Positions 1 to 64,000 are shown, numbered from the stretch's first letter. The stretch is 64,000 bases of DNA from a virus (IMGVR_UViG_3300028800_000059:64001-128000), one strand, 5' to 3'. Numbers and translations: made by a program. The notes: a model not told the origin generated them from the sequence alone.

Positions 1-44
1 TTCAAGAGAAATTTCTTTTTGCAATAAAACTAATACTGTTGGGT

Positions 45-299
45 TCATTTTAATCCTGCCAAATGTTGATGTAACATAGTAACCAATCGGTCATGGGCAT
101 CATCGGTGGCGCCCATGTGTTTTTTAGACCCGCGATTTTGACCTTCTTCGCGGGCGCTCATAATCAAATGTTCAATGTGATGGTGGATTTCATCAGGAAG
201 TATGCCGCCATGACTTTTGGCTTTTTGCTTCAAACTAGCCGTACCTTGGCGCGCAAAATCGGAAGATTCCTTTATAAATTTTGAATAGGTCTTACTCAC
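45..299 (-). CDS. Small putative internal head protein
   Basis: 84 aa; N-terminus MSKTYSKFIKE resembles the T4 IP capsid-targeting sequence MKTYQEFIAE. Confidence 0.55.
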   Translation of the reverse strand: MSKTYSKFIKESSDFARQGTASLKQKAKSHGGILPDEIHHHIEHLIMSAREEGQNRGSKKHMGATDDAHDRLVTMLHQHLAGLK

Positions 300-1206
300 C
301 GCGATCTTTCCTTCCGTATTTTAGATACTGCATTGCGCCAGTATTTTTATCTTTCAAAAGGATTGGCTTGCCTGGATTGGATCGGCCATAGGTCCTAATA
401 TTGTCACCAATTTCATCGTCTCCTACGTATTTAGTATATTTGTGTTGTGCGCGTTTGGCTAGACGAGCTTTATGGAAGCGTTCGGTGTCTACTAGAAATA
501 CTCTGTGACCACCAAACATTTCTTCGGATTCATTCACGGCCTTACGGCGAAACATATCTCCAATCACAGGAGAAGTATTTGCTTTTGGATTGACGCCTGG
601 TTCGCCTTTTGGGCCCACGCCAATTCCAGCGATGGCTCCACCACCAGCAGAATTTGTTGGAGCACCACCACCTTCACCATCTTCTGATATAGGCATCTGT
701 TTTTTGAGAGAATATATTTTGTGATTTACATCATCATCTACCGTCAATTTGGCATGAATTTCTTTGGCTAAACGAACAGCTAATATATCATAAAGCTTGA
801 CGCGAGAATTACTTGGGCTCCATCCTTCTCCTGAAGAAAATTTTGCTTTGGATGCAGAAAATACAATATCTAAAATGTTAGGGTGTTGATCCCACCAAGT
901 TTTTAAAATATGACCTATCGTGGAAAATATCTTTAGACTATCGGAAGTATTTCCTATTGATCCTGTTGTCCATCCACCGTTCAATTTTGCGGCAAAAGCA
1001 AACTCGGCTGATTGAGTATGGGGAACAATAGCAAAAGAAGCCAAATACTCAATTCCTTCTTTATTTTGAAAATGGTATCTATCCCGCGGTTCGGCGACAT
1101 ATGAATATGGATTGTCACCAGTTTCATCCAAAGGACCTTTGAATTGAGCGACACCAGAAACTTCTTTGAGATTGTTTTCTTTGAGGAAACTGTTATAGGA
1201 CTTCAT
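292..1206 (-). CDS. Putative internal head polyprotein / conserved T4-like hypothetical protein
   Basis: N-terminus MKSYNSFLKE; internal ISE and VNE sites; Gly-rich APTNSAGGGAIAGIG segment; TATAAATA immediately upstream. Confidence 0.6.
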   Translation of the reverse strand: MKSYNSFLKENNLKEVSGVAQFKGPLDETGDNPYSYVAEPRDRYHFQNKEGIEYLASFAIVPHTQSAEFAFAAKLNGGWTTGSIGNTSDSLKIFSTIGHILKTWWDQHPNILDIVFSASKAKFSSGEGWSPSNSRVKLYDILAVRLAKEIHAKLTVDDDVNHKIYSLKKQMPISEDGEGGGAPTNSAGGGAIAGIGVGPKGEPGVNPKANTSPVIGDMFRRKAVNESEEMFGGHRVFLVDTERFHKARLAKRAQHKYTKYVGDDEIGDNIRTYGRSNPGKPILLKDKNTGAMQYLKYGRKDRGE

Positions 1207-1211
1207 AACAG

Positions 1212-1219
1212 TATTTATA
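1212..1219 (-). promoter_or_regulatory. T4-type late promoter TATAAATA
   Basis: Exact gp55 consensus, 5 nt upstream of the ATG at 1206. Confidence 0.75.
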
Positions 1220-1637
1220 GGGAATTGAGTTTATCGAAGATTCCCTGATCGGTTCCTATATATTGACTTTCGATATGTTTGCCACGAATTTTACCGAGAG
1301 ATTCTGGCATGACATTTAGAAACAACAAGAAGGATTTAAGAGCCGGCCAATCAATCATTTCGTTTTCTTCACCTTCGGATAGTTTGAAGAAACAAATGCG
1401 CGAAGCGGCCCGCCATCCAAAGACGTTTCCAAGGACAATGATATGATTGAGTATCAGCCGTTCCTTGAGATTGCCTGTTAGGCGGGCGCGTTTGAAAAGT
1501 CTCTTGATGTATTTGATCCGAAGAAGGTCTTCCTCGAATTCGGATGTGACGCATCCGTTAGGTCTTGCATAGGCCTTGGCGGCATAAAGGAGAAAGTTAT
1601 CATCAGTTAGATCATCAAACAAATGGGATTCAGACAT
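1215..1637 (-). CDS. Conserved T4-like phage hypothetical protein
   Basis: LTDDNFLLYAAKAY..EFEEDL.RIKYIKRL..LKERLILNHIIVL pattern recalled from T4-like head-region genes. Confidence 0.7.
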   Translation of the reverse strand: MSESHLFDDLTDDNFLLYAAKAYARPNGCVTSEFEEDLLRIKYIKRLFKRARLTGNLKERLILNHIIVLGNVFGWRAASRICFFKLSEGEENEMIDWPALKSFLLFLNVMPESLGKIRGKHIESQYIGTDQGIFDKLNSL

Positions 1638-1640
1638 ATT

Positions 1641-2453
1641 TTATGTTTCGGATAACAAATCATCCAGGCTCTTGGCCCAGGCACTTCCTATGCCACACAC
1701 TCGCGTCTGGGCTCCAGGGAATTTCTTATCTAGCGCATTGGCTAGATTTCGGACCTTGGTTTGCATTAAAGGATTTTTTGGATTAGGAAAGGCAACTGAA
1801 ACCAAATTTTTTTCTGGATCATAACGTCCTACGGCAAACCAATTATGGGAATTAAGTTTTTCGGCATGACCTTCTTGCCGTCCATCCGCAACATATTCGG
1901 TATCCAATCTGCCGTTTGGATTCATCAACCAAACCGTAGCTGGCTTTCCTTTTTCATGTCCAATTGATAGATATGGATCATTGGCGAAAGAGAAAGAATA
2001 GGACTCTTCTATAGGTTCTTCGAAGCCTTCTTCATCATAAAATTCATCATCCGAAAGCAAATCATCCAAATCTTCTTGGTCCACTAATTCGCCGTACACA
2101 TCATAATCTCCAATATCATTCATAACCCAACAGAAATATAGGAAAATTGGATCGGGATCGTTTTCATCGTCCATCGCGTTAAATCCGTATTGTGAACAGA
2201 TGAAAATTTTCTCGCCTACTTCTTCATCCATATCAAATACAGCCGGCACACTAATTGCTGCCCATGCCAGACATTTACGAATATATTCTAGGGCTGTATA
2301 AGGAGTAGGAAATGGAGTGTCAGTGGATGCCCAGATGGCACCATTTAATTTTGATCTAACATCCTCGTCGTGGATATCAGGGCTTTTGGCCGAGATATCC
2401 AGGACAGGAATAGAAGCCCAATCTTCTTTGAGCCAATCTTTAAAAAGCTTCAT
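1641..2453 (-). CDS. Hypothetical, putative internal head protein
   Basis: Likely start MKLFKDWLKE at 2453 (CTS-like); acidic linker ending PIEE/S separates two modules. Confidence 0.55.
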   Translation of the reverse strand: MKLFKDWLKEDWASIPVLDISAKSPDIHDEDVRSKLNGAIWASTDTPFPTPYTALEYIRKCLAWAAISVPAVFDMDEEVGEKIFICSQYGFNAMDDENDPDPIFLYFCWVMNDIGDYDVYGELVDQEDLDDLLSDDEFYDEEGFEEPIEESYSFSFANDPYLSIGHEKGKPATVWLMNPNGRLDTEYVADGRQEGHAEKLNSHNWFAVGRYDPEKNLVSVAFPNPKNPLMQTKVRNLANALDKKFPGAQTRVCGIGSAWAKSLDDLLSET

Positions 2454-2477
2454 AACAAAAATACCAATCTTTCTCAA

Positions 2478-3470
2478 TTACTGAGTGATAATTAGCGCGC
2501 CGGCCCCATTGCTTGTTGCCGTGATGGGTTGGCCAATTGTCAAATTAGCATTTGTTGCGTCAATGGATGCTGTCAACGTCATGCCATTTGCGATGATGGC
2601 TGAGTTGGCTGGTAGAGCCAATAGAACAACTGAGTTTGCATAAGAATTTTCAGTGTTTGCAAGATTGCTAATGAAGATCGTTGTGTTGCTTGACAATGAC
2701 GAGGCGCTGTTGGTGTTGTTGGCACCAGCAGTTACCAGGTTAGCCGATAGATTGACTGAATCGTTTGCCAAACCATTTGCCGTTGGGAACAATCGAGCAA
2801 TAATGTAACTATTTGCAAGATTGGCCAGGATTTGAATTGATAATGTATTGGCAGTGGATGCCAAAACGTTTGCCTGAGTTGCAAGCGATAGAGTAGTTAC
2901 GGTGTTGCTTGTGTTGGCGATAAGAACGGCGGCTACGTTTGCCAATGAATTTCGGACAATAGTTGCTTGGTTGGCTGTGATACCAGCACTGGTCTGGAAT
3001 GTCGTCAATGGAGTTGTTACGTTGGCATTATTTGGTGCTGTGAAATTGAAGAGAACTCGATTGGCTCCAGCCGATAGACCAGCATAGAATGCCTGAATTG
3101 TTGTTAGGTTGATACCATTTACAACAGCCAGAGTAATGTTGGCATTGCCTGGGATCGTGTTGGCCACCAATTGAACATCATAGGTAACCCATAATCCACC
3201 TGTGGCGCCATTTGCCAGAGTTGGAGAAGACCATTCAACAGAGGTTGGAATGGCTGGCGTCATGCTATTGGCAAGACCACCAATTGTTACCAATTCTTCT
3301 TCGTATCCAATAGCCGATCCTACACCAGTCCAGCTTCCGCCGTCCTTGTGTTTGAAAACCCAGCCCCGTTGTGTGGCAAAAGTGTTTGCAAGGTCGCCAT
3401 CTTTGGCTCCAGCGCGGAGATAAGTAGGTTTCTTGACGGTGACGGCGTTATTTGCAGACCATTGTGGCAT
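2478..3470 (-). CDS. Putative virion structural protein, Ala/Asn/Thr-rich
   Basis: N-terminal ATQRGWV..EELVTIGGL motif followed by an AN-rich beta-type region with very few charged residues. Confidence 0.55.
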   Translation of the reverse strand: MPQWSANNAVTVKKPTYLRAGAKDGDLANTFATQRGWVFKHKDGGSWTGVGSAIGYEEELVTIGGLANSMTPAIPTSVEWSSPTLANGATGGLWVTYDVQLVANTIPGNANITLAVVNGINLTTIQAFYAGLSAGANRVLFNFTAPNNANVTTPLTTFQTSAGITANQATIVRNSLANVAAVLIANTSNTVTTLSLATQANVLASTANTLSIQILANLANSYIIARLFPTANGLANDSVNLSANLVTAGANNTNSASSLSSNTTIFISNLANTENSYANSVVLLALPANSAIIANGMTLTASIDATNANLTIGQPITATSNGAGALIITQ

Positions 3471-3506
3471 AGTAGTATTCTCCTAAATTTAAAAGATTTC
3501 TAATTC

Positions 3507-4007
3507 TTATTTATGTTTTCCGAGGCCGAGACTTCTAATCTTGGCAATGGTAGAAACAGCCCCGGTATGTAAAATTCCAATGCCTCCGGCCTCTCTCCAT
3601 TCGTTTATATTTTTCGCAAAATCGTCTATTAGAACATTAGGGCCGCCTGGTGACACGGCATAATGCTTCTTTTCGGATCGAAGAACTAATTTCACTCGAT
3701 TTCTTCTAATACCAAATCTATCGCACCACAGAAGTTTGCCTTTTTTACTGTTCATGGCATCCCAATTTGCATAAGCCGAGAGAACATAAGTATCAAATTG
3801 TTCCAAAAAACTCCAAAGTTTATCGGCACCGGGCATTGGAGGAAGATTTTTCCAAAAATTTTCGTTGTCTAAAATAATAGGACGATATTTGGTTTTATCC
3901 AATCTCCCATCCGGTCCTACTATTTCTGATGTTGGCCGGCCTAATTCCTGAGCAACTCCTTTATTGAAATCTGCTAAAACTCCATCCAAATCGCAATAAA
4001 AAATCAT
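3507..4007 (-). CDS. 5'(3')-deoxyribonucleotidase-like HAD phosphatase
   Basis: CDLDGVLADF motif I; LIDD motif; K..WC pattern. Confidence 0.85.
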   Translation of the reverse strand: MIFYCDLDGVLADFNKGVAQELGRPTSEIVGPDGRLDKTKYRPIILDNENFWKNLPPMPGADKLWSFLEQFDTYVLSAYANWDAMNSKKGKLLWCDRFGIRRNRVKLVLRSEKKHYAVSPGGPNVLIDDFAKNINEWREAGGIGILHTGAVSTIAKIRSLGLGKHK

Positions 4008-4010
4008 TCG

Positions 4011-5765
4011 TTAGTTACTTCCTTGTGGATTAGTAATTGGTGAACTTGTAAGGTCTTTTTGAATCTGAGTAGGATTGAAAATCACCTTGTCTTTTTTTGA
4101 GCCTAGAACAAGTTTGTTTCCATCTGAGTCTCGGTTATTCAAATCAGCCTTGGACCCTAGAACTATCTTGGTTGATGCCGAAGGGTCTTTCTTGTCGGGT
4201 TGTTTCTTGTTTCTATCCATGAATGATGGAATTTCTGGCATTTTGCCGCTATCATTAGCTTTTGTGGCGCCGTTGTTATTAGCTTTTCCGGCGTGCTTTG
4301 CCTTTGGATCAATTTCATCATTTCCAGATGTGTCGCCAGGAGCCTTTTTTCCTTTGCCGGCAGCAGGAATATTACCTGCTCCTTTTTTAGAAAGAGGACC
4401 TTTTTTGTTCTTGTCGCGATCTGGCCATGATTCATTCACAGGAGGTTTCTTGGCCCATTCTGGACCTAATTTAGATGGACCATTTGGTTTTGCCCATGGA
4501 TTTTCAACCTTCTTAAAGGCACCTAGAATTTTTTTGATTTTAGCTGCCTTGGCTCTGCCTTCTGGTGTTTCGGATTTGGCGCGAATTGCTGCTAGTTTAT
4601 CGGTTACAGATTCGAAAATTTCTCCGACGCCGTGACAGTAGGCACATTCCTTGCCTTTAATATTTCCTTCGCCTTCACAATCCGGACACATATTTGTTTT
4701 TGGAAATGGATCATGTGGAATCGTGGATGGTGATTTTGGTTTTCTACCAGCAACAAATTGATCATAAGGCAACACTTTAAATTTTGGTTCTGCTTTTGGC
4801 TTTGGATAATGGCGGCCTGTTACGTGATGGACTTCTTTTAATCCCTGTCCACCGCTTGCCAAAGAACTTGGCGCTGGATCGTTTTCAACGGCATCAGAAT
4901 CACCTTCGGCAATTCGTGGCTTGATTTCGCTCTTGGCTGCGCGATAAGCGGCACCGCGACTATCTCCACGACTCATGGCATAAGTTCCGTTCTTATCTAC
5001 TGTCGAAAACGAATGAGTGCCTACTTTATTTTTGCCGACATACTTAATTGTGTTATGAGCCATGTCGTCGGCCTTATCGTTTGTGAAACCAACTTTCTTT
5101 TCTCGTGGAGTTGGATTTGCATCTGATTCTTTTACGTATTTGTCGTCATAATTTTGGCCCATATTGGCCATGTCTTTTTCGTCTTTCTTTTCTTGCTCGG
5201 TAGGTTTATGATTTTTTTGCATTCTCTTGGCACGATGGGCCGCCTTCACAGTATTTACAAATCCTTTAAAGCCTTCCTGGATTTTATCCTGGTCGTCCTC
5301 GCTCATTGGTTCATTAGTGTTTGTTTGTGGATTGCTCAAATCCCCAACATATCCAGTATTTTTCTGAGGTTCTTCCACTATTGTTCGTTCATCCAAGCGC
5401 ACATTCGAGATATGTGTTTCATAGGATTTTGGATGCCCAGTTGGATATTTGTCTGTCTGATGATCGAAATGAACTTTGGTTCCATCGACTTTTGTTACGA
5501 CACCTGGAATTTGTCCACCAAGTTTGGTTCGAATTTTATCTCCAACCTTTGGAATATATTTTCCAGCCGCAACATAGTCGGCATGTTCCGTCAAAGAATG
5601 GCGCTTGGCCATTGCTTCGGCAGAATCTTTGTCTTTGTGTGAATGAACTTTGGTTTCGCCAGAGTGATTGGTCGAAACAAAGCGATGTTGCCCGCCTAGA
5701 TCGCCGGCATATCGGACCGAACCTGAGATATTATATTGTTTCTTTTCCCAGGTGTCTGGGTCCAT
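4011..5765 (-). CDS. Modular Lys-rich putative internal head polyprotein
   Basis: KOW/SH3-like segment (KVGDKIRTK..GVVTKVDG), DnaJ-type Zn knuckle (CPDCEGEG..CAYCHGVG), repeated [ILV]xE sites. Confidence 0.5.
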   Translation of the reverse strand: MDPDTWEKKQYNISGSVRYAGDLGGQHRFVSTNHSGETKVHSHKDKDSAEAMAKRHSLTEHADYVAAGKYIPKVGDKIRTKLGGQIPGVVTKVDGTKVHFDHQTDKYPTGHPKSYETHISNVRLDERTIVEEPQKNTGYVGDLSNPQTNTNEPMSEDDQDKIQEGFKGFVNTVKAAHRAKRMQKNHKPTEQEKKDEKDMANMGQNYDDKYVKESDANPTPREKKVGFTNDKADDMAHNTIKYVGKNKVGTHSFSTVDKNGTYAMSRGDSRGAAYRAAKSEIKPRIAEGDSDAVENDPAPSSLASGGQGLKEVHHVTGRHYPKPKAEPKFKVLPYDQFVAGRKPKSPSTIPHDPFPKTNMCPDCEGEGNIKGKECAYCHGVGEIFESVTDKLAAIRAKSETPEGRAKAAKIKKILGAFKKVENPWAKPNGPSKLGPEWAKKPPVNESWPDRDKNKKGPLSKKGAGNIPAAGKGKKAPGDTSGNDEIDPKAKHAGKANNNGATKANDSGKMPEIPSFMDRNKKQPDKKDPSASTKIVLGSKADLNNRDSDGNKLVLGSKKDKVIFNPTQIQKDLTSSPITNPQGSN

Positions 5766-5797
5766 CTTTGGACCCCAGGCGGCTTCGTCTAGATTAG

Positions 5798-6727
5798 TTA
5801 CTTTTTTTTTAGGTCAAATCCAAGAGCGCCGGCAGCTTCGGCTAATTCAGCCTCGGACATATTCGCAATTTTCTTTGGAGGAAGATTGTCCTTGCCTACA
5901 CCAAACGTTTCGCCTTTGGATGCATCGGCAGTTCCTGCGCCCTGAGTTGCAGTTTCTTTTTCGGTATCTACAACAGACTTGGCAACACCGGAGTCAAAAT
6001 TCTGTCCGCCTTCGGCAGCTTCCTTGTGAAGATTTTTCCACATTGCAGCAGCAGCAACTTTCTTGCCGGCTTCTTTGGAACCATATTCCTTGGCCGCTTT
6101 GTTGGCTACTTTATCGAAATTTCCATGACCAACTTTTTCGCCCTTGTGGGCTTTCTTTTCAACTTCTGATTTTGTTGCCTTAGAAAGACCAGCAGATGGC
6201 TTGGCTTCTGTCAATTCTTCTTCGTTTACCTGACCTGGCGTCTTGACACCGGAAGAACCAGCACCTGCTCCACCACGCCCAAATACTTCGGCCTTGCCGT
6301 TGTGTCCAGCAGCGTCGGAAGTGGTTGGACGTTCCTCTGGCTTTTTCTTGTTGGCACCAAATGGTTCACCATGGGAAGCATCGGCTGTTCCTGGATTTGG
6401 AGACCCAGCCTTTGATTCATCGCCAACTACACTAGCTGCAACTGAGGGATCGAAATTGCGACCACCTTCGGTTGCTTCTGCCATCTTAATGGCATTTTCT
6501 AAGATTGCTTTCTTCCAATTGACGCCGTGACGAGCCTTGAAGCCTGAAACAGATGACTTCAAGCGACCAAGATAAGTTTCGGCCAGTTTATTGCCACCAA
6601 AGGAAGTCTTACCTTCGGCTAGCAAATCAGTCCATTCCTTTTCGGAGGCGATTGCGCCTTCACTTAGGATTTTTTTTGCTATTTCCTGTAGGTCTGGAAA
6701 CGCTGTCAGGTTGTTTGGAGAATGCAT
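5798..6727 (-). CDS. Putative head/core protein with internal duplication
   Basis: Start at 6727 with AAGGA RBS; two copies of EGG.NFD..VA.SVV..E.......GTADAS.GE.FG; AKPSAGLS..YGSKEAGKKVAAAAMWK module. Confidence 0.6.
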   Translation of the reverse strand: MHSPNNLTAFPDLQEIAKKILSEGAIASEKEWTDLLAEGKTSFGGNKLAETYLGRLKSSVSGFKARHGVNWKKAILENAIKMAEATEGGRNFDPSVAASVVGDESKAGSPNPGTADASHGEPFGANKKKPEERPTTSDAAGHNGKAEVFGRGGAGAGSSGVKTPGQVNEEELTEAKPSAGLSKATKSEVEKKAHKGEKVGHGNFDKVANKAAKEYGSKEAGKKVAAAAMWKNLHKEAAEGGQNFDSGVAKSVVDTEKETATQGAGTADASKGETFGVGKDNLPPKKIANMSEAELAEAAGALGFDLKKK

Positions 6728-8612
6728 CTTGTTTATCCTTGTTTTTGTTTGGAGTTTTCTCAGCAGAGTATTTATCATCCTTGGTCGCCACAAGTTTCGC
6801 TTTCCAATACTTGGCACCAGTGGAAGTCTTTGAAATTCCTGCCGCATCCTCTAATGGACCATCGACAATTTCTATTTGGGATGCTCTGGACAACAGGAAT
6901 TCTTTGTTTTTATCAGCATCATTCGTTGGTTTCTTTTTCTTTTTATCGTCAGTCGGAGCATCATCTTCTTTCATGGCACCAATATAGACGCCTGGTGATC
7001 CTTTGGGAACATCAATCATGAGAATATTCGTGCCACCAAATTCATTGGCAACTTCGTGATCTAACGTAGTTGACAAATAGCCATGAAATACATATTTCTT
7101 ACCGATTTCATATTCACCAGACTTGGTTCCTGTGTAGACACGAAAGGCGATAGGAGTTTCGCATTTGTTGATGGCGCTATCCAATCCACCAATTTTACCA
7201 ACAACCTCTTTGGATTTTTTGTCTTTCATGCCTTTCGTAGATATATCTCCAGAAGCGGCCTTGCTTTGAACAAGATGGTTGTTGATCGAATAATGATCCT
7301 CGGCGGCATAGGATTGAATTGCCTTCAGGTCCTGTGGATCGAGATTTTCACCATAATAAGAAGCCAGAATTCGTGCTGTTGCATCGCTCTTGACCTTTTC
7401 TTTTTTGAGAATGTCTTTTAACGACCCATCCCCTTCGCCAGCCTTGGTTGGAGAATATCCATGTTTCATCAATCGACCAGCCATGGATTTTTCAGATGAT
7501 TTTCCTTTGAATGGAATAAGTTTTTTGTTTTTCTCTACGGCTTTGACTTTGCCATCAAAAGACGACCAACGCCCAAGCCCAGAATATGTCATGCCTTTGG
7601 ACAGAGCCTGTTTTGAAAGATCATCGCCGGCAGGTCTTAGGGCATGAGCAATATCTTCGGTTAATCCTCCGGCGTCCACACTGTCGATTCCGGCCCCTCT
7701 CGATACTTCTTCACCCATAGCTCCGGGTGATCCGGTAACCAAAGCGCCTGCAATTGCCAATCGTCCATCGTTAGATCGAACTCCGGCATTGGGCTGAGTA
7801 TTCGCTTGATTTTCTTGAAAAGGCATGTCAGCCACATAACGTCCGCTCCCTTGTTCTTTATTAGGATCATTTATAGGTGATGTTGTATCTTCGCGGAACT
7901 GAAAGAAAGATTTCTTGGAAACTTCTTCATGTATCATAGCAGCTTTTTGTCGATCAATCCAATTTAATGCTACAGGATTTACCAAAGGCCGATTGACGAA
8001 TTTCATGATCGTTTTAAAAGCACCGAGTAGGTCTTTTTGATGTTGGGTTCTGTCTACGGTGTTGGATGTATCGATTAAATGAAAATTAGGTCCAAACAGG
8101 TATTGATAATTCGTAATGTTCTGATGGGCCTGGATATATTTTTGGGCTCGAATAGTTTCTGGAACCATTCGGCCACCTTTTTGGCCTCGGGAATAATTTC
8201 GTTCCTTGGATGTTTCATCGTCCACATTGACATAGACCATCATCGTGGAATAGCCTAGGCCTTCCAAGGAATTTTTTACTTCGTAGGTATCATCATAATT
8301 AGCCCCGGTTCCATTGAGAATAATTCCAAGGCGCCCGGCGAGTGCCAATTTGGATTTGCTGGCAGTCATGTCCTTGGCGCGATTTCTCATAAGTTGCCGT
8401 AACATCGCCTGGTCGTCCGGCATCGTAAAAGCCATATCATGACTTCTAAGAATGTGTTCAAAGGCAAGGTCCTGATTTATTTCGACCAGACCAAGGCCAG
8501 TAATAGCATTATGAACAACATAGTCTTTACCGCTGCCTGGGCCGCCTGCCATAAACACAGCTTTAAATATACCACGGTCGTGAATTCCCTCTTGTAATAT
8601 ACTTTTGGTCAT
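6660..8612 (-). CDS. Zeta-toxin-like P-loop kinase fused to a C-terminal ADP-ribosyltransferase-like domain
   Basis: AVFMAGGPGSGKD Walker A, INQD, LGIILNGTG; C-terminal AIQSY..INNHL, RVYTG, GYLSTT, KEFLL motifs of the VIP2/Alt-type fold. Confidence 0.75.
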   Translation of the reverse strand: MTKSILQEGIHDRGIFKAVFMAGGPGSGKDYVVHNAITGLGLVEINQDLAFEHILRSHDMAFTMPDDQAMLRQLMRNRAKDMTASKSKLALAGRLGIILNGTGANYDDTYEVKNSLEGLGYSTMMVYVNVDDETSKERNYSRGQKGGRMVPETIRAQKYIQAHQNITNYQYLFGPNFHLIDTSNTVDRTQHQKDLLGAFKTIMKFVNRPLVNPVALNWIDRQKAAMIHEEVSKKSFFQFREDTTSPINDPNKEQGSGRYVADMPFQENQANTQPNAGVRSNDGRLAIAGALVTGSPGAMGEEVSRGAGIDSVDAGGLTEDIAHALRPAGDDLSKQALSKGMTYSGLGRWSSFDGKVKAVEKNKKLIPFKGKSSEKSMAGRLMKHGYSPTKAGEGDGSLKDILKKEKVKSDATARILASYYGENLDPQDLKAIQSYAAEDHYSINNHLVQSKAASGDISTKGMKDKKSKEVVGKIGGLDSAINKCETPIAFRVYTGTKSGEYEIGKKYVFHGYLSTTLDHEVANEFGGTNILMIDVPKGSPGVYIGAMKEDDAPTDDKKKKKPTNDADKNKEFLLSRASQIEIVDGPLEDAAGISKTSTGAKYWKAKLVATKDDKYSAEKTPNKNKDKQDAFSKQPDSVSRPTGNSKKNPK

Positions 8613-8623
8613 GGTTTCCTTTT

Positions 8624-8631
8624 TATAAATA
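8624..8631 (+). promoter_or_regulatory. T4-type late promoter TATAAATA upstream of the GIY-YIG gene
   Basis: Exact consensus 57 nt upstream of ATG 8689. Confidence 0.65.
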
Positions 8632-9295
8632 GGTATGGTCGCGGAATTGCCATTCCCACCATTCTAGCTTGTAAATCAAGGTCAACAAATGCCAGCACAT
8701 AATATTTATACAATCTATAGAGCGCATTTAACATTAAATCCTACCAAAGGATATGTGGGCTTTGATAAAAATTGGCCAAATCGAAAAAAGAAACACTTAA
8801 ATGCCAAAGATAATTTTTATTTTCATAGAGCCCTTAGAAAATATGGGCCTGATTCTTTTGTTTGGGAAATTCTATACCAGGATGAAGATAAAGATTGGAC
8901 CCTTAATGTCATGGAGGAATATTATATCCGAGAACAAAAGACTCATGTATCTCAAGGAGGATACAATATGACTTGGGGTGGAGAGGCTCCTATGAGTGGA
9001 AGAAATCATTCAGAAAAAACTATAATTAAAATGAAGAAAAAAATTCCTTGGAACAAAGGAAAAACTGGAGTCTACTCAGAGGACATGATTCGAAGAATGA
9101 AAATGTCTATGAAAGGAAAATATTCATGGAAAAAAGGAAAAACGGGAATTTATTTTGAAGAATCTTTAGAAAAAATGCGTTCTATTAAACGAGGAAAACC
9201 AAGTCCCTTTAAAGGAATATGTAGACCCATAAAAGTTATTGAAAAAATGAGAAAGGCGGCATTATTGCCTTATCAATATTGGGGCGCTTAAATAG
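8626..9295 (+). mobile_element. GIY-YIG endonuclease cassette bounded by 7-bp direct repeats TAAATAG
   Basis: TAAATAG at 8626-8632 and 9289-9295; ORF runs opposite to both neighbours. Confidence 0.55.
8689..9291 (+). CDS. GIY-YIG homing endonuclease with NUMOD3-like repeats
   Basis: NIYTIY..GYVG, FHRALRKYG, LNVMEEYYI, GGYNMTWGGE, GRNHSEKTIIKM, PWNKGK. Confidence 0.85.
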   Translation: MPAHNIYTIYRAHLTLNPTKGYVGFDKNWPNRKKKHLNAKDNFYFHRALRKYGPDSFVWEILYQDEDKDWTLNVMEEYYIREQKTHVSQGGYNMTWGGEAPMSGRNHSEKTIIKMKKKIPWNKGKTGVYSEDMIRRMKMSMKGKYSWKKGKTGIYFEESLEKMRSIKRGKPSPFKGICRPIKVIEKMRKAALLPYQYWGA

Positions 9296-9701
9296 ATTTA
9301 TAAAACACCTTAGGATAGGACTTCATTAAATCAAGTAATTTGAAAATATTAGTTTGAATCATCCACACATCTATTTTGGCGTGAGGATTCATGGACAAGG
9401 CAGCCTGCCAGCGATGATGCCCATCGACCAAATAATGATCGGCCGATACTATACATTTCTTGTTGCTCACAAGCTGAGGCGTAATGGCTCCAACTCGTTT
9501 GTCGTCTACATGTTTTTGAATTGGTTGGATAGAATTAGCCGCAATAGTTTTTTGATCGTAATGAATTCCATTGGATTGCAGATAGGCGAAAAAATCAGGA
9601 AGATCGGAACTTTGGACCTGTGGACATTTGTTTCTAGGAAGTCCTAACCCACCATGAAGCGATTCCACTTTTTCTTGAATAAATGTTTTGAATGATTTCA
9701 T
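9288..9701 (-). CDS. ParB/Srx-like domain protein with CTS-like N-terminus
   Basis: IQPIQ..CIVSADHYLVDGHHRW; N-terminus MKSFKTFIQE. Confidence 0.75.
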   Translation of the reverse strand: MKSFKTFIQEKVESLHGGLGLPRNKCPQVQSSDLPDFFAYLQSNGIHYDQKTIAANSIQPIQKHVDDKRVGAITPQLVSNKKCIVSADHYLVDGHHRWQAALSMNPHAKIDVWMIQTNIFKLLDLMKSYPKVFYKSI

Positions 9702-9703
9702 TG

Positions 9704-11050
9704 TTATCCCTGTTTCATTTCGTAGCCAATAAGTCCGTAGTTTGCCGTCACGTCTTCGATAGCTGATTTATTACCAACGAAACGAATTCGAGCCTTGGCC
9801 GAGGCTGTCAAGTCAATATGGACTTTACCTTTACGCCACTTCAATATATTTAGATTTGCCTGCCAGTAATAAGTCCCAGACAAGATGTTCAAACACTGTT
9901 CGATAGACGTTTTATCCTTGTTCAAAAGCACGGCTGTATATCGCGAAAAGAATGCTGTTACGGACAGAGGAAGCTTTGCTAGGACGGCAGGCTCCACGTT
10001 TTTGAAATCTCGAATTTGTGTCAGGACTTTCACCACGTCATCATTAATATCACCCTTTCGGATGGATGTGAAAACACTCATGGCGTCCTTGATTGCTTTT
10101 GGTCCTGAGCCTTTTGGTATCTTTAGAATTTCACGTAGGCCATAATTGTAGATGATATCCTTGGCTCGTTTGCCTACCTTCAAGTCTGCCTCGGTTACTC
10201 CAATTTCATCGGCAATGGCCAGCAGGTCACGAAACACCGAAGGTTTGAAACGTTCATAGTGTTTCATGCCTTTGGCCATGAGATTTGTGAACAGTGATCC
10301 TTTGGCGCCAATACCAAATTTAGATGATATGGGTAGAAGTTTACCGTCCTCAAATTCAGTCAGAGAATCAATCAATGGAAAATTAGATTGCTGAGGTATG
10401 ATGAATTTCTTGGCGCGGCCACGGACCCTTGGCATTGGATGAATGTGGCGCGATGCTCGGCCAGACAAAAACAGAAGTCCGGGAAGAAGTTCTCCAATGG
10501 CCACGCCGTATCTGTTTATTTCATCAGGAGTTGTTTCGGAGGTCCAAGGAATATTAACATAACCATTTCGGAAAAAAGCCTGAAAGGCTTTCTGGGCCGC
10601 GTCTCTGTTTTTGCCTTCGGCATAGGCCAGACCTTTGAGAATGGATTGTTGAAGCGTCGTATGACTGGTGAATTCCAGAACTGGAACTTCACGATCAATA
10701 TACACAATGTTTTGTTTTTTGCCCAAGGAAGCAAAGGTGATGGCCGTGGCGGTTTCAAGATGTGTCGAAATATCTTTCTGGCTTGGCTTGGCAACGTATC
10801 GTTCGGGAATAAGACCAAGGGCCGGCTTTCTATTTTTTCCTAGAAATCTGACACTGTACCAAGGATTATAGGTTTTCATAGGAAGAACCGAAATATGATG
10901 GCCATCCTTCACGGTATGAATGACGTGTCTTCGATCCATGGACATGATGTTGACACGCTCGTTTGGCTGCGCCTTGACTCTGGTATCTATAATTCCTTTA
11001 TTGGCAAACGTACCCTGCCATTTGCCTATGCCCGCCGATGCTGTTGTCAT
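9704..11050 (-). CDS. Late hypothetical protein, possible PD-(D/E)xK-like fold
   Basis: Likely start MTTASAG after CTAAATA; FPLIDS..ISSK motif. Confidence 0.45.
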   Translation of the reverse strand: MTTASAGIGKWQGTFANKGIIDTRVKAQPNERVNIMSMDRRHVIHTVKDGHHISVLPMKTYNPWYSVRFLGKNRKPALGLIPERYVAKPSQKDISTHLETATAITFASLGKKQNIVYIDREVPVLEFTSHTTLQQSILKGLAYAEGKNRDAAQKAFQAFFRNGYVNIPWTSETTPDEINRYGVAIGELLPGLLFLSGRASRHIHPMPRVRGRAKKFIIPQQSNFPLIDSLTEFEDGKLLPISSKFGIGAKGSLFTNLMAKGMKHYERFKPSVFRDLLAIADEIGVTEADLKVGKRAKDIIYNYGLREILKIPKGSGPKAIKDAMSVFTSIRKGDINDDVVKVLTQIRDFKNVEPAVLAKLPLSVTAFFSRYTAVLLNKDKTSIEQCLNILSGTYYWQANLNILKWRKGKVHIDLTASAKARIRFVGNKSAIEDVTANYGLIGYEMKQG

Positions 11051-11055
11051 GGAGA

Positions 11056-11062
11056 TATTTAG
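11056..11062 (-). promoter_or_regulatory. Late promoter-like CTAAATA
   Basis: Directly after a terminator and 5 nt upstream of ATG 11050. Confidence 0.55.
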
Positions 11063-11069
11063 AAGCAAC

Positions 11070-11098
11070 AAAAAACCCCGTCAGTGGACAGGGTTTTT
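11070..11098. terminator. Intrinsic terminator, bidirectional-looking
   Basis: AAAAAACCCCGTC-AGTG-GACAGGGTTTTT stem flanked by A and T tracts. Confidence 0.8.
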
Positions 11099-11125
11099 AT
11101 GCGGAGTAACTATCTATCAGTTATT

Positions 11126-11539
11126 CTATAACGTTTTCCATTTCTTATGTTCATCCGTTGAAAATACGACATTGCGAATACCAAAGGTGGCAATCATTCG
11201 CGAACAGCCAACGCAAGGGCAAGCGTCTCCCCAAATCCACTCCTGGCTCTGGGCGCCTGGCCGTTTCACGCGAACAATATAGAGCGTCATTTTGCGAAGG
11301 TCGCGGGTCGACACCGAATGAAGCGCGTTCTGGATACAATCCGTTTCGGCGTGAAGATCAATCGCGTCTTTGTTCTTGGCAAACTTGGCCTGGAACGGAT
11401 GGCTCTTATTCTGATTATATCCAATCGCAACCACCTTGTGCCCTTTAGTCAGCATGGCGGCAACACGCGCACCACCAACCGGAGGAAGGGCTTCGGCAAT
11501 CTTTTGAAGTGTATCAAGATGGGTAGGAATGACTTTCAT
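11126..11539 (-). CDS. Cytidine/dCMP deaminase-like zinc protein
   Basis: HAE and PCxxC (DACPCVGC) motifs; start 11539 overlaps the upstream stop (ATGA). Confidence 0.8.
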   Translation of the reverse strand: MKVIPTHLDTLQKIAEALPPVGGARVAAMLTKGHKVVAIGYNQNKSHPFQAKFAKNKDAIDLHAETDCIQNALHSVSTRDLRKMTLYIVRVKRPGAQSQEWIWGDACPCVGCSRMIATFGIRNVVFSTDEHKKWKTL

Positions 11540-12231
11540 TTCTGACCACTTATAACATAAATTACCGAACAAACCAACGACATTCCTACAAGAATGTCCA
11601 CGTAATAATGCCCGCCAATTGGAGCAACTGCCAACAAAGTGATTGTCGACCAACCATTGACGGACCAACGAATATACCAAGGCAAAACTGACGCGCCATA
11701 CACAGTAAGAGTTATCACTACCGTATGGTATGATGGGAAAAACACGAGCCCGGCATCAGGACCAATTGCAGGAATACCAAGCAATCCCTCTCGGATCAAC
11801 ATAATTTCTTGATCGACCTTTGGAAATTGATTAATCAATCCAAGAGTATGTTCGGGGCCAAGAGTAGGCAATAGAGCAAAAATCATTAACACTAAAGGTC
11901 CACATATCGCATTAGCAATCAACACTCGCCACATTTGTTCTGGCTTGAATAACGCGAGCGAAACCACGACAAACAATAAAATCAAAAACGTAGAATTATA
12001 AACGGTCTGTAGAACAAACAAAATATTCTGAGAATTCCAGACCTCATTATATATTTCTGTCCAACTTGGACCAATGATTCGATCTATCTTGACCATCATC
12101 AAATCTGCAAACGGCATTCTTGATTTGGCAGCGAAATATTGAACATACGATAAAACACTAAGGGTTGTGGCATACGATAAAACACCACAACCTAAAGTCA
12201 GAAAGACAGTGAAATATTTCTTAGCCAACAT
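11536..12231 (-). CDS. PAP2-like / AUR1-like integral membrane phosphoesterase
   Basis: Multiple hydrophobic helices; FFPSYH and HYYVD motifs. Confidence 0.75.
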   Translation of the reverse strand: MLAKKYFTVFLTLGCGVLSYATTLSVLSYVQYFAAKSRMPFADLMMVKIDRIIGPSWTEIYNEVWNSQNILFVLQTVYNSTFLILLFVVVSLALFKPEQMWRVLIANAICGPLVLMIFALLPTLGPEHTLGLINQFPKVDQEIMLIREGLLGIPAIGPDAGLVFFPSYHTVVITLTVYGASVLPWYIRWSVNGWSTITLLAVAPIGGHYYVDILVGMSLVCSVIYVISGQK

Positions 12232-12238
12232 GGCGAAA

Positions 12239-12382
12239 TCACACGATGGTTAAAATGAATAATCCTAACGCAACCCCAACACCAAAAATCACAAAGGAAA
12301 TAACTAAATTTCCTAGTATATCAAGATTATCGAACAGGCAGAAAAGCCGAAGCCAATAAACGATTTTATCTGCCATAATCAT
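12239..12382 (-). CDS. Small hydrophobic membrane protein (not in ORF track)
   Basis: 47 aa MIMADKIV..ISFVIFGVGVALGLFILTIV fills the gap between adjacent genes. Confidence 0.45.
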   Translation of the reverse strand: MIMADKIVYWLRLFCLFDNLDILGNLVISFVIFGVGVALGLFILTIV

Positions 12383-12569
12383 CTACTACGCCGCCAACCA
12401 ATTCTTTATAAAGCCGGCGACAATATCCTTCATCGATATTCCCTAATTTATATTTGACATAGGCCAAACACTGTTCCTCGCTGCAAGGATAAAGATTAAG
12501 ATACTGCGAAGTCAGGGCTTCGTTAGTAAAATATTCCATGTCCATCATCCAAGCCTTAACTGCGCCCAT
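12366..12569 (-). CDS. Small hypothetical phage protein
   Basis: Likely start MGAVKAWMMDME; tight packing. Confidence 0.55.
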   Translation of the reverse strand: MGAVKAWMMDMEYFTNEALTSQYLNLYPCSEEQCLAYVKYKLGNIDEGYCRRLYKELVGGVVDDYGR

Positions 12570-12873
12570 AGGTTTTCTCCATATAATTGTTAAGCAAACC
12601 GTTGATGTTATCCGTACCCGGACCATTGTCGCTATGAACATACCAAGTCAGATTTTTCATCGAACCAGGATGATCCAGATCATAATTCACCAGCCAATCA
12701 GCGCAATCTTTGCCGTCCATTGGCTCGCCAAGATCGTGATCGAAGCTGATAAACTCAGGCATCCCTTTCAAAGTCACAGCCCAGATAAACTCCCAGTAGT
12801 TTCGTGCAACGACCCAGTCCGACCCAACGCCGGGAGGATCGCGCTTATCGTCCAGAAAGAGTTTGTATGCCAT
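12556..12873 (-). CDS. Cyclic-phosphate-processing receiver-like domain protein
   Basis: KLFLDD.RDP, ISFDHDLG, GKDCADWL, VHSDN.PG pattern. Confidence 0.75.
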   Translation of the reverse strand: MAYKLFLDDKRDPPGVGSDWVVARNYWEFIWAVTLKGMPEFISFDHDLGEPMDGKDCADWLVNYDLDHPGSMKNLTWYVHSDNGPGTDNINGLLNNYMEKTYGRS

Positions 12874-12877
12874 TTTG

Positions 12878-13192
12878 TTACCCAGTTTTATACGGCTCTC
12901 CAAGCTTTACCTTGCCGCTGCCATTCATATGAAGCGGCATGGCGAAACGATCTTCCTTAGGCGCGACACCTCGGTGCCATGGCTGAAAGAAATTGATCAC
13001 TGCCACGACAAAAAGAATCGCCTTCATAGTAAGATAATCCCTCACTGTGAGCATGTTCGATCCACACTTGGGACATTCATGCCCAATCCACATGAAGTAT
13101 GGCGCGGGCTCTAGATTCGGAATCGAATATCCGCAGCCCGGCTTGTCACACTTCAAGCCCTTCACTACATGCTTAATCTGATTACGATACAT
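12878..13192 (-). CDS. Hypothetical Zn-ribbon membrane protein
   Basis: CDKPGC and CPKC plus one hydrophobic helix. Confidence 0.55.
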   Translation of the reverse strand: MYRNQIKHVVKGLKCDKPGCGYSIPNLEPAPYFMWIGHECPKCGSNMLTVRDYLTMKAILFVVAVINFFQPWHRGVAPKEDRFAMPLHMNGSGKVKLGEPYKTG

Positions 13193-13358
13193 ATTTCTCT
13201 CCCTTTCTTTCGGCTTCTTCCCAGCCAGCGGCCCAGTCGGACCATTCTGCCCAGTATTTGTTTTTCACATCATAAGGATTGTCCAGCAGATTGACGCCTT
13301 CCTTGAAGGCCTTGTATCCTTCCTGAAAAGCAACACTGCCTGTTTCATTGTAGGACAT
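13182..13358 (-). CDS. Rmf/CrpP-like small protein (not in ORF track)
   Basis: 58 aa: AFQEGYKAFKEG..NPY..W..W..GWEEA resembles the ribosome modulation factor pattern. Confidence 0.5.
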   Translation of the reverse strand: MSYNETGSVAFQEGYKAFKEGVNLLDNPYDVKNKYWAEWSDWAAGWEEAERKGEKYVS

Positions 13359-13361
13359 TTT

Positions 13362-13646
13362 TCATTCCTCCGTTAAAACCATCACGCGACACCCGCGCCA
13401 GAAGAAAACGATTTCGACTCCTTCTTCGTACTTCAACAGAAGGGCCGCGTCTGTCGCAAAGACAGGATGAACCGGCATCTTCCAAAGCAAGAAATTCGTC
13501 GCCAGAGGTCCCAACTGCTCGACCGTCATGGCTTGTGTCACAGATGCACGATGATTTTCCATCCCCTTTGTCACACACTGCCCAGCGGCCGCAACGTTCG
13601 CGACCAGACACAAGGCACAAACAGCGAGGAGAAACATCTTTTTCAT
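13362..13646 (-). CDS. Small secreted/periplasmic protein
   Basis: Signal peptide MKKMFLLAVCALCLVANVAAA. Confidence 0.6.
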   Translation of the reverse strand: MKKMFLLAVCALCLVANVAAAGQCVTKGMENHRASVTQAMTVEQLGPLATNFLLWKMPVHPVFATDAALLLKYEEGVEIVFFWRGCRVMVLTEE

Positions 13647-13732
13647 ATCTATAATATACGCTTTTAGTGATAGGAATACGACAAAAAAGAAGGACTTAAA
13701 ATTGCGTTGTTAGATGTGTCTGGGTAATAAAA

Positions 13733-14911
13733 TTACTCTTGGAAAAATCCCTCTAACGTCGCATATTCGCTTGATTGTCCAATACGATTTTGTGCTATCT
13801 TGAAATATTTGGGTTCGGCTTCGATGCCATGAAAAATCCAACCGCCATTCTTTGCAGCGATGCCCGTTGATCCAGAGCCCATGAAAGGGTCTAGAACAGA
13901 ACCGCCTTTTGGCGTGACCAGAGTTATGAGATAGCGCATTAGGTCTACTGGCTTGACAGTGGGATGGGTATTTTCTTCGCCACGTTCTTTCTTGGAAACT
14001 TTGGATGAATAGAAAAATCTTGCTGCGGAACCATCATCATTATACGATTCAAAATCAGCACGTTTAGCTACAGTCGAATGAGTAAATCCCTTTGTCATTG
14101 GCTGCCCACCAACCACTTTACCAGATTTGCTCTCTGGAAAATTTTCTAACACTTCCTCGGATCCATCATGGATCACATTGGCAGGCCAACGGCCAGAAGG
14201 AATTTCATATCGATGTTCTTTTGTATTACCAAAAATTGATCGACCACCAGAGGTTTTCACATGAGAACGTAAATGTGTGTTTTGGGCAAGTGTGCCATTT
14301 TCAATTGTAACATGAGAAATTCGACATTCATCTATGTTCAATCCACCAGTTCCATGTTTAAGAACATTCCCTGCCACTGTGTTTTCAGAAAGAGGCTTGC
14401 GAGCCAACACAATGGGCTCTACTGCGGGCTTCAACGCGGTACCCCAACCATCACCCACTTTATGACTTTTAGGAAACCCTGTGCCATACAACCACATGAT
14501 TGTGTCGCGTATTTCAAATCCTGCGTCCTCTATTGCACAAGCCATTCTATGAAAAGTTCTAGTTCCACCAAAAGCCAAGACATGTCCGCCTGGTTTTAGA
14601 ACCTGAAAAACTAATTCCCAGGTTTCTTTGCGAAAAGCAATATCCCCACCATCCCAAGTTTGTCCCATGAAGCCTTTAGAAAGCCTCGCGTAGTTATTCG
14701 ATCCTGCCTTGGCAGCCTTGCCAGTTTTGTTGTCGTCATCCTGAGACGTTCCTTTGAAGCGCGAAACAATCGATGTAAGATGATACGGCGGGTCGGTCAC
14801 CACAGAGTCAACCTGGATGCCTTTGGCGATCATGTCCTTCATGACCTTCAAGCAATCGCCTTCATAAAGATTTATCTGATTATCCATTGGACTTATCTTT
14901 TCGGTCAACAA
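13733..14911 (-). CDS. DNA amino-methyltransferase, beta class (N6A/N4C)
   Basis: DSVVTDPPY precedes VLDPFMGSGST. Confidence 0.9.
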   Translation of the reverse strand: MLTEKISPMDNQINLYEGDCLKVMKDMIAKGIQVDSVVTDPPYHLTSIVSRFKGTSQDDDNKTGKAAKAGSNNYARLSKGFMGQTWDGGDIAFRKETWELVFQVLKPGGHVLAFGGTRTFHRMACAIEDAGFEIRDTIMWLYGTGFPKSHKVGDGWGTALKPAVEPIVLARKPLSENTVAGNVLKHGTGGLNIDECRISHVTIENGTLAQNTHLRSHVKTSGGRSIFGNTKEHRYEIPSGRWPANVIHDGSEEVLENFPESKSGKVVGGQPMTKGFTHSTVAKRADFESYNDDGSAARFFYSSKVSKKERGEENTHPTVKPVDLMRYLITLVTPKGGSVLDPFMGSGSTGIAAKNGGWIFHGIEAEPKYFKIAQNRIGQSSEYATLEGFFQE

Positions 14912-15128
14912 GAAGTTTGACGACCAAATTTTGTTGACCTAAATCTATCATACTACGCAAATTAACATTAAAAGTTTCCAAGGCACCATCAATGGCCTTG
15001 TCCACATACTGATCCATATCTTCCATAATAATTTCTTTGAGATTTTCACGAATTGTATTTACCAATCCTTTGAGCATCGCCTTCTCGGCATCTGCACCAG
15101 TAAAATCTATATTTTTAAGACTCGCCAT
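14880..15128 (-). CDS. Hypothetical protein
   Basis: 82 aa, tightly packed. Confidence 0.5.
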   Translation of the reverse strand: MASLKNIDFTGADAEKAMLKGLVNTIRENLKEIIMEDMDQYVDKAIDGALETFNVNLRSMIDLGQQNLVVKLLVDRKDKSNG

Positions 15129-15469
15129 CTTTTTCCTCCATTAGAATATACGTGTGATTTCTGAGATAGAACGGAAACGCCTTTGTTTTAAGTTTGCTAT
15201 CGCAAAATTCTTCATATGACGCAAACCGTTTTGGCTTGCTACCGACCACCTTATCGTTAATTTTATATACGACTAAATTTTTCATAGTTTTTCATAATGA
15301 ACTGTTGGGAACCACTGATGGTGGACCAAGAAAAAAGTAATTCCTGGGACGGATTCCAGTCGGTCGAATATGAATTTAGCATATTCATATTCTTCATCAT
15401 GAAATTCTTTGAATGTGGCCACCTCAAATTTTTTCTTTGCATAAATGTAAATCATTTTTATTTTCCCTT

Positions 15470-15904
15470 CTATGACATAATATCATAACTAAATTCAAGG
15501 CATGGTTCGATCCAAGACTTAAACGTTCTACCATGATCTATTCGATTTGAATATCCCAATTCATCCCACATGCCTAAATATTGCCATTGAAATAAATGGA
15601 CCATTTCATGGGCAACGGTATCTAAAAATTGGGCTTTATCTACAAATTCCTTGGCGAGTTCCATATATGTTTTATGGTCGTCAAACCAATTAACAATACC
15701 AAGAATTGCTGCTTCACCATACACGAATTTCAATTTCGTTTTTTTATCCATATAATAATTTTTTGGATCGGCATATTCTCTATCCACATAACTCAAATCG
15801 TTGATGCACATCCAGGCACTTGGTCGTTCCAATCCATTGTCGAATACCTGTTTGTTGATTTTATTGAAGGCTTTATACAGAGCCATGTTTGTTGGCCTAT
15901 ACAT
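15470..15904 (-). CDS. SprT-like zinc metalloprotease domain protein
   Basis: TVAHEMVHLFQW and HGRTF motifs; position downstream of gp41. Confidence 0.75.
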   Translation of the reverse strand: MYRPTNMALYKAFNKINKQVFDNGLERPSAWMCINDLSYVDREYADPKNYYMDKKTKLKFVYGEAAILGIVNWFDDHKTYMELAKEFVDKAQFLDTVAHEMVHLFQWQYLGMWDELGYSNRIDHGRTFKSWIEPCLEFSYDIMS

Positions 15905-15906
15905 TT

Positions 15907-17394
15907 CTAAATCACCTTCAAATCCTTAAATCGATTGAGATTTTTTCCCATCGACGTTTGATCCATGACAATCAAATCTGGAACTTCTTCTTCACCAGGA
16001 AGCGAACCTCCACCAGTTACCACATAACTTCCAGTGAATTGTTGTTGGACCTTGTCTGAAATATCAAACAGCCGCATCTTTGATTTATCAACACCCACTA
16101 AAAATTTCTTATCCTTGGCCACATCACGATAACGATTTTTCAATTGCTTGACCATATACTGTCCAAGTTTTTCTAAATCATCGTTTGTAATAAGCGCAAT
16201 GAAGAAATCTACTGTCATTGGAAGGCCAAAGCTTTCAGATGTACCTTTCATTCCAATATCCGAATCATCAAATCCTTCGCGGTTGGTCTGTGTGGCACTC
16301 CATACTGGAAGATTATGACGCACAGCCAATCCACGCAATTCTTCGGCAATTGATTTGATGTATGTATAACTGTTGACGTTGGCGCCCATTTTCAATCGAG
16401 CCGAACACATGATGTTAAGATAATCCACCACGATTATATCTGGTTTGAATTGCTTCTTTAGAATTAACTCTTTCAACAATGAATCAATATGAATGACGGA
16501 GAATTCGGCCGTTGGATATTCCTTGATGAATATCTTTCCAACTGTTCGATTTTTTACAAGTTCTATGCGATTGTTGAAAACGTTCTTTGGAAGCGTGGCT
16601 AATTGATCCAATGGAACATTCAATAAATTAGCATCAATTCTCTCGGCAATCTTTTCTTCGCTCATTTCACCAGTGATATACAGAACATTCTTTCCTTCGT
16701 TCATCCAACCACAGGTTAGATCGCAAAGAACAAGAGTTTTGCCAACACCAGTACCACCAAGAATGACGTTTAGTGTTTTTGGAACGCAACCACCGTTTGT
16801 AATCTTGTTGAAATACGCAAGGTGAAATGGAATCTTTAATTCCTTGCGCTGATAATATTCCCAACGGTGAACCGCATCCTCGATATAATCATGACCTACA
16901 CGATTATCGAATGTTATAGAAAGAGCATCCGAAAGAAGTCCAGGAATTGATCCTTTGTCTTTCTTGCCTTCACCTCTCAAAATAGTGACAGACTCGCTCA
17001 CGGCATTATAGATTGCCTGATCCTGACAGAATTTTTCGGCACGATTGACAAGCCAAGGAACATCAGTAGGATTATCCTTGGCCTTCTTGATATCGGCCAA
17101 GAGAGCCATAGATTCCTTCACTTCGTTTTCATGTAGATTTTTGGCTTCCTTGATGCCAATGACCAATGCTTCATATGTCGGACGATTGTTGAATTTTGCT
17201 ACGAATTCGCTGATTGCCTTAAAGACAATTTTATCAGCGGCATATTCGAAATATGAATCGCGAAGGAAAGGCATGACTTTCCCTGCAAACTCTTCTGAGT
17301 AAATCAGATTTTTGAGAATGGTCGTTTCTAACCTTGTGCCCAAGGCTAGGATATTTTCAGGCGCATCAAGATTTTGTTGATTCTGATTTTCCAT
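15907..17394 (-). CDS. 41: Replicative DNA helicase gp41
   Basis: GGTGVGKT Walker A, EMSEEKIAERIDANL, VDYLN, SATQTNR, SESFGLP. Confidence 0.97.
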   Translation of the reverse strand: MENQNQQNLDAPENILALGTRLETTILKNLIYSEEFAGKVMPFLRDSYFEYAADKIVFKAISEFVAKFNNRPTYEALVIGIKEAKNLHENEVKESMALLADIKKAKDNPTDVPWLVNRAEKFCQDQAIYNAVSESVTILRGEGKKDKGSIPGLLSDALSITFDNRVGHDYIEDAVHRWEYYQRKELKIPFHLAYFNKITNGGCVPKTLNVILGGTGVGKTLVLCDLTCGWMNEGKNVLYITGEMSEEKIAERIDANLLNVPLDQLATLPKNVFNNRIELVKNRTVGKIFIKEYPTAEFSVIHIDSLLKELILKKQFKPDIIVVDYLNIMCSARLKMGANVNSYTYIKSIAEELRGLAVRHNLPVWSATQTNREGFDDSDIGMKGTSESFGLPMTVDFFIALITNDDLEKLGQYMVKQLKNRYRDVAKDKKFLVGVDKSKMRLFDISDKVQQQFTGSYVVTGGGSLPGEEEVPDLIVMDQTSMGKNLNRFKDLKVI

Positions 17395-17782
17395 TTTCCT
17401 CTGGCGTTGTCGGCATCAAACCGGGCTCTAATTCTTGCACGTTTTTAATCAAAATATCCATTACAATATCACCAAGCCAATTTTTGAATTCTTGATTTTC
17501 TTGAAGTTCTTTTTTAGCAATGTTTTTAGATACGTCCTTACGACATAATTTGGTCGTAAGACTATCTGGAATTTTGATTATTTCATACCCATAGGAAACT
17601 TTTGTTTCGCCTGTTTCCTCGTTGATAGGAACTATTTGAATAGAAGTGTATCCATATTCTACACCTTTCCACGGGCCAGTCAATAGCCGAATAAAACTTT
17701 GATGTGTCTGTGGTGTTAATTTAGGATCATCAAATACTGTATAGTCAACTTCGGCAACAGGAAGTTTACGATTTTTCTTCAT
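17366..17782 (-). CDS. 40: Head vertex assembly chaperone gp40-like
   Basis: Lies between uvsX and 41 as in T4; IRLLTGPWKGVEYGY..V.Y.YEII. Confidence 0.65.
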   Translation of the reverse strand: MKKNRKLPVAEVDYTVFDDPKLTPQTHQSFIRLLTGPWKGVEYGYTSIQIVPINEETGETKVSYGYEIIKIPDSLTTKLCRKDVSKNIAKKELQENQEFKNWLGDIVMDILIKNVQELEPGLMPTTPEENGKSESTKS

Positions 17783-18845
17783 CGCTCGTTTCCTCGGTCA
17801 ACGAAGAATTGCCATATAGAAATTCATCAGGACATTTGGCGTCAATAGCATCCAGAACATCTTTGGTGTAGAACTTTTCCGGATTCTTATTGATTTCAGA
17901 TTCCTTTCCAGAAAATCCATTAGGAAAAGTATACATGGATGATGTGGCCTTTTGAACTACCCCAAATTTCACAGCAAGTTCCAGAAGTCCATAATACTTA
18001 TCCAGGCCTGTGTCGTATCGAAGAAGTGTTGTCACTGTTCTATTTTCCACACTCAAACGACTCTTCTTCAACTTGGCCTTGATAATGACGCCCTTGATTT
18101 CTTCTTGTTCCTTGAACTTCGATTTAGAAAGATAGACTGTGGTCGTGGAAGCATACTTCGATCCAGAACCACCACCTTCGTCCTTTTGATTTCCATAGGC
18201 ACCAATCAATGCATAGACGTGATTGGTCACGATCAATGGAACCTTGGCCTTGCCAAGTTTCAGATTAAGAACACGAAAGGCGCCTTTCAAGAGCGGGGCC
18301 CGCGTCATGTCTCGTTTATCACTCGCCGTCTGAATATCTTCCATTTCTTTCGAGGTCGAAAGATTGCCTAGAGAGTCTAGAACGAAAATAATTGGCTTTC
18401 TGTCTGCAACTTTTTCGGCCAGATACTTATCGAGAATTCTTGTGGATTGCGTTCTAAATTCTTCGACTGTAGAAACAGGAACCATGGCGAAACGTTTCTT
18501 GTTGATGCCACGACTTTCTAACATGCCAGAATGAATGGCACTTTCTGTTTCGAAATAGAACGCATATCCTGTTGGATTAGCCTTGAAAAATTCTCCTACG
18601 ACATTAAGGGCATAGAAGCTTTTGCCTGTCGAAGGATCACCAGCAAGCGTAGTGATTTTATTAGCCGCCACGCCACCATAGATAGAACCAGAAATAAGAG
18701 CGTTGAGGGCGTAAGAACCAGTAGAAATCCAGCCAGACACATCGCCCGTCTCAATTCCCTTTTCGACGGTCGAAGCATATTCATTCTCCAGTGATTTGAT
18801 TGCTGAATTGAAAAAATCATTATCGTCGCTTTTTGTTTTTGCCAT
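17766..18845 (-). CDS. uvsX: RecA-like recombinase UvsX
   Basis: AGDPSTGKS, FVLDSLGNL, DMTRA, GGGSG. Confidence 0.97.
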   Translation of the reverse strand: MAKTKSDDNDFFNSAIKSLENEYASTVEKGIETGDVSGWISTGSYALNALISGSIYGGVAANKITTLAGDPSTGKSFYALNVVGEFFKANPTGYAFYFETESAIHSGMLESRGINKKRFAMVPVSTVEEFRTQSTRILDKYLAEKVADRKPIIFVLDSLGNLSTSKEMEDIQTASDKRDMTRAPLLKGAFRVLNLKLGKAKVPLIVTNHVYALIGAYGNQKDEGGGSGSKYASTTTVYLSKSKFKEQEEIKGVIIKAKLKKSRLSVENRTVTTLLRYDTGLDKYYGLLELAVKFGVVQKATSSMYTFPNGFSGKESEINKNPEKFYTKDVLDAIDAKCPDEFLYGNSSLTEETSDEEKS

Positions 18846-18873
18846 TTGTTATCCCTATTTTGGTTAGTTTTTA

Positions 18874-18902
18874 ATCCTACACTATCTAATTGAAAAAGTC
18901 AA
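18874..18902 (-). promoter_or_regulatory. Sigma70-like promoter for uvsX
   Basis: TTGACT-N17-TAGGAT. Confidence 0.65.
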
Positions 18903-21429
18903 CAAGAGAAGATATATGTTCCACTTGCCATCCCATATTATCAAGAATGTCTTTTACCGGGTCCAGAAACGCCTTTTCAAATTGCGTGTCGTAATCAATA
19001 TATTTCTTCAAATCAAATTCGTCAGGCAACACGTTACCAAACGATATGACATGGGTTTGGAAATGATTGGGTTGTTTGATATACAGATATTTGATTTTTT
19101 CTCCCTCTTTGATTGTTGGATATTTGCCTGTCAGTTTCAATTCATTAAGTTTCGCATTGTATAGAATCGCTCCACGCACATGAATTGGTGTTCCTGACGC
19201 GAACATTTCGTTCTGTGTCTTGCCTCGAAATTTGGCCAATCCATTTATTCCTCGGGGAGAGGCAATTGCTTCGGCAGGAAGTTTATTGAATTCTTTTCGG
19301 AAGGCATCGATGAATTCGATAATTTCATCATTAGTTCCATTAAGCATGATATTGATGGCATCTTTAATCTTACTTCGGCAGACAGCAGGAGTTGATGATT
19401 TAACTGCCTCCAATCCAACGATCTTGATCTTGGGCTTTGCGTTTTTCACACCTTCATTCATATAAACGTTCAAGATATAATGCTTCTTGCCTGTCCAAAT
19501 TCCACGGTCCGCAATAACCTCTCGCTTCATAATCAATCGTTGCTCGTAGGCGTTCAAATAATCTTTTAATTCGTCGCAAACCTTTTCAACGTATGGCGCG
19601 ATTTTCTTTCTGTAGAGAACATTGATCAAATCGATAACTTCCCATTTATCACTAGGAATATTTCCATTATAATAGAATTCAACAATTTTCTCCATGTTGA
19701 TGTAAACCGAGTCGGTATCTGACGCAATCACATAATCAATTCCAGTGGTTTTCAAAGCCGCGTTCAAATATTCGTTTAAATGATTGATAATCCAACGAAT
19801 TGCAAGTTGTCCAGCCGTTGTAATACCAGCAGCAATTCGCACATCAAAAAATCTGAAATATTGATTTCCTGCGGCACCATAAAGAGAATTTGCAATAACT
19901 TTTTTGACTTTCTCCAACATACCATATCGAATAGCCTTGGCTTCTAAAACCTTTCGAACCACAGGATCGGTCGTTGTTTCAAGATCGGCTTTGGCTGCCT
20001 CGGCAATTTTCTTGTATCGATCACGATCATTGAAAACTTTTTCGACAAGCGTTGGAAGAAATCCTTTTTTACTTCTATCGAATGTTTGTCCATTTGGAGT
20101 CAAACATAAATTCTTGTCTTTCAATCCAATAAGAATATCTTGTTGGGCCAATAAAGATTCTACACTAACACCTTTAAATTCCGCAGTTGCCCTTAAAGTC
20201 TCAGGGCTCATGTTAAACATCATGATAAGACTTGGATACAGGGATTTAGCGTCAATCGAAACCACCCAATTAAATAATCCTGTTTGAGTTTCTTTTACAT
20301 AGGCGCCTTCATATTCGTTTTTGAAACTATCTTTCTTTGGTGGAAGAACCATATGTGTTTCGACAAAATGATTGAAGATAATAGTATCCCACATTCGGAC
20401 GGGATAATAGATATCTTCAAAATTTACCTTGGCATCATACGCCAATACAAGAGCCAAATCTATCAGCCCACGTTTCTTATCGATCTTATCCACAAGTGTT
20501 ACGTCCTGGATATTATAATCGATGAATTTTTGATGGTCTTTTTTGTAAAGTTGATGAAGTGATTCGTATTCTGAATAATCAGTTTTCTTTTCGCCTTCTA
20601 ATGTAACTGAGGCGATATGATCCAATGAATATGACTCTTGTGCAAAATCAGGGGCGAATTTCTGGAAAAGTTGCAGTCCATCCAACTGAGCCACCCCTAA
20701 AATTTCGTAGCAATCATACATTTTGCCACGAAACATCGTCTCTCTTTGTTTGACTATTTTCCAAGGAGAAAGTTTATCGGCTTCTTTCTGTCCTAGGACA
20801 TTTGCAATGCGTCGAACCAAATACACAATATCAAATGTGCGAAGATACCATCCAGTAACAATGTCTGGATAATCAGCCGACCATAATTTCAGAAATTTTT
20901 CAAGAAGGTCTTTTTCATCCACACAATGATAGTAACGAAGATTTGGAATGCCAGTATTGTTTGTCCAAGGCCCACATCCAAAAACATGATAAAAATCATT
21001 CAATTTGATTGTAATGGCTGTAACTTCTTCGGTGGCTAATTTCACATTAGGAAATCCGTGTTCCGATGCGACCTCGATATCCAATGATGCAATCAAAAGA
21101 TCGTCGCGTTTGCCATGAATTTCGCCAGGGAAATTATCAGCTATGAATGAATATTCGAAACGTGTCTGACCATAAATTGTAAAGTCAGACACGTCTTTAT
21201 ATGTTTCGATGAATTTACGGGCGTCTTTGATCGTTCCTGGAACAATCGATTCAACAGGTTCGCCTAGATGTGTTGTCCATTTTGGGATTTGAGTTTTTTG
21301 CGTAGGGACAAAAAGAGTCGGACGGAAATCTCGATCCGTCCTATTATATCTCTTTCCATTTTCATCAACACCACGTAAAAGAACCTTATTGCCATAGACG
21401 GCAACAGAAGTATAATATCCTTTGCTCAT
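18886..21429 (-). CDS. 43: Family B DNA polymerase gp43
   Basis: DIEV exonuclease motif, IDAKSLYPS, KVIANSLYG, SDTDSVY. Confidence 0.98.
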   Translation of the reverse strand: MSKGYYTSVAVYGNKVLLRGVDENGKRYNRTDRDFRPTLFVPTQKTQIPKWTTHLGEPVESIVPGTIKDARKFIETYKDVSDFTIYGQTRFEYSFIADNFPGEIHGKRDDLLIASLDIEVASEHGFPNVKLATEEVTAITIKLNDFYHVFGCGPWTNNTGIPNLRYYHCVDEKDLLEKFLKLWSADYPDIVTGWYLRTFDIVYLVRRIANVLGQKEADKLSPWKIVKQRETMFRGKMYDCYEILGVAQLDGLQLFQKFAPDFAQESYSLDHIASVTLEGEKKTDYSEYESLHQLYKKDHQKFIDYNIQDVTLVDKIDKKRGLIDLALVLAYDAKVNFEDIYYPVRMWDTIIFNHFVETHMVLPPKKDSFKNEYEGAYVKETQTGLFNWVVSIDAKSLYPSLIMMFNMSPETLRATAEFKGVSVESLLAQQDILIGLKDKNLCLTPNGQTFDRSKKGFLPTLVEKVFNDRDRYKKIAEAAKADLETTTDPVVRKVLEAKAIRYGMLEKVKKVIANSLYGAAGNQYFRFFDVRIAAGITTAGQLAIRWIINHLNEYLNAALKTTGIDYVIASDTDSVYINMEKIVEFYYNGNIPSDKWEVIDLINVLYRKKIAPYVEKVCDELKDYLNAYEQRLIMKREVIADRGIWTGKKHYILNVYMNEGVKNAKPKIKIVGLEAVKSSTPAVCRSKIKDAINIMLNGTNDEIIEFIDAFRKEFNKLPAEAIASPRGINGLAKFRGKTQNEMFASGTPIHVRGAILYNAKLNELKLTGKYPTIKEGEKIKYLYIKQPNHFQTHVISFGNVLPDEFDLKKYIDYDTQFEKAFLDPVKDILDNMGWQVEHISSLVDFFN

Positions 21430-21438
21430 TAAGGACTA

Positions 21439-21467
21439 ATTATACTGTATTAAGATGGCAGTATCAA
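21439..21467 (-). promoter_or_regulatory. Sigma70-like promoter for gp43, near-leaderless mRNA
   Basis: TTGATA-N17-TATAAT; ATG 9 nt downstream with no SD. Confidence 0.7.
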
Positions 21468-21839
21468 GCCTGGTTTTTTGACGGCAACAATTCCCGTAGT
21501 CACTTGAATATATGCATCAGTCATGCCTTCCACAGGATCGGCTATGAACAAAATATGTTGTTCCTTGATTGTCAGGCCGTCTTTCTTATCAACATATGGA
21601 ACCCAAGGAAGAAACCCAACACCTGCTTTTGCCTGAGGATTTGCTGGTGGTTGAACAATTACGACCAATGGATTATAAATTTTGATGGCACCAGGACCCA
21701 TATCATCAACGCGGCCAATAAGTTCCTCACCAGTCAAAAGCCGTACAAATTTAATTGACGGCTGACTGGTTATAGGCATTGCCACCACATCCCCAATTTT
21801 CTTATCGGCAACGCTTGAAATTGCTTCGGTTGTCATCAT
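21450..21839 (-). CDS. Conserved T4-like hypothetical, Sm-like fold
   Basis: KFVRLLTGEELIG..IYNP..GFLPWVPY. Confidence 0.65.
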   Translation of the reverse strand: MMTTEAISSVADKKIGDVVAMPITSQPSIKFVRLLTGEELIGRVDDMGPGAIKIYNPLVVIVQPPANPQAKAGVGFLPWVPYVDKKDGLTIKEQHILFIADPVEGMTDAYIQVTTGIVAVKKPGLILPS

Positions 21840-22004
21840 TTTTTTGTCTCCACGGGTTCCAAAACATGATCATACACGCCCAAAGGAACCCATCTTTGTG
21901 GATAGTATGAAGACTTGTCCTTCCAATCTTCGGGATTGGGAGTCAGGGGATCGTCAAGAAGTCCCCATAAAACATATTTTTTGTCGTACTGTCGAAATAC
22001 TAAA

Positions 22005-22826
22005 TCATGTTGCATTAATATATCCTTCGTAATCTAAGATAGTTGGTATGTATTTCCAGCCTTGATTTACAAATTTATCATACCTATTCGATTTAATATC
22101 AGAATACATAGGAATCAAATATTTGTTTTCGATGGCCCACATGGTATATGGATGAATTTTCAATTTTTCTTCATTGAAATCATACCAGGCCCGGCAATGA
22201 GCAAAATCAAATTGTTCTGTGACTTGTTTAGGCTCGCCACAAAACTTAGGATCGATAATAAGTTGATAATGACCATTTTTGTCCATCGGCAATTTTGGAT
22301 AATTCAAATCAATGGCTGCCATAGGATTGATTTCAAAATAATTAGAGACTTTTTCTTTAATGTATTTTTTTGAATTTGTTGAAAACAATGCCGTGAATGC
22401 CTGGGCAATATTTTCATCATAGAAAAATATGTCGGCGTCACTTAATACAGCAGATAGGTCAAGAACATCCCCAGCCAATGTCTCAGGAGTAAACTTTTTT
22501 ATTTTAATGTCTCGTACCAAATCATAAAGTCTAGGAATAATTCCACCAGATATGTATAGTTCATATTTATGTGGATCGGCTATATAATCAGTCAATGAAA
22601 ACCAAACAGTTTTGGATCGTCCTCTATGTGGTGTTATTGCAATAAGGTGGTTATAGAAATAATTATCGGTTTTATCGAGAGCCGCCAAATCAAACACCCA
22701 ACTTTTTTTGAATGCTCGCAATAAACAAGATACTGTTTTCCATTTGAATTGAACATCAGGATCAACACTAATTGCCAACATAGATTGGGTTGGTTTGGTA
22801 GTCATGGCGATATTGATTTTTTTCAT
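22005..22826 (-). CDS. Putative nucleotidyltransferase, Pol-beta/CCA head-like
   Basis: YISGG, DADIFF, QFDFAHC, RYDKFVNQGW; start at 22826 after a promoter. Confidence 0.45.
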   Translation of the reverse strand: MKKINIAMTTKPTQSMLAISVDPDVQFKWKTVSCLLRAFKKSWVFDLAALDKTDNYFYNHLIAITPHRGRSKTVWFSLTDYIADPHKYELYISGGIIPRLYDLVRDIKIKKFTPETLAGDVLDLSAVLSDADIFFYDENIAQAFTALFSTNSKKYIKEKVSNYFEINPMAAIDLNYPKLPMDKNGHYQLIIDPKFCGEPKQVTEQFDFAHCRAWYDFNEEKLKIHPYTMWAIENKYLIPMYSDIKSNRYDKFVNQGWKYIPTILDYEGYINAT

Positions 22827-22835
22827 GTTCCCAAC

Positions 22836-22864
22836 ATTATAAAGGAAAAACTTGGTAGATTCAA
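22836..22864 (-). promoter_or_regulatory. Sigma70-like promoter
   Basis: TTGAAT-N17-TATAAT, 9 nt upstream of ATG 22826. Confidence 0.65.
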
Positions 22865-23400
22865 TTGAAATAATTATCGTATTCGATTGCGAAATCGGTA
22901 CATATAGCACTTGATTTTGTAATATCACCAGTAGGAATTTTTTTTCCATATGCCGTAGTAAATTCTGTTTTCAGCATTTCTGGTAGCACACAAACCGAAC
23001 CATGAAAAGGAACAACATTCAAATTATTCCAAATAAGACTTGAATTGTCGGATTTGTTTTTTACCAAAACGGCCTGGTCATTCTCATGCCAAAAATAATT
23101 GGCCTTTGTGATTCCAGAATATACAGGACTATTCAAAACTTTGAGTGCTTCTAGATTTTTACAATGAAGCCACAAGGAAGAACGATTAAGAAATTCCTCA
23201 TCCACTACATATGTCGCACAATCATGCCCAAGATACCAAAGTGGTTGTTGCGGTTGATTTTTCTTTACTGATCCTTGAAAACACCAAACATCTACTTCAA
23301 CATCAAAACCTAAAGTCAAAGCTTCCATGATTGTTGATGGATGATTTTCTCCCGATGGATTTGGACCTTTTATGTTTCCTCTGTGTGCGATGATTTTCAT
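22861..23400 (-). CDS. Glycerophosphodiester phosphodiesterase-like protein
   Basis: IIAHRG..EN..GFDVEVDVW..LGHD. Confidence 0.8.
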   Translation of the reverse strand: MKIIAHRGNIKGPNPSGENHPSTIMEALTLGFDVEVDVWCFQGSVKKNQPQQPLWYLGHDCATYVVDEEFLNRSSLWLHCKNLEALKVLNSPVYSGITKANYFWHENDQAVLVKNKSDNSSLIWNNLNVVPFHGSVCVLPEMLKTEFTTAYGKKIPTGDITKSSAICTDFAIEYDNYFN

Positions 23401-24086
23401 TTTTTCACCTGAAACCAAAGCCAATAGGCATGTTCATCGGAACACGGCGTCCGTAGCATCGAATTGTAATCCTTAAACCCCATGTCTATCAAATCAAGTT
23501 TCAAAAAATCTTCGTTTGTAATTGACACGTCTCGTCCCCCATTGGTGCTTGTGGCATGATATTCATTGGCATAATAATCTACCGAATTGTTTCGCCCACC
23601 AAATCCCATCTGAGCGCAAAAAGAACCACCTGGTTTCAACACGCGATAGATTTCTTGCATGATTGATTTGCGAATTTCATGGCAGCAAATATGCTGCAAA
23701 CAGATAACGGAAAACACAACATCATATGTATCGTTTGGAACATCGATTGTTTTGCCGTCGTTGGCAAATAGAAGTCCTTTAGCGACACCACAAGAATCTT
23801 TATATAGTTTAGCTTTCTTGATATTTTCTTCGGCAATATCAATGCCATCGACCCGTTCAAATCGATTGGCGAATCGCACTAGGTTTCTCCCAGGACCACA
23901 TCCATATTCCAGGGCAACTAATCCTTGCGTGTCTATATTCCGAAAAAGAATATCATCGTAATCAGGCCAACTTTCATGAAGATGCCAATTACCTACGACC
24001 GGGTCCTTGTTCTGCAACGACCAACGCGATGCATCGGCCTCATAATATCGTTTTTGCATGTCTAGATAATCTTCTACTCCAACCAT
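23397..24086 (-). CDS. Class I SAM-dependent methyltransferase
   Basis: LEYGCGPG, GIDIA, YDVVFS..LQH, VLKPGG. Confidence 0.9.
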   Translation of the reverse strand: MVGVEDYLDMQKRYYEADASRWSLQNKDPVVGNWHLHESWPDYDDILFRNIDTQGLVALEYGCGPGRNLVRFANRFERVDGIDIAEENIKKAKLYKDSCGVAKGLLFANDGKTIDVPNDTYDVVFSVICLQHICCHEIRKSIMQEIYRVLKPGGSFCAQMGFGGRNNSVDYYANEYHATSTNGGRDVSITNEDFLKLDLIDMGFKDYNSMLRTPCSDEHAYWLWFQVKK

Positions 24087-25495
24087 TAGATTTTTCCTTT
24101 ATAATGTTCTAAGAAATAATTTAGGTCCTCTGGTGTTCCAAGACCCCACATTTTTTCAATGTCCTTCGTGCGAATCTTTCCAGTAAATTCATTGAACACA
24201 GGTGCCACATAAAACTCACCATTGGTTCTAATATTTTTCCGAACCATTTGAGCAAAACAAGTTCTATAATGTCCAGCCTTCGACCAGTAGTAAACACCAC
24301 ATGTTGCATGATTTGAAATGACTTTTTTCTCAGCAACTTCTTTGACAAATCCATCATCATCCAAAGCAGCATATGACCATTTGGGATGCATGGATTCAAA
24401 AGTCAGAATACCTCCGCCAATATCTGGCTGAGAGAAGGCATACATACACTCGTTTACATTCCATTCAAGAAATTGATCCGAATTGGCAATCACCAAAGGA
24501 TATTCATTGAATTCATCATTACAAAAAGAATACAATGCAGTATCTACAGTAACAGCAGCACCTTCCGTCACATGATCCAAAGCAACAATTTTACAATTTG
24601 GACGAAGCAATTTCAAAAATGGTGCCATGTTATAACGATCCAGATGTTCTTTTTGGACCACGAAAATATGCCGCGCATTAGGCATATTCAAATTTTCCAC
24701 GACTACTTGAATCATGGGCTTGCCGTGAACTTCAATCAGGGGCTTAGGAAATGTGTAGCCCGCAGCAGCGAAACGAGAACCCATCCCTGCCATAGGAATG
24801 ACCACAGTAAGGCTAGAGTCCAACCAAGGCACATTAGGACGAATTTCAACTTCCGCATTTTCGACCTCTGTCATTTTTTCAAACAACTCCTCCACTGGAA
24901 TTTCACAAACTTTAGTTACGGGAATTAGTATCGCTCCTGATTCTCTAACGGCAATGCGGCCAATATGACTATCTTCTAAAATGATAGTAGTTCTAGGAAC
25001 AGCACCAAAAAAATTCATGCACCGCCAATACATTTCAGGATGTGGTTTGGAATGTTCGACTTTATCATTCGACACATAGAAATCTGTAGTGGTGGCAATT
25101 CCAAGCGACAAAAGAGATTGATACACTGTATTATTTACGGCATTAGATGCCACGGCGATTTTCCAACCCTTAGATCGAATTGTATTAAATAATTCGATCA
25201 ATTTTGGATTCTTCTGAATATTTCTTCGCAACAGAACGTTGGTTATGTCTTGCTTACGTTCGGCTATTTCCTTATGAAAACAGGCCGGAAGATTCTTATT
25301 GATCGTAAGCAATTCAAGTTTTTTTCTGGTGGGCAACCCATCATACGTCGATAGATGTTCCTCGCGTGTAATATACACATTACAAGGCTTCAAGGCTTCA
25401 TTTAAAGCCTCGTAATGGAGTTCCCGCGAATCAATGAGAACACCATCCAAATCGAAAATAACTAATTTAGGATACGTATCTGATTGTTCGGCCAT
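24086..25495 (-). CDS. HAD phosphatase fused to sugar-phosphate nucleotidyltransferase
   Basis: IFDLDGVLIDS, KPHP, EDS; then IPMAGMGSRF..PKPLI, NSDQ, EVAEK, GLGTPEDL. Confidence 0.88.
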   Translation of the reverse strand: MAEQSDTYPKLVIFDLDGVLIDSRELHYEALNEALKPCNVYITREEHLSTYDGLPTRKKLELLTINKNLPACFHKEIAERKQDITNVLLRRNIQKNPKLIELFNTIRSKGWKIAVASNAVNNTVYQSLLSLGIATTTDFYVSNDKVEHSKPHPEMYWRCMNFFGAVPRTTIILEDSHIGRIAVRESGAILIPVTKVCEIPVEELFEKMTEVENAEVEIRPNVPWLDSSLTVVIPMAGMGSRFAAAGYTFPKPLIEVHGKPMIQVVVENLNMPNARHIFVVQKEHLDRYNMAPFLKLLRPNCKIVALDHVTEGAAVTVDTALYSFCNDEFNEYPLVIANSDQFLEWNVNECMYAFSQPDIGGGILTFESMHPKWSYAALDDDGFVKEVAEKKVISNHATCGVYYWSKAGHYRTCFAQMVRKNIRTNGEFYVAPVFNEFTGKIRTKDIEKMWGLGTPEDLNYFLEHYKGKI

Positions 25496-26249
25496 AAAAC
25501 TTCGCGACCTCCGTTAGAACCGATTGAGGAATTTCTTCTAGTGCCCATTTGTTTGGACGATTTGCCTTGGCAATTGAATATGGATTGAAATATAGACCAT
25601 GTCTCATTTTAAATGTCGTAGACCATTGCACATCCTCGTCTAATCCCCACGTCAGAGTTTCATCAAAAGGACAGTCCAATAACACTTCGCGTTTAGCGAC
25701 GATATAGCCACCACTAACATACTGGGTTTGTTCCATGCCTCTCACATTATAAGGCAATCCACAAATATATTTTGGATCGCCATTAATATGGCCTAGATGC
25801 CCAAACATATGTGGATTTGTTCGCCAGAAGCGATGCATATAATCAGGATTGACGAGCCAATCAGAATGTCTCTGGCCTTCTTTGTTCACAAGAGGATTAC
25901 AACACACATCCCAATGATATCCGAATTCTTGAAAGCCTTCCAGCCAATCCGGCTCTAACAAATAATAATCATGCAATATACACACATTAGAATAAGTGGC
26001 CTTGGCTGCAATTATATTTTTCTTTTTAGTAATCCAACCAGGTCTTTCGTTTTCATCAAAATTAACATGCAGCCAGTTTGAGCCGAATAAACATTTATGT
26101 CTATTACTAGGATCGCTTCCATTGTCACCAACAAGAATAATTTCACATATATCTCTTGGAACCTGGGAATAAATCGATTCAACTAAGTCAGTGACTCCCT
26201 GCCTGTTTTTCCCGTCAGTTATAATTCCAAAGGTCCAGGAGTTAGACAT
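25467..26249 (-). CDS. GT-A (family 2-like) glycosyltransferase
   Basis: TFGIIT..EIILVG..ITKKKN..ILHDY; likely start MSNSW. Confidence 0.65.
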   Translation of the reverse strand: MSNSWTFGIITDGKNRQGVTDLVESIYSQVPRDICEIILVGDNGSDPSNRHKCLFGSNWLHVNFDENERPGWITKKKNIIAAKATYSNVCILHDYYLLEPDWLEGFQEFGYHWDVCCNPLVNKEGQRHSDWLVNPDYMHRFWRTNPHMFGHLGHINGDPKYICGLPYNVRGMEQTQYVSGGYIVAKREVLLDCPFDETLTWGLDEDVQWSTTFKMRHGLYFNPYSIAKANRPNKWALEEIPQSVLTEVAKFYGRTIRYVS

Positions 26250-27231
26250 GCTTTGCAGCTTCCTTGACACAGGCCCGCACACTTCGCACCAAAGAGGTTG
26301 GCGCCTCCCATCCAAGTTCTTTCTTCATTCGGCGAACATCAGGAACACGATGTTCAACATCATTTGGAAATGCTGGAAGATGTTTAAATGCCAACTTTGA
26401 ATACGGATCAATAAGACCTTGGTCAATGCCTTCATCATGAATCATGCGAGCTAATTTCTTCATAGATACTTCTTCATCGCGTCCGACATTAAACACTTTG
26501 TTTAAAGTTTTAGGATCATCCGAATATTTTACGATGGCATCGACAACATCATCAATCCATGTGAAACATCTTACTTGTTCTCCATTACCAAAAACAGACA
26601 AAGGATTTTGTTTCTCGATAATAATAGAATTTATGAAATCAGCAAAAACATGAGAAAATCCTTGCGTGGGTTGGGCCTGTTCATATGGTGTAATGATATT
26701 GAAGGGGCGCCATATGGTATATTCCATTTCATAATCTTTATGATATGATTCGACCAATCTTTCGCCTGTATATTTTGAAAGACCATAATCAGTCATAGGA
26801 ACAGGAATTGGAAATATATTTTCAATTACAGATCGATCTAACGACGGACCATGAAAATGGGCATGATCTTTTTCATAGACCATCGAAGAAGAAATATACA
26901 CAAATCTTCCAGGACAAATGGCTGACCAAAGATTAAGAGCATTGATTTGAACTGTCAAGTCATTAGTCAAGATATTTGCGCCATTATTATTAAATCCGGC
27001 TACGCCATACACAGTAGCGGCGCCTTGAATGCATAAATTCCATCCTTCGGCCATAATATCAGCCAATCGATCTGTATCATAAGCCAAATCAATTTTTTCA
27101 TCGATGCCAATTAAATCGGCTCGATCCAAAGAACGCACATAATGTCCTTGGTCACGATATTTTTTGGCTACGGCGCCCATAAGTGATCCAGCGCCACCTA
27201 ATACTAAAACTTTTTTTGTATCATTGCTCAT
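26242..27231 (-). CDS. NAD-dependent nucleotide-sugar epimerase/dehydratase (extended SDR)
   Basis: VLGGAGSLM, YISSSMVY, YGLSK, RPFN, GEQVRCFTW. Confidence 0.92.
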   Translation of the reverse strand: MSNDTKKVLVLGGAGSLMGAVAKKYRDQGHYVRSLDRADLIGIDEKIDLAYDTDRLADIMAEGWNLCIQGAATVYGVAGFNNNGANILTNDLTVQINALNLWSAICPGRFVYISSSMVYEKDHAHFHGPSLDRSVIENIFPIPVPMTDYGLSKYTGERLVESYHKDYEMEYTIWRPFNIITPYEQAQPTQGFSHVFADFINSIIIEKQNPLSVFGNGEQVRCFTWIDDVVDAIVKYSDDPKTLNKVFNVGRDEEVSMKKLARMIHDEGIDQGLIDPYSKLAFKHLPAFPNDVEHRVPDVRRMKKELGWEAPTSLVRSVRACVKEAAKHV

Positions 27232-27234
27232 TTT

Positions 27235-28509
27235 TTAATCTAAATCCCTTTTAAAATAAAATCCATCTGGTGTATCAAGATTCCAAAAATTCCAAGCATC
27301 CACTAAAAGAGTTCCTATTGGAACTTGATCTAATAATCTACGCCAATCCTTAAATATGACATGTGGAGTCATAAGAAAAATTATATCACAATCTTTTATT
27401 CCTTCTGGTGGTGCGGAATACAAATATGGGTCCACGCAAACAACTTCAATGCCTTCCATCTGTGCAATCTTTTTCAACTTGAAGGACAGACTATTTCTTG
27501 GATCGTCACAATCAGCCTTGAATGTCATGCCAAGGATGGCTATTTTTTTAGGTGTTTTTCCATCCCAAAATTTAAATTCTTTTTTGGCTTTATCAAAAAG
27601 AAACTGTGGCATTCCTTCGTTGATATTAAATGCTGTTGATATCAATCCATTGAATGGAGAATTTTTTAGAAGAAATTTACCGTCTTTGAAAAGACAGGGA
27701 CCACCGACATTTGGACCTGGTAAAGGTAAATGAGCAAGCCTTGGATAATCTTCCTTGGCCGTTTCAATGACCTTATGCATATCAATTCGATCTTCTTCGG
27801 TAGAAAGTCTATCGGCCAACATATAAAACTCATTCGCCAAGGCAAATTCTACATAACGAGCCATGTTGGTTACAAGTTTGGCACATTCGGCTTCGCGATA
27901 TGTCAGCCATTTTAAATTTGTTACTCCCATAGGGAAGAAAAATTCTTCGGCCAACGGTTTAAATATTTCTCCTCCATCAGCATCTATTCCTATAATCTGT
28001 GGAAGTTTTGTTATTTCTTCATAGGCGCGAGTTTGCAAAACTCTTTCTGGAGCATAAATCAAATATGCACAGGTGTCTGCCTTCCTGAGTTTTTTCAATA
28101 ATATTTCAGAAACGCCAGGAGCAACAGTAGAACGCAAAATAACAAGAACCCTTTTTGCTCGATTGATGTTTGGAATCAATTCTTCATCAAAATATTTGAT
28201 AATATCATCCACTCGCCCATTGCCTTCGGCATCGACAGGAGTGCCCATGGTAATGACGACATAATCACACTCCTTTAAAACACCACTATAATTTCTGAGA
28301 CGGATTGTTCCATTATACAATCCTTTTTCCAAATCAGAATATATTTCGTCTCCATATTCGATAAAAGGAAGTTCACCAGAAACAATCGTGTTCAATGCCT
28401 TTTCGTTTTTATCTATGATGTAAACCACATGCGCCTTGCTGGCAGCAATAGCAAAAGGCAGGCCAACATGGCCTGCCCCACCAACAACCGCAACAGTTTT
28501 ACTAGACAT
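27235..28509 (-). CDS. UDP-glucose/GDP-mannose dehydrogenase family protein
   Basis: VGGAGHVGLP, TMGTP, RSTV.PG, PERV, AECAKL.TN, GGPCLFKD, GMTFK. Confidence 0.93.
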   Translation of the reverse strand: MSSKTVAVVGGAGHVGLPFAIAASKAHVVYIIDKNEKALNTIVSGELPFIEYGDEIYSDLEKGLYNGTIRLRNYSGVLKECDYVVITMGTPVDAEGNGRVDDIIKYFDEELIPNINRAKRVLVILRSTVAPGVSEILLKKLRKADTCAYLIYAPERVLQTRAYEEITKLPQIIGIDADGGEIFKPLAEEFFFPMGVTNLKWLTYREAECAKLVTNMARYVEFALANEFYMLADRLSTEEDRIDMHKVIETAKEDYPRLAHLPLPGPNVGGPCLFKDGKFLLKNSPFNGLISTAFNINEGMPQFLFDKAKKEFKFWDGKTPKKIAILGMTFKADCDDPRNSLSFKLKKIAQMEGIEVVCVDPYLYSAPPEGIKDCDIIFLMTPHVIFKDWRRLLDQVPIGTLLVDAWNFWNLDTPDGFYFKRDLD

Positions 28510-29560
28510 TAATCTGACTCCATGGCGTCAATTCAATCAAAATATCCTCAAGGTCATTACAGGTTGCTTCAATGGTATGATTAGCCATTGCGTATTCATA
28601 AGCTTTTTGCACGTCTCGATTTTCTAAAAGTATATCATAGCCAAGCATTTGGGTCAATTGTTTTTCTGTGTCGTATACTAAACCAAAATCTGCATTGATA
28701 TTGTGCAGGTCTTTAGCACCGGCAATGTTTCGTGCAATCCATGGCGTGTGATTTAGCATGGCTTCTAGAAGAACCAGTCCAAATCCTTCTTCTGTCGAAT
28801 TCATGATATACGCTTTGGCTTCGCACATGGCCGCCATAATCATTTCTTTTGGCAAATCAGTGAACGTCACAACATGTCGATTCCATTCTTCATGGTGTCT
28901 TTCGGAAGGAACAGGTCCAGAATTTGCATCATATCCACAAAGTGCCAAAATAGAATTAGGCCTGTTTGCTTCCCAAAAGGCCTCGGCAAGATTATTCATT
29001 TGTTTATGAGGCCACCAACCACCCACAGAAAGAAACAAATCGCCCGCACGAATTCCCTTTTTGTCCAACATGAAATTACTGAATATGGGTTGGCCTAGAG
29101 TTTCTTTTAAATTTACGCCATGGCGAACTCGGCGCATTCTATTTCTGGTTTGTTTGAAAGTTCCTACTGGGCCATAAGCCTTCAAGAATTTTTGATCTTC
29201 GCTTGTTGAATATCCTAGAAAGCGATGATATTTGAGACCTTGAGCGCATACAAAACTGCTAGATGGTTTGATAATCATATAAAGCACTGGAGATTTAATC
29301 ATGGCGGCGTTGATGTGGGCCATATCCTGAGAGACGCAATCTCCCCCATGAACCACGATTAAATCCCAGTCGGCAACCAATGAATTATGATCATTAGTAA
29401 CGGGAATACCATTATAACTTCCTTTATGTTCATTGGCATAAATGGCGGGCTTATGGCCTCGGCGTAACATTTCTTCGGCCATGTTTTTCACATAGTTTTC
29501 GGACCCACCAGGAAATGGTGGGGCGCGATGGACGACAAAAAGGATTTTTTTACTTTGCAT
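28502..29560 (-). CDS. GT4 (GT-B) glycosyltransferase
   Basis: PPFPGGSE, RHGV, HK, EEGFGLVLLEAM (EX7E). Confidence 0.9.
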   Translation of the reverse strand: MQSKKILFVVHRAPPFPGGSENYVKNMAEEMLRRGHKPAIYANEHKGSYNGIPVTNDHNSLVADWDLIVVHGGDCVSQDMAHINAAMIKSPVLYMIIKPSSSFVCAQGLKYHRFLGYSTSEDQKFLKAYGPVGTFKQTRNRMRRVRHGVNLKETLGQPIFSNFMLDKKGIRAGDLFLSVGGWWPHKQMNNLAEAFWEANRPNSILALCGYDANSGPVPSERHHEEWNRHVVTFTDLPKEMIMAAMCEAKAYIMNSTEEGFGLVLLEAMLNHTPWIARNIAGAKDLHNINADFGLVYDTEKQLTQMLGYDILLENRDVQKAYEYAMANHTIEATCNDLEDILIELTPWSQINV

Positions 29561-29837
29561 TACGATATAACTCTATTATTTCGCCGTCTTGATTTACTTT
29601 GGCACTTTTCCAACAAGTTCCACATGTAATATATCCATGAAATGCATTTCTATCATCGATATGAAGCTGTCCATTTTTATCATAATTTTTACTAGTGCCC
29701 ATCATAGTTCCGCCACCAAATTTAAATGATAAATGACAATCTGTTCTCGGACAATCCTTTGTAAATCCTTGAATTGTCACCGCGGGCGCATCATCACTTA
29801 CTTGCCAATATGATTCTTTATCTTCTTTGGTCATACT
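29550..29837 (-). CDS. Hypothetical Cys-containing protein
   Basis: Likely start MSMTK; CPRTDC and CGTC. Confidence 0.45.
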   Translation of the reverse strand, partial: SMTKEDKESYWQVSDDAPAVTIQGFTKDCPRTDCHLSFKFGGGTMMGTSKNYDKNGQLHIDDRNAFHGYITCGTCWKSAKVNQDGEIIELYRNAK

Positions 29838-30703
29838 CATATTACATACCTTTCCCACCAATCCAAAAATGTTTCCAAATAACACACATCAGGTTTCAAA
29901 TTATCTTTGAAGGCTGGCTGATTCATAATTTCCAAGCATTTGATTGGATCAGCATAAACCTCGTCCATATAATCAATCATCGCCTCGTCGCTGGAAAAAT
30001 TGAAACGATTGATAAAAGCCGCCTCGTTAAAATCCCTTCCAATCGTTCGCGAACCCCAATAAACAGGGATGCTCGCGGCACAGAAGGCATTCAAAATTTT
30101 CTCGGTAACATAACCAGGATGACTTCCATTTTCATAACAAATCGTGAAAATAGAATCTCGACATAGGTCTGTTTTCCATTTGATGTTGTCTCGCGGCAAA
30201 ACAATACCTGTATTATTTAGATGTGGCCCAGCACAAATTACAAGGTGATCCTTCATTAGTTTTTTGACAAATTCTGTGCGCGGAAAACAATTAGGATTGC
30301 TTTGCACATAGGCCGCGTAATGAAGTCTCTTTTCATTGACAGTTTGATTTGTCTGGAGAATGCTCTCCCAATTTGGATAGACGCCATCGGCAACAAGTGC
30401 CCACATTTCTAAGACATAAAGCGGTAATCTATAATGTCTTGGGGAATTTTCGTGATCGAAACTCAAACTATGGTCATATGAAAAATAATTGGGCCTTACA
30501 TTTTCTCCCGTATAAAAAATCTTTTTAATTTTTAATGGATCAAATTCCATATGATTTTGGCCAAAGTTAGCATCACCAAATATTAAATAATCAGGCATAA
30601 CATCATCCCGAATTATGTTATATCGCTGACCTAAAACATCTGTGAAAAATCTTTTAGCATTATCAAACGTGTTGGCGAACCCAAGTCGAAGAGGTTTATT
30701 CAT
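29837..30703 (-). CDS. GT10 alpha-1,3-fucosyltransferase-like protein
   Basis: FYTGENVRP, ICYENG..GYVTEKI..AF...IPVYWG. Confidence 0.88.
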   Translation of the reverse strand: MNKPLRLGFANTFDNAKRFFTDVLGQRYNIIRDDVMPDYLIFGDANFGQNHMEFDPLKIKKIFYTGENVRPNYFSYDHSLSFDHENSPRHYRLPLYVLEMWALVADGVYPNWESILQTNQTVNEKRLHYAAYVQSNPNCFPRTEFVKKLMKDHLVICAGPHLNNTGIVLPRDNIKWKTDLCRDSIFTICYENGSHPGYVTEKILNAFCAASIPVYWGSRTIGRDFNEAAFINRFNFSSDEAMIDYMDEVYADPIKCLEIMNQPAFKDNLKPDVCYLETFLDWWERYVI

Positions 30704-31194
30704 TTCCCTCTCCTTAAATATTCAGCCCCACGATTCATAATTTCTACATCATCATTAAAATTGCCTATTCCTCTATTACATTTATTGCAAAGCAATCCTC
30801 TAATTTTTCCTGTTTCGTGATTATGATCGACGGATAAATTGCGTTTAAATTTGCTTGCTGGCTTTTTACATATGCCACACTGTTTATTTTGTGTAATTAA
30901 AATTGAATCATATTTTTCTGGTGTGATTCCATATTTTTTTAGGATTGAACGCCGATCAATCATTCTAGCTTTATCAGGATTTTCTTTTCTCCATTTTCTA
31001 GCCTTTGCTTTTTCTTTGAAAGAATTTTTCAAATATTGTTTTTTGCGTCTGATTTTCGCTTTTTCTATGTTTGCCCAATAATATTTTTTACAATAATCCT
31101 TCGTTTTTTCTGGATTATTTGCCCTATATTTTTTTTGATATTCGGCTTTACCTTGTATGGGCACAGATAATATCCTCTGGAACCTGGCCGTCAA
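30700..31194 (-). CDS. Endonuclease VII-like HNH homing endonuclease
   Basis: YGIT..Y..Q...CGIC..VDHNH.TGKIRGLLC..CN..IG.F.D. Confidence 0.85.
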   Translation of the reverse strand: MTARFQRILSVPIQGKAEYQKKYRANNPEKTKDYCKKYYWANIEKAKIRRKKQYLKNSFKEKAKARKWRKENPDKARMIDRRSILKKYGITPEKYDSILITQNKQCGICKKPASKFKRNLSVDHNHETGKIRGLLCNKCNRGIGNFNDDVEIMNRGAEYLRRGK

Positions 31195-31783
31195 GATACA
31201 CGATATTATAATTTGGATTAATTTGTTTCAGGATTTCCATAACCCTTTCTTCTTCCAGCCCATCCCATTCCTGAGACCCAAAGAGTCGTCGGTCGTCAAT
31301 GAAAATAGTATGATTTGGATTTTTTGAAGATAGAATTGCTTCTAATTCTTCGACAAGCGGGGAACCACCATATTTTCCGCCTGGGAGTGGACCACTGGCA
31401 TGTGCATCAAGCCAAAAAGTAACTGTGTCGGTTGGCACTGAATAATTCATTATTTTTTGAATTTCATCAGGACTTTCTCCAAGAATGATATGAACACATC
31501 GTTTATTTTCAAACAATGGTACCACAGCATCATACATTTCTTGGTTAAGTTCTACGGAAAAAATATCATCAAATAATCCAGTAGCCAAGGCAAGTTTAAC
31601 TGTCTCCCCACGATATGTTCCAGTTTCTAAAAACCATCTGCCATTAGAATATTTTTCAAGATATTCACGAGTCAAATGGGTATCAAATTCTGGCACTTCT
31701 GTGGGAACAGCATCAAATGTGCCGCCATCGAAAATGAATTGAGCATCGCCAGAATCGGTATTGATCTTTAATTCTTCGATCAT
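31148..31783 (-). CDS. Putative SAM-dependent methyltransferase
   Basis: FLETGTYRG, SVEL, LGES, FWLDAH, IFIDD. Confidence 0.75.
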   Translation of the reverse strand: MIEELKINTDSGDAQFIFDGGTFDAVPTEVPEFDTHLTREYLEKYSNGRWFLETGTYRGETVKLALATGLFDDIFSVELNQEMYDAVVPLFENKRCVHIILGESPDEIQKIMNYSVPTDTVTFWLDAHASGPLPGGKYGGSPLVEELEAILSSKNPNHTIFIDDRRLFGSQEWDGLEEERVMEILKQINPNYNIVYLDGQVPEDIICAHTR

Positions 31784-32046
31784 TTTGTTTCCTTTTTAGA
31801 AAATCCATAAGGCCAAAAATATTTAACCATATCATAAAGGGCTTCAAGTTGTATATCAACCGTTTCATTACATCCAGCACATTTAAATTTTTGTGTATTC
31901 ACTGTGTCCATAGATGGAATAACATAAATGGCCCAATTATGTTCATGCGGAGGAAGCAAATAAGGCTCCACTTTTTCCACTGGCTTTTTTGGTTCCTTTT
32001 TAAAAGATTTAATCCACTCAACAAATCCTTCTTCACGCAGAGGCAT
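31780..32046 (-). CDS. Hypothetical protein
   Basis: 88 aa, coupled to neighbours. Confidence 0.5.
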   Translation of the reverse strand: MPLREEGFVEWIKSFKKEPKKPVEKVEPYLLPPHEHNWAIYVIPSMDTVNTQKFKCAGCNETVDIQLEALYDMVKYFWPYGFSKKETK

Positions 32047-32971
32047 TTTGACCCTCCCGATATTTTTTCATAATTACATCCTTCCAAGCTGGAACACGAT
32101 CATATTGATGGACCAAACAGAAGGGCTCCTTGGCTTGTTCTAAAACAGTATCTCCCTTTTCATCATCATATTGCAGCATTGGATAAATCAATTCATCTGG
32201 CCACAACACAGGTTCAGAATTGAATTCCAAAAGATTTGGAGCAAAGCCTCCAATCTTAGAAGGATCGGCTACCGTGCCTGCCTGACAACACCAGCCATCA
32301 TCATGATTATTTACTAACGTGATATCACTCCATGGCGCCATGGATAGCAAAACATTCAAGGCTGCCTGGTCTGGATTATGAATTTCATTATTTACAGAAA
32401 GAAGCCAAATATTATGAAACAGGTCTCGCATATATTCGGCATGACCAGCAATCGTACCAGCATTAACGATTGGCTTATCTTTCATTGCCTGTTGAACAAC
32501 AGGCCCAAAAGATTGCAACATATTGTTATAACCCCAAGGCTCGTCCTTATATTTCAGGCCTTCAGACCCAACATTGATTTTTGCTGGACCGTCTTCACCA
32601 AGATTTTCTTCCAACCATTTGGAAGGATTTGTTTGAAACACCACATCTTTAACATCTGTCGCAATGATATATCTCAGAGTATCAAATTGATCCTTAGGAA
32701 TCTGATTTAAGAAATACCACATATGCAAGAAACGATATGTAACAATAGAGAAAGGAGGTGTATGAACAAACCTCCTATTGGCATCATCCTTCTCAAACGT
32801 AAAAAGAGTGAAATTTCGTTTCAGAAGTTCATCGGCAGTGTCGAAGTCCATATTATAAACAACGGCAGCCTTGAGACCTGTGAAACCAGAACGATCAATA
32901 GATACGGCCCATGGTTCAATTTGATCCCATGTGTAATTTGTAATAGAGCCAAAAATTAGGTCTTGTTTCAT
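32033..32971 (-). CDS. GT-A-like glycosyltransferase
   Basis: TDVKDVVFQ DxD-type motif, NAG, DQAALN, HQYDR; likely start MKQDL. Confidence 0.65.
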   Translation of the reverse strand: MKQDLIFGSITNYTWDQIEPWAVSIDRSGFTGLKAAVVYNMDFDTADELLKRNFTLFTFEKDDANRRFVHTPPFSIVTYRFLHMWYFLNQIPKDQFDTLRYIIATDVKDVVFQTNPSKWLEENLGEDGPAKINVGSEGLKYKDEPWGYNNMLQSFGPVVQQAMKDKPIVNAGTIAGHAEYMRDLFHNIWLLSVNNEIHNPDQAALNVLLSMAPWSDITLVNNHDDGWCCQAGTVADPSKIGGFAPNLLEFNSEPVLWPDELIYPMLQYDDEKGDTVLEQAKEPFCLVHQYDRVPAWKDVIMKKYREGQNASA

Positions 32972-33153
32972 CCTGTTATTTCCTTTTCTTTTTTCTTTCG
33001 CCAATCTCGATATCGTAACCAGTCTCCCTCATGTACCCAAATCCAAACACAATCTCCGCGATGATACATTGGAGTTTTGCGAATTTCATCCGCTGATTTT
33101 CCGGTGTCGTCATATTCAAAAAGAGGAGAATCGTCGCTCATATTTGATGCCAT
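32968..33153 (-). CDS. Hypothetical protein
   Basis: 61 aa, fills the gap with 4-nt overlap. Confidence 0.45.
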   Translation of the reverse strand: MASNMSDDSPLFEYDDTGKSADEIRKTPMYHRGDCVWIWVHEGDWLRYRDWRKKKEKEITG

Positions 33154-33908
33154 GGCAGGTCGTGATTGATAGAAGCATAATATTCTTTATATTTTTGATT
33201 TCCTTGTTCAAAAAATTCCTTAGTAACAGAATTTGGATTGCCATCAAGTCTATAATTAAGAGTGTGCAATCCACTGGTGCCCCATGTTTCTGGTTTAGTT
33301 TGTGAGGCAACAATCTGTAAGAACCTACGGTCGGCGCCCCAACCCCAATGCCAATGATGGCCATATTCTTTCAAAAAGGATGTTTTAAAACAGAATGAAG
33401 AAGTGTCCACAAGAAAATTTGGATCATTGGCGAGAGAACACCAAACAGGCCAACGCCCGAGACTTTCGCAATTGTCAGCAAGAAGATAATTGCCTTTTAC
33501 ATCTACAATTTTGCGAAGTGAATATGCCCAATCCCACTTGTTGATTTCGATTGCTTCGATTAAAGATTCAACATGGGTTGGTTCATAGAAATTATCTTCG
33601 TCCAGAAACAACACATAATCATCATCGACCAAATGCGAAAACGCTGCATAGACGCGATGGCCATAGAACCCATGGCCACCTACGTTATTAGCTAAAAGGG
33701 AAACCTCAATTTTTTTGGATGGATTAAGATATTTTTCTTCTTTTGATCCTGACATTACATTTGGAAAACTTGATAAACCATCACACACCAAAAGATGCCG
33801 AAGATTGTCATAAGTTTGAGATTGAACAGAATCGATAGCATCAGCAAGCGTTTCTTTGCCTATAGTTGGTGTAATGACAACAGCCGATTTCAAAATTTTC
33901 AAATCCAT
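33138..33908 (-). CDS. GT2 glycosyltransferase
   Basis: VVITPT..SVQSQTY..DG..LFLDEDN. Confidence 0.88.
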   Translation of the reverse strand: MDLKILKSAVVITPTIGKETLADAIDSVQSQTYDNLRHLLVCDGLSSFPNVMSGSKEEKYLNPSKKIEVSLLANNVGGHGFYGHRVYAAFSHLVDDDYVLFLDEDNFYEPTHVESLIEAIEINKWDWAYSLRKIVDVKGNYLLADNCESLGRWPVWCSLANDPNFLVDTSSFCFKTSFLKEYGHHWHWGWGADRRFLQIVASQTKPETWGTSGLHTLNYRLDGNPNSVTKEFFEQGNQKYKEYYASINHDLPWHQI

Positions 33909-33910
33909 TT

Positions 33911-34105
33911 TTATTCCTGTAGAAGGATTTTGTTTTCATTAGAATCTAAATTTTCAAAATGTAATCCTTCTCCCATTTTTTCTTTTAATTCTTCGAAGGA
34001 ATTACATACCAAAACAATTTTACTGGTGACGCTAGTGTGTCTTGTGCAAGACCACTTATCTGTTGCCTTATTATAACTAATGGCAAATTCTACTACTTCT
34101 TCCAT
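33911..34105 (-). CDS. Hypothetical protein
   Basis: Operon packing only. Confidence 0.45.
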   Translation of the reverse strand: MEEVVEFAISYNKATDKWSCTRHTSVTSKIVLVCNSFEELKEKMGEGLHFENLDSNENKILLQE

Positions 34106-34417
34106 TTATTCGCCTTCCTTTGCCACAATATCAGAAGGCATCTTGGCGTCCTTCGTGTTTCTATCGTGATTTGGCCATTTGCTTCGACTCCAATGTGCGG
34201 AGACATGCCCTTCCGCCAAGGACTGATTTGCTTCCATGCCTTTTGGTGTGTAACCTTTTTGCCAGGCAGCAAGTTTCGCCATTGTCCTGTCCAATACACT
34301 TCGTTCCCGGCGCATCAACTTACAGATATAAGGATTGACGTTAGGTCGTTCGCCCTTCGAAATATATTTGCCCTTGGAATTTCCAGAGATAACAGTTTTT
34401 TCAACAGTTGCTTTCAT
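34106..34417 (-). CDS. Hypothetical basic protein
   Basis: Operon packing only. Confidence 0.5.
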   Translation of the reverse strand: MKATVEKTVISGNSKGKYISKGERPNVNPYICKLMRRERSVLDRTMAKLAAWQKGYTPKGMEANQSLAEGHVSAHWSRSKWPNHDRNTKDAKMPSDIVAKEGE

Positions 34418-34420
34418 ATT

Positions 34421-34654
34421 TTACCATCCATAATGTTGTCTGTGCCAGCCATAATATCCATAACGATAACTATAATCGTGTAGTGGATATGGATAATAAT
34501 ATTGAGGAATTGGCGCCACATACACTTGAGGAACTTGATAATAATAAGTTCCGTATGACCCGTCTTGATAATAGACGGGCGCACAGGCTCCGATACACAG
34601 AGCCATGGCAATATATGCCAACCAATTGATAAATTTTCGCATTCCCATAATCAT
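34421..34654 (-). CDS. Small Tyr/Pro-rich putative lipoprotein
   Basis: Hydrophobic N-terminus ending IGAC (lipobox-like); Y/P-rich tail. Confidence 0.55.
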   Translation of the reverse strand: MIMGMRKFINWLAYIAMALCIGACAPVYYQDGSYGTYYYQVPQVYVAPIPQYYYPYPLHDYSYRYGYYGWHRQHYGW

Positions 34655-34674
34655 ACACTAATTCCTTGGTAATA

Positions 34675-35589
34675 TCAAACAGGAAATTTATTGAGACCTA
34701 GGTATTTTTTAAGTTGTTCAGGATCAAGAGGATTTTTTCCATCGCCAGTAGAACCAAATCCACCAGTTCGACTTGTGGTTCTTTGAGGTTTCATTCCTAC
34801 TTCTAAAATACTATGTGGAGGCACAATCTGTTTCAACATACCCTGACAAACTCGGGTGTTGTTTTTGATGTTTACGGCTTGATCCGTCGTCAACAAGACA
34901 TGGACCTCTTCTTTGAAGTCAGCATCAATAATACCAACACCATTTACAAGATGAAGTCCTTCCTTTAAGGAAATACCAGATCGCGAAAATAATTCGACAT
35001 AATATCCTGGTTGTATATTGAATATTATGTTTGTCGGTACCATCACTCGTTCGCTAGGATATATCGTGAGACTTCCATCGATAGGATCAAAGTTTCGAGT
35101 ATAGGACTTAGGTTCATCTGCCCGCCAAACCTTACATTCCTGTTTTCCATCCGAAGAAAAAACCATATCAAAACAGGCTGAATCTTCGGTGGCGAAAACA
35201 GGAAGAGGAACATTGGGATGACAACGATAGGTTTGTAATCCAATGGCTCCATGATTCCATGGAAGGACCTGCATATAATTTGCTTGTTCTAACTTACCAG
35301 GAAGCAAATCTGATTTTTTAGAGGGAACAAGGAATCCTGGATCGGGATCATCATGAAATAATTGTGGAGCCCTCATGATATATCCATCTGGTCCAATCCA
35401 ACAATGATTGATAGGGTCCCAGGTTATCTTAACAGTGCTACTAACCAAGGATTCCCCGGAGTTGTTCGCCACTATCGTCGGAGACATGCTCGCTGGAGTT
35501 CCACAGAATGGTGTTAGACAAGGGCTGGTGTTGGCGTCCACTAATACCTTCTCGCCGTTCAACCACCGATCCATCTTCGTATCGTTCAT
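34675..35589 (-). CDS. dut: Trimeric dUTPase with long N-terminal extension
   Basis: SACFD, SRSG, GIIDADF, VCQG, RTGGFGSTG. Confidence 0.9.
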   Translation of the reverse strand: MNDTKMDRWLNGEKVLVDANTSPCLTPFCGTPASMSPTIVANNSGESLVSSTVKITWDPINHCWIGPDGYIMRAPQLFHDDPDPGFLVPSKKSDLLPGKLEQANYMQVLPWNHGAIGLQTYRCHPNVPLPVFATEDSACFDMVFSSDGKQECKVWRADEPKSYTRNFDPIDGSLTIYPSERVMVPTNIIFNIQPGYYVELFSRSGISLKEGLHLVNGVGIIDADFKEEVHVLLTTDQAVNIKNNTRVCQGMLKQIVPPHSILEVGMKPQRTTSRTGGFGSTGDGKNPLDPEQLKKYLGLNKFPV

Positions 35590-36001
35590 CTTTTTTCACT
35601 CCTATCTTTTTTCCAATACTATATTTTGCCTGTAGATTCCATTCGCTCTTTTCGCGAAACGGAAGAATTTTTAACTGTGCAATAGGTATAACTGGTTCTT
35701 TTGATTTGTTGCCATCAACCAATTTCAATAGATTCCACTCTGCCAAGAGATTGGCAATAGTGTTTCGTCGTGCCACATCATTTTCGGATATGTTTGTTGG
35801 TTTGCCATCCAACGCAAAAAGTTCCTTAAAATGTAGAAGCCAATAACGATCCTTCTTATGAAGGATGTGAACTGATTGATAAAGGGTTTTGTCTTTCTTG
35901 GAAGCCACGCCGATCCGGGTAAGAGTTTCTTTTACCTTTAAAAAATCATCGGGTTTGACCAATAGAATTTCAATTCCGTCGTCAAGAATATTACTAAACA
36001 T
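35441..36001 (-). CDS. regA: Translational repressor RegA with apparent C-terminal read-through
   Basis: DDFLKVKETLTRIG..LYQS.HILHK..HFKE..DG..RRNTIA..KYSIG. Confidence 0.95.
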   Translation of the reverse strand: MFSNILDDGIEILLVKPDDFLKVKETLTRIGVASKKDKTLYQSVHILHKKDRYWLLHFKELFALDGKPTNISENDVARRNTIANLLAEWNLLKLVDGNKSKEPVIPIAQLKILPFREKSEWNLQAKYSIGKKIGVKKDERYEDGSVVERREGISGRQHQPLSNTILWNSSEHVSDDSGEQLRGILG

Positions 36002-36040
36002 AAGCTTCGCTCCATATTCATATTTTTATTGTTGTTTCAA

Positions 36041-36047
36041 TATTTAG
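36041..36047 (-). promoter_or_regulatory. Late promoter-like CTAAATA upstream of regA
   Basis: Overlaps the gp62 stop codon. Confidence 0.35.
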
Positions 36048-36436
36048 CGGTTCCCGACTCCACCCTTGTCCATCCTTTTCCGTATTGTTTCCAAATCTTC
36101 TGGGCGCAGAATTTTCAAGGCTTCGCGGCCTTTTCTTTCTGAAAATCCATAGTATTCACATACCAAATCCAAGTCTTCCGATTTTTCAGGCTTCCACCAT
36201 TTCCTATATCCACGATCTTTCGGTAGAATTACTCCTAGGTGATAATCAAACTGCATCTGTTTATCTAAAGGCCAGCGTTTGTTCATTTCATTGGCATAAA
36301 GAACACTGTCGCGATGATAAGACAGAGCCCGATTAACTACCCAAGGCACATAATCCTTTTCTTTTTTTAATGCCTCTCGATTTTTCGACTTACAAATTGC
36401 AGGCAGAATATCATCGAAAATTGGATTGCCAGCCAT
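36044..36436 (-). CDS. 62: Clamp loader small subunit gp62
   Basis: YVPWVVNRALS..NEMN..MQFDY..W.K..YYGFSERK. Confidence 0.93.
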   Translation of the reverse strand: MAGNPIFDDILPAICKSKNREALKKEKDYVPWVVNRALSYHRDSVLYANEMNKRWPLDKQMQFDYHLGVILPKDRGYRKWWKPEKSEDLDLVCEYYGFSERKGREALKILRPEDLETIRKRMDKGGVGNR

Positions 36437-36888
36437 TAATTCCAACCACTGGAGGATGCCGCCATCAATTGATCCAATATATCCTGATCGTCAATTTTAT
36501 AAATCATTTCCATTGCGTCCTGTTCGATTGGAACACACTTCATTACACGTCCATCTGATGTTTCTTTATTATAATATCTGAATTTCTTGGACGTGTCCAG
36601 TTTATAGACACAACCATCAAACTTAGATGGGTATTTCTTATTAGGAACAGCAACGAAATAAACTTCATCGGCCTTCATAACTTTCCAAGATTGATCGTCC
36701 TTAAACGTAAAGGCACCCTCTTTGACCCAAGGAACCTGAGTTTTCACTTCGACTCTTTTACCATCGATCAAAAAATCTTTTTCAAGGTCCCACCAATCTC
36801 CAATCACGACAAGTCGGCCAACGGACTCCAATAGAGTTCGTATAATAATTTCACCAATTTGTCCCATAGTTTGTTTTTTGTCGGTCAT
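36436..36888 (-). CDS. Putative PD-(D/E)xK nuclease inserted between 44 and 62
   Basis: GE..KDFLIDGKRVEVKT motif. Confidence 0.55.
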   Translation of the reverse strand: MTDKKQTMGQIGEIIIRTLLESVGRLVVIGDWWDLEKDFLIDGKRVEVKTQVPWVKEGAFTFKDDQSWKVMKADEVYFVAVPNKKYPSKFDGCVYKLDTSKKFRYYNKETSDGRVMKCVPIEQDAMEMIYKIDDQDILDQLMAASSSGWN

Positions 36889-37841
36889 TATATCCACTCC
36901 ACACCAATCATAAGTTCGGTCAGACAAGCCACCGCGTTCAATTCTAAATCAGCCACAAATGCCGCCTTATACATATAATCAGCCAACGTCACAACCAATT
37001 GCGGAACGCTTCCTGGCTTCACCATGTCATAAGCCTTATCGTAAATCTGCCGAAACAGTTTCGTCCAGTCGGCGTCATTGTTTTGCCCGGCCCATTTTCT
37101 CATGCCAATAAAATCTTTGGCCTTCAAAAATTTGACCAATTCTCCGAGATTGATTTCTTGAACCTGAGCCAGAATACCAACATCGATATTTCCATTACCT
37201 TGTTTGGAATATCGTTGAAGTTCGCCAATGATCCGACGATAATCTGGAAAATGTTTCTTGATTAACTCGACAACAACTGACTTATCAAACGTCACATTTT
37301 CGGCCTTTAGAATTTCCGAGATACGAGCGAAAAATTGTTTGGCCATTTCTGGCTTTTCAGAATTTTTCAAATGAAAATCAACAATCGCCATTCTTGAATG
37401 AAGGGCTGGAATGATTCGATCTTTATAATTTGCCGTAAAGACGAAAGAACAATTCTGAGAAAATTCTTCGATGGCGCCACGTAGCGCGGGTTGAGTTGAT
37501 TGAGCATTAAGATAATCAGCTTCATCCAAAATAATAACTTTACGCCCACCAGTCAGAGACATGGCCGAGGCATATTGCACAATATTAGTCCGAAGTGTTT
37601 CGATGTTGCCATTCATCGAAGCATTGATTAGATAGTGATCTAGACCAATTTCTTCACAAATAGCCCGGGCAGCCGTAGTTTTCCCCATCCCAGGTCCACC
37701 AGTGAACATGAGATTAGGAACTTCTCGGTCGTCAACAATTTTTTGAAGTGTGTTTTTTAAATGTGCCGGGAGAATACAATCAGCTATCTTGTGGGGCCGA
37801 TATTTTTCCACCCACAAAAATTCATTCTCATTGATATCCAT
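36888..37841 (-). CDS. 44: Clamp loader large subunit gp44
   Basis: LWVEKYRP, GPGMGKT, ILDEAD, LRG.IE, PDYRR. Confidence 0.97.
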   Translation of the reverse strand: MDINENEFLWVEKYRPHKIADCILPAHLKNTLQKIVDDREVPNLMFTGGPGMGKTTAARAICEEIGLDHYLINASMNGNIETLRTNIVQYASAMSLTGGRKVIILDEADYLNAQSTQPALRGAIEEFSQNCSFVFTANYKDRIIPALHSRMAIVDFHLKNSEKPEMAKQFFARISEILKAENVTFDKSVVVELIKKHFPDYRRIIGELQRYSKQGNGNIDVGILAQVQEINLGELVKFLKAKDFIGMRKWAGQNNDADWTKLFRQIYDKAYDMVKPGSVPQLVVTLADYMYKAAFVADLELNAVACLTELMIGVEWI

Positions 37842-37844
37842 AAT

Positions 37845-38102
37845 CTACCTTCCATAATTTATTTTTATTAGGCCTAAAATTTCTGCGCTATGTCCTGACG
37901 GAATACCAGCACAATCTCTCAAGTTTTCCCATAATTGAGTTCCATTAAGAACTGGTCTATCGGCTGTCCAATGGGCAGCAAAATAAAGTTGTCTCACTGC
38001 CGAACAAAGAAGATCATATTTTTTCTCATAATTAATTTCTTCGTCTGTCATTTTAATCCTCACGAACTCGCTGTGGAAAATTCTCGCGTTCCGAAACCTC
38101 AT
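37845..38102 (-). CDS. Hypothetical protein
   Basis: Operon packing. Confidence 0.5.
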   Translation of the reverse strand: MRFRNARIFHSEFVRIKMTDEEINYEKKYDLLCSAVRQLYFAAHWTADRPVLNGTQLWENLRDCAGIPSGHSAEILGLIKINYGR

Positions 38103-38418
38103 TGAATTTATGTCTAACGCAATCAGCCATTCGCAAGCCTAAATGTTCCGCGAGCAAATCAAGATAGGCATACACATCACCAATTTCATCGGCAATGTCT
38201 TGAACGGCCTGTTCGCGAGTCTTTGGTCCTTTTGATTGGACCATACCATCTTCAAGGCGTCTTAGTTTCTTGACGGCATTGCAGACTTCTCCTGCCTCGC
38301 CAGCAAGAGCATTAGACCAATCGACAACACTCCAATGAGTTCCTTTGTGCCAAACCTTGGATCGTTCTCGGCTTACTGCCGAAAATTCATCAAAGGTTAG
38401 AGGAGATTTAAATCTCAT
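38053..38418 (-). CDS. MazG-like NTP pyrophosphohydrolase
   Basis: LAGEAGEV..VKK..DEIGDV..Y..LA..KFNE. Confidence 0.85.
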   Translation of the reverse strand: MRFKSPLTFDEFSAVSRERSKVWHKGTHWSVVDWSNALAGEAGEVCNAVKKLRRLEDGMVQSKGPKTREQAVQDIADEIGDVYAYLDLLAEHLGLRMADCVRHKFNEVSERENFPQRVRED

Positions 38419-38443
38419 TCCTGGCCGAGCAATTGAATCCTTT

Positions 38444-38647
38444 TCAGGCTCCTGGCGTTGCTGGTTCACCTGGCTGTCCTTTCCCTTTTTCTTTTTGAAC
38501 TTGATCCCAAAAACTATTTTGCATTGCCTGATGAATTGAATTCACAACATCATCGAATTTCCCTTTGGCACTAAATCCACCGACATTACCAATATATAAA
38601 TCATCTGGTATTGTTGAATAAATCGTTGCTGTAACATGAATTGTCAT
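38444..38647 (-). CDS. Hypothetical protein
   Basis: Operon packing. Confidence 0.4.
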   Translation of the reverse strand: MTIHVTATIYSTIPDDLYIGNVGGFSAKGKFDDVVNSIHQAMQNSFWDQVQKEKGKGQPGEPATPGA

Positions 38648-38651
38648 AAAA

Positions 38652-39011
38652 TTATTCTCCTTTTGTTTCTTGTTCTACTGCATCAGGAAAATTACCGTCT
38701 TGAAATGGATTTCCTTCTGCCCAAATATCATCCGTCAATTCACTTCCATCTAATAGTGGAAGAGTTTCTGGATCGTTTGTTTTCAATACATCTACTCCTA
38801 AATCACTTTCTAGATTGACTCCTAAACTTTCATAAGTCTTAGATCGTAATTCGTGAAATTGTTGTAACCATGCCGTTTCAACAGCATCAACAACATCATT
38901 AAAATTAGAACTTGCAACAGCAAATCTTCCCACTTTACCGGCAAATACTCTATCAAAAGGAATTGATTCGTTTTGAATTTTTTCAATCACAGCATTTAAT
39001 TCAAACAACAT
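38652..39011 (-). CDS. Hypothetical acidic protein
   Basis: Directly downstream of gp45. Confidence 0.5.
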   Translation of the reverse strand: MLFELNAVIEKIQNESIPFDRVFAGKVGRFAVASSNFNDVVDAVETAWLQQFHELRSKTYESLGVNLESDLGVDVLKTNDPETLPLLDGSELTDDIWAEGNPFQDGNFPDAVEQETKGE

Positions 39012-39718
39012 TATTCTACCCCTTTGCCTTGTTTCTTTTCACCAAACCAAGTTTCTTTTTCAGTAGTGACCCAATATTGTAAATTATTGGCCTTAAAATG
39101 TGCCATACCTTTGGCAGTCACAGTTACATCATAGGTCTTTGGAAGCATTTTCCAATTTTCTCTCTTGAACACAAATTCGAATGGTGTTCCAGATGGCGCC
39201 TTTCCTAACTCTACTGTATCTTCATGTGCCGAATCATTCTTGATATCCATCGTTACTAACGATAACGTTTTTCCATCGCTGCGGAAAATGATGTTCGGAC
39301 TGTGAAGAATGTCTGCCATTCTAAGAACCCAATTCAAATCTTTTTCATCCAATTTGATTTCAAGGTCTTTGCTTGGAAGAACCAAGGCCTTCTTTGGCGG
39401 AGAGATAATTAGATTTGGTGCTGCCAGACGATATTTGACTTTTGATTTCCCAGAATGTCCTACAATCGTGATTTGATTTTGATCGTCTTTATCGAGGACA
39501 AGATCAACCAAATCTTCGTCTTCGGAAAGAATGCTTAGAAAATCACCTAATGCATAAATGCGAATTTGAAATGGAAAACTTTCTTTCACAACAGCCGATC
39601 CCATAATCACTTTGTTGGGATGGATTGTAGATAGAACGTTCCCTTCCTCGATTACAATTCCCGAATTGATTTCAGAAAAATTCTTGAGGATAACTAAAGT
39701 CTCGTCAGATAATTTCAT
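39011..39718 (-). CDS. 45: Sliding clamp gp45
   Basis: MKLSDETL.ILKNFS.IN.GI..F..I.Y.L..FL. Confidence 0.95.
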   Translation of the reverse strand: MKLSDETLVILKNFSEINSGIVIEEGNVLSTIHPNKVIMGSAVVKESFPFQIRIYALGDFLSILSEDEDLVDLVLDKDDQNQITIVGHSGKSKVKYRLAAPNLIISPPKKALVLPSKDLEIKLDEKDLNWVLRMADILHSPNIIFRSDGKTLSLVTMDIKNDSAHEDTVELGKAPSGTPFEFVFKRENWKMLPKTYDVTVTAKGMAHFKANNLQYWVTTEKETWFGEKKQGKGVE

Positions 39719-39726
39719 TATATCTC

Positions 39727-40440
39727 CTATTTTTCAGATGTATTAATAAGTTTATCAGAACCTCTTAATGCCGTCAATGCATATTTTACATTAACATGAA
39801 GTTCCTCTAGTGAATTAGTTTCTCGGTCGTTTTCGATTTCCCAATCAGGAGTGATTCCTACCCACGACCATTCGGAAGGATGAATGCCATAAAGTTCCTG
39901 AGGATTTTTTAATTTTATGTCCAACAAAGCTTTGGCTATGGTATATTCGTTCTGACGTACAGTTCCTGCCATCATACGATTATATTGATAGGCATAATCC
40001 CACCATTCTGGAAGTTCTTTCTTTCGAACATGAATGACGAAACCCTTATTACGTTTGATAACGTCAATTTCGTTTGGGAAACGACAGTCCGTAATTACAA
40101 CATCCCCGCTTTTTCCTAGAAGTCTTTTTTCCAGTGAAGCAATCCAAATATCTTTATGGAAATGATTTCGAAAAACTTCTGTTCCAAAATGTTGAAGCAC
40201 CCAACGCGGAGTCACTTCATGATCCAATCGAAGGGACCACCATTCGTCTCTGGCTTCACGAAATTCTCGACTTTCTTCGGTGATACCTTCTAGTAATTCT
40301 CGATTCCATCCAAACACCGCTGCCACTACATCTTTCAACGGAGAGGCAAAACTTTCTTTTTGGAAACCACAAGATTCAACAAGATAATCGCCAACGGCGT
40401 TCTTACCGCTACCGATAAGTCCTACTACACCAATGATCAT
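39727..40440 (-). CDS. 1: Deoxynucleoside monophosphate kinase gp1-like
   Basis: GLIGSGK, SFASPLKD, TPRWVLQ..GTE, ITDCRF.NE, HPSE. Confidence 0.92.
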   Translation of the reverse strand: MIIGVVGLIGSGKNAVGDYLVESCGFQKESFASPLKDVVAAVFGWNRELLEGITEESREFREARDEWWSLRLDHEVTPRWVLQHFGTEVFRNHFHKDIWIASLEKRLLGKSGDVVITDCRFPNEIDVIKRNKGFVIHVRKKELPEWWDYAYQYNRMMAGTVRQNEYTIAKALLDIKLKNPQELYGIHPSEWSWVGITPDWEIENDRETNSLEELHVNVKYALTALRGSDKLINTSEK

Positions 40441-40455
40441 AATTACTCCTAATTT

Positions 40456-40725
40456 TTAATTAGAGGAAGCGTGTTTTTTATCTTGGCGTTTACGCTTTTC
40501 TTCGTCCCATACTTTTATAATCAATTGAAATAATTCCTGAACATCATCAAAATTCTCGACCATGGCGTTAATTTTATATCCACTTGGAAGAATAGGGTCT
40601 CTAACTTCAATTTCCGTAGGGGACGTAAACATTATAATTCTCCTGTCAACTCTGCCACCTTTGGCATATTGCCACTGAAAGGATACGTGCCTAAATGTTG
40701 GGTTTTCATCCACGGACACAACCAA
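40456..40725 (-). CDS. Hypothetical protein, start uncertain
   Basis: ORF overlaps the upstream gene; true start probably near 40633. Confidence 0.35.
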   Translation of the reverse strand: MVVSVDENPTFRHVSFQWQYAKGGRVDRRIIMFTSPTEIEVRDPILPSGYKINAMVENFDDVQELFQLIIKVWDEEKRKRQDKKHASSN

Positions 40726-41564
40726 ATTTTAAATCCAATCTTTCTTGCCCATTGACAAAACATATAATCTTCGGATAGATAACGATCCGATGCACCAGGA
40801 GGCACACCCAACTTAACCTGCATTTCTAATGGAAATAACTTCACCAATTCTTCACGAGGCATTTCTAATTTCTTCGCTAAAAGATCAACTGGATCAAGAG
40901 GCGTATCAATCACAGTGTCAAAATAAGCGTGAATATATCGTGATCCATCGAAATGTTTTTGTCCTACATGATCTGGTTTGTATTTCAACTGTGGATACGC
41001 CTCGGCAAATTTAGGAAACACTTCACGGCGAACCATCATATATCCAGTGCCAATCTCCATAACTTCTAGAGGTTCGGTTACTTGGAATTGTTTTGTTCCC
41101 ACAACAGGATTGAAAACATAATCACCAACAACCGTTTCAAGATCGCCAGGATTCAAACTTGCGTTTTTCTTTATGGCCTTGACAACATTTCCCCAATTGA
41201 TTGATTTTTTAGGATAAGGGGCGCCAATAATATCTCTAGTTTCTCCTTGTTCATTTGGCATACTCAAAGCCAACAGAGTCAAAACATCCTTTGGATCAAA
41301 ATGAATGTCAGAATCTAGAAACAAGAAATGAGTAAACTGTGGCGCCCTGTAAAGAAATTCATCGACCAAATAATTTCTGGCACGAGTAATCAAACTTTCA
41401 TTGAACAGAAAAGAAAATCTATTTTCTATACCATGAGCCGTTAGAATGGCCTGGAGGTCGAGAATTGATTTGTTATATAACCCGTGACACTGGCCTCCGT
41501 ACATGGGCGTTGCCACAAAAATCTTCTGTTTACGTAAGTCTTCGACTTTGACTTTTATTTCCAT
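40632..41564 (-). CDS. GT-A fold glycosyltransferase-like phage protein
   Basis: FVATPMYGG, ESLITRARN, FLDSDI, GTGYM, SEDYMFC. Confidence 0.7.
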   Translation of the reverse strand: MEIKVKVEDLRKQKIFVATPMYGGQCHGLYNKSILDLQAILTAHGIENRFSFLFNESLITRARNYLVDEFLYRAPQFTHFLFLDSDIHFDPKDVLTLLALSMPNEQGETRDIIGAPYPKKSINWGNVVKAIKKNASLNPGDLETVVGDYVFNPVVGTKQFQVTEPLEVMEIGTGYMMVRREVFPKFAEAYPQLKYKPDHVGQKHFDGSRYIHAYFDTVIDTPLDPVDLLAKKLEMPREELVKLFPLEMQVKLGVPPGASDRYLSEDYMFCQWARKIGFKIWLCPWMKTQHLGTYPFSGNMPKVAELTGEL

Positions 41565-41628
41565 TTTTTCCTCATATTAATTTCAATTGAATATTTTAGA
41601 ACAAACACAACCGAAAGTCAACAACAAA

Positions 41629-43155
41629 TTATTCAGAAAAAATCATCTGTGCCGCCTTGGTATCTTTATCGCCATTATAAGACGACAACACCACACGAAA
41701 TCCCCAAAGTCTTCTAACATGAAGAATTGCTTCCATGGCCATTGGCAAATCCAGAGGAACCATATTGTATCTATTGTGGCGAAGATATAAAGTTCTGTCG
41801 CCATCCAAATCTATATCTTCCACTAAAATTCTTGGCAATGTAGTATGAACATCATTTTGTTTTGCTAACTTATGCCGAATGTTTCGATAACCTTCATCGT
41901 CATGAGTTTCAGAAACAATGTAATGATGGGAATCCTTCAAAGGATTGTCCTCAATAGCAGCCAACTTCATGTCTCTAATAACCTTTGGGCTCAGGAATTG
42001 TAGAATGAAACTTTCGTCTTTATAGTTTTTCATGGCATCATCTAGAACTTCCTGCCAACTATTTCCAATCAAATGTGGAAACCACTGTTTATCTTCACCA
42101 GTAGGATTTTCACAAATTCTTTTTATATCCTGAAAAATATTAATACCTAAAGCATATGGATTGATGCCATTATAATGTGGGTCATCCATTTCTCTTTGAT
42201 ACACAACACCAGAATGGGACCTGAAAAATTCCAACATCGATCCTTCGGTTATCATGCCATTATCATACAATTCATTCATCAGATGATAATGCCAGAAAGA
42301 TGCCCATCCTTCATTAGCGACTTTGGTTTGGAACTGTGGCCAGAAATATTGAGAAATCTTTCTGACTATCCTTACAATTTCTCTTTGCCAAGTCAAAAGA
42401 GTTGGTGAATTCTTTTCAAGAAACAATAAAATATTTTCTTCTGGCTCTGGCAACATCAACTGTTTTCTTTGAGTAGCATTGGTCTTTGTTAATAGCGAAG
42501 GACGATTTTCAGGAACGGGCCAAAGTTCGCTGATACGACTTTGATAATAATCATCCCTTTCTTCCAATCGCATCTTTTTTTCTTTTTCAGATTTGTCTCT
42601 GACTCGTTTCACCCGATCAAATCCAAAAGTTTCCAATGTATGACATGAATCTAGAAGTTCCTCGACGGCCTTTTCTCCATATTTCACTTCACATTCAGCA
42701 ATATATTTGTTGGCATAAATCAGAAAATCAATAATATTCTCGGCGTCTGTCCATTGTTTAAATAGATAATTGTTTTTGAAGAAACTATTGTGTCCATAAC
42801 AAGCATGGGCAATGACCAAACATTGCATCGTTGCAGAATTTTGTTCCATGAGATAAGAAATACAAGGGTTGGTATTCGTTACTACTTCATAGGCCAATCC
42901 CATATGTCCTTTTTGATAGGCCTTTCTTTCCCGGGAGAAAGTCTTGCCAAATTTCCAATGATGATACATGACCGGCAAGGCATGTGTGGAATATCCTGCC
43001 AACATTTGATCCGAAGAAATAATTTCTATCTGATTTGGATAACAATCAAGATTGTATTTCCCAACAGCAATCTTAGAAATTTCCTCATCCATCAGGTTGA
43101 GTAATTCGAAATCCCAATCGCCGTTGTTAACCAAAAGAGGTTTATTTGTTGACAT
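41629..43155 (-). CDS. spoVR: SpoVR/YcgB family protein
   Basis: QIE..YS..GLP..Y.HW.FGK, LAYE.V.N.NPCI.YL, AHACYGH..FFKNN, NEGWASFWH, NPY.LG. Confidence 0.93.
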   Translation of the reverse strand: MSTNKPLLVNNGDWDFELLNLMDEEISKIAVGKYNLDCYPNQIEIISSDQMLAGYSTHALPVMYHHWKFGKTFSRERKAYQKGHMGLAYEVVTNTNPCISYLMEQNSATMQCLVIAHACYGHNSFFKNNYLFKQWTDAENIIDFLIYANKYIAECEVKYGEKAVEELLDSCHTLETFGFDRVKRVRDKSEKEKKMRLEERDDYYQSRISELWPVPENRPSLLTKTNATQRKQLMLPEPEENILLFLEKNSPTLLTWQREIVRIVRKISQYFWPQFQTKVANEGWASFWHYHLMNELYDNGMITEGSMLEFFRSHSGVVYQREMDDPHYNGINPYALGINIFQDIKRICENPTGEDKQWFPHLIGNSWQEVLDDAMKNYKDESFILQFLSPKVIRDMKLAAIEDNPLKDSHHYIVSETHDDEGYRNIRHKLAKQNDVHTTLPRILVEDIDLDGDRTLYLRHNRYNMVPLDLPMAMEAILHVRRLWGFRVVLSSYNGDKDTKAAQMIFSE

Positions 43156-44458
43156 TTATATCCCTTGAAAAGAGGTCTCGGAAAACAGGGAATATATCCG
43201 CCGGCGAGGATATAGAGCGACAATGAAATATGGTTGGAAACTTGGCCGCTATTTCAGAATATTTTCTCTGTAGCGATGAAAAGAAACTGGTCGTAACACC
43301 CCACATATTCGTTTCTTCATTTCGCATATGTCCAACTTGCACATAGGCAAAATACTGAATGTAAGGAATGAGTTTGTTCACAATGATTTCTTCGCATACA
43401 TCATCATCCAAATTAGAATTATCTCCATCAGAACATTGACTGATATAGATATTCCAATCGGACGTAGGATAACGTTTCTGAATAATTTCGGACGTTAAAG
43501 TAAGCGCCGAACTAACAACTGTTCCACCTGTTTCTAATGAATAGAAAAAATCATGTTCATCTACTTCATAGGCATCGGTCGTGTGTCTAATGAATACCAC
43601 ATCAACCTTTTCGTATTTACGATTGAGGAACATGTGAAGCAACATAAAGAATCTCTTGGCCAGGTCTTTTTCGTATTCGCCCATTGAACCCGACACGTCC
43701 ATTAGACAAAACATGACGGCCTTGGTGATTGGTTTTGGTTGCTCCACAAAGAGTTTGTATCGCAAATCAAAATCATCAATAAAAGGAATAGAGTCTCGTT
43801 GTTTTTTAAGTTCTACAATTCTCTGACCTAAATCAAAATGTAATGTATTGTCGATATCAGGCGCCCATCTTTGTTTTTCCAATTCCTCGATTTCTTTATC
43901 ATAACCAGCAGCAAGGGCAATCGTCCGAGCCAGCGCCTGAATATAGGACTTGCTCACATCCAAATTAGCAGGGATGCCAACCGTCGTAAATCCTGACCGA
44001 CACCATTTGTTTTCAGTCAGGTCTTTGAGTGCCGTCTTGACAAGATTTGGAAGTCTCAAATCATCAAAAAGAAAATCTAGAAATTCATCGCGGCTCAGAG
44101 TGAATTGAAATTCGTCCAATCCATCTTCACCATCTGGGCTTCCTGGACCTCTGGTTGAATCTTGTTCTGATGGCTTGCGAATTTTATCTTTACGTTGATA
44201 GTGTTTGTTTCCAGTCACCACATAATCATGAAAACCATCTTTCGATGATTGTCTAAACGTAGGTTCAGAAATTCCTTTTTTAGGTATGGAGACATTTCCA
44301 CCACCAGCATCCGTGATCGATCTACCAGGATTGCCACCAATAGTTTTCTTCAAGGCTTTTTTAATCGCTTCCCTGGTACGATCAAGGAACTTTTTGCGAT
44401 TAATTAAGTGTTTGGACTCTTTGCCCTGAGGTCTTCGATCTAAAATGATCGTGGACAT
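43142..44458 (-). CDS. yeaH: YeaH/YhbH (UPF0229) vWA-domain protein
   Basis: GN..Y...D.I.KP, PFID..DLRY, MDVSGSM, FIRH, GGT..SS, SDGDN. Confidence 0.93.
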   Translation of the reverse strand: MSTIILDRRPQGKESKHLINRKKFLDRTREAIKKALKKTIGGNPGRSITDAGGGNVSIPKKGISEPTFRQSSKDGFHDYVVTGNKHYQRKDKIRKPSEQDSTRGPGSPDGEDGLDEFQFTLSRDEFLDFLFDDLRLPNLVKTALKDLTENKWCRSGFTTVGIPANLDVSKSYIQALARTIALAAGYDKEIEELEKQRWAPDIDNTLHFDLGQRIVELKKQRDSIPFIDDFDLRYKLFVEQPKPITKAVMFCLMDVSGSMGEYEKDLAKRFFMLLHMFLNRKYEKVDVVFIRHTTDAYEVDEHDFFYSLETGGTVVSSALTLTSEIIQKRYPTSDWNIYISQCSDGDNSNLDDDVCEEIIVNKLIPYIQYFAYVQVGHMRNEETNMWGVTTSFFSSLQRKYSEIAAKFPTIFHCRSISSPADIFPVFRDLFSRDINVNK

Positions 44459-44511
44459 GTTTAATTGCTCTTTTTCTTTTTAGCCCAAGTTAGAGTCATA
44501 GGAATAAAAAA

Positions 44512-46452
44512 TTAATTAGATTTCCTGACGCGGAGATACCAATCAACAACGATACGGGTCTGTCTTTCTGAATATCCACGGGCCTTCATTCGTGATACGA
44601 ATTCACTATGTTTCTTTTCGTGTTCCGCAGATGATTTTTTATCAAACGAAATCACTGGCAAAATTTCATCCGTTGCCGCGAACATTTTCTTTTCGATGAC
44701 TTCGCGAAGCTTTTCATAGCTGGTCCAATGTGGATTTTGTCCATTATGAGTTCCACGATATCGCAAAGCGAATTTGACAATTTCATTTCGGAAATCTTTT
44801 TCGTTTACGATACCAGAAGGTTCTTCGATTTTTTCAAGTTCGCGATTGAGTGTTTCATTGTCGTACATTTCACCGGTATCTGAGTCTCGATAATCACGAT
44901 CCTCGACCCAATGATCGGCATAATCAATATATTTGTCGAATAGATTTTGTCCATATTCTGAATATGATTCCAGATAAGCAATCTGAATTTCCTTGCCGAT
45001 GTATTCAGAATATTTGTCATGCAACCACTGGCGATATTCCAACAGAATTGCTTCATCCTCTTCGGAAAATTGTTCCTGGATAATAGAGTCTTCCAATATT
45101 CTTAGTAGATGAACAGGATTGGCTCCCACTTCCATTGGGTCATAATTGAACACCTTGGAAAGAATTTTGTAACTCCAACGAGTAGACAATCCTTCCATGC
45201 CTTCATTGACGCCAGCATCGTCGCGATATTCCTGGATTGGTTTGATGTTTTGATCTTTATCTTTCAGATTTTCGCCGTCATAGATTTTCATCTTGGAAAA
45301 CACATTGCTATTGGCAGGAACTTGTAGGCGAGAAAGAACAGCCAATTGCGCCAACATTTCTAGCGTCTTTGGTGTGCAAGGAGCCTGATCCAAACTGGAA
45401 TCTTTCAGCAATTTATTGTAAATGAAAATTTCATCGCTGACTCGGAGACAATAAGGAACCTTGACCATATAAACACGATCCAGGAAGGCTTCATTGTTGC
45501 GATTGTTTTTGAAAGACTGCCATTCTGATTCATTCGAGTGACTTAGAATAATTCCTTGGAATGGAATACCAGAAATTGCTTCGGTGCCGTTGAAATTTCC
45601 TTCCTGTGTCGCCGTCAACAGAGGATGAAGAATTTTGATTGGTGCCTTGAACATTTCAACGAATTCAAGAAGCCCCTGATTGGCTCGGCATAGTCCACCA
45701 GAATAACGATAACAATCTGGATCGTCCTGGGCAAATTTTCCTAGACCTCGAATATCGACCTTGCCAACGAGACTTGAAATGTCCTGATTGTTTTCGTCGC
45801 CTGGTTCGACTTTGGCGATGGCGACTTGCTTTAGGCGATTAGGATACATTTTAACAACAGAGAATTGACTTAGATCGCCTTTGGCGTCCTTAGTCAATCG
45901 CTTGACGGCCCATGGGCTCAAACGCCCTAGAATATAACGACCTGGAATATTGTAATCCTGTTCTAATCGAGTCCGCCAAACAGTAGGATCAAAAAGCCCT
46001 AAAGGAGATTCGAAAACTGGAGAAAGTTCATCGCCATATTTCAAAACATAAATTGGTTCACGTTCCATCAATTCTTTTAGCCGTTCAGCCAAACTTGATT
46101 TGGCACTTCCTACAGGCCCCAACAGATACAAAATCTGTTTACGTTCTTCCAGTCCTTGGGCGGCATGTTTGAAAAAGCCAACAATATTTGCAATGACTGA
46201 TTCCATGCCATAGAAATCAGAGAAAACAGGATATGTTTTGATGGTTCGATTTAGGAAAATCCGACGCAATCTTTCGTCCTTGCTCGTATCTACCAGCACA
46301 GGCTCTCCGATTGCTTTGAGCATTCTTTCGGCAGCACTAGCATACGCCGAAGAATCTGTTTTGCATAATTCAAGATAGTCTGTCAAGCTTAGTTCATTTT
46401 CGGTTTTAACTTCAAAAGCATTCTTAAAATCAGCTAACAGATTTTTTTCCAT
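44512..46452 (-). CDS. prkA: PrkA/YeaG family AAA+ ATPase (annotated serine kinase)
   Basis: LLGPVGSAKSSL, EPGDENNQDIS.LVG, EMFKA, H.NE.E..F...K.NEAF.DR. Confidence 0.95.
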   Translation of the reverse strand: MEKNLLADFKNAFEVKTENELSLTDYLELCKTDSSAYASAAERMLKAIGEPVLVDTSKDERLRRIFLNRTIKTYPVFSDFYGMESVIANIVGFFKHAAQGLEERKQILYLLGPVGSAKSSLAERLKELMEREPIYVLKYGDELSPVFESPLGLFDPTVWRTRLEQDYNIPGRYILGRLSPWAVKRLTKDAKGDLSQFSVVKMYPNRLKQVAIAKVEPGDENNQDISSLVGKVDIRGLGKFAQDDPDCYRYSGGLCRANQGLLEFVEMFKAPIKILHPLLTATQEGNFNGTEAISGIPFQGIILSHSNESEWQSFKNNRNNEAFLDRVYMVKVPYCLRVSDEIFIYNKLLKDSSLDQAPCTPKTLEMLAQLAVLSRLQVPANSNVFSKMKIYDGENLKDKDQNIKPIQEYRDDAGVNEGMEGLSTRWSYKILSKVFNYDPMEVGANPVHLLRILEDSIIQEQFSEEDEAILLEYRQWLHDKYSEYIGKEIQIAYLESYSEYGQNLFDKYIDYADHWVEDRDYRDSDTGEMYDNETLNRELEKIEEPSGIVNEKDFRNEIVKFALRYRGTHNGQNPHWTSYEKLREVIEKKMFAATDEILPVISFDKKSSAEHEKKHSEFVSRMKARGYSERQTRIVVDWYLRVRKSN

Positions 46453-46489
46453 TTTATTCCTTTGACAACAGGATATTGCAGTTTCAGAT

Positions 46490-46496
46490 TATTTAT
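46490..46496 (-). promoter_or_regulatory. Late promoter-like ATAAATA upstream of prkA
   Basis: Immediately after a terminator and 37 nt upstream of ATG 46452. Confidence 0.5.
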
Positions 46497-46539
46497 GCAA
46501 AATAAAACGTGGTCCATGTAAAAACATGGTCCCACGTTT
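46497..46539 (-). terminator. Intrinsic terminator after the HTH gene
   Basis: AAACGTGG/CCACGTTT plus CCATGT/ACATGG stem, followed by TATTTT on the minus strand. Confidence 0.75.
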
Positions 46540-46558
46540 CAGAAATTGTAGCCAGAAA

Positions 46559-46786
46559 TTAAGCGCGGCGCTTGGTGCTAGCCAGCTTGTATACGGCTAC
46601 CTTACGGCCGGTTGTTGAATTGACGCGCCAATCGGTAGTGATTGGGTGGCCATCCTGGCGAAGTTCATCAATGCGAGCGGTAATATTGTGCCCGCCTGTT
46701 CGGCTTCGTGCCTGAGCAACCGAAAACGAGTTTTTCTTTTCTAGCGTAGTTAGAAGCTTGGACTTGATTGAAGTTTTCTTGGACAT
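46559..46786 (-). CDS. Small winged-HTH DNA-binding protein
   Basis: FSVAQARSR..NITARIDELRQDGH.I. Confidence 0.7.
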   Translation of the reverse strand: MSKKTSIKSKLLTTLEKKNSFSVAQARSRTGGHNITARIDELRQDGHPITTDWRVNSTTGRKVAVYKLASTKRRA

Positions 46787-46823
46787 ATGTTTTCCTTTCA
46801 GTTAGTGGTGGAGATAAAAATAA

Positions 46824-46844
46824 CCAGTGGAATGTTTCCACTGG
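46824..46844 (-). terminator. Perfect 9-bp hairpin in the HTH leader
   Basis: CCAGTGGAA-N3-TTCCACTGG followed by TTATTTTT on the minus strand. Confidence 0.55.
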
Positions 46845-46860
46845 CTGCATTCAATGTAAA

Positions 46861-46889
46861 ATTATAGGATAAAAAGGGGGACCTGTCAA
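46861..46889 (-). promoter_or_regulatory. Consensus sigma70 promoter
   Basis: TTGACA-N17-TATAAT exact. Confidence 0.85.
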
Positions 46890-46912
46890 CACTTAAAAGG
46901 TGTCCGGCCCCC
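46871..46912 (-). terminator. Terminator overlapping the -35 box
   Basis: GGGGGCC..GGTCCCCC-TTTTT on the minus strand. Confidence 0.6.
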
Positions 46913-46961
46913 TAGTTTACCCCAAATGATCCGAGAGAGTTAGGACCTATTTGAGGCTAGT

Positions 46962-47171
46962 TTATTCCTCCATGATGGCATCAAGCAACTTGGGATTCAA
47001 TCCAATTACCAAAAGCATCTTTTTCATTGTCAGGATTTTCTTGGTGGCTCGTTCAACTATATCATGGTCGGCCATGCCGGCATGATTGCCTTCAGGATCG
47101 AGTACCTCGGCCAATATCTGCATTGGAAAATCCATTGCGTTTCGATATTCATCATTTGTCAATTTTGTCAT
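46962..47171 (-). CDS. Hypothetical protein
   Basis: 69 aa with RBS. Confidence 0.55.
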   Translation of the reverse strand: MTKLTNDEYRNAMDFPMQILAEVLDPEGNHAGMADHDIVERATKKILTMKKMLLVIGLNPKLLDAIMEE

Positions 47172-47181
47172 TTTCGTTTTC

Positions 47182-48438
47182 CTAGAAGGCCAAAGGATCG
47201 TCAGTGGTCTTATTCACTCCCGAAGTCTTTGGCGCGGCTGCCGGGGCCGTGACCTTGGCATCAATCCGAGTGTAGAACTTGATGAAACTGTCCCGGCTTT
47301 CCGTATCAAACCGCGCCAGGCAGAGCGTCAAAGCCTTCATCCGATCCAGACCAAAGATTGAGTAAGCCTTGCAGATATCCACGAGACGCCGGGTCGAAAT
47401 CAGTTCCGAAACACCGCCGTCCTTATACGTCTTACGAACAAGGTCGGCCCATTCCGTCAGGATGTTTACAAATTCCTCACCCTGGTCGTCCCAAGTCCCT
47501 TCCTTTTTCAGAACATGGGTCAGAATCTGGGTTTCGATTTTCGGCGTGGGATAATCCTGTTCCATCGTGATAGAGAACCGATCAAGAAACGCCTCATTCA
47601 TGATGTTGGTCCCGATGAAACGCCCATTATCGTTTCCCCGCCCCTTGGTGTTCGCCGTAGCGACCACCGTAAACCCGGGCTGGGGATGAACGATTTTATT
47701 GATCTTCTTAATAAAGATCGGCCGCCCTTCAAGAACCGGCTGGAGACACATCAGCTTGGACGACCCAAGGTCGACCTCGTCCAGCAGAAGAACCGCGCCG
47801 CGTTCCATTGCGACCACGACTGGCCCGTTGTGCCAGACAGTCTTGCCGTCTTGCAAACGAAAACCGCCGATCAAATCATCTTCATCCGTTTCGGCGATCA
47901 CGTTGACCCGGATCATTTCACGATCCATATTCGCGCAAGCCTGCTCCGGGATCATCGTTTTCCCGTTACCAGTCTCACCCGTCAGATAGATCGGATAGAA
48001 CCGCTTCGAAGCAATGATGCCGGCGATATCCTTGTAATTCCCGAACGGGACATAGCCCTGGAACTTTTCGGGGACAAGTGAAACATGATGCACCATCGTC
48101 CCAGTACCACCATCGTCGGCCAGATTATCAGCGGCCGTATTTGCCGACTCAGTCGGCCCGGCAACAGCAACAGTCTGAATCATTGCCGGCGCTGGCATGA
48201 TTGACTTACTGCGCCGTGCTCCCTTACCAGAAGCAAGCGGAGGAGTCTGCCGCGCGAAAGAATAAACGCCGCGACTGACCTTATGAGCATCGCCAGCAAT
48301 CAGCCACCACGGAACAGGCAGCTTGTGTTTGGCGACTGTTTCGAAAACCTGAGGACGACTCAATTGAGTGACCTCCGGACCATGATCTACTTTCGCGGCG
48401 TCAATAAACGCCTTGCGTTCCTCGGGACTAGCAGCCAT
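47182..48438 (-). CDS. CobS/MoxR-like AAA+ ATPase
   Basis: TGETGNGKT, ETDEDDLIGG, NGPVVVAM, LLDEVD, ATANTKG, NEAFLDRF. Confidence 0.92.
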   Translation of the reverse strand: MAASPEERKAFIDAAKVDHGPEVTQLSRPQVFETVAKHKLPVPWWLIAGDAHKVSRGVYSFARQTPPLASGKGARRSKSIMPAPAMIQTVAVAGPTESANTAADNLADDGGTGTMVHHVSLVPEKFQGYVPFGNYKDIAGIIASKRFYPIYLTGETGNGKTMIPEQACANMDREMIRVNVIAETDEDDLIGGFRLQDGKTVWHNGPVVVAMERGAVLLLDEVDLGSSKLMCLQPVLEGRPIFIKKINKIVHPQPGFTVVATANTKGRGNDNGRFIGTNIMNEAFLDRFSITMEQDYPTPKIETQILTHVLKKEGTWDDQGEEFVNILTEWADLVRKTYKDGGVSELISTRRLVDICKAYSIFGLDRMKALTLCLARFDTESRDSFIKFYTRIDAKVTAPAAAPKTSGVNKTTDDPLAF

Positions 48439-48519
48439 TTCTATTTCCTCTCTCGTTTGCCATTTGTAACAATTTCAAAAAAAGTATCTCACAAAACCAG
48501 ACGATATCCAACAACTATT

Positions 48520-48726
48520 TTACAGTTTTACACGTTTAGTTCGGCCACCATTCAAATCAAACTGCCATATCTTGAATTTGCAATAAGGATAAAGGGGCTG
48601 TTTGACTTTGATATGTTGCTTGGCTGCCTTGAGTGAAGTGAAAAGTTCAAAACGAAGATTTCTCTCTCGCCTTCGGCATCCATCATGTCTACAGCATACT
48701 TGTCGAACATGGAAAACTCCTTTCAT
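48520..48726 (-). CDS. Hypothetical protein
   Basis: Short ORF in the divergent region; start uncertain. Confidence 0.35.
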   Translation of the reverse strand: MKGVFHVRQVCCRHDGCRRRERNLRFELFTSLKAAKQHIKVKQPLYPYCKFKIWQFDLNGGRTKRVKL

Positions 48727-49111
48727 ATTACAAAATCATTATATCATAGAAATCAATGACATGCCATTATATTTTATGACTATTTTCGATGATAAATTGT
48801 AATTTTGTTACTGAGCGGTTTTCCGGGCTCTAGGGCGGCTTTGACACATATGGACTTATGATTGCCTATAAAACAATGTCTAGACCGCCCCACGACCCTC
48901 TAATGAGACTGGATTTTCCTGGCTCTATTAGACGGTCACTGGGTGGTTTTGATAGCGCGGCATAGGGCTTCACACATACCCCTCTGCCATCGTTGCCGTA
49001 GCGCCTTCTAATGAGCCCGCATTTTAATTGCCAAAAATCTTAAAACAACGCAATCATATTTCTACCCATTGTGTTACACTACATTTGCGTTTTGAGAAAC
49101 AGGAGAAAATC

Positions 49112-49294
49112 ATGGCTAAGGTATTTGTGCTTCCTGCCGATGCAAAGACCCGTCCGGCATCTATTGCCCAGCGTGTCTTTCTGGCGAGGCTTGAACACAA
49201 GGTCAACACTGGTGAGGAAATGACCATGTATCAGGCTGCGGAACGTATTGCTGCCGCGAAGGGCGAACCTGTCGCCCAGATGAAGGCAGCGTAA
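49112..49294 (+). CDS. Small hypothetical protein
   Basis: AGGAG RBS before MAKVFV. Confidence 0.6.
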   Translation: MAKVFVLPADAKTRPASIAQRVFLARLEHKVNTGEEMTMYQAAERIAAAKGEPVAQMKAA

Positions 49295-49531
49295 AATGCG
49301 CCGGAAGATGAGTCGTTGGAAGAGATTCAAGAAATGGTTCTTCCGAGTGGAAGAAAAATATGGTCCTTGGGGCGGAATGCCCTGGTAGAGTCGCCCTGCG
49401 GCTCGGGCATAGAGCCGTGTTTTACTTGGGGAAGAATTGCTGCGGTTTGCGTGTTTTGGGTTTTCCCATTCCCATGACAGTTATGCAAAATCAGCGCGAC
49501 TCTTCCTCCTTTTTTGTGAGATAATGCCCCT

Positions 49532-51820
49532 ATGAACAATTCATTCAATCAATCTCAGGACATGCTCGCCAAACTGATGGCGAGTGAAAATTTAATCGTA
49601 TCCCGTAAGGCTGGGGTCGCAACAGCGTCCTTCACGCCCAAAACTCGGACACTGGTTCTGCCAATGTGGAATCATCTGAGTGAATCGGTCGAGGATGCTT
49701 TGATCGGTCACGAAATCGGTCATGCTCTTTATACTCCGGCGACGGAAGATGATTTGGCTCATGCCAAAAGGATCGATCCGAAACAATTGAAAGCGGCTCA
49801 TTCGTTTGTGAATGTGACGGAAGATGCTCGTATCGAAAAACTGGTCAAGCGTAAGTATCCAGGGATGCGGCGCATTTTCAATGAGGGTTATGCCGAATTG
49901 GAATCGAAAAACTTCTTCGGTACTAAGGAGAAGTTTGTCGAGGACATGCGGCTAATCGACCGCATCAATCTTCACTTCAAATTAGGGGCTTCATACGGTA
50001 TTCCTTTCTTCAACAAGGAAGAAAAGAAGCTGGTCGATTTGGTCGCGGCTTCTGAAACGTTTGACCAGGCCATCGAGGCAGCCAAGGCCGTCTGGGTCTA
50101 TATGAACGAACAGAATCAGGAGGAAGAAGAAAATTCTCCTGGTGGCGAAGGTGAGGGCGGTCAGCCCGGCGATGAGGAAAAAGAAAGCGACAAATCTGGT
50201 AAGAGCCAGAAGAAATCTTCCTCGCCCGATAAGGACGGGAAAGAGAAAAAAGAAAAGGGATCGGCGCCGTCGGATGGCGAAGGCGAAAACAAAGATGAGG
50301 ATGGCGAAGGCGAAAGTGCCGGGGCCGACGGCGACGGCGAGGATGAAAGCGATGATAAATCGTCGGGCGGTCAGGACGATGGCGACGGCGAGGATGAAGG
50401 CAAAAACAATAATCCATCTGGCGATCAAAACGAAAGTGGTGGTAATAAAAAAGGCAAGGGTTCGGCGCCAGCAATGGCCGAGGCCGAGACTGACAAAGCT
50501 TCGAAGGAAGCCTTTGAAAAATTGGTCAATAACAAAGCTACTGACCCCATTTATATCAATCTGCAAAAGAAGGTCGATCTAAAGAATTATGTTCAGCCTT
50601 GGGAGAAACTTTACAAGGCGTTGGATAATTACTGGGTCAAGCTGGATGTGCGCGACCAAGAAGTTAGAAACAATCAATTCAAAAACTTCCGGGCTTCGGC
50701 ACTCAAAGTAGTGTCGCATATGGCCAAGGAATTTGAAGCCAAGAAAGCGGCTCGGTCGTATGCTCGGACTCAAATCTCAAAAACGGGTGTGATTAACACG
50801 AATAAGTTGTTTGCCGCGACCTACTCCGAAGATATTTTCAAGCGGGTAGCGGTCGTGCCGCATGGCAAGAATCATGCTCTGGTCATGTATGTGGATTGGT
50901 CGTCGTCCATGGCAGGCAATTTGCAAGAAACCTTGCAGCAATTGATGAACCTGATTTATTTCTGCCGTAAGATCAACATTCATTTCGAGGTCTATGCCTT
51001 TCAGGATGGATCAATGATCTATCAGAATGGATATAATGGCGAAAACCAGAACGAAGGAATGGCCGCTGGACAAGGATTGACCTTGCTCAATCTGTTTTCC
51101 TCGAAAATGAATAATCAACAGTTGGATCATATGGCGACCATGATGCTTTATGCTCGGGCCACGGCAAATCAGCCGGGAGAAGATCGGGTAAGTATTGGCA
51201 TGGGCGGGACGCCTTTAATCAAGGCGCTGGCTCTGATGCCGTGTGTTATCGAGGAACTTCAAAAGAGAACTCGGGCGGAAATCGTTCATGGAATTGTCCT
51301 GACGGACGGCGATGATACCCATGGAATGAATTATTGGTCCAAAGGAAGTTATGGTGGCAAGTTTAGTCAGCGGAGTAACGCCTACATTCTGCGCGATCCA
51401 GTGACCCGGCACGAAATTGATGTGGATAAGGCTGGCGGTCACTTAAAGGCTTTGATCCAGTTAATTCGGAAGCGGTGCAACGTCACCATGACTGGGTTCT
51501 TTCTCATGGATAATCCTACTGGCTGGTACATCGCCAACAAGGCCGGACTCGATAGGGGCGATCATACCGTGGTCGCAAAAATCAAACATGAAATGAAAGA
51601 GGAAGGTGTTTTCGCCGGGATCAATTCTGGATACGATGAATACTACTTCATTGATGCAACGCGGATGCGGGTTTCGGATACCAATATCATTGACACGATT
51701 ACGGTCCATGATACCAAGGCTGCCATGAAGAAAAAGTTCCAAAAGCATTTCGAAAATCTGAAAATCAATCGGCAGATCATGACGCGGTTCATTCATCGGA
51801 TCGCAAAGCATATGGAGTAA
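49532..51820 (+). CDS. CobT-like protein: HExxH domain, acidic linker, vWA domain
   Basis: GHEIGHA, NVTEDARIE, D/E/G-rich linker, VDWSSSM MIDAS, GGTPL, LTDG. Confidence 0.88.
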   Translation: MNNSFNQSQDMLAKLMASENLIVSRKAGVATASFTPKTRTLVLPMWNHLSESVEDALIGHEIGHALYTPATEDDLAHAKRIDPKQLKAAHSFVNVTEDARIEKLVKRKYPGMRRIFNEGYAELESKNFFGTKEKFVEDMRLIDRINLHFKLGASYGIPFFNKEEKKLVDLVAASETFDQAIEAAKAVWVYMNEQNQEEEENSPGGEGEGGQPGDEEKESDKSGKSQKKSSSPDKDGKEKKEKGSAPSDGEGENKDEDGEGESAGADGDGEDESDDKSSGGQDDGDGEDEGKNNNPSGDQNESGGNKKGKGSAPAMAEAETDKASKEAFEKLVNNKATDPIYINLQKKVDLKNYVQPWEKLYKALDNYWVKLDVRDQEVRNNQFKNFRASALKVVSHMAKEFEAKKAARSYARTQISKTGVINTNKLFAATYSEDIFKRVAVVPHGKNHALVMYVDWSSSMAGNLQETLQQLMNLIYFCRKINIHFEVYAFQDGSMIYQNGYNGENQNEGMAAGQGLTLLNLFSSKMNNQQLDHMATMMLYARATANQPGEDRVSIGMGGTPLIKALALMPCVIEELQKRTRAEIVHGIVLTDGDDTHGMNYWSKGSYGGKFSQRSNAYILRDPVTRHEIDVDKAGGHLKALIQLIRKRCNVTMTGFFLMDNPTGWYIANKAGLDRGDHTVVAKIKHEMKEEGVFAGINSGYDEYYFIDATRMRVSDTNIIDTITVHDTKAAMKKKFQKHFENLKINRQIMTRFIHRIAKHME

Positions 51821-51825
51821 AGGAA

Positions 51826-52068
51826 ATGTCAACTGATTACAAATCAAGTCACGGTTTCATGAATGTTAAATGGTCCTCTGTTAAAGAATATGCAGGACTA
51901 ATGAAACAATTCCAAACGATGAAATGTAAAGAAGTTGATTCAATAGAAATTAAACGTCAAGGAGAAGACAGTGTTGAAATTTCCGTCACAAAAAATAATG
52001 AAATCCAATATGTTTTGATTCAAATGGAAGATGAAAAGCTAACCTTGCGAACTGAGGCATTGCAATAA
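51826..52068 (+). CDS. Hypothetical protein
   Basis: AAGGA RBS. Confidence 0.5.
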   Translation: MSTDYKSSHGFMNVKWSSVKEYAGLMKQFQTMKCKEVDSIEIKRQGEDSVEISVTKNNEIQYVLIQMEDEKLTLRTEALQ

Positions 52069-52083
52069 AGGAGTAAAGGAAAA

Positions 52084-52311
52084 ATGGACGAGAATTTTGA
52101 AAAGGTAATGGACTTTATTTTCAAGCTTCGAGACAAACGCCTAAAGCAAATGAATCAGACAGACAGTAAGTCCACTGAAATGTGGGCCGCCACCAGCGTA
52201 TGCACGTTGGACGATGTTTATGGATATATGGTTGCTCTAAAGGCAAAAAACGAAGGACGCGGTGATAGTTGGACCGATCATATTCTAGAGGCGGGGATTC
52301 TTCAACAATGA
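52084..52311 (+). CDS. Hypothetical protein
   Basis: AAGGA RBS. Confidence 0.55.
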   Translation: MDENFEKVMDFIFKLRDKRLKQMNQTDSKSTEMWAATSVCTLDDVYGYMVALKAKNEGRGDSWTDHILEAGILQQ

Positions 52312-52411
52312 AACAGTTTCTAGTTGATTTTATTGTATGGGCCTGGCCCGTCATGCCTCGGCGCTTTCGCCTGTGGGCTTTCCTAAATGATGATATGGAC
52401 GAATTGAAGGA

Positions 52412-54013
52412 CTAAGGTTTGTAGAACACAAACACTGGCTCATATTTTCGATACAATCCATTCACGCGACAAATATTTTTCGTTGTCGCCTTAATATCCC
52501 CATTTTCATCGGTCACTAATCTATTCCCTCCCGGCATTTGGCTCATAGCCATTTTCTCCACGCCGCGATATTCCATGCCTAGATCGGTAAGTATATTGAT
52601 AGAGTCCTGTTCGAGTGGCAGGCGCTCCCCGGAGAAAACCACATCTGCAATATTCCACAAGAGATATCTATCGTTCCGGAGCCAATGGAATGCCGTCCAG
52701 AGTGTAGGTTCCAAAAAGCCTTTTTTCCAGGCATCATATTGTCCAAATTTTTTATAGGATTGTCCTTCATCTTCTGAATAAGCCTCCTTCGAAAAATATG
52801 GTGGGCTAGTGAACACCATATCCACTTTCCCTTTCCACTTCTGGAAGTTTTTGTCCTGAGCAATTTCCTCAGACCCTAACTGATAAATTTCATAGGAATT
52901 CAGATGGGGAAAAAGTGACGAGCCCTTATTAGTTTTATCATTAAAAAAATCAGCCAATTCGTGATATTTCGTCCGGCCGCCCACAGTATCATGATCCCGA
53001 TTAGGATCAGTACCGATATAATGAATGTTCCGATCATCGATAGAAAGAGCGCCAAGAAGACGGCCACCCCAACCAGCAGAAGGGTCATATAAAACCACTG
53101 TCTCATTGTTTTTGCAATGCTCCGTATATTTTCCATAGAGATATTTAGCCGTTAGTGGAGGGAAGTTAGTCGCATACTGACAATACGACACGCGAAACGC
53201 CTTCAGACCAATTGGGAAAAGTTTTTGGCCGTGTTTGAAGACTCGGATATTGTATGTCTTATGTTTGCTGCCCGCCACATTAGTCAGAGCCTTGGCTGGA
53301 ATAATATTCTGTAAAACAAACAAATCAGCCTCATTCAAAAAGAAATTTTTTCGATCTTTGAGTTCCTGATTATATCCTGTGTATGTTGCTGCCTCTTCCT
53401 TGGGCGCAATCCAATAGTCCCATTCTCCATGGGCACGATATTTTTTCTCGAATGTTTGAATCCAATCCTGGGCGTCCCTGGTGCAAGGAAGAAATTCGAC
53501 ACTTTCTTTATCCATAACCTTAGCAGGATTTGAATAGGCATAAAAAGAATCTCGCTTAAAATGCCGCGATGCATAGGTTACGAAGGTGTCTAGGAGGATT
53601 GGGTCGGCAAAGTAATCATAGATAGATCGCCCGGCATCAGGGTCTTTCGTGTAGTTAATACGAGTTTTCATCATGGTTGGAAAGAAACCATTGATTACGC
53701 CCGACATTTCAGACTGTGTGTTGTGAATGATATCGTTGTTGCCAGTCAGTTCATCCTTGACCACGAATTCATTGACTGGATAACCAATCATATGGTTCAT
53801 AAGATCGATCATGGTTTCTTCGGACTTGCCTACAACAGGTGGCGTGCCCAACTTGTCCCAGGCATACACGACCACTTCCCGCAGTTCGACACACCACTGG
53901 CGAAATTCGTCTTTGGACATCCATAGGACCTGTTCAAAGGTCTTGTTGACCTCGTGATTTAACAGATAGGTATTTTTCTCATAGAAAAATTTATTCGCCA
54001 TCAAGGGTTCCAT
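52412..54013 (-). CDS. Amino-methyltransferase-like protein with long N-terminal region
   Basis: YDPSAGWGGRL (motif I variant), IGTDPN, FTSPPY, LWNIAD. Confidence 0.8.
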   Translation of the reverse strand: MEPLMANKFFYEKNTYLLNHEVNKTFEQVLWMSKDEFRQWCVELREVVVYAWDKLGTPPVVGKSEETMIDLMNHMIGYPVNEFVVKDELTGNNDIIHNTQSEMSGVINGFFPTMMKTRINYTKDPDAGRSIYDYFADPILLDTFVTYASRHFKRDSFYAYSNPAKVMDKESVEFLPCTRDAQDWIQTFEKKYRAHGEWDYWIAPKEEAATYTGYNQELKDRKNFFLNEADLFVLQNIIPAKALTNVAGSKHKTYNIRVFKHGQKLFPIGLKAFRVSYCQYATNFPPLTAKYLYGKYTEHCKNNETVVLYDPSAGWGGRLLGALSIDDRNIHYIGTDPNRDHDTVGGRTKYHELADFFNDKTNKGSSLFPHLNSYEIYQLGSEEIAQDKNFQKWKGKVDMVFTSPPYFSKEAYSEDEGQSYKKFGQYDAWKKGFLEPTLWTAFHWLRNDRYLLWNIADVVFSGERLPLEQDSINILTDLGMEYRGVEKMAMSQMPGGNRLVTDENGDIKATTKNICRVNGLYRKYEPVFVFYKP

Positions 54014-54395
54014 ATTCTCTTTCTAATCGTTCTAATGAATCTTGAAGTTTAGCATAGGCCTTTGGTGCTGTCAAATCCATTTTGGAAAGACCTGTACCAA
54101 CACCATCAGTAGGAATAATAACGGTCTGTCCAAGTTTTAAATGTAATTCAATTTGTTTAATGGGAAATATTATTTGATCCCAAAATTTATCAATTTGTGA
54201 ATCCATAAAAAATGATTCGACAGTTCTTTCAGGTTTCCATTTGGTTGGAATTCCTATGGCATTTGGCTCGCCGCGCATTTCTTTTGCCTGACCACCCAGA
54301 CCTCGACGCTGCATATTATCTCCAAACACATAAATTGTTTTGGGATTATCCTGTAGATTTTTTCTTGTAATCCATTTTTGATGTTTGATTGGCAT
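53991..54395 (-). CDS. Conserved phage hypothetical protein
   Basis: YVFGDN..R.G.GGQA..RG.PNA.GIPTK..G.GTGL pattern. Confidence 0.65.
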   Translation of the reverse strand: MPIKHQKWITRKNLQDNPKTIYVFGDNMQRRGLGGQAKEMRGEPNAIGIPTKWKPERTVESFFMDSQIDKFWDQIIFPIKQIELHLKLGQTVIIPTDGVGTGLSKMDLTAPKAYAKLQDSLERLEREYGTLDGE

Positions 54396-55169
54396 TTAAG
54401 CACCTACATTCCAAAATAACGCACCACTTGATGCATACGCCTTTACAAAACTCCAAGCCTTGGCATCATACGTAGGTGCCGAAGGAAACGGAGGAATATC
54501 ATCGCCTTTCACAGGGCGATCAAATTTATATGGCGACACCCAAAGCTTGGCTCGTCCAATCTGTTCCGGTTTCATCTTATGCCCAACCTGCACCACGTTG
54601 AAATTTGCGTTAGGCCAGGCCAATTGCAGACCACGAGAAAGAGTTCCACTTGATCCTACTGTCCAAACCTCTTTGGGTTTGATATCGATTGCCTGCGCGA
54701 CCTTCACAATGGCTTGTAGAATAACAGGGTGTTCCAACCCAAGCGGAAGTACCATTCGTCTAGTAGGCTCCACGATGGCATATTCTCTGGCGCGGGCCTG
54801 AGTCACATTCAACATACCATCAGGAACCCAATGATATTCAGCACCCAAAGCAATTCCTTTTTTCTGATAATCCGTATAATTTTCTGGGTCTCGTTTCGCC
54901 ATGAAAAGAATAGTTCGTTTTCCATATTTCGAACAGGCTGCCGGCAAAGATATTTGGGCATATCCTGTTGCTGGACACGACCCAAAGACCCATTTATCAA
55001 TTTTTGGATAGGCATTAATCAGCGCATCAAGGAAACGAATCTTTGATCCGTATCCAAGTTTATCGTCACGCACTACGTTGATATAACGATCATGATCAAT
55101 CGCAGTGGGTTCCACGTAAGGTTTAGGATATGGATCGTTCCACTTACTTATGTCGAATTGCATCTTCAA
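54396..55169 (-). CDS. Fold-type II PLP-dependent enzyme (ACC deaminase / D-Cys desulfhydrase-like)
   Basis: VVRDD..GSKIR (Schiff-base Lys), GSSGTL phosphate loop, PTYDAK. Confidence 0.8.
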   Translation of the reverse strand: MKMQFDISKWNDPYPKPYVEPTAIDHDRYINVVRDDKLGYGSKIRFLDALINAYPKIDKWVFGSCPATGYAQISLPAACSKYGKRTILFMAKRDPENYTDYQKKGIALGAEYHWVPDGMLNVTQARAREYAIVEPTRRMVLPLGLEHPVILQAIVKVAQAIDIKPKEVWTVGSSGTLSRGLQLAWPNANFNVVQVGHKMKPEQIGRAKLWVSPYKFDRPVKGDDIPPFPSAPTYDAKAWSFVKAYASSGALFWNVGA

Positions 55170-55291
55170 TATCCTCTAGGCGTCGGTGAATTTTTTCAGT
55201 TTCCATAAGTAATCTGACCAACATATGGGGAGTTCCCATCAAATCCTGTTCGGCCAGTTTATTAAACTGTCTCAGAGTAAGTTTTAATTCT

Positions 55292-56521
55292 TCACTCGGC
55301 ATTTTCCATCCTTTGTATTAATTCAGGAGTCAACACAATGTCCACGACCAAATGAATACGATCCTCGGTTCCATTATTGATAGCGCGATGTGGCTTGCGA
55401 ATATCCAGATACCAACATTCGCCTTCTTTCATATTGACAGTGGTTGCCTTGCCATCAAAATCCCAGGACGTAAATTCAACACCAGGATTCGTCACAAGAG
55501 GGAAATGAAAACGCGCAAGTTTTCCAGGTGTCGCACCAAGATCAGGATCAACTTGATCGGTATGTCTTTCAAGTTCTCCGCCACCAGGCTTTAGTTTCAT
55601 TAAGCGAATGCGATGCACGTTGGTATAATCATCCTGTCCCAAAGATTTGAGAATAGGTTTTACGTGTTCCTCAAAGAAAGGCATGATGTAAGTATTTTGG
55701 ATGAAGAATTTTTCGTTCTTATGTTTCTCTTGCCACTTGGCATTCATTTCAATTGGTTTTTCAATGAAATTATAATCATTCTTATATCCACGAAGTGCCA
55801 GGGCACTCCAGGACCGTTCCTTGTTGTAATTGGAATAATGATCGGTGTAACTAATATCGAATCTGCGGCCATCAGGAAGTTGATTGGTAATATGTAATCC
55901 AAAATCTTTAATTGCCTTCCAATTGGCGGCACGAAACAAAACTCGTTTGACTCCAGTTTTTTCTAGTGGACTCAAAACAGGATGTTTACGGGGTTCCCAG
56001 GTTCCAGGCAAAGCGTAGATAGACGCCGGCATAGAATCTTCGCGGAAATAAATTCCCATGATCGATCCATAGGTGTCTATTTTCCCGCCAATATATTTGT
56101 AACCAATGGACAACAACATTTCATGTTTGGCTTGATCTTCACGCCAAGAATAAACCCAGGACGTTCCATAGGTAATCATAAACCAATTTTTGAACATTGC
56201 ATTTGAACAGGCGATGTGAGAATACACATTGTCGCCAGGCTCTTTATGGCCGATCACAACATCATCATAGGCAACGATATTGCCTTTAACCTTGACTCTT
56301 TTGACGCGCCAGATGGGTGTGTCTATACAACCTGTTTCATTAGAAAGTTTCAAATCCCCTTTTGATAAATCTTCGGCTATGCGATTTTTCTTATATTCAG
56401 CAAAGGGATTGCCACAGGCATACTTGTTATATTCGGCATAATGAGCCTCGATGGATTTTAGATAATCCAGGTCATATCCATGTTGCCATGGTTTAGTTTG
56501 TGCTGATAATGGTCCTGTCAT
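55292..56521 (-). CDS. Unknown (remotely GNAT-like) N-domain fused to a 2OG-Fe(II) Asp/Asn beta-hydroxylase-like domain
   Basis: RIRLMKL.PGG..RHTD, RFHFP..TN, GECWYLD.RKPH...N.G..DRIHLVVD. Confidence 0.8.
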   Translation of the reverse strand: MTGPLSAQTKPWQHGYDLDYLKSIEAHYAEYNKYACGNPFAEYKKNRIAEDLSKGDLKLSNETGCIDTPIWRVKRVKVKGNIVAYDDVVIGHKEPGDNVYSHIACSNAMFKNWFMITYGTSWVYSWREDQAKHEMLLSIGYKYIGGKIDTYGSIMGIYFREDSMPASIYALPGTWEPRKHPVLSPLEKTGVKRVLFRAANWKAIKDFGLHITNQLPDGRRFDISYTDHYSNYNKERSWSALALRGYKNDYNFIEKPIEMNAKWQEKHKNEKFFIQNTYIMPFFEEHVKPILKSLGQDDYTNVHRIRLMKLKPGGGELERHTDQVDPDLGATPGKLARFHFPLVTNPGVEFTSWDFDGKATTVNMKEGECWYLDIRKPHRAINNGTEDRIHLVVDIVLTPELIQRMENAE

Positions 56522-57144
56522 GTCGTCTTTATTGTAAGAGTTGATTTCTTATCGGCGGCTTCTAGTTTTTTCATAGCCTTCACTTTTCGCATGATTTTCT
56601 TCATGGTCTTGCGACGTTTTTCTTGTTTGATTTTCAGACTCAATGCCGGCACTCTTTCGGTAAACAAAATGCCATTGCAATGATCAACCTCATGTTGAAT
56701 CAAACGAGCCGTCAGGCCCGAGAAACGTCCTTTCAGCCATACGCCTTTTTCATTCTGCCAAATAGCATCTATCTCTTTGGCGCGTTGCACGTTTAAAAAC
56801 AACATAGGATAACTCAAACATCCCTCACTGTCAAGGAGTTTTTCTTCGCTGGAAACAACAATTTCTGGATTGAAAAATGCCTGGTGCTGTTCATCGGTGC
56901 CGACAACAAAAACTTTGACAGGAACTCCTACCTGGATTGCCGAAAGACCCAATCCCTTATAGTGTCGCATAGTCTGATAGAGCCGATGCACCAATTCTCC
57001 TGGATGCATCTGAGGATTATTGAAATTGAAGTCCTCTGGTACAGTTCTCAAAATTGGATTGTTTTCATCGACTAAATTGAAAAGCGTCAGCGTCTTGGTT
57101 TGATCCTGTGATCCGGTATCTATGCGGAGAAATTCTTCACTCAT
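56518..57144 (-). CDS. def: Peptide deformylase
   Basis: GLGLSAIQVG, EGCLS, QHEVDH. Confidence 0.93.
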   Translation of the reverse strand: MSEEFLRIDTGSQDQTKTLTLFNLVDENNPILRTVPEDFNFNNPQMHPGELVHRLYQTMRHYKGLGLSAIQVGVPVKVFVVGTDEQHQAFFNPEIVVSSEEKLLDSEGCLSYPMLFLNVQRAKEIDAIWQNEKGVWLKGRFSGLTARLIQHEVDHCNGILFTERVPALSLKIKQEKRRKTMKKIMRKVKAMKKLEAADKKSTLTIKTT

Positions 57145-57300
57145 TTTTTTAAGTTCCTTTAACCCATTCAGAATATGTCGTGGCATTACCTGCTAAAATT
57201 TCCTTATCAAATTCTTCTTGTAAAATTTCGTAGAGCGTTTTTTCCAAATCTAACACTGATTCTGAAATCTCACCCAACCAAAAATAATATGGCCACATTT

Positions 57301-59025
57301 TTACACCTTTGTCATTTGAGAAAATTCATTTTTCGTTTCGAATTTAATAGCCGATCTAAATTTATCAAACAGAATATCCGTATGATGACTGATGATGAAA
57401 ATATTCACTTCTTCACCAAATTTTTGAATGATTTTCAAAAGCGCATCCGTGCCTTCCGGGTCCAGAGATGAATCAAAAACTTCATCCATAATCAATAGAT
57501 TCGTTGACACTGAATTTTTCAATTTGGCAATTGCTCGCCATGTGAACAAAAGAGCCAGATCAATGCGTTGTTTCTGTCCTTCTGAAAAACTTTCGTAAGT
57601 AAAATCGTCGCGGTGGCGACTCTTGATTTTTTCATTGAAATTTTCATCCAGCGTGAAATTAGCATAGAAATCCATGTCATCCAGATATTTGTTGACCAAC
57701 TTATTGATCACTGGAATATATTGCTTGATGATTTTTGTCTTCGGCCCATCATCCGACAAAAGATCAACCATGGCCTCATGATAGGAACGCTCATATATCA
57801 TTTCAGTTCTATCAGCATCCAAGGCAGTTAAATCCTTGATGGCATCATCTAATTGAGTTTGATAATCCTGGCCAGTGACAGGAGAGGCCCCTTTTAGGAC
57901 ACTGTTTTCATCTTGGAGTTTTTTGATATATTTTTCAATGGAATTGATTTGTTCATCAATCTTAGCCACTGATTTTTCATATTGAAGAATTTCACTCAAA
58001 ACCTTGGCAATTTCAGATCGGCGTTGTGTAAATTTGCCTAGATCGCTTTTAAGTTTGTCTCGACCTACTTCATATTTGTTCAACTTAATTTTTAAATCTT
58101 GGGTTGATTCCATTTTCTTGATGGGTGGAATTTCCTGTAAACAAGTCGGGCAGTTATCATTGTCTCGATAAAATTTCAATTGTTCTTTGTAAGTTTCAAT
58201 GTTGTGGTCAAATTTTCCACGATACCCTAACATGGCCTCAATTTTGTCGCTGTTTTCTTTTTGATCCAATATCGAATCTTTTAGAATTTTTATGTTATCA
58301 AGTTTGATTTGGCGATTATCAGCCAGGGCAGCGGCTTCGATATCGTGCTTATCAATTTCTTCCTGGTTCTTATCGATCTTGGATTGATTGGAGATTTTCA
58401 TATCCGCCAAATGCTGTTTCAGTAGACGAATTTTTTCATCCAAGAAACTCTTGGCCTTGCTATTATTTTCCAGAAGTTCTTTCAGAGCAATCAACTTCTG
58501 TTTGACCAACAAATTCATTGGCGCAAAAATTTGAATGTCCAAAATATCTTCAATGATGCCACGGCGTGCGCCAGTCGTCAATCTCATAAATGCCGAGGCG
58601 CCTTTGGCCGAACCAAGAATGACAATTTGATCGAAAGTCTTCTTCGACATTTTCAAGATAGACTTTTCCAGGTAATCTTGATAATCGCCTATCTTTGCAT
58701 CTTGTTTGACAAGCACCCCGTTTTTCCAAATCTCAAAAACAGCAGGCTTCAATCCTCGAATGATTTTGTATTTGTTAGTGCCAATGGAAAATTCCAACTC
58801 AACCACTAGTTCTTTTTGGTTGATCGAATTGATTAGCTGTGGCAGATTGATATTACGGAAAGGCTTCTTCCATAGAGCAAAATCAATGGCGTCTAAAATT
58901 TGTGATTTGCCATGCCCATTCTTTCCAACAATCAGAGTCGTGGAACTCTTATCCAAAACAATTTCAGTAAATGAATTGCCTGTGTTTAGGAGATTTTTCC
59001 ACCGTACCACATGAAATTTTATCAT
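57301..59025 (-). CDS. 46: Recombination endonuclease subunit gp46 (Rad50/SbcC-like)
   Basis: GKNGHGKS, CPTC hook, FSEGQKQRIDL, MDEVFDSSLD. Confidence 0.97.
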   Translation of the reverse strand: MIKFHVVRWKNLLNTGNSFTEIVLDKSSTTLIVGKNGHGKSQILDAIDFALWKKPFRNINLPQLINSINQKELVVELEFSIGTNKYKIIRGLKPAVFEIWKNGVLVKQDAKIGDYQDYLEKSILKMSKKTFDQIVILGSAKGASAFMRLTTGARRGIIEDILDIQIFAPMNLLVKQKLIALKELLENNSKAKSFLDEKIRLLKQHLADMKISNQSKIDKNQEEIDKHDIEAAALADNRQIKLDNIKILKDSILDQKENSDKIEAMLGYRGKFDHNIETYKEQLKFYRDNDNCPTCLQEIPPIKKMESTQDLKIKLNKYEVGRDKLKSDLGKFTQRRSEIAKVLSEILQYEKSVAKIDEQINSIEKYIKKLQDENSVLKGASPVTGQDYQTQLDDAIKDLTALDADRTEMIYERSYHEAMVDLLSDDGPKTKIIKQYIPVINKLVNKYLDDMDFYANFTLDENFNEKIKSRHRDDFTYESFSEGQKQRIDLALLFTWRAIAKLKNSVSTNLLIMDEVFDSSLDPEGTDALLKIIQKFGEEVNIFIISHHTDILFDKFRSAIKFETKNEFSQMTKV

Positions 59026-60116
59026 TATGCCGACTCCAATGCCAAGGCATCCGAATGAATTTTACGCATCAGAGATTTTAGTTTCTGTGGGTCTAATTCC
59101 GTCGGACAAGTTGCGTCAATGGTTTCTTCCAATATTGTAACAATGTCTGATGATTTTTCGATCCCTTCTGTGGTGACTGAACCAGATGAATTTGAAGAAG
59201 GAGAATTATCAATATATTTTTCAACGATTGAAACATCGGCAACTCCAGCCTTGTATAGTGAATCTAAAAACACATCAAACCAATCGGGATGTTCCTTTTC
59301 GACAACCACAATTTTTACGTAACAATTTTTAGTATAAGAAAAATCCAACTTATTCAAATTTTCCAATGTCTCTTTTCTGTCGTCATATACAATTTTGTGG
59401 AACATTCGATAGGGATTTTTGATGAACTGTAAATCCAATGTGTCGGTATCCAATACATGAAAGCCACGTGGATCATTCCAATCAGCCCAAGTAATCTCAT
59501 AGGGATTTCCTAGATATGTGACAAGGCCATCCGTGGATCGATGATGAAAATGTCCACTTAGTACCATATCGAATTTATCAAACCATTTTCTTGGAGTAAT
59601 TCCAGTGTGACAAAAATTTCCTTTGTCCATTTCGAAACCAGCTATTTCCAAATGTCCCATTACCAATCGCGCATCAGTTTCACGCAATAGCTTTTCAGTT
59701 TCTCCAATGTTTGTAGGATTAACCCAAGGCAGCAAGATTGTTTTACGCCCATCCAGGTCTATCTCAACCGGGTCTGGATAAATTTTAACATTGGAATATT
59801 CAACGAAAATATCCTCAATGGCATTAGGCGTATTGAATGTTTTCAAAGGACAGTCATGATTGCCTGGAATGTAGATACAATCCACTTCCATTTGTTTAAG
59901 TGGATTGCCAAATCTCTTGTGAATGGTATCCAAAATCTGGAGATTTATGAATTTGCGATGCTCGACAAAATCACCAAGGCAAGCCATTTGCTTTATGTTG
60001 TGATCCTTTAAGTAGGGAAAAAACACATTCTCATAAAACTTGAAAAAGAATTCATTGAAAATTGGCGAAGCCTGGCGCGCTCCAAAATGAAGATCGGTTA
60101 TAATTGGAAGAAGCAT
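59025..60116 (-). CDS. 47: Recombination endonuclease subunit gp47 (Mre11/SbcD-like)
   Basis: TDLHFG, LGD, GNHD, GHLE, SGHFH. Confidence 0.97.
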   Translation of the reverse strand: MLLPIITDLHFGARQASPIFNEFFFKFYENVFFPYLKDHNIKQMACLGDFVEHRKFINLQILDTIHKRFGNPLKQMEVDCIYIPGNHDCPLKTFNTPNAIEDIFVEYSNVKIYPDPVEIDLDGRKTILLPWVNPTNIGETEKLLRETDARLVMGHLEIAGFEMDKGNFCHTGITPRKWFDKFDMVLSGHFHHRSTDGLVTYLGNPYEITWADWNDPRGFHVLDTDTLDLQFIKNPYRMFHKIVYDDRKETLENLNKLDFSYTKNCYVKIVVVEKEHPDWFDVFLDSLYKAGVADVSIVEKYIDNSPSSNSSGSVTTEGIEKSSDIVTILEETIDATCPTELDPQKLKSLMRKIHSDALALESA

Positions 60117-60499
60117 TATTTCGCATCCATGAGATATTTAATACCAGATTTCAATAGCATTACACTATCCTTAAACATACCCAATGCCACATTACAATTA
60201 TTGCAAAGAAATCCTCGAACCTTATTTGTGACGTGATCGTGATCGATGACCAAATCACTATCGGTTTTGCATATGGCACATAGATTATTTTGCCCCGTCA
60301 ATATTTCTGCATAGGTATCAGGCGTCAATCCGTATCTGTATTTGATTTTATTCGTCCAATTTCTTTCCTTGATACAAGAAAAACATTTTCTAGTTTTTAT
60401 GTCTCGTTTTGTTAATCCACAATGACCACATGGGAGTCCATGGTAATATTTGGCGCCGCGGTTCTGCGCTTTTTGTAAATTACTTAATCTCTTTCGCAT
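60116..60499 (-). CDS. Endonuclease VII-like HNH homing endonuclease
   Basis: YGLT..Y..Q...CAIC..IDHDH...VRGFLC..CN..LG.F.D. Confidence 0.85.
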   Translation of the reverse strand: MRKRLSNLQKAQNRGAKYYHGLPCGHCGLTKRDIKTRKCFSCIKERNWTNKIKYRYGLTPDTYAEILTGQNNLCAICKTDSDLVIDHDHVTNKVRGFLCNNCNVALGMFKDSVMLLKSGIKYLMDAK

Positions 60500-60568
60500 T
60501 TAACGAGAAGTGCCCTATTACACTCAATACACGATATTCCACAAAAAATCATGTGAAATTTCAATGTC

Positions 60569-60814
60569 CTATCGACGGCTTTTTCGTTTTTCTTCTTTTC
60601 GTTGCGCTATTCTATATCCTGATGTAGAAGGTCCCTTATGATCCACTTTATCGTTGAACTCTCTTAGGTACTGATTTTGCGCCTTACCGATTTCATTCAT
60701 GATATCAGTCAATTGGGAATCGTAATTGTCACGCTGTTCAAACGGAATAGATTTGTCACGCAACTTTTCGATTAGATACATAATCTGGGTAGGCAGAAGA
60801 ATATGCTTAGTCAT
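60569..60814 (-). CDS. Hypothetical protein
   Basis: AGGAG RBS; downstream of gp55. Confidence 0.6.
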   Translation of the reverse strand: MTKHILLPTQIMYLIEKLRDKSIPFEQRDNYDSQLTDIMNEIGKAQNQYLREFNDKVDHKGPSTSGYRIAQRKEEKRKSRR

Positions 60815-60859
60815 TGTTTTTACTCCTTGTCTTATTATAGCGGACGCAACTAAAAATGT

Positions 60860-61474
60860 CTATCGCTTTTTCTTGTCCTTCTTTTTGGCTGCCTTTAACT
60901 TAATCACCGCAGCCTCTAATTTTTTGGCCTTGCGTGCCTCTTCGTTTTTCTCATATACCGAAATGAATTCGGATATGTTGTCGTACACTTGTTTTGGTTT
61001 CATTCCATAATCTGCTATGGTAGAATCATTTTCTAATCCAGATATATCATCCATGACGCCAGAATTGATTGCTGACTTATATTTCACATACATCTGTTTC
61101 TTTTCGCGCATGACACGCCGAATTGCGGCATAGTAAATGATCTGGGTGAAATAGGCAAAAGCATCGCCCTTCTTTGGATTGTAGTTGTGCCAATACATCA
61201 GACAATTTTCGACTCCATCATGCACCATGTCCTGTTTATATTCAGGTGTATAGTCATAAAAATTAGGAGCCTTCATTAGGCCCCATCCAATCTTGGTCCA
61301 TACTTGACAAAGATAATTTGGTATTGGAGGAACAGGCAACTTTTCTCGTTTAGCCTTTCGACATGCCTTCTGATAATCGATCAGAGTTTTTTCTAATACT
61401 GCCTTGTCTACATAATCTTCCTTTTTGCTTTTTCTCGGTGTCTTTGGTTTTTTTGGTGTAAAATTAACTTCCAT
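60860..61474 (-). CDS. 55: Late transcription sigma factor gp55
   Basis: YVD..IPNY..PNF.DY..DMV.DGVENC..NY.P..AFAYFTQI.YYA..RR...EKKQ. Confidence 0.95.
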   Translation of the reverse strand: MEVNFTPKKPKTPRKSKKEDYVDKAVLEKTLIDYQKACRKAKREKLPVPPIPNYLCQVWTKIGWGLMKAPNFYDYTPEYKQDMVHDGVENCLMYWHNYNPKKGDAFAYFTQIIYYAAIRRVMREKKQMYVKYKSAINSGVMDDISGLENDSTIADYGMKPKQVYDNISEFISVYEKNEEARKAKKLEAAVIKLKAAKKKDKKKR

Positions 61475-61483
61475 CTTTTTTGA

Positions 61484-61511
61484 TTGACAACTCCGGGTTT
61501 TAGGATATAAT
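61484..61511 (+). promoter_or_regulatory. Sigma70-like promoter oriented antisense to local genes
   Basis: TTGACA-N16-TATAAT. Confidence 0.5.
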
Positions 61512-61555
61512 AAAGGACCCCTTTAGACCTCCGTTATATTCCCCTGTAGGGTTTC

Positions 61556-62248
61556 TTAGTTCTTAGGCTTATCTTTGAGAGATTCGAAATGAGCATTGAA
61601 GTCTTCAAGAGAAACAACATTATTAGAAGCCTTGATTTCAACAATCTTTCCTTTCTCAGCATGAAGGGCCTTTTCTCTCACAAAATCCTCTTTCAGCTTA
61701 TTAAATTCCTCTGATGTTGAATAATAGGCATTAGTCAATTCCTTAGAAGCCTTCTGCCATCCAAGAATGTGTGTTCCGTTGACTGGAAAATATTCACCAT
61801 CATCAACTAAAACATCAAATCTCCACCTAGTCAGAACAGGAACAATCCTGTCATCCGAAGTCATTACATAATTGATCTTCATTGGATTCTTGAACCAATA
61901 AAATTCTCCACTCTGTGGACAGTCTGTAGGATCAATTTCTGAGGTCTGGTTTGCGAAAATAGACTTTTCTACCTTGCTCACATTACAAATGACATCATCA
62001 TGTGTAATCAATCTAGTGAAAAAAAGAGTTTCGTGAACTGGTTCTTGTGGAACTTGTTGTTCTGGTAGCGAAGCAATAACTTCGGTTACCTTCTTATTCA
62101 ATTCCTCTCGGGTCATGAAAGGAATCACATTATCATCAACTAAATCGTCTGTTACTGGCAGATTATCATCAAACATTGTTTCCTCCTTGGGCAAATTGTC
62201 TACAAATAGTCGAGCCATAATAAAAACACACTCCATCAGGACAGTCAC
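61556..62248 (-). CDS. Hypothetical protein between uvsW and 55
   Basis: TRLIT.DDVIC..NPMKI pattern; start uncertain. Confidence 0.6.
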   Translation of the reverse strand: MTVLMECVFIMARLFVDNLPKEETMFDDNLPVTDDLVDDNVIPFMTREELNKKVTEVIASLPEQQVPQEPVHETLFFTRLITHDDVICNVSKVEKSIFANQTSEIDPTDCPQSGEFYWFKNPMKINYVMTSDDRIVPVLTRWRFDVLVDDGEYFPVNGTHILGWQKASKELTNAYYSTSEEFNKLKEDFVREKALHAEKGKIVEIKASNNVVSLEDFNAHFESLKDKPKN

Positions 62249-62254
62249 ATGGCA

Positions 62255-63823
62255 TCATAAATGGCTCCCCTTTAAATCGACGTTGTAAATTTTGTAAGGA
62301 AACTGTTCGCCATCATATATATCCACCCGTTCCAAGAAATGAGAGAGTGTATGATTAGGCGTACCAGGATTTCCTTGTTTATCATTAATTCTTAGATCAT
62401 CGGTAATATCGTAAATTTTAAGTGTCTTGTCGTCTCCGAAAAGTCTAAGGCCACGGCCGATGGCCTGTCTCATTCTAATTCGACTTTTAAAGGCTGTGGC
62501 GAAAATGATATTGTGTAGATTCTTGATGTTGATGCCCGTCGCAAATGTTCCATAGGATGCCAGGACTACACCATTTTCATCCTTTTCAATTTCGCCACGA
62601 TATTTATTTCTTAGATCGGTATCAATGTCTCCATCCACATAATACAATGTACGCCAAGGTTCAAGTTTTTCTTTGAACATTTCTTCCAAAATACGTCCCT
62701 GTTTCTCCTTCAGATGAAAAAGAATCAAGGTGTTTTCTTTCATTGACAACCCAAGGTTGACAATGAAATTATTTCGAGCCTGACTGCCTACAAGAAATTT
62801 GATTTCTTGATCATATTGAACTGATTTATGTCCATTCAATCTGGCAATGTCTTTTAGTCCTTTGGCTACTGTCTGTGGATGAACTAGAACAATGCCTTTG
62901 ATTTTTAGATTGGACAATACTTTTTGATCAATCAGGTCTTTCGTAAATACTTCTTGTATTGCCAGACCATGTAGACCTTCAATAATCCATTTATTAACCT
63001 TGTAGTCATCCAGAGTTCCTGTCATTCCTATACGATATTTTGCATTGATCATATTCGATAAAATGTATATAATGCTTTTTGCTTTGGCACCGTGGGCTTC
63101 GTCCGTAATCACATAATCAAATTGTTCCAACCATTCTTTAGATTGTGCGACGGCTGTTTGCCAGGTAGAAATTACTATATGTGCTTTGGTATTTGGGTCG
63201 CGGCCTTCATATAATCTAAAGGTGTCAGCAGTATAAAGATATGCCTTACCAGAATAATCATTGAAATCTTCATATAGTTGTTCTACTAACGTGGTAGTAG
63301 GTACAATAATCAATCCTTTTTTGCCTTCTTGTTTGTGCCATAACCATGAGACAATCAGATAGGCAATCAAACTCTTTCCACCACCAGTAGGAAATATAAT
63401 AGTGCGGCGTTTATCACGAATTGCCTTGGCGAACTCTTTTATTTGATCGTCTCGAACAGTTATTTTTTCGCCTTTGGCTCCACGAATATCTAAAGACTCC
63501 ACGAATGTCTTGGCCTCGGCCAATGAAAATTCAGTAGTGAGGTTCGCAGGATTTCTTTTATCATAGGTCACATTGTATCCGCGATCTTTCGCGAACTCTT
63601 CAATATGAGGAACAAGTCCCGCATACAACAAAGAAGTCTTGGCATGTAGAAGTCTGATTTTTCCGTCCCATTGCTTGGCTCTGACGCGAGGATCGAAATG
63701 CATTTTAGGAACATCGAATGTGAAATGGTCTCTAAGTTCCATGAGAACTCCCATTTCAGCGGCCACATGTATCCAGGCTTCGTTTATTTTTGTGACGTGG
63801 ATATTGTTATAATCCGTGCCCAT
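62255..63823 (-). CDS. uvsW: SF2 DNA helicase UvsW
   Basis: PTGGGKSL, IVPTT.LV.Q, DEAH, MTGTL, YGTFATGINI, IGRGLR. Confidence 0.96.
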   Translation of the reverse strand: MGTDYNNIHVTKINEAWIHVAAEMGVLMELRDHFTFDVPKMHFDPRVRAKQWDGKIRLLHAKTSLLYAGLVPHIEEFAKDRGYNVTYDKRNPANLTTEFSLAEAKTFVESLDIRGAKGEKITVRDDQIKEFAKAIRDKRRTIIFPTGGGKSLIAYLIVSWLWHKQEGKKGLIIVPTTTLVEQLYEDFNDYSGKAYLYTADTFRLYEGRDPNTKAHIVISTWQTAVAQSKEWLEQFDYVITDEAHGAKAKSIIYILSNMINAKYRIGMTGTLDDYKVNKWIIEGLHGLAIQEVFTKDLIDQKVLSNLKIKGIVLVHPQTVAKGLKDIARLNGHKSVQYDQEIKFLVGSQARNNFIVNLGLSMKENTLILFHLKEKQGRILEEMFKEKLEPWRTLYYVDGDIDTDLRNKYRGEIEKDENGVVLASYGTFATGINIKNLHNIIFATAFKSRIRMRQAIGRGLRLFGDDKTLKIYDITDDLRINDKQGNPGTPNHTLSHFLERVDIYDGEQFPYKIYNVDLKGSHL

Positions 63824-64000
63824 TGGTAAATTTCTGCCAATCAATAATGCTTCTTATTCCCCAATGCCTTTGGGAAATTTCCTTTATAATTCGGTCAAGA
63901 CTATTCACTGCCAGATCATGATAATCGCGCCTTATTTCTATTTTGGCGATTTCTTCATCACCATCGATAAAATCTTCGGCTTTCGGATCGGATAATTTCA
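63807..64000 (-). CDS. uvsY: Recombination mediator UvsY, C-terminal part (truncated by window edge)
   Basis: ..FIDGDEEI..I..R.WGIRSIIDWQKFTNG; position directly upstream of uvsW. Confidence 0.85.
   Translation of the reverse strand, partial: KLSDPKAEDFIDGDEEIAKIEIRRDYHDLAVNSLDRIIKEISQRHWGIRSIIDWQKFTNGHGL

Follow-up and report, generated by a model that had tools for sequence, protein, structure and literature searches.

A candidate methyltransferase-centred DNA hypermodification module in an uncultured marine T4-like phage

Closest described systems

Post-replicative decoration of phage DNA is known from the thymidine hypermodification pathways of phages M6, ViI and PaMx11, in which the PLP-dependent enzymes M6 gp52 and ViI gp226 decarboxylate amino acids attached to bases in DNA (Lee et al., NAR 2021/22, PMC8989533). 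A second proven phage scheme acts on cytosine C5, where a 5mC methylase is followed by a TET/5mYOX oxygenase and a glycosyltransferase (PMC8256090). Phage Mu Mom makes N6-carbamoylmethyl-adenine, likewise a post-replicative, amino-acid-derived decoration of an exocyclic purine amine, but as a single enzyme that uses glycyl-tRNA (PMC13219725). Outside DNA, some methyltransferase-fold enzymes transfer the amino-acid part of SAM, after which a 2OG oxygenase hydroxylates it (TYW2 then TYW5 in wybutosine synthesis) or a PLP enzyme decarboxylates it to aminopropyl (MccD then the PLP decarboxylase domain of MccE in microcin C). We describe here a locus in an uncultured marine T4-like phage that encodes a methyltransferase-like protein, a PLP enzyme and a predicted hydroxylase, which probably build an undescribed side chain on DNA bases. 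We found no paper describing this module.

The locus compares with these systems as follows. Its PLP enzyme falls in the same PHROG family as M6 gp52 (phrog_7093, of which gp52 is the founding member) and has the same predicted fold-type-II scaffold, although identity to gp52 is only about 25%. The pathway logic resembles that of the thymidine systems, with post-replicative steps on DNA, tailoring enzymes combined in different ways, and fusions of pathway enzymes in metagenomes. However, no match to PF00303 (ThyA) or PF02511 (ThyX) occurs in the 98%-complete genome, while controls matched, and the known 5-hydroxymethyl-pyrimidine route is therefore not available. Pfam scans that covered only the genes of the cluster and of related loci gave no 5-hmdU DNA kinase or aGPT-Pplase amino acid:DNA transferase domain. 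The partner is instead a SAM-binding amino-methyltransferase-like enzyme, so that the target is probably an exocyclic amine of A or C rather than thymidine C5. The C5 scheme is likewise founded on a methylase and tailored by a 2OG/Fe(II) oxygenase, but it uses a C5-cytosine methylase and a TET/JBP-family oxygenase, where this locus has an amino-methyltransferase type, an AspH-type cupin and a PLP enzyme. Mom has no SAM, PLP or 2OG component and no sequence relationship. The wybutosine and microcin C enzymes, which act on tRNA or a peptide-nucleotide and not on DNA, serve as an analogy in logic only, and the MccE decarboxylase has a different PLP fold.

Among uncharacterised proteins, the closest is gp1 of Erythrobacter phage vB_EliS_R6L (APZ81766.1) and its relatives. 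Here a PLP domain 42% identical to the one studied is inserted between motif I and motif IV of a ParB-fused DNA methylase, which has I-then-IV motif order, an (S/C)PPY motif IV and a DP[SF]AG..R motif I. It is a single polypeptide with a ParB domain and no hydroxylase, and its methylase is only distantly related to ours. Beta-class N4/N6 DNA methyltransferases (PF01555; for example Thermus TTHA0409, PDB 2zig) share the motif IV region SPPY..(K/R).Y...Q and the half of the catalytic domain that follows, but the motif order in our protein is I then IV, permuted relative to the beta class, its motif I (GWGGR) is atypical, and it carries a family-specific N-terminal domain of 280 residues.

The gene cluster and its protein families

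The window analysed is a 64,000-nucleotide stretch of the phage genome. The initial annotation reported four tightly packed, co-oriented genes just downstream of gp46 and def, and this observation holds: all four ORFs, and every motif described for them, are present (Table 1). The def and hydroxylase genes overlap by 4 bp, the PLP stop abuts the DUF7831 start, and DUF7831 and the methyltransferase-like gene overlap by 23 bp. The only gap, 122 bp between the hydroxylase and PLP genes, is filled by a 52-aa ORF.

Table 1. Features of the window discussed in the text.
Feature	Coordinates	Strand	Length (aa)	Profile match
gp47	59025-60116			
gp46	57301-59025			
Peptide deformylase (def)	56518-57186			PF01327, 1.7e-36
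Predicted AspH-type hydroxylase, two domains	55292-56521	-	409	PF05118 Asp_Arg_Hydrox, 5.6e-13 (49.5 bits, cut-off 22.6)
Fold-type-II PLP enzyme	54396-55169	-	257 from TTG (255 as called in the protein collection)	phrog_7093, 1.6e-31
DUF7831 protein	53991-54395	-	134	PF25176, 5.9e-43 (145.9 bits, cut-off 27)
SPPY methyltransferase-like protein	52412-54013	-	533	PF01555, 1.2e-4 (22.6 bits, below the cut-off of 26.7)
Ordinary DNA methyltransferase	13733-14911			PF01555, 6.2e-33, full length

The methyltransferase-like protein consists of a C-terminal class-I SAM-dependent amino-methyltransferase-like domain (about residues 285-533) and an N-terminal domain (1-281) that is conserved and family-specific, with no known fold. 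Motif I, DPSAGWGGR at 310-318 (the initial annotation had noted DPSAGWGG, 310-317), and motif IV, SPPY at 403-406, are invariant in 26 homologs. Profile matches are weak and cover only the motif IV-VIII half: PF01555 matches at profile positions 1-106 of 221, and PADLOC MTase_II matches at 7e-10, although many close homologs do carry a precomputed PF01555 hit. An AlphaFold model (pLDDT 83) has a class-I SAM methyltransferase fold whose nearest structural neighbours are amino-methyltransferases, Trm11 and TrmN among them (Z 15), with many rows tied. The N-terminal domain is found in only 195 representative clusters out of 1.84 billion proteins, nearly always ahead of the same methyltransferase domain, and more than 2,200 homologs of the protein occur in metagenomes.

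The full-length match of the PLP enzyme to phrog_7093 spans residues 30-257 and profile positions 18-279; M6 gp52 itself scores 2.2e-159 against that family. Alignment to M6 gp52 by hhalign gives a probability of 97.4 and an E-value of 1.2e-11 over 222 columns. The predicted Schiff-base lysine K43, within GSKIR, aligns with the K36 named for gp52 (PMC8989533). Both K43 and the phosphate loop GSSGT (S173, G175) are invariant in the family alignment. An AlphaFold model (pLDDT 92) matches D-cysteine desulfhydrase 4d8w and the ACC-deaminase homolog 1j0a at TM 0.77-0.80; 1j0a, the second-best hit, is also the structure on which ViI gp226 was templated. The initial annotation called this enzyme ACC-deaminase-like, and the fold is shared, but the protein is not a member of the ACC deaminase/D-cysteine desulfhydrase family: PALP scores only 16.4 bits against a cut-off of 35, a profile search of PDB sequences gives E 0.055 over the first 60 residues only, and the protein is about 70 residues shorter than the structural matches, where family members have about 320-340.

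In the hydroxylase, the C-terminal part (about 199-395) is an AspH-type 2OG/Fe(II) cupin domain. Its metal triad, H320 and D322 in HTDQVD plus H378, is invariant among orthologs. The N-terminal domain (about 170-195 residues) was described in the initial annotation as remotely GNAT-like, a label that found no support: no Pfam match up to E = 1 was seen for residues 1-196, and Atlas feature and structure searches found nothing GNAT-like, although they relied on a poor Atlas model (pLDDT 0.55) and not on a separate model of the domain.

The small protein, said in the initial annotation to be conserved, belongs to a widespread phage DUF but is not conserved in this cluster. DUF7831 is absent from all fusion proteins described below, and it occupies the slot between the PLP and methyltransferase-like genes in only 1 of 160 related viral loci besides the window. 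In other phages the slot holds a PAPS-reductase-domain gene, other small ORFs or nothing. The nearest Atlas clusters are all DUF7831, and neighbours there are viral DUF7831 clusters and fusions with DUF4326 or YspA/SLOG domains. We regard the protein as a likely passenger.

Fusions and gene neighbourhoods

A search for longer proteins with the PLP profile found nine methyltransferase-hydroxylase-PLP proteins of 1057-1191 aa, as well as methyltransferase-PLP, hydroxylase-PLP and PLP-methyltransferase fusions. Two of the tri-domain fusion proteins, P0244 and P0246 (WP_281721641.1, Nitrosomonas nitrosa), are colinear with all three window proteins over nearly their whole lengths; the hydroxylase, its N-terminal domain included, corresponds to the middle part of the bacterial tri-domain fusions. 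The bacterial fusion loci examined carry integrases or resolvases. One lies beside an Mrr-nuclease/helicase gene, one lies near a type I R-M system, and a further locus holds type IV CRISPR genes. In Microcystis phage Mae-JY30, a ParB-annotated ORF that matches the motif IV region of this methyltransferase family directly precedes the PLP gene.

Co-occurrence in other genomes had been set beforehand as a test of the proposed pathway. The three genes are adjacent in dozens of uncultured T4-like phage contigs. Of 47 viral loci with at least 4 kb on both sides of the PLP gene, 42 hold the methyltransferase-like gene and 24 also hold the hydroxylase, in three different gene orders, while 18 have the methyltransferase-like and PLP genes without any hydroxylase. 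The converse linkage is looser. Of 32 fully flanked loci with the methyltransferase-like gene, 15 lack the PLP gene, 7 have the PLP gene without the hydroxylase and 4 have the hydroxylase without the PLP gene; all four combinations (methyltransferase-like gene alone, with either partner, with both) exist. Two near-complete genomes (95% and 100%) have no PLP homolog at all. The SAM motif, YDPS[AS]GWGGR, is the same with and without partners, and partner sets are interspersed on the methyltransferase tree. Three of the four genes form one functional unit, but not an obligate set.

A predicted modular pathway on phage DNA

The interpretation in the initial annotation, that the four genes build a multi-step adenine or cytosine adduct on phage DNA, or on tRNA or protein, to evade restriction, is supported only in part. 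Three of the genes are coupled, and DNA is the best-supported target, but DUF7831 is a likely passenger rather than part of the module, and the closest proven chemistry for the PLP enzyme is decarboxylation rather than the elimination or deamination suggested. We favour, with a rough probability of 0.55 to 0.6, the reading that the hydroxylase, the PLP enzyme and the methyltransferase-like protein form one modular pathway that modifies bases in the phage's own DNA after replication. The coupling of the genes, the folds as modelled, and the homology to a proven DNA-acting decarboxylase are established by the analysis. In the absence of chemical evidence of any kind, DNA as the target, the group transferred, the order of steps, and the activities themselves, whether decarboxylation of a DNA-bound amino acid or methyl transfer to DNA, remain inferences.

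In this view, the methyltransferase-like enzyme takes the founding step, using SAM and its SPPY pocket to alkylate an exocyclic amino group (adenine N6 or cytosine N4). The mechanism we consider most likely is wholly inferred and tentative. The enzyme would transfer the 3-amino-3-carboxypropyl part of SAM rather than the methyl group, leaving an amino-acid handle on the base; the AspH-type oxygenase would hydroxylate the side chain; and the PLP enzyme would decarboxylate it, giving an aminopropyl or hydroxy-aminopropyl base that carries a positive charge. A PLP enzyme needs a primary amine, and loci with the methyltransferase-like and PLP genes but no hydroxylase are common; a SAM-derived amino-acid group is the simplest source of that amine. 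Against this, the frequent absence of a PLP neighbour and the unchanged SAM motif mean that the enzyme may simply methylate, and the low identity to M6 gp52 means that the substrate of the PLP enzyme may differ.

The leading alternative, which we consider unlikely, is that the 533-aa enzyme is an ordinary N6-adenine or N4-cytosine DNA methyltransferase and that the PLP enzyme acts on a small molecule bearing an alpha-amino group. It could destroy the inhibitory product S-adenosylhomocysteine, or decarboxylate SAM so that the methyltransferase fold transfers an aminopropyl group as spermidine synthases do. SAM and S-adenosylhomocysteine are themselves alpha-amino acids, and fusion, or insertion of the PLP domain inside a methylase, fits a cofactor-level role as well as a substrate-level one. 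However, the nearest proven relatives of the PLP enzyme act on DNA-bound amino acids, a hydroxylase fused between the methyltransferase and PLP domains has no obvious role in such a scheme, hydroxylating an N-methyl group would remove it, and the genome has a separate ordinary DNA methylase, as the initial annotation had pointed out in arguing that plain methylation by this enzyme is less necessary. Less likely still is a methyl-first oxidative route, an amino-base counterpart of the phage 5mC-TET pathways, in which the oxygenase oxidises the N-methyl to a hydroxymethyl or iminium and the PLP enzyme couples or trims an amino acid on that carbon. The fusion order methyltransferase-hydroxylase-PLP could mirror such steps, but the hydroxylase is missing from many loci and from the ParB fusions, the methyltransferase-hydroxylase pair without PLP would yield an unstable hemiaminal, and AspH-type enzymes hydroxylate side-chain carbons and are not known for acting on N-methyl groups.

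It is also possible, though doubtful, that the target is not DNA but tRNA, rRNA or a protein, for example a glutamine or lysine amide or amine, modified during infection. The best structural neighbours of the methyltransferase domain are tRNA m2G enzymes and PrmC/METTL5-type enzymes, so an RNA target is not excluded; one fusion is labelled TrmN6 by JGI, AspH relatives hydroxylate proteins, and the genes lie next to peptide deformylase. The structural scores, however, are tied across many methyltransferase families, and deformylase is absent from most related loci. The PLP enzyme is related to DNA-acting enzymes, related PLP genes are fused to or adjoin ParB DNA methylases, others sit among nucleotide-metabolism and replication genes, and the bacterial contexts resemble restriction-modification and mobile-element islands.

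On the reading we favour, the pathway would modify bases in the phage's own DNA after replication, probably to escape host nucleases, with the hydroxylase and the PLP enzyme as optional tailoring steps that related phages have gained and lost repeatedly.

Genome context and gene content of the cluster

The window lies in a 177,318-bp IMG/VR virus record that is 98% complete and has 41.6% GC, and 212 of its 244 long ORFs lie on the minus strand. Its gp46 is only about 44% identical to those of the nearest cultured phages, Synechococcus phages S-CREM1 and S-SZBM1 and Methylophilales phage Melnitz, and it has no psbA. The record therefore represents an uncultured marine T4-like phage with a probably heterotrophic host. 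A search of the phage collection for near-identical DNA returned no match.

The four tightly packed ORFs noted in the initial annotation were confirmed at the positions given there, all on the minus strand, directly after gp47, gp46 and peptide deformylase. The ORFs overlap or abut, except for a 122-bp gap between the hydroxylase and PLP genes. A 52-aa ORF with an ATG start fills this gap and overlaps the hydroxylase stop and the PLP start; because the spacing between the two genes differs in related phages (an overlap in locus L006, 150 bp in locus L008), it may be a local small gene or chance. A scan for promoters and terminators found no more sites than in shuffled sequence. Every motif named in the annotation is present and invariant among homologues. 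The hydroxylase C-terminal domain belongs to PF05118 (5.6e-13) and the small protein to DUF7831 (5.9e-43). The model of the PLP protein (pLDDT 92) has the fold of D-cysteine desulfhydrase and the ACC-deaminase homologue, with TM 0.77-0.80 to 4d8w and 1j0a. The 533-aa protein has a C-terminal class-I methyltransferase domain nearest to amino-methyltransferases, while its 280-residue N-domain occurs only in this family. The separate methylase that the annotation called ordinary is a full-length beta-class N6/N4 DNA methyltransferase (PF01555, 6.2e-33), so the phage has an ordinary methylase besides the module. The annotation had also called the hydroxylase N-domain remotely GNAT-like, but no GNAT-like feature was found in it. 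Searches of PADLOC and NCBIfam gave nothing beyond generic type II methylase models and a weak mad2 hit for one fusion protein, and profile searches of PDB sequences with the PLP and MTase alignments gave marginal hits only.

Coordinates of features in the window and in related loci (L numbers denote individual related loci)
Locus	Coordinates	Strand	Feature
Window	52412-54013	-	533-aa MTase-like protein
Window	55144-55302	-	52-aa ORF between the hydroxylase and PLP genes
Window	13733-14911	-	Separate beta-class N6/N4 DNA methyltransferase
L012	8687-9433		PAPS-reductase-domain gene in the PLP-to-MTase slot
L016	3716-4396		PAPS-reductase-domain gene in the PLP-to-MTase slot
L001	2407-3450		PAPS reductase gene, Erythrobacter phage vB_EliS_R6L
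L005	5798-8858		Second PLP subfamily with two conserved unknown proteins
L017	5635-9502		Second PLP subfamily with two conserved unknown proteins
L004			Second PLP subfamily with two conserved unknown proteins
L180	6375-7385		Unknown gene preceding a bacterial fusion gene
L009	4658-5635		Unknown gene preceding a bacterial fusion gene
L181	1750-2397		Unknown gene preceding a bacterial fusion gene
L011	5859-6533		Unknown gene preceding a bacterial fusion gene
L014	6008-6691		Unknown gene preceding a bacterial fusion gene
L014	2148-5759		Mrr_cat_2 nuclease + ResIII helicase + HA-repeat protein
L094	5063-7790		PLP gene without an MTase-like neighbour, and adjoining genes
L097	5066-8123		PLP gene without an MTase-like neighbour, and adjoining genes

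Coupling of the three enzymes by fusion and neighbourhood

A search for longer proteins with the PLP profile found 14 fusions. Nine are MTase-hydroxylase-PLP proteins of 1057-1191 aa, and the others are MTase-PLP, hydroxylase-PLP and PLP-MTase. The fusion proteins P0244 and P0246 (WP_281721641.1, Nitrosomonas nitrosa) are colinear with almost the whole length of all three window proteins, including both N-domains of unknown type. Several different domain orders mean several independent fusion events, which is strong evidence that the proteins work together on one substrate. The possibility that the four genes are neighbours by shared ancestry only is ruled out by the same fusions. DUF7831 occurs in none of the fusions, and we reject it as part of the pathway. 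Computational prediction of a complex between the MTase-like and PLP proteins gave no verdict and counts as evidence in neither direction. Long forms of the MTase-like protein also occur, with C-terminal extensions of 190-320 aa: P0260, P0261, P0268, P0270 and P0287 (725-771 aa) and P0315 (829 aa). In P0315 the extension is a divergent fold-type-II PLP domain (hhalign probability 85 to the window family, with a weak cysteine synthase match). The others match neither the PLP nor the hydroxylase profile, and P0261, the one searched against PDB sequences, had no match.

IMG/VR holds at least 572 contigs with a PLP relative and at least 584 with a relative of the MTase-like gene, and thousands of metagenomic proteins belong to the two families. 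By contrast, no phage record in the GenBank/INPHARED collection searched carries a full-length relative of the MTase-like protein. A tblastn search of that collection gave only partial hits of roughly 25-31% identity, the best coverage being 49% at about 26% identity, and the lineage that carries the gene appears to have no cultured member there. A tblastn search of the same collection with the hydroxylase matched only Mycobacterium phage LilMcDreamy gp4, over the C-terminal part.

Of 47 loci with at least 4 kb on both flanks of the PLP gene, 42 hold the MTase-like gene and 24 also hold the hydroxylase. The arrangements are gp46-PLP-MT in 18, gp46-HYD-PLP-MT in 14, MT-HYD-PLP in 6 and HYD-PLP-MT in 4, with PLP accompanied by neither partner in the remaining 5. 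In two of these five the PLP gene sits beside a UDG-family gene, exonucleases, RNase H and a glycosyltransferase-like gene, while the neighbours scanned in two others gave only weak or uninformative matches. In a few phage contigs of this kind (L094 and L097) the PLP gene follows a UDG-superfamily gene and overlaps a downstream gene of 346-457 aa with a weak glycosyltransferase-1 match, among exonuclease and RNase H genes.

The picture is looser from the MTase side. Among 32 fully flanked loci, the MTase-like gene occurs with both PLP and hydroxylase in 10, with PLP only in 7, with hydroxylase only in 4, and with neither in 11, so that 15 of 32 lack PLP. Two near-complete genomes (95%, and 100% with terminal repeats) carry the MTase-like gene but have no PLP homologue anywhere, although positive controls matched. 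On a tree of 50 MTase-like proteins, PLP presence changes at least 6 times and hydroxylase presence at least 8 times, close relatives differ in their partner sets, and the SAM motif YDPS[AS]GWGGR is the same in all. The MTase-like enzyme is therefore the core, while the PLP enzyme and the hydroxylase are optional add-ons that have been gained and lost often.

The slot between the PLP and MTase genes is variable. It holds DUF7831 here and in locus L062 only, and a PAPS-reductase-domain (PP-loop ATPase) gene in two other T4-like contigs, L012 and L016 (PF01507, 1.6e-41 and 7.4e-40); elsewhere it holds other small ORFs or nothing. A PAPS reductase gene also lies 1.4 kb upstream of the ParB-MTase-PLP gene of Erythrobacter phage vB_EliS_R6L, and this protein could be a further optional tailoring enzyme.

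Relationship of the PLP enzyme to DNA-acting decarboxylases, and genomic context of its relatives

The PLP enzyme matches phrog_7093 over its whole length (1.6e-31), and Pseudomonas phage M6 gp52 scores 2.2e-159 against that family. An hhalign comparison of the window family against gp52 gives probability 97.4 and E 1.2e-11. In that alignment K43 lies on K36, the lysine proposed for the internal aldimine in gp52, and the SSGT, PFP..P.YD.KAW and WN[VI]G blocks are shared. Lee et al. showed that purified gp52 and ViI gp226 bind PLP and decarboxylate glycine or serine attached to thymidine in DNA; they templated gp226 on 1j0a, our second-best fold hit, and also reported fusions of pathway enzymes in metagenomes (PMC8989533). 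This is the only family of PLP enzymes known to act on DNA, and the window protein is a member by sequence and predicted fold, although its substrate can only be inferred by homology.

The context of related genes makes DNA the likely target. In Erythrobacter phage vB_EliS_R6L gp1, a 42%-identical PLP domain is inserted between motif I and motif IV of a ParB-fused DNA methylase. In Microcystis phage Mae-JY30, a ParB-annotated ORF that matches the motif IV region of this MTase family directly precedes the PLP gene. A second PLP subfamily (about 37-39% identical) travels, in a changed gene order, with two other conserved unknown proteins of 380-402 aa and about 334 aa (phrog_13881); in one phage (L005) this trio lies next to MazG, a dNMP kinase, a thymidylate-synthase homologue and dCMP deaminase, and it may be another uncharacterised hypermodification set. 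Against a DNA target, the nearest structures of the MTase domain are tRNA m2G enzymes, although many families are tied at Z 12-15.

The context of the bacterial fusions also points to DNA as the likely target: the loci examined carry integrases or resolvases. One lies directly after an Mrr-nuclease/helicase gene, one lies near a type I restriction system, and a further locus holds type IV CRISPR genes. In L014, from a Bauldia litoralis MAG, the 1203-aa Mrr_cat_2 protein lies just upstream of a 702-aa MTase-PLP fusion that has no hydroxylase, with an integrase and a resolvase nearby, a layout that resembles a restriction-modification pair with a non-standard modification enzyme. Every bacterial fusion gene is preceded by an unknown gene that overlaps or nearly abuts its start. 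These genes form two unrelated families, of about 330 aa with the P0244/P0246-type fusions and about 220 aa with the fusions that have a shorter N-terminus. None matches Pfam, PHROGs or PDB sequences, and none has a homologue in the window genome.

A proposed modular pathway of DNA base modification

The initial annotation proposed that all four genes build a multi-step adenine or cytosine adduct on phage DNA, or on tRNA or protein; this interpretation is partly supported, for three of the genes and with DNA as the likely target. We favor a single modular pathway of DNA base modification, at a probability of about 0.6. The coupling of the three genes and the homology of the PLP enzyme to a proven DNA-acting decarboxylase rest on the analysis itself, as do the fold assignments made from predicted structures, whereas DNA as the target, the activity of each enzyme, the group transferred and the order of steps are inferred. 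No thymidylate-synthase-type gene was found in the genome; in this view the known hydroxymethyl-pyrimidine routes are out, and the modification would have to start on a normal base. The SPPY pocket points to an exocyclic amine. A PLP enzyme needs a primary amine on its substrate, MT+PLP pairs without a hydroxylase are common, and the simplest source of an amine would be the amino-acid end of SAM itself. In the scheme that follows, the MTase-fold enzyme would transfer the 3-amino-3-carboxypropyl part of SAM to the exocyclic amine of adenine or cytosine in double-stranded DNA, the AspH-type oxygenase would optionally hydroxylate the side chain, and the gp52-type enzyme would optionally decarboxylate it, giving a (hydroxy)aminopropyl base. 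Each step has a precedent elsewhere, in TYW2 and TYW5 of wybutosine synthesis and in MccD and MccE of microcin C, and the scheme would explain all four partner combinations.

This specific chemistry remains an inference and is only tentative. The many partner-less MTase-like genes with an identical SAM motif fit equally well with plain methylation, the partners doing something else. Searches of the genome for SAM-related helper genes found no match for MTA/SAH nucleosidase (PF01048) or SAM decarboxylase (PF02675). If the base turns out to be only methylated, what a PLP enzyme does inside a DNA methylase is still an answerable question.

The PLP enzyme adds a member to a described family, and the logic of post-replicative, combinatorial tailoring is known from thymidine and 5mC-TET hypermodification. 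What differs is the founding enzyme, its N-domain, the AspH-type oxygenase and the absence of a hydroxymethyl-pyrimidine precursor; DUF7831 is a local insert. Literature searches on the module, on aminocarboxypropyl or aminopropyl DNA bases, on adenine or cytosine hypermodification and on DUF7831 found no description of this system. If the proposed chemistry is correct, it would be the first SAM-aminocarboxypropyl transfer to DNA, and the first amino-acid-derived hypermodification that does not start from a 5-hydroxymethyl-pyrimidine. The enzymes are present in hundreds of uncultured T4-like phage contigs and, as single fused proteins, in some bacterial mobile islands. The natural variants with one, two or three enzymes, together with the single-chain fusions, give a ready-made series for working out each step in E. 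coli. Phage DNA hypermodifications decide which restriction, CRISPR and other nuclease defences work against a phage, and they have also supplied useful enzymes and modified bases. The amino-acid-derived hypermodifications solved so far all start from 5-hydroxymethyl-pyrimidines or, for Mom, from glycyl-tRNA; on the reading favored here, this abundant module offers a different entry point, a SAM-binding amino-methyltransferase fold.
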